A stretch of DNA of 61,504 bases, counting the filler, from Hausera hauseri (taxonomy: Eukaryota): NCBI GenBank assembly GCA_046269625.1. It is 8 parts of 8 records of this genome, joined end to end, with 100 filler letters (N's around TTAATTAATTAA, not from the genome) between each part and the next. Parts side by side here need not be neighbours in the genome. Positions count along the whole stretch, not along the records: positions 41,738 to 47,778 come from JBJURY010149422.1; 7 more parts are not named here. One strand, written 5' to 3'. Positions within the stretch are counted from its first letter, which is position 1; each line of letters starts with the position of its first letter. Positions 1 through 61,504 of this stretch are shown here, piece after piece. Below the pieces are notes generated by a model. That model worked only from the letters and a program-made list of their open reading frames with translations, was not told the DNA's origin and made no database searches. The position numbers were made by a program, and so were the translations under genes.

Positions 1-41210: not shown

Positions 41211-41637
41211 GCATTGCCGCCCATAACACTCCCGGAGCAGTAAAGAAATGTTTGGGGCCTAGTTTGGGATTTTCCATGGTAAAATCCAGGAAGCTCTTGA
41301 ATATGTCGGTGAGCAGTAACATATCAGTTTTAAGATATTTATCGCTGTAGTCATTAATCGTTTTAAAACTGGAAGGCTGCCATACATTCTGCGCATGATT
41401 ACAATCATTATTGCCAATGTCTGAATTTGGCAGTGATCTGTAAAATTCCTTTTTTTCTGGTACAAAATTTGCATCTAATCTGTCGCATGGTGTAATGTAA
41501 TGATAGGGGAAAACCCCTTTACGCTTTACTAAATCATAAAGTGCTGAAGGGAAAAATTTTCCTGTTTCTTTTAAATTATCTGGCGAATGGTTATTAGCTA
41601 AACCGTCAAATGACGCACTCAGAAACGTGAAGATGTC
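41208..41637 (-). pseudogene. Second, divergent Polinton pPolB fragment in opposite orientation
   Basis: Minus strand KRKGVFPYHYIT and DMLLLTDIFKSF...KHFFTAPGVLWAAML. Confidence 0.8.
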
Positions 41638-41737
41638 NNNNNNNNNNNNNNNNNNNNNNNNNNNNNNNNNNNNNNNNNNNNTTAATTAATTAANNNNNNN
41701 NNNNNNNNNNNNNNNNNNNNNNNNNNNNNNNNNNNNN

Positions 41738-42290
41738 CACTTTCCTCCATTCCGTTGAAGGATACTTCCTGGAAATTTTCCGTTTTCATAAATTTCCGTA
41801 CTTTTTCCTGTGTCATTTTATTTGTCACTATATCTCCGTGTCCCCTTCTTCTTGATCACTCTATACTGTTTGATACAATACTACTATTATACATAACGAT
41901 ATTTTGGGAGACTGAATCTATTGTAGTGCCCGATTTGTTCCACTTCTATCGAGGCTCAAATTTTTGGGACAACTGACTCCTGTTCCCATTCTGTTTCTTT
42001 TTCCTCTACGCTTGCGACTTCCCCCGTCTTCTTTTCAGATTATCCCCATATTTTCTTTTGACGTTGTATATATCCCATCATGATTCTCCTTTCCTCTACA
42101 ACCTGGTGTAGCACTCCTTTTCGGTATGTTCCCTATGGTGACATCTTGCATAGCTAAGGTTTGTACAATTTCGTCTGATGTTCCCTAGCTGACCACATCC
42201 GTAGAATTTTACTGGATTTCTTTCGGAACACTGCCTGCTTGTGTATCCTTCTTTTCCGCATCCAAAGCATTTAATCGGTCTCAGTGTGGT
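41738..42290 (-). mobile_element. Possible degenerate LTR-retrotransposon gag C-terminus/protease approach
   Basis: Minus-strand K/R/E-rich sequence with a degenerate QIGH knuckle, ending in EVSFNGMEE at the contig edge. Confidence 0.3.
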
Positions 42291-42375
42291 GCAAGTTCTG
42301 TTCGTATGTCTCTCCTTCTGGCATGTCCAACACTTTAATTCACTATATGGTGGTCTAGTTGGCGTCGTCTTAATT

Positions 42376-45300
42376 CTATGAACGAGTTTCCTGATATTTA
42401 GTGTTGAACAAAAGGAAATAATTAAGCAAAACTAGGAGCAGAAGGAGGAGATGGAACAGGTGTAGATTAGATATAGGAACAGCAGGAACTACAGGAGTAA
42501 GAAAAGGGGTCGACGTGTGGATTGGCGAAGTATCATCGACGAAAAAGGGGGGCTTTAAGTTGGTAATATGTACTGTAAGTTCCTTTCCGTCTTTAGAAAT
42601 AATATAGTTATGCAAATGTAGCTGTACCTGTTTATAGCGCCGCACATACCGGGGCTGAAAACCGCACGACGTTTGATTTTTTAGCTATACGAATTTTGCC
42701 AAATACAAGTCTTCGGATAAATATGTTTTGTCTTTGTGAAGTAACCTGCAGAATGCATCCCTGCTAACTGTAATGAAGTGATTCTGCTCTGCCCGTATCG
42801 TTTCATCTGTAGTAGTGTCTTCTAACGCAGTTAGTTCAAATAATGATCGTACAGGAGCTCCGAATAAGGCTTTAGTAGGTGAGCATCCTGTAGAAATAGA
42901 TGAAGTGTTCCGCCAGCCAAGCAGAACAAACGGAAGAAGGTTCGTCAAACTACCGTTGGACTCTGCTTGGATTCTTAGTGACGTTTTCAATGTTCGGTGG
43001 AAACGCTCTAAAAGGCCATTCGATTGGGATGGTAAGGCGTAGTATGTATGTGATGGATCCCCAATCGGTTAACAACGGATATGAACAAGTTGGATTCAAA
43101 CTGTGGACCTTGGTCAGTGATGATGAAGCGAGGTGATCCAAATCTGATATTCCATGTACGAATGAAAACGTCAGCTATAGTGTCGGTATTTGTGCTCCAA
43201 AGAGGGATGGCTTCTGGCCATCTTGAGGAACGGTCTATCATAGTGAGAGTGAATTGATGACCGTTGTCTGGAGGAAGAGGGCCGACAATGTCATTGTGCA
43301 CGGATTCGAAACGCGAAATGCATGGAAAGTGGAACAGTGGTGGCTTTAAATGCTTAGTTGTTTTGTATTTTTGGAAAGCTACGCACTCCTTAACCAATTC
43401 CTGCATATCGGAACGCATTGAGGGCCAAATTACTTGTCTGTGGAGTAAATGAAAAGTGGCTTTAGCACCAGGGTGGTGTAGCGAGTGTGCACTATTAAAT
43501 GCTTGACTTTGCAAAGGTGGTGCAAGAATTATTACGTTATGACCTGGTTTGGAAATGTCTAAAGCCATGCCGTCAACGATTGTGCAAGATCTGAAAGAAT
43601 TCAGCATGTCATGAGGTGGCTGGTTCTGTTGAATTTGAGCTTCCGTAAAAATCGGTGAAAAATTAATCGAACTAATCGACCTAGATAAAAAATTAGCAAC
43701 TACGTTATTAACCACGTTAATATGTTTTATGTCGAAGTTAAATGTCGACAAGTATAATACATGTCGTTTTTGGCGTTTGGAAGGATGTTTCATAGCCATG
43801 ATGTAAAGTAAGGGTTTGTGATCGGTCTGTACGGTAAAATGGCGAGCGACAAGTAGGTGGGAGAAATGCTTTAAAGCGAGAACAATGGCTAATAATTCTC
43901 GATCGAACGTTGAATATCTAATTTCAGTGGGTGTTAGCTTACGAGAGAAAAATTCTAGTGGTTGATTTTCTCCTTTGTGGATTTGGCAAAGCACAGCACC
44001 TACCGCAGTGGTTGAAGCGTTTGTAGTAAGGATAATTTCTGCGTCAGACTTTGGGAAAGCGAGAATGTCGACGGTTTTAATTCCTTCGCGAAGCTTATTA
44101 AACTTATCAACCAATTCAGGTGTCCACTGAATTGGCTGATGTTTCTTGCTGCCGCTTAAGTGTGAAAATGGTGCTGTCAGTTCAGAACAATATAGTACAT
44201 ATTTAGGTACAAAGTGTAGTTGTGAAAATATGGCCATAATATCCATAGATAGAGTGACAGAGCTACTAGCAGCCAAGACCATAAAATATCATAATATCCA
44301 ACGAAAATAAAACTTCAATGCGAAAAAAGATGGTGAGTAACCTGAAAATTCAAAATCACAAAGTTGCAAAACTGTTTATTATTAAAACAATTTTTTTAAT
44401 TTACAAATTAAATTCATTTCTTGTAGCATTGATTTACGAAGTCCCAAAATGCTGGAATCAATATCAGATAAAAAATGGATTTGCAACACTGATCAATTAT
44501 AAGAAAAACGTATTATATGTAAAATATATATCCAACAATAAAATGTGTATACCTGTACAAAATGAAATTGATACTTTCAGTACTAAAAATAATAATAAAA
44601 TATACTGTTTACAACACAAGTCTTTGTAAAACGAATGCAAATGTTTTTTCGACACGTAATAAATACGATAAATGTCCGTCAAAACTTTTTGCCAATCAAA
44701 ACGTAAATGACGAAGTTCGTAATGCACTTAATGTAGTTTAAAATCAGTGCAATTTTATATAATTTATCTGAAATATCGTCGTTGATTTCCACATCTGGAT
44801 GCCATTCTTGGATGCTCATTAACGTCGTGTAGACTGTCGTGAAAGATTCACATAAGCCAAAACACGTTATTATCAGAACGACTGTCAATGAAACATCATT
44901 GCTTGGAGCAGCTGAGCTACGTCGGGAATTATTCCATTTCGTAAATATTCGAAGAACGTGAATTATCGTTCCATTCATGAGAAATAAACACAACAGAGGC
45001 AATAAATAGCATATAATCAAATCAACCGAGTTGATAATTGATAGATAAAACGGATACGAATTTTTAAACTCGGCGATCATCTCGTTTCTGCCCGTGAACT
45101 TGTTGAAATATTTCATTCTTTCATCGATTATCACCAGCGGCAATTTCATTAATCCAGAAACGATAAAAATCACCACGAGTGATAGAATAATTCTCTTTAA
45201 GCCACAGATAATTGGAGTTCGAAAGAGATGTTTAATAGCTATGTATCTTTCCAGCTTTATAAGTATGGCTGTATAGGTCTCAGACGTTTTTATCCAATTT

Positions 45301-47778
45301 ATGGTAAATATAAAATTATCGGCATATAGTAGATACATCTTGACAACAAAAGGTTTTTCTTTACCAAATAACGTTGGAATGGTGTAATAGAAAACGTACG
45401 TTATTAACAGGAGTAAATCTTCAACGGCTAAGCATATTAACAACAATCGTAAAGTTCATTTGCTGATGTTTTCCGAATAATTACAATCAAAATAATATTT
45501 GCCGGAATCCAAATAACTGCAATGAACAAAGTAACTATGTTAATCGTTGAGAAAGTCATTCAACGTCGAATTTTCAAATAAGAAAGAATTAACAATAATC
45601 TTCCAGAATAAACCAAAGAGATTAAGGCAAAATGTTTTTTTTGTTTTTGATAAGCTCGAAGCCGTGGCTATTCGTGGATCATTGTGAATATTTGCAGGCT
45701 AATGACACGATTCTCAAAGCGGGAAATTGGGGCCCGCCATGTCCAACCAAATGGGCCAGAGGGCGCCGGCCGCAGTGAGTACCACAGTCGTGTACCAAGG
45801 AAGTTGCGCATTTCAGTGGTCGTACGTGGTAATTAGATATTCTTACAAGCTTCAATCCGGTCTGGTTGGGGGGAGTAGCCGTCTTGTGAAATAACGTGGC
45901 CCAAAAAGTTGATGCGCTTTTTGAAGAAATAGAATTTGTTGAAATTGACTTGGAGATTATGGTGATTAAGGCGTTGGAATATTGCATAAAGATGTTCCTG
46001 ATGATGTTTGGCTGAAGGCGAAAAAATCAGAATATCATCGATGTAAAGGTGCGCAAACGGGAAATCTGAGAGAATTGAATCAGTGTGTCGCTGAAAAGTT
46101 TGTGCGGCATTTCGCAAACCGAATGGCATAAACAGGTACTCGTAAAGACCAAAAGGAGTAGTGACAGCAGTCTTTTCTATGTCTTCGGGTGCAACTGGTA
46201 TTTGATGATATGCATTAGCCAAATCGGTCGTCGAATAAATTGCGGTTGACTTAAGGCGATGAAAGATATCCTTGATGAGTGGCAGGGAGTACGCATCCAT
46301 GATAGTCAAGTTGTTCAACTGTCAGTAATAACCACATGGTCTAAAAGTTCCGTCCTTTTTTCTACGACATGTAAAGGTGATGACCAAGGAGATTTGGAAC
46401 GGCGTGCAATGCGGGAGCGTTCTAGTTCAAGAAATTCGGCTTCTACGGCCTGTCTACGACGAGGTGGCAGTGGTCGTACCTTTTGCCTTATTGGTCGTTG
46501 ATGCTGTGTAACTATGCGATGTAAAGTACTATTTGCAGGGGTAAACGTACGATCTTTTTTAAGTACGTGTGAACATGATGTGTTAACGAATTGCTGCAAA
46601 GTTGCAGGCAACTGTGATAGATTCGGTGATGATGGTGAAACAGCTTGAGTAGTAGCGGATGCAATTTGTGAATTGTTTGCTGATGTAAAGTCAATTGGTA
46701 TTTGGTGTAAGGTGGTCGAATTGAAAATGGTGTTGTATGAAGTGATTTCGTCGAGTGAATTAACGTTGGTGACAGTATCACAATAAACGACATCAAACTT
46801 CGACTGATTATAAATATTATGATTTAAAAATTTACGAAATGAAATATTGTTACGGAAATTCGAATTAGTTTTTGATTTCCCCAAAATTGATCTCCACGTC
46901 TCGATCGACTGCGCGGTAGTCCAAATGCTATTTATGTGCTTGCTAACGATGCCAGTGGTTTCACTTCGCAGACATTGTTGACTGCAGTCAACTAATAAAT
47001 TATAATGCGATAAAAAATCAGAACCTAGAATTGCCGTCTGGACATTGGCAACTGTGAACGTCCAGTGGAAAGTTGAAGGAAATTTTGGTAAGGTAAAAGA
47101 TAGTTTAACCATGCCGGAAATGTGCAGCGGTACACCTGAATCGGTGTATAAAGACTTGATTCTGAATGGTGAATTTTGGATAGGAAAAGTTTGTGGCAAT
47201 AAAGAAATCGCTGCACCTGTATCAATGAGGAAATCAACGGATTGCGCCGTAGGAGCGGTGATTGCAACCTTTAGAGTAAAGACAGCAAAAGAGGCGTGTC
47301 GGCATTCAGAAGGTGAAACTGTGCCTTTGCCAGAGATTGCGGTGAGTTCTGGCGGCAAACTTAGTTTTTTTGGAAAGGTGAACTAGGACGACTTATAGAA
47401 AAAGAGGTAGTTCGTCAGTCGTTCGTATCAGTAATTTAAGTGCAGCCTGGAATACATTTACCGGCTTGATTTTTAAACTTTGCGTGGTAAATACAAACAA
47501 CAGTGTCCAAAAAGAAGTATTTATTATAAAACCTGCACGCTAAGCAGGATTTTTGGCACTTTTGATGAATCTGCTGGGATAATATCAGATAGACGACCGC
47601 GGGGGTGGTGGTGACCGGTTTCTAGGTACAGAATTGGCGCAATCAGCGACAAAATCACCTCGACGGGAGAGCGAAAGTTTATTCACTTTGTTATTAATAT
47701 TGTTAATTGCTGCGTGTAGTGCTGTATTTTCGGCACGTAGCTAATTTAACTGTTGTTCTATCGATGTGTTGTTGCTTT
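42376..47778 (-). mobile_element. Ty3/gypsy LTR retrotransposon (CsRn1-like) gag-pol, degenerate, interrupted at ~44200-45835
   Basis: Gag CHCC motif VCIYHAKF..QAGKCIPGC (~47440-47500); AAAAAAC slippery site at 47364-47370; protease FLIDTGA; RT PWSSPLH, MPFGLRNAAQTFQ, YIDD; RNase H YSTFDRELLA; integrase HHPG, DIVGPLP, TDQGPQFES. Confidence 0.92.
44583..45559 (-). pseudogene. Intronless rhodopsin-class GPCR (FMRFamide-receptor/Srw-like), probably pseudogenised
   Basis: ATG 45559 gives TM1 IAVIWIPANIILIVII; frameshift ~45450 into TM2 LICLAVEDL; ERYIAI; TM5 YLLPLLCLFLMN; TM7 NFVIY. TGA at 44679 replaces the expected R of GKKF(R)RTF; the frame continues through a Cys-containing helix 8 to TAG at 44583. 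Confidence 0.85.
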
Positions 47779-48039
47779 NNNNNNNNNNNNNNNNNNNNNN
47801 NNNNNNNNNNNNNNNNNNNNNNTTAATTAATTAANNNNNNNNNNNNNNNNNNNNNNNNNNNNNNNNNNNNNNNNNNNNAATAATGCAGCTGCGACGCGAT
47901 GTATAAACTCATCCACTAGGTGGCATGTAGTCTGACAGTCAATGAGCCGTCAGTATTCATCTGAATGTTGAGCTGTGTGTACTGTGCCAGTCGTGTCCAT
48001 TCTTGCTGTACTTGTTTTTACTGTTCGTAGAAGTGGAAA

Positions 48040-48690
48040 GTGACAAAATCATTGATCAACGAATCAACATCAGGTTTTTGGTGAAGCTCGGGATATTACC
48101 GATATGTTAACGGCTNNNNNNNNNNGAAAACATCAATATTTAAGTGGATTAAGCGTTTTAAAGATGGTCGAGAAGATGCCAAGGACGATGCAAGGCAAGG
48201 ACGACCTTCAACCTCGTGTGTTGATGAAAACATCGATCGTGTGCGGTCCCTTGTCCTTGCTGATCGCGGAAAAACCGTGCGAATGATAGCTGATGAACTC
48301 AATATAGGTTAATCATCGTTAAACACAATGCTAACTGAACATTTGGATTTGAAAAAACCCTGCAAAAATTGTGGCCAAGTTGCTGATACGGGATCAAAAG
48401 TTGATGACGGTTGAATGTGTTACCGACTGGAAAAATTCAGTTGAAAAGGATGACAGATTCTTAAACAGGGTTATTACTGGAGGTGAGTCATAGTTTTACG
48501 AGTATGACCTTGAACTAAAATCACAAGGCAAGGAGTGGAAAGGAAAGAATGAGCCCCGAACAAAAAAATCAAGGAAAAGCAGATCGGAAATCAAAGTCAT
48601 GCTCCTGCTTTTCTTTGATGTGTAAGGTGTTGTCAGTAAAGACAACTTTGTTCGGCAAAGTCGGCGGATCGAAATCCTGAATCTCACTTG
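48040..48690 (+). mobile_element. Tc1/mariner (mariner-type) transposase remnant
   Basis: DQRINIRFLVKLG, FKWIKRFKDGREDAKDDARQGRPSTS, VITGGES*FYEYD (cf. TGDEWxYxYD), KVMLLLFFD. Confidence 0.88.
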
Positions 48691-48768
48691 AAGTCTAAAG
48701 AGTTTTAAAAACTATTTATTTTCATCCAATATTTAAACAAATTAAAAATAAATAATAGTTTTGCTTAT

Positions 48769-51700
48769 TTATTTTTGCTGCTCCATTACTTTCCCCTCTT
48801 CTTTATGATCATTGTTCAGTCTTTTCAACCATTCCACTCTTCTATGAATCATTCTACCATCTTCCATGTTTTTCAACTCCCACTGATGCGGCGAAATTTT
48901 TCGAATTATCTGATACGGTCCTTCGAACTGATAAACATCTTTTCTTCTTTTCTGAGGATCTACTTTCATGAACACTATCTGTCCAATTTCAAAATTTCGT
49001 TTCCCTCTATTCTCCCCTCGAAATTTTCCATTCGGTTAGCTGCCTCTGTAATATGTCTTGTAATACTTTGTGTCAGTTTGCCATTATCGGTCTGTCTTGT
49101 TACTCCTCCAGCTGCGTGCAAATTTCTCGTTTAAGAACTATTTCAGACGGTTAGTGTTTCGTTGTGGTTTGTACTGTGGCATTTATCGAATATTCAATTT
49201 TTGGTAGTGAATTTCACCATGCTCTACCGAACGTTCCTTCTACACTGGTTACCAATATATCCCGAACAGTTTGAATGACCTTCACTGCCAGCCGTTAGAT
49301 TGATGTTGAAACACATTGTTGATTATTTGTTTACTTCCACATTCTTTGCAAAACTCTCCAAATTTGCTTTCCGAAAAACACTTTCCGTTGTCGATCAAAA
49401 TTGACTTCGGTTTTCCAAATCTGTAAATCCATTTCACCGATATGCACTAGATAACTGTTTCTTCCTTCTGCGTCCGTATTTCTGTTAAACTTATTGTGGT
49501 GCTTACATTGGCCCATCAAATAATTTGCATGGTAAAAACTGTAATGTCGATGTTGTTTGAATATGCAGATTGGTTTTTCCATATTTGCATGTTTTCAATA
49601 TATTGTATAAAAGTCATATAATTTGATTGTGTTTTCTTTCGCTAAAAACGTTAATTCAAACGGATTTTTCAGGCAAATTTTCTAGGCATAATTTAAATTA
49701 ATTATAAAACTGGAGATTCAAATGATCAATCTATCGACTTCCATATGAATTCATTGTCATTTTTGAATATGAAATATCACATGTATCTGTCACCTATTGC
49801 CAATAATTCCGATAAACAAGATTTGGCTCGTGATTTACCAGTAAATTACATTTACCGGCTTTGAAAATTAATCAAAAATAACCAACATATATGGGCACAT
49901 GCTATCTTTGTCTCCGATATACACAGTATCCAATACAAGTTGGTCCAGAAAATTATCACTCTTAATAGGGATGAACTTTTCTTTGTCTTTTCTGATGTAA
50001 ACATTCTTCACATTTTCCAATGATATCTTCTACGTCTTGATAAACCGGGAACTGTGAAGTGATGTTGAATATATCGTTTTGTCATCTTCATACCCAGATG
50101 ACATAGATCCGCATGTATCTTGCAGATGAAATCTTTCTGCATATTTTTTGGAATTATCGGTAGTCTGTAGTTCAGATCTTTATATACTGAAAATCGTCCG
50201 TCATTTCCAGTTTATCGACCATACTGAGAATCTCTTTCGAGAGTTGTACACTTTCCGCTGTTGGGCCGTCTAACCGACATTTTATTTGTTGCATTTCTCT
50301 ACATTTTTCATGTTCGTCTTTTGTCCATTGCAAGGTTGACATGGCCTATAATGAATTAATGTGCTTTACTCGCGCCTTTTTATGTTTCGGATCAGAATGT
50401 CTTGTCTGGCATAGAACACACATCACCGCAAAACCGCGTCAATCCATCTGCATTTCCATTTTGTTCGCCCTTCCTATATTCTAATGAAACATTAAAATCT
50501 GTCGTGTTTTCCTGTCACATCTGGAATTTCGGTGTTATTCGTTTGGTAGCGGTTTTCGTGTATACTAATGCCCTATGATCTGTTCTAGCAGTGATGTGCT
50601 TACCATACAGATACTGTTTAAAATGTAACATAAAACTCTTGTAATGCCAACAGTTCCTTTCTTGTAAGGCAGTAGCCTTTCTCAAAAGATGAGAGTGTTC
50701 TAGACGTATGCGCTACTACCTTTTCTTCATTTTCTATTTTTTGGCTAAGTACTACTCCTATTTCACCAAACGATGCATCTGTATCCAAAATAAAATCCTT
50801 CGTTGAATCCATAATATTGTCGCGTCATATAGCTTCAATTTCAATAGCTTGAAACTTTCTTCTCACTTCCTTGACCAAAATAACTCTCTACACGTACTAT
50901 TGCAAGCCTGATGTAACGGCGCCGCAATGAGCGCGTAATTCTTGATAAACCTTCTGTAATAGTTGGCCAGGCCTAAAAATGCTCTCAACGACCTCGTACA
51001 CTTTGGAAGTGGGAAATTCTGGATCTCTTTTACTTTTAGTTGATTTGTTGACACTCCCTGATTACTAATGGTACGTCCAAGAAATGTCAACTCCGAAACA
51101 TCAAATCTACATTTTTGAGGATTCACTTTCAGATTTGCATTTTTCAATCTTTTCGTTACCTCTTCTAGTAGTTTGCAATGTTCTGAAATCGTTTTTGAGT
51201 AAATCAGCACATCATATAAGTATATGGCAACACCGGCAAACAGTAAGTCTTCGAACAGGGTATTCACCTATCGCTGAATAGTTCCAGGAACCTTTAAGAG
51301 GTTAGATGGTACACGATTGAAACAATATTGTTGTGATTTCGTGCAAAAGGCTGTTTTTTCATGGAAGTCTTCATCCAACGCGACTTGATATGTTTTACTG
51401 AGGTCTATACTTGAGAAAATTCTTAAAACGACTAACGCATCAAATAAGGTCTGACTTTCCGGAATTGGAAAAAAATTTTCCTTTGCTATTTCATTTAACT
51501 TCCTAAAATCCAAACAAATCCGGATTCCCTCATCTTGCTTTTGAGAGACCACTAAAGGCGAATTCCATTTACTTTTGCATTTCCGAATAATGTCCGATTT
51601 CTTCAGGTATTTCAAAAATTCATCAATTTTACCTTCCAGATGTACTGATTGCCTTCTAGGATTCAAAAAAATTGGTTTAACCTCAGTTTCGATTCTATGT

Positions 51701-51896
51701 TTTACCGGATCCTTAGACGCTAAATCGTAATCATGTTTCATAAACATCTCGTCATACTCTTTTACAATTTCCACTAATTGACCCTCTGCGATTTCCGGCT
51801 TTCCCGTAGTTGTCACCGCTCCTATTTTTTTCATTCGAGATCCACTAATGTCAGTTTTCATTAATTTCATACCAAATGCCTTTAAAATATCGATAC
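48769..51896 (-). mobile_element. Second Ty3/gypsy pol (RT, RNase H, integrase), degenerate
   Basis: WNSPLVV, RICLDFRKLN, FLGLANYYRRFI, LDTDAS, YCLTRKELLA, integrase core remnants, FEGPYQII. Confidence 0.9.
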
Positions 51897-51996
51897 NNNN
51901 NNNNNNNNNNNNNNNNNNNNNNNNNNNNNNNNNNNNNNNNTTAATTAATTAANNNNNNNNNNNNNNNNNNNNNNNNNNNNNNNNNNNNNNNNNNNN

Positions 51997-53248
51997 AAAT
52001 ATGGTTTGCGAGTTTAAGGACTAGGTAAAATCAATAAGTCCGCCTTTCGTTGTATATGCTGACTTCGAATCGGTTCTGTGCCCTAACGATAAAGTCAAGC
52101 ATATTCATCTGCCTGCTGTAGCCGGTCTCTTGTTAGTTTCACCAACGGGTATTGAATATAGACAATTTGTAGGTGAAAATTCCATAGTTGAGCTTCTGGC
52201 CTGTTTAGAGGAAATTGTTAAAACATTAGCTTTCCTCTAATATGAAAATGCGAAAAACCAATGATTCCGTTAACATCAGCTGAATGGTTTCAGTTTAAAA
52301 ACGACACAGAATATTACCTTTGCCACGAACAGAAAACTACATTTGTTCGAGATCACTGCCATATTACAGGTAAATACTTAGTCCCAGCATGTAATACATG
52401 TAACTTGTTTATATAGATTAGATATAATTTACCAATCTTGTTTCACAATTTGCGTGGATATGACCTTCATCATATCTTAAAACATGTAGTAAGTAAATTC
52501 AGAAGTTTGAAATTAAGTTTGATTCCGCAAACAACTGAAAAGTTCCTAACAATGAATGCAATAATCCGCTGTTCGGATAAAAAGTCAGTATCTATTCGGT
52601 TTATCGACTCGTTGCAGTTCCTGCGGCTTCACTGAAGACTTTGGCTTCCAACATAGATAGTTACCCATTTACTGGGTCGGCTTTTCCTTTTGACATTATT
52701 AAGGGAAAAGGTATTTTTCCTTATACTGCAGTAAAATCTTTCAGTGACTTGCAGTCTATTAAGGAGTTGCCACCGAAATGGGATGGAGTTAGTAATACCG
52801 ATTATGAGGAAGCACAACTGGTTTGGTCAAAATACAGTTATAGCTGTCTTTTAAATTACATGCTACTATATATGAAGTTCGTCATCTACTTGTTAGCTGA
52901 TGTTTTCGAGCGGTATAGAAAGGAGGTTAAGATGCAAGATGTATTAGAGGCCGTTAGTTTCCTTTCTATTCAAGATTTATCTTGGGAAACTGCACTGAAA
53001 ACGAGCCTGTGCCGCACTGAACTCATACAGGACCCTGAAATGTAGAATTTCTTTCAATCGAATATTCGCGATGGTATGACTTTTGTAAATAAGCATATAG
53101 TTATCTCCGATGAAAGCACTAGTCTCTTGTATATGGATGTAAATAATTTGTACGGCTCGGCTTTATCGCAACAACTGCCATTTGCGAATTTGACATGTAT
53201 TCATGATGATGATAAACTAACTACCCTAATTAAACAATTGCCCTATAT
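51997..53248 (+). pseudogene. Maverick/Polinton pPolB fragment, degenerate
   Basis: VVYADFES, DHCHITGKY..ACNTCNL, FHNLRGYDLH, FIDSLQF, KGIFPY, LLADVFERYR, YMDVNNLYGSALSQQLP. Confidence 0.9.
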
Positions 53249-53928
53249 CATTGCCTTCCAACCAAAACAAGGCTGTGGACCCCAAATAGAAGAATTTTCC
53301 CCCATGGACCCCTGCAATATACAGCTGTCTGAAGGCTTTTAAATATGGTAAAAAACTAAAAACAATTGTTTCCTAATAATGATAATTTAAATATTACAGT
53401 TTAATCATTTAATTATAATTAAAAAATTACATCAGTAAATTTTAATGGGTGGAAAAAACCAGAAAAGTATGAAATGCTAGCTGCTTTATTGAGATGACAA
53501 CTACGTATTCAATGCGAAACTTGAGCTTCCTTGTGATTACAAATCAAATTCAAGCGAGGTTCAATGGTTGACAAGCTCACACGCATCTCTTCATCAACTA
53601 TCAATAGGCTGCTACGTTTTTTCGATTTTATTTCAGTTAAGGTTGAAAAGCTTTGTTCGCAAAGGTATGAGCTTCCGAACGGTAACAACAAGCTAATTGC
53701 TTCTTTTGCAAGCAGGGGATATTGTCCATGCAACAAGATCCAAAATTCAGAGAGCTCTTTTTCAGAAAACAGATTTTTAAAGACGACGTCGTTTCGTAGG
53801 TCTATCAAATTTTCCTCGACTTCTGGTTCCAGATTGGTATTTTTAAACATTTCAAAAATCTTTCGTGGAACCAATGAGATTCTCTGTGGACCCGTTGCGG
53901 TCCAGTGGACCACGGTTGGAAAGGACTG
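53249..53928 (-). mobile_element. Internally deleted hAT (Buster/Charlie-type) DNA transposon
   Basis: Imperfect TIRs CATTGCCTTCCAACC / GGTTGGAAAGGACTG; transposase C-terminus YPLLAKEAISLLLPFGSSYLCEQSFSTL...AQVSH at 53509-53850. Confidence 0.88.
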
Positions 53929-54489
53929 GTCTAAACCGAGGTTTGAAGCGAATTAAGGTCACCAAATTTTATTACTCAACTGCAGCTACAGTAACAGTCT
54001 CTACGGTTATATTATATCTACATAATAATCGGTACAGAAAAAACAATAGTTACATGGCAATACCTCACAGGATAATTACAAAAAAAACGATTACTACACA
54101 ATTCAAAAAAAAAAACAAAAGATACATGACCCAACCCCATCACTGCGAGTTCGCATACTCGAGTGAGCATTTCTTTGCTCAAAAAAAATTAATTATACAA
54201 ATTGTCACAAATTCCCTCAATTAACTTTGGCCCGAATTTGGCGGTTTCCATAATTTTCATAACATTTTCACATAAAAGTTTATCGTTAAATACCGCCTAC
54301 GTAATTCAACGGATGAACAGAAATCAGATTTAATACAAACGCCAGTCGTACCTAATGTGGTATGGAGCCGTGAAAATGTGATTTCCTTTTATTACAAACA
54401 TAAACATTCGAAACCACGGCTTAAAAATTCAACAAGGAACGGAAATAGAGTTTGTAAATTGTATCATACGATATCATGAATTTAAAGAA

Positions 54490-54790
54490 GGATTTTGTTG
54501 AGATCTTCAATCAGCCTCCCACAGTTCTCTCTGGTCGTTCTTTAGCAGGTAAGTCAAAATTCATCATTTGGCACTTGTTCCAATACCCCACCTCCATGAA
54601 TTTTGAGCCTCTAATTCCTCAAACTCCTTCGAATCATTTCCAATCGATGTTATTCAATTGCTAATGTGTCATGGATGAAAGATTTTGTTGAGATCTTCAA
54701 TCAGCCTCACACAGTTCTCTCTAGTCGTTCTTTGGCACTTGTTCAAATACCCCACCACCTTGAATTTTGGGCCTCTAATTTGTCATGGAT
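54490..54790. repeat. Imperfect ~190-bp-period direct duplication
   Basis: gattttgttgagatcttcaatcagcctc..cagttctctct at 54491 and 54681; the second copy has internal deletions. Confidence 0.85.
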
Positions 54791-55299
54791 GAACTAACGA
54801 ATATTCGTCTGATATTCCGTCCAAAATTTCTTCAATTTGTATAAATTATGGACTGAATATTTTTTCGTTCACGAGAACATCAATGGCAATTGAAAATAAC
54901 AATAGAAATGATCGATTTGAAATTTGACCAAATCTCAAAAATCACAAAGGTGGGATATTTGAACAAGTGCCGAATATTTATATTTTGGCCGTTTTAACAC
55001 ATCGCTGACCGATCACGAAGTAATTCGGGTATGAACAGTCCAAAATTCATTTACCAATTGTTTCGCGAACGTATTTAATTGTTACTGTGTCATCAAACAA
55101 AAAATATTTAACGCAGAATCCAGTATTCAAACGTCCGTATGCTACAGAATTTAAAAAAGAAATTGTCACAAAATTCATAATAAGCCACAGAATCTTTCCA
55201 TTTAAGTTTAACAAAATAATTAAAATCAAAAAGACAATTGACCAAATTAATTTACATAGATAAATTATACGAAAGAATAAACAGAAAATCAAATCTTAC

Positions 55300-55875
55300 T
55301 TTGTTTCTCGTACAGTCCAATACCCTCATTGTCAATAAACTGACCAACGTAATCGTCGATTTTATCATACAAGTTGTCAATGAAATTCTCATAATCCTTG
55401 TCACCCGCAAATTTACACTCGGCCGATTTCACCCAAAGACTGAACGAACTTGTAGCAATTCCTTGTGCATTGCGACAAATCAACGCGATTAATTGACGGA
55501 ATCCGTCGGGAGTAAACCAGTGACCGATGAGATCATTTCGCAAATTGTGATAGAACAAATCGAACATACCCGACAAATACGCGTCGTTTTCACGGATGAT
55601 TTTCAATACGAGTGGTCCCTCCTTGGGTGACTGACAGAAACGATTGAACAAATCAATGAGCGGCTGTTTGTCAGTTGCTTGACAAATCATGGCGACAATT
55701 TTGACCAGAATCATGATATTTGATGTTTCTGGTGGATAATGAATGTTGTTCCACATTCCCTCAAATGCCTCTGTGAATTCAGGAGAAATCAACCCACTTG
55801 ATGGGCACATAACTTTGTGGTACGTGTTGAAAGCAGCAGTTCTACAGGAATCACTGCAGTACATTTCACTGCAGC
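55300..55875 (-). CDS. SMYD5: SET and MYND domain protein 5, internal exon
   Basis: Acceptor ttttttgcacAG| at 55876 and donor |GTAAGA at 55299; motifs YCSDSCR..AF..YHKVMC, HYPPET, WFTPDGFRQL, NAQGIATSSFSLWV, NEGIGLY. Confidence 0.85.
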
Positions 55876-56126
55876 CTGTGCAAAAAACAATTAACACGAG
55901 GTCAACTAATCTAATTAATGATGTCACTAATAAATAAAAGGATTTATTTAAAGTAATACTCCCCGATTGCAGTAGTTGTTATAAACAGCAGACATGATCT
56001 GTTTCTTTAGCTGAACGTGTTCCTGANNNNNNNNNNNNNNNNNNNNNNNNNNNNNNNNNNNNNNNNNNNNTTAATTAATTAANNNNNNNNNNNNNNNNNN
56101 NNNNNNNNNNNNNNNNNNNNNNNNNN

Positions 56127-56290
56127 ATAGTATATTCCACTGTTCTCACGTATTGTTATTGGTGAAAATGTAAATGTGAATTCCGCCAAAGCCACTTCCC
56201 AGGCTCCATGGCGTAATTCGAGTGGCTGGTCCATGGTAAACCGTTCAGCGATATTGTTGTTGTCATCATGTTGTGATAATCTGTTAATAC
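56127..56290 (-). pseudogene. Polinton minor capsid (penton/PX-like) N-terminus
   Basis: DDNNNIAERFTMDQPLELRHGAWEVALAEFTF resembles the N..s.F...L..Pl.L.g.WEVAL.Ei N-terminal motif; truncated by the gap. Confidence 0.65.
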
Positions 56291-56304
56291 CAAATAAGTG
56301 CTGA

Positions 56305-57220
56305 TCACTCAATCTGCGATGCAAATATCCAACTCGGTGTAATGTATCCGTGCCACATGACAAGATATTGTTTATTCGAACCTTTGCCTTGTGAACGTAG
56401 AATTTCCTGAATACGATACACATCAGGTTTTTCCGGTAGTACTTGCAGTTCCTGGTCGTAAAATTTACCACGTATTTTGTCGCCATTTTCATCTTCTAAA
56501 ACGTACATAACAGGTGCTTGTTTTGTGTTAATTGATGAAATGCGGAAAACCTCATCGCTCCAGTTATGATTGAAATTCTTAATGAATGGTGTCGTACTCA
56601 GATTTGAAATATGTACATAATAAGCGATTTTATACTTGGGACGACGTCGTCGTTGTTGTGTTCGGTTTTGATAAAACCACATGTCCAAATCATTGGTTAT
56701 ATTAACCGGTTGTAATCCCTTGATGCCACGATGTGTTGAATGGTTGTATGCATGAATAATATCCGGTAGTACATCTACCCAACGTTTATTGCCGTTTCGT
56801 TAAGAATTTGGTTAGTCGACCGCGTAATGTTCGACTAAATCGTTCAACGAGTGCAGCCTTCTATTGGGAAAACACCGAGTAGTGGTTTATGCCGAACCGC
56901 CTTAAAACGAATGCGACATGGGAGTTGTAAAATTCCTTGCCCAAATCCGTTTGTAAATGTTTCGGTGGTTGGTCTATTAATATGTGAACGGCGTCGGCAA
57001 TCTCTTTACCGGATTTGGGTTTAACGGCAATTTTACGTGCAAAACGACTAAACACATTAATACACGTCAGCATGTACCTATTCCCATCGTTGATGCTGGC
57101 GTACGGATTCATTTACAACAGATCCATTTGCCATACATTATTTACGCCTGCAGCACGGTATGCACGAGTTGGAAACCGTTTTCTTATCGGCTTGTGAAGG
57201 CTGTATGCCAACTGTTTCCC
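56305..57220 (-). pseudogene. Polinton retroviral-like integrase with C-terminal chromodomain, degenerate
   Basis: LHKPIRKRFP, VWQMDL, LQTDLGKEF, KAALVERF (DDE), NWSDEVF, GKFYDQELQ, chromodomain VYRIQEIL...YLVMWHGY..SWI. Confidence 0.9.
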
Positions 57221-57875
57221 CAACCAACGTTGAGTTTGTCGCCGAATCTGTTTGACAATCTTTTCCAGTTTGTCGCGCCAGTATACCCGACGGGATAACG
57301 CGGGTCGAACTACACGTCGCCCATCGGTGTCGTCGATGGTGTCGCGCAATGTTTGATTAAATCGTTCAACGAGTGCAGCCTTGTATTGGGAAAACACCGA
57401 GTAGTGGTTTACGCCGAACCGTTTCAAGACCGTTGCAACGTGGGCCTTGTATAATTCCTTACCAAAATCCATTTGTAAATGATTCGTTTGTAAATGTTGT
57501 TGTTGTATCAGTGTCTGAACACCGTCGGCAATCTCTTTACCGGATTGAGATTTCATGCCAATTTCACGTGCAAAGCAACTAAACACATCAACGCATGTCA
57601 GCACGTATCGATACCCATCGTTGATGCTGGGGTACGGAATCATTTCCATCAGATCCATTTTCCATACACTATTTACACCGGCAGCATGGTATGCACGAGT
57701 TGAAAACAGTCTTATCGGTTTGTTTAGGGTGTATGCTAACTGTTTCCCGAGCCAACGTTGGGTCTGTTGCCGAGCTTGTTTGACAGTCTTTGCCAGTTTG
57801 TCGACGCCAGTATACGCGACGGGATGACGCGAGTCGAACTACACGTCGCCCATCGTTGTCGTCGATGATGTCGTT
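56830..57875. repeat. Diverged ~525-bp tandem duplication of the integrase 5' half
   Basis: Matching anchors at 56838/57359, 57119/57650 and 57304/57833. Confidence 0.9.
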
Positions 57876-57997
57876 TTTGTTGGCATTGCAGCAATTAGAA
57901 CGAAACGTAAATAAAAGATTCGGTAAACTGGGACAAAATGATGAAAACCATGCACCCATATCGCCGAATCATCATATACTTACCGTCATTGTTTATA

Positions 57998-58330
57998 CTA
58001 TGCTGCCGAACCAATGAGTCCACCCGGTAATGACGTGACAACCGGTAGAATTGCACCAAGGAATCCTCCGTCTTGCTGGTACATGACCTCTCGTTTCAGT
58101 CGTTTACTGCGGGCGTTGGCAAGGCCAGTGTGTCGTTTTCGATACTTTAGTAAATTCCGCTTTCCACTACCAATGTCAGCGTGACCCACAACGATATTAT
58201 ATAAAATTTCCATCACGTCGTCTACTACAAATTGCGGGAATGATCGCAGCATGTTTGGCTTATGTTTCGTAGGTGCCTTGACAAAAGCAATAAAGTACGG
58301 CTGACTACGTTTGAATCGTATTTTTTGGAC
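57998..58330 (-). CDS. Polinton small virion protein with C-terminal GG|F amphipathic segment (adenovirus pX/pVI-like)
   Basis: ...MEILYNIV.G...QQDGGFLGAILPVVTSL; the start is uncertain (track start 58252). Confidence 0.65.
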   Translation of the reverse strand, partial: VQKIRFKRSQPYFIAFVKAPTKHKPNMLRSFPQFVVDDVMEILYNIVVGHADIGSGKRNLLKYRKRHTGLANARSKRLKREVMYQQDGGFLGAILPVVTSLPGGLIGSAA

Positions 58331-58357
58331 GTATTGATGCTGATGAGACGTAGTTGT

Positions 58358-58522
58358 TTATAACCGTTGCCACTGTGACGGTAGTTTGCGTATAACTGTT
58401 GTTCGAAGCATAGAATTGATTGATCGCTTGACTGCAGCTGTTCGTAATGATACATGTTTCATGCCACCGGACACTCGCTTGGTAGGTTTACGTTTAACAA
58501 TTGTTTTTCGGAAATTCTTCAT
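58358..58522 (-). CDS. Small basic core-like peptide (54 aa)
   Basis: MKNFRKTIVKRKPTKRVSGGMKHVSLR...QWQRL*; the ATG overlaps the ATPase stop (ATGA); contains an xxGG|x site. Confidence 0.45.
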   Translation of the reverse strand: MKNFRKTIVKRKPTKRVSGGMKHVSLRTAAVKRSINSMLRTTVIRKLPSQWQRL

Positions 58523-59355
58523 TTTATCACAATCATGTTTGTCGATTTTTGAATTTGTTTATAGACATGTACACCTTTCTGATTGAAAATATCTCTTCGT
58601 ACACGCATATCATTGGGATACTGTTGCGTAAAATCAATGAACAAGTATCCGTGCGGCTCGGTCGTAGCATCATAATATGCATATATTAAGTAGTTCAGCT
58701 GTGAGGAAATGCTTATTGTGCAACATAATCAGTGATATTCTGTGTTGGCCGCGGACGTATCCACCCCGTCCACATCAGTTGTATAAAATTTTATTCTTTT
58801 AAAATATTTATTTTGAAACAAATTTTCCAAAATTCCAAAGTTAAATTATACTTTTAATATTACATTTTGAAATTAAATTTTTAAAATTTAAAAATGTTTC
58901 TAATTTAAATTTAGAATTTCGGTTCTTTATTGTATCCTCACAGTCTGATCACGGGGATTTTTGAACAGCACCAAATAGTGTATGTTTAGATTTCTTGTTC
59001 GATGCTGTCCGCTCTGATGGAACATGTTTTGTGTAATGAAAATAACCGTTACACCACGGTATCGTGCAATCTTCGAGAACAGGTTGTTGAATTTCGATTG
59101 TTTCGCAGCTTCCTGAAATAAATCGTCAATGACAATAGCGTCACCGTTGCGTAATCTCTCAGACCAGTTTTCATCAAACCCATCTATTACCGTTATCGAT
59201 TTTAATTCAAAAATTCCCGATGCCAGTATATGTGATAGTACCGCGGTGAATGGAACATGTCACGGTAGTTCTGAAATAGTTTACACACAAAGTGCATTTT
59301 GCCACTTCCACTGTGGCCTACAATCTGGAAAATGGCATCATTCTGAAGCTTTATC
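58519..59355 (-). pseudogene. A32/FtsK-like genome-packaging ATPase, interrupted by a solo LTR
   Basis: Walker A IVGHSGSGKM, Walker B IVIDD, VIFITQNMF, YLVLFKNPRD, then after the insertion AYYDATTEPHGYLFIDF..RVRRDIF; frameshifted and absent from the ORF track. Confidence 0.88.
58743..58942 (-). mobile_element. Solo LTR (~200 bp), related to 37621-37935
   Basis: Minus strand TGTGAGGATACAAT...GGCCAACA; flanks TTCTG/GTCTG (4/5 TSD match); splits the ATPase right after NPRD. Confidence 0.75.
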
Positions 59356-59444
59356 TAAATAATAATAATAACATGATTTGTTTATAATCGTGTTACACAC
59401 ACACACATATATATATATAGCTATAGTATAAAACTGTTTCCATA

Positions 59445-59900
59445 ATGTTAGCTAATATCAACTATCGCGGACATGTTACCCAGTGTGATATTAACACACT
59501 ACCTTTTAATCAATGGAAGCCGAGGCAGTATATCTTCAAGTGTTCACCGGATTTTACATGAATCGTATTTCAATCGGGAAAGTGTCGTATTATGGGTTGT
59601 CACAAACCAATTACAGCTGATAAACTACTACCATTCGGAATTGTCATTCACAAAATCGAATCAATAACGGTAAAGACTCAGTTAGACTACCACCAAACAA
59701 TCAATCTGTACAAATTAACAATGGTCACTGAATGTACGAATAAACACGAACTGTTTCCTGCACTTAGACTGACATTGTTTGCCCACTCTGTGTCAATGTG
59801 TTTAGCAGTGGAAAAATTGTTGTACTCGGTATTCGGACAGTGGACTATGAACCGATTATTAATCAAATTAAAAATTACACAAATGTTTTAGTGAATCAAA
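59445..59900 (+). pseudogene. TATA-box-binding-protein (TBP)-like gene, both repeats, with one stop and one frameshift
   Basis: Repeat 1: MLANINYRG...FT*IVFQSGKCRIMGC. Repeat 2: IESITV..INLYKL..HELFPALRL..[frameshift ~59785]..LCVNVFSSGKIVVLG. Compare TBP 'LIFSSGKMVCTG', 'YEPELFPGLIY' and 'LIFVSGKVVLTG'. Confidence 0.8.
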
Positions 59901-59968
59901 ATAATGTATATTGCACAACAACAACAAACTATAAATACCATTCTTATGCCCATTCAGACATTACTGCC

Positions 59969-60151
59969 ATGGAAGACGACGAGAACGACAAAACGATTCT
60001 ACTCAATGATGCCAATGATAAAAGTTTAGATTGGCCAAAATTGTTTGGCTGCAAAAAGGACAATTCTAATTCCAAATTTCGGGAAACGAAAACAGAAACT
60101 GTCCAACAATTAGAAAAACAAAAAATTGCTCAGAAAGCAGCAGCAACAGCA

Positions 60152-60184
<33 letters not shown>

Positions 60185-60588
60185 GTAGCAGCAGCAGCAG
60201 TAGCAGCAGTAGCAGCAGCAGCTGCAAAACCGACGTTAAAAAGACAAAATGCAATGATTGGGATACGTAAACGAAAATCAAAACTGTCGGCGTCGCACCA
60301 AACACAGATACTTTTTACCAAAACGAATTTTTGAAAGTACGAAATGCATTTTCTGCAAACGCCCGTACTGATTTTATTGAATGATCCCGTGTCTATATAT
60401 ATGCACCCAAGTACAACTATCGTGTAAAACGGCTTTCGGGTGAAAATTTGGATAAACTTTCTGACGCTCTACATCAATTAAATGCGGATTTAAAGTTAGA
60501 CAAAACAATCATGCAACAGCAGAAAACGAAACTGTTTAATCTTATCCGTCGCAAAATGTCTCATCTGCTCAATGGCGATGATGGTTAA
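59969..60588 (+). CDS. Orphan Polinton accessory gene with (GCA)n poly-Ala tract, probably disrupted in its 3' half
   Basis: ctataaata ~35 nt upstream, GCCATGG start, MEDDENDK...poly-Ala...LKRQNA; the frame stops at 60334 and coding-like sequence resumes in another frame to 60588. Confidence 0.45.
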
Positions 60589-60785
60589 AAGTGTCGACTG
60601 AATATTGAGTTACAAGGATACAAGGAAAAAGCCGGTATAAAAAGCCCGATTTGGCGTGTAGCTGAAGCACATTTTAATTATCAATACATTTTGTTGTTTT
60701 ACAGTTCTTCTTCTTCTTCTTCTTTCATTAATCCAATTAACGAGTATAAATATACGTGTAATTTTAAAAAATAGGCATAAGAATA

Positions 60786-61316
60786 ATGATAATGAATGAC
60801 ATAAAGATTATATTAACAGACGAAAATGTCTTTGTATCGAGACGTGTTACATCAAACAGTACAGGCTACGATGTGTTTTCCAATATCAATACGACAGTTG
60901 CAGACAGCACAATCAAATGCATAACGACTGGGATTCGATTGGCGATTTCACCCGGTTACTACGGTCAACTTTTATCGAAAAGCGGACTGGCAAAGCTCGG
61001 ACTGACAGTTGTGGGCGGCGTCATTGACTCCGATTTTCGTGGTGAAATTAAGGTTTTGGTGGAAAACCAATCCAGGGAACCGTATGCTTTTCCCAAAGGC
61101 AGTGCAATCGCACAAATCGTTTTTCTTCTCTGTGAAGAGGTGGAATTCAATGTAATGTCACCGAAACGATGGGGACTGTTTTGCGTTGATGAATCGACAC
61201 GAAATGAACGCAAAGAATTTGGCTTTGGTGAATATGGACAAAACCACCTATGTTTAATTTGTTATATTAGTTATTTTGCTTGTGTTATAAACAAAAATGA
61301 TTTTATACATAAGTAA
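60786..61316 (+). CDS. DUT: Trimeric dUTPase
   Basis: Motif 1 STGYDV, motif 2 GQLLSKSGLA, motif 3 GGVIDSDFRGEIKV, motif 4 AIAQIV, degenerate motif 5 TRNERKEFGFG; intronless; TATA ggtataaaaag at ~60634. Confidence 0.92.
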   Translation: MIMNDIKIILTDENVFVSRRVTSNSTGYDVFSNINTTVADSTIKCITTGIRLAISPGYYGQLLSKSGLAKLGLTVVGGVIDSDFRGEIKVLVENQSREPYAFPKGSAIAQIVFLLCEEVEFNVMSPKRWGLFCVDESTRNERKEFGFGEYGQNHLCLICYISYFACVINKNDFIHK

Positions 61317-61360
61317 TGGCGACAGGATTTTTAGATATTGAAGCTTTCCAAGATGGTAAT

Positions 61361-61390
61361 GCCCGCTATATAATAAAGGACGTCAGTAAC
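61361..61390 (+). promoter_or_regulatory. TATA box plus initiator-like TCAGT upstream of an ORF starting at ~61464 (runs off the window)
   Basis: gcccgcTATATAATAAAGgacgTCAGT. Confidence 0.45.
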
Positions 61391-61504
61391 ATTTTCAAAC
61401 CGCTTCTGTACATATTCAAGCCCGGATTGTGGAAAGACCTGACGGAAAAAGCGAAAATTACAAATGGATTTCTCTTTCGACATCGTCATGGACTTCATTG
61501 GTAT

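Follow-up and report, generated by a model that had tools for sequence, protein, structure and literature searches.

The receptor gene and the interrupted pol gene

The window (the whole 61,504-nucleotide stretch of Hausera hauseri DNA that was analyzed) includes a segment at positions 41738–47778 with zero N, and both of the junctions discussed here are within one contig, as originally predicted. This segment contains a decayed gypsy element whose pol gene is interrupted by a unit carrying a receptor gene (Table 1).

Table 1. Features of the locus; coordinates are positions in the window.
Feature	Coordinates	Strand	Basis and remarks
Host gypsy gag CHCC knuckle (CX2HX9CX3C); marks CsRn1 clade	47442–47495	−	Pattern match; signature from PMC2582038
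Host pol 5′ part: protease, RT to FLG motif	45792–47382	−	ORFs, Pfam, tblastn
Target-site duplication, right copy GTCGT	45787–45791	.	
Inserted unit, 1566 bp, TGTG...CACA ends; probable solo LTR with receptor	44221–45786	−	
GC-rich 5′ end, abundant-repeat terminus; putative U3 start	45690–45786	−	Inner limit approximate
GPCR N-terminus and TM1	45440–45559	−	tblastn, hydropathy; frame differs from the rest, frameshift near 45460
GPCR TM2–TM7, 258 codons, flatworm FMRFamide-receptor-like clade	44682–45455	−	Pfam, phmmer search, tree
Premature stop (44681–44679) and C-terminal tail behind it	44586–44681	−	tblastn of P0124 and P0126 reads through the stop
AT-rich 3′ part ending CACA; putative R-U5	44221–44585	−	Sequence; LTR anatomy from PMC3601003
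Target-site duplication, left copy GTAGT	44216–44220	.	
Host pol 3′ part: RT thumb, RNase H, integrase	42505–44219	−	Pfam, tblastn

The 7TM gene is on the minus strand and co-oriented with pol, in agreement with the original prediction, and matches Pfam 7tm_1 with an E-value of 1e-13 (profile positions 21–260 of 260). It is not the complete GPCR that had been described, as TM1 is out of frame with TM2–TM7 and there is a stop just past TM7. Alignment of P0122–P0125 by tblastn puts TM1 at 45535–45461, and the ATG at 45559 is only a candidate start. Judged by its reading frames, the receptor copy here is a pseudogene. The lack of introns, a mark of retrocopies when set against a parent gene, is a weak criterion here because the same window also contains open runs of 1850 codons for dynein and 663 for ENaC.

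A phmmer search with the GPCR gave 78 hits, the ten best having 25–42% identity, and in a quick tree (P0146, which is short, and the 28 weakest hits were left out) the receptor is on a long end branch in an 11-row clade with named flatworm receptors (SH-aLRT 98). In a word-index search none of 827 candidates matched the GPCR at E ≤ 0.001, a metagenome scan gave 162 pattern matches to the GPCR with none confirmed and no matches to the LTR-end pattern, and only generic 7tm_1/Srw clusters were recovered from the ESM Atlas. One sequencing run is listed as holding the sequence and no RNA run, which has no bearing on expression.

As predicted, RT is on one side of the receptor and RNase H and integrase are on the other (Pfam); in the 5′ part Pfam identifies RVT_1, with RVP below the cut-off. 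Both parts are decayed, with frame changes near 46320 and 43025 and a stop at 45835–45833. The RT frame can nonetheless be followed beyond this stop as far as 45794, taking in the FLG motif, and pol restarts at 44219. Residue 212 of P0014 ends at 45794 in tblastn and residue 214 begins at 44219, and P0035 aligned across the insert has residues 151 and 153 at the same break. The P.P...L..FLG stretch reported as missing is thus present beyond the stop codon, no pol residue is lost, and since the residues are continuous across the insert nothing in pol has been replaced. The two halves do belong to one family, as related contigs link them directly, and two unrelated elements inserted beside a resident gene can be dismissed on this ground. 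The host gypsy is like the CsRn1/PwRn1 clade in its PR-RT-RH-IN order and its CHCC gag knuckle, which is the CsRn1 signature in PMC2582038. Other marks of the clade are a tRNA-Trp primer site, LTRs, and 4 bp duplications; the contig yielded no LTRs belonging to the host element.

Boundaries and ends of the inserted unit

The inserted unit had been placed at 44200–45835, and is shorter than this (Table 1). It is a single-point insertion, and the repeat at its outer junctions is a 5 bp target-site duplication in which four of the five bases are identical and one is mismatched; its length is within the 4–6 bp typical of solo LTRs. The chance of TG...CA together with at least four of five duplicated bases is 7e-5 in a fixed register, and about 1e-3 if 10–20 registers are allowed. 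Empty sites are also represented; at least four joints skip the insert among the 15 of 37 listed, and the best of these (44218 to 45790; present in 2 contigs, the shorter flank having 51 letters) skips 1571 bases, or 1566 plus 5, in agreement with the 5 bp duplication. The TGTG...CACA ends and the duplication are the mark of insertion by an integrase and not of a template switch.

The GC-rich region noted upstream of the receptor is present (63% GC at 45741–45800), as is the AATAAA in the AT-rich 3′ part, which is the only copy in the insert (44380–44375). It is 155 bp from the CA end and followed by a GT-rich run, and this arrangement matches the LTR anatomy in PMC3601003. A TATA-like match at 44530–44524 is weak and within AT-rich sequence. 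No direct repeat was found between the two ends of the insert, as for a solo LTR, and a blastn comparison of the insert with the window revealed neither another copy nor any similarity to a host LTR. An Rfam scan of the insert gave one chance-level match and none near the gathering score.

Several other types of insertion were considered and rejected. DNA transposons with cargo such as Pack-TIR and Ginger-like elements have terminal inverted repeats that run to tens of bases, and no long terminal inverted repeat is present in the insert, where it extends for only 4 bp. A Helitron was rejected on the insert's ends. An L1-type retrocopy would have a poly(A) tail and a longer duplication around the gene, whereas the insert lacks a tail at the 3′ end and has an internal direct repeat at the upper edge of chance. 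By eye, the last 120 bp could be taken for an exon that belongs to an adjacent gene, the pol frame being open as far back as 44288, a reading that was dropped because the target-site duplication fixes the boundary.

Related copies and repeat depth

All of the evidence on copies comes from one run of short contigs. Several distinct contigs match the gene and both of its non-coding flanks at 86–96% among the 8 of 828 pieces listed, and the same pieces share differences at 44621 (at least five contigs) and 45411 (at least four). One 216-base contig joins TM1 to upstream sequence up to 45693, and another contig matches on either side of 45736. No contig in the run covers 44954–45118 at 80%, though such a hole is not evidence in itself, and no piece bridges either filled junction among the 8 of 17,384 and 8 of 828 pieces listed. 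Four of the 26 coding differences listed are synonymous and 22 are not, giving a pN/pS of 1.6 with no synonymous excess (p 0.87). No purifying selection is visible in these sequences, and this is the pattern anticipated when dead copies of a single mobile unit are compared. Counting against this, the coding pieces differ by 6.9% and the non-coding by 10.4% (p 0.07), and the variants may represent resident paralogues or the alleles of animals that were pooled.

Summed depth, which in this run does not equal copy number, is 25,123 in the bin at 45724–45778 and 227 in that at 45669–45723, and the abundant sequence is limited to about 50–100 bp at one end of the unit. At 44239–44403 it is 39–142, showing the CA end to be low-copy; the bin at 44184–44238 has a depth of 2325 that the pol bases alone could explain, although it may also include a short abundant match at the CA end. 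Six of the 77 loose-end rows are listed, and in four of them 88 contigs exit exactly at 45786 (agreement 0.38), 24 at 45787, 24 at 45777, and 1 at 45783, so that at least 137 contigs in four rows exit at or near the GC-rich end, with varied flanks. The remaining two are at 45736 and 45743, and near 45736 this copy is shorter than many of its relatives. The GC-rich end is therefore the terminus of an abundant repeat with varied flanks.

The majority letters beyond 45786 and 45777 have a C run just outside the terminus, corresponding to a minus-strand G-rich tract before the TG. This is suggestive of a polypurine tract in two of the four listed rows, although agreement along the majority line is low; the C run is absent from the 45787 row, which is AT-rich. 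At the CA end there is no loose end at 44221 among the 6 of 77 rows listed, and neither varied flanks nor a primer-binding site was seen. As it is low-copy, it does not correspond to the 3′ terminus of the abundant LTR family, and one has to postulate an LTR that is either chimeric or separate and low-copy. Among the short contigs of the run, none showed an element carrying two of these units.

Origin of the unit and comparison with known systems

The surrounding gypsy is the landing site of the receptor and the carrier is a second unit. With a repeat terminus at one end and AATAAA at LTR-like spacing from the CA at the other, the unit reads as a solo LTR, and we consider it probable, if not securely so, that it derives from a second LTR element, one with a flatworm GPCR gene in its U3. 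A host receptor gene would have joined the U3 of a low-copy LTR lineage, after about 100 bp in common with an abundant LTR family and before the polyadenylation signal, and a template switch may have been its first route into the LTR. The integrase that inserted the element was probably not the host's own, because CsRn1/PwRn1 clade duplications are 4 bp in PMC2582038, compared with 5 bp for the insert. Reverse transcription would have copied the receptor together with the LTR to several sites, one such element being put into the gypsy pol with 5 bp duplications; LTR–LTR recombination would then have deleted its interior, and the receptor copy would have decayed without selection.

Four alternatives deserve mention. 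We think it unlikely, although a real contender, that the unit was mobile and inserted by an integrase without being a true solo LTR. It could then be a one-off or DNA-type TG...CA element, such as those that are Ginger-like, or an aberrant cDNA of an LTR start and a host gene ending in CACA; the very unequal abundance of the two ends fits this, as does the lack of a two-LTR element or primer-binding site among short contigs of one run. However, the inverted repeat stops at 4 bp, the flank of the TG end is purine-tract-like, and AATAAA is spaced from the CA end as in LTRs.

It is improbable that the site arose in two steps, with an ordinary solo LTR inserted first and most of it later replaced by a receptor copy, such that the receptor was never LTR-borne and the related contigs represent alleles or resident paralogues. 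Multiple copies are common in resident receptor families, and one end of the unit does resemble an abundant LTR-like terminus, but low-copy sequence (bin 44239–44293) comes as near as 18 bp to the CA end, too close for any remnant of the abundant family to fit. Moreover, the insert has no poly(A) tail, the longest flank-to-flank direct repeat is an 11 bp A-run (equalled or exceeded in 19 of 500 shuffles), and working resident paralogues should give an excess of synonymous changes, which was not found.

An assembly chimera, in which a short-read assembler misjoined a receptor contig and a repeat, is very doubtful. The window is built of small contigs and gapped scaffolds, the flanks are abundant repeats, and no independent contig among those listed spans a filled junction; but a misjoin would not yield exact pol continuity, a 5 bp duplication, and TG...CA together, and the LTR-like terminus sits exactly on the junction. 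Least credible, and already contradicted, is that reverse transcriptase of the gypsy itself moved onto a GPCR mRNA template and then returned, with part of pol replaced in the process, since the co-oriented gene without introns and the single family of the pol halves would suit it but no pol is lost, the duplication and ends are integrase-type, the upstream end is a repeat terminus and not a 5′ UTR, and the cases in PMC5131818 show replacement rather than interruption. From the originally proposed retrotransposon-mediated capture, movement of the GPCR by some retroelement is thus retained as very likely, and template switching by the surrounding gypsy is not, as that element is continuous, interrupted, and flanks a unit with a 5 bp duplication and TG...CA ends.

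If the receptor is indeed within an LTR, it would outlive the recombination by which the other parts of the element are lost, which would provide a route to multiply receptor genes, one that is concrete and testable in flatworms and an unusual mode of copying receptor genes about the genome. Whether there is a flatworm LTR-retrotransposon lineage with a GPCR gene in its LTR, so that transposition doubles the gene and solo LTRs keep it with its own promoter and poly(A) signal, we regard as evenly balanced. It would be sag-like with a host receptor, serving either receptor-family expansion or as an element-borne signalling gene. The copies seen so far appear dead, and any influence on the receptors that function in the host is only conjectural. 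The locus also cautions that a gene inside a pol may be a nested insertion and need not have been captured by the element around it.

Retroviral sag is the usual example of an LTR that contains a gene. The likeness to MMTV sag is in the presence of a protein gene inside the LTR U3, and according to PMC4667437 most genomic sag copies are found as solo LTRs and LTRs are ordinarily non-coding. MMTV sag is however a viral superantigen of a mammalian retrovirus, whereas the gene here is for a rhodopsin-family receptor of host type, is decayed, and lies in an LTR-like unit of an invertebrate, no two-LTR element having been seen among the contigs of the run. The LTR-mediated retroposition of Tan et al. 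2016 likewise places a host gene copy beside LTR-retrotransposon sequence, with further rounds possible, although in the Drosophila cases in PMC5131818 the internal ORFs are always partly replaced, with microsimilarity between parent mRNA and element at the junctions, and none is reported to resemble a continuous element with an insertion; here the cargo is in a separately integrated unit and nothing is replaced. The giant gypsy elements of planarians named Burro are also flatworm LTR elements bearing host-like protein domains, but their cargo (BIR, BCL2-like, ankyrin, and MATH) is encoded within the internal polyprotein or by accessory ORFs, and neither a GPCR nor an LTR-borne gene is named for them in the accessible part of PMC6431247. 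The non-autonomous LTR elements Helenus and Ajax, as described in PMC10886601, have host-derived sequence in the LTR and form solo LTRs with 5 bp duplications, and differ in that their cargo is tRNA- or 5S-derived, whereas the present unit carries a protein gene about 1 kb long.

The interrupted pol gene

The receptor and the gypsy element around it lie within one gap-free contig (41738-47778) with artificial linkers on either side. The host element is on the minus strand and has a gag knuckle of the CX2HX9CX3C form, given as the mark of the CsRn1 clade (PMC2582038), followed on that strand by protease, RT, RNase H and integrase domains (Pfam). It is decayed, and no LTRs were found for it in the contig. 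The original prediction had part of pol replaced by the receptor locus, but no stretch of pol is gone. The RT frame continues past a stop codon and through the FLG motif as far as 45794, and the residues of full-length relatives are nearly continuous across the insert (212 of P0014 at 45794 and 214 at 44219; 151 and 153 of P0035 at the same two edges). Seven of the eight relatives aligned span both sides, and in X1, a sequencing run of short contigs, four of the 15 joints listed, out of 37 found, pass over the insert. The best-supported (44218 to 45790) is carried by two contigs, with a shorter side of 51 letters; two further joints, at 26 letters each, are weak alone. The pol halves are therefore one family with an empty site.

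A separate gag-like piece adjoins the 3' end of the host element, and its summed depth (111,000-276,000) exceeds that of any other part of the contig.

The receptor and its surroundings

The 258-codon receptor ORF matches 7tm_1 (Pfam, profile positions 21 to 260), and hydropathy finds six segments, five of them within the main ORF and the sixth being TM1. 'FMRFamide receptor' is a name from database annotation and not a ligand assignment. A quick tree with 50 rows places the receptor, on a long branch, within an 11-row clade that holds all five named flatworm receptors (SH-aLRT 98). The source organism is probably a flatworm, since the receptor's named best matches are cestode, trematode and monogenean proteins and the best seven database matches of the dynein ORF are all flatworm (70-75%).

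X1 has several related pieces at 86-96% identity across both the gene and its flanks. Neither the frameshift nor the stop is common to all copies, since some of these pieces depart from the window's sequence at those two places. The 26 coding differences, from 40 of 101 rows listed, comprise four synonymous and 22 nonsynonymous; there is no synonymous excess (pN/pS 1.6, p 0.87; the synonymous difference at 45411 is not in the stretches from which sites were counted). Divergence is 6.9% in coding pieces and 10.4% in two overlapping non-coding pieces (p 0.07). This pattern is the one expected among dead copies of a single unit, and is also compatible with alleles of pooled animals. The lack of introns does not point to an RNA step, because long ORFs run unbroken elsewhere in the window too; for a flatworm, this genome may have unusually few introns.

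From the seven N-TTAATTAATTAA-N linkers at 27156-56126, the window is seen to be a string of unrelated small contigs, and neighbours separated by them are not genomic neighbours. The 56127-61504 part, which holds other broken ORFs beside the integrase and dUTPase, resembles by eye the decayed remains of a Polinton- or adintovirus-like element.

Features of the locus and of other parts of the window
Feature	Position	Strand	Basis or remark
Gag knuckle CX2HX9CX3C	47495-47442	-	pattern match
Gag-like piece	41738-42440	-	several Cys/His knuckles by eye; no Pfam match
Receptor TM1	45535-45461	-	other frame than main ORF; alignments to relatives
Receptor stop	44681-44679	-	relatives' alignments pass through into tail
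Axonemal dynein heavy chain ORF	7304-12856	+	1850 codons unbroken
ENaC/ASC channel ORF	13707-15698	-	663 codons unbroken
Protein-primed polymerase fragments (putative)	40274-41634, 52581-53045		by eye; Pfam gave no match for the parts searched
Mariner-like transposase remnant (putative)	48100-48640	+	by eye
Second gypsy RT fragment	50863-51948	-	RVT_1
hAT dimerisation domain	53509-53952	-	Pfam
229-codon ORF with MYND finger	55289-55978	-	Pfam; probably part of a SET/MYND gene
Integrase (rve)	57116-57838		Pfam; within 56127-61504
dUTPase	60768-61313		within 56127-61504

Ends of the inserted unit

The skip of 1571 bases is accounted for by a 1566-bp unit (44221-45786) together with a single copy of a flanking 5-bp repeat (left GTAGT, right GTCGT; four of five identical). 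The unit starts with TGTG and finishes with CACA; there is no inverted repeat of its ends beyond four bases, and no direct repeat between them. Given the base composition, the probability that TG...CA and a 4-of-5 repeat coincide by chance is 7e-5 for a single register, or about 1e-3 when the choice of register is allowed for generously. These ends and the duplication are an integrase footprint, and insertion by an integrase is very likely. The CsRn1-like elements in PMC2582038 all leave 4 bp and the repeat here is 5 bp, so the enzyme was probably not the host's own.

X1 contigs were aligned to 44184-45823 at 80%, with depth a rough guide and not a copy number. Summed depth is 25,123 in bin 45724-45778 vs at most 227 in other bins wholly inside the insert. 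Among the six of 77 rows of loose ends listed, where contigs leave the window's sequence, 88 contigs end at exactly 45786 (agreement 0.38), 24 at 45787, 24 at 45777 and one at 45783, so the TG end stands in a wide variety of flanks. Behind 45786 and 45777 the majority letters give a C run just outside the end, a minus-strand G-rich tract before TG, which is the place of the polypurine tract before a 3' LTR; the 45787 row is AT-rich and has no C run. On the inner side 57 contigs end at 45736 and 19 at 45743, where the copy here lacks some of the length of its relatives, and one contig matches both sides of the point near 45736. The GC-rich end is a repeat terminus, which we read as the start of U3, and its LTR nature is well supported. 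At the other end the insert's only AATAAA (44380-44375) lies 155 bp from the CA and is followed by a GT-rich run; such a signal and run, like the TG/CA ends, are among the conserved LTR motifs (PMC3601003).

Readings of the locus and known systems

The best reading, and a reasonably probable one, is a solo LTR with the receptor gene in its U3, nested in a CsRn1-type pol. One run of short contigs is the basis on which we infer that the unit as a whole is an LTR and moved more than once. The weak point is the CA end, which is low-copy in X1 (summed depth 39-142), as the receptor gene is and unlike the TG end; no loose end at 44221 is among the six of 77 rows listed. A non-LTR or aberrant unit is an unlikely alternative, and two steps at the insertion site are less likely still. 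Misassembly is improbable. Least credible is the predicted capture by template switching: in the Drosophila cases of Tan et al. 2016 (PMC5131818) ORFs were always partly replaced and no case resembled an otherwise continuous element split by an insertion, the opposite of this locus.

Exact-word matching in open-licence PMC and bioRxiv brought up no paper that describes a GPCR within an LTR, though supplementary repeat libraries could list such an element. Extra ORFs in plants are found chiefly in the interval from pol to the 3' LTR (PMC7264820), and the host-like domains of planarian Burro elements are internal (PMC6431247). Helenus and Ajax have small-RNA sequence within their LTRs (PMC10886601), and MMTV sag lies mostly within U3, its genomic copies being mostly solo LTRs (PMC4667437).
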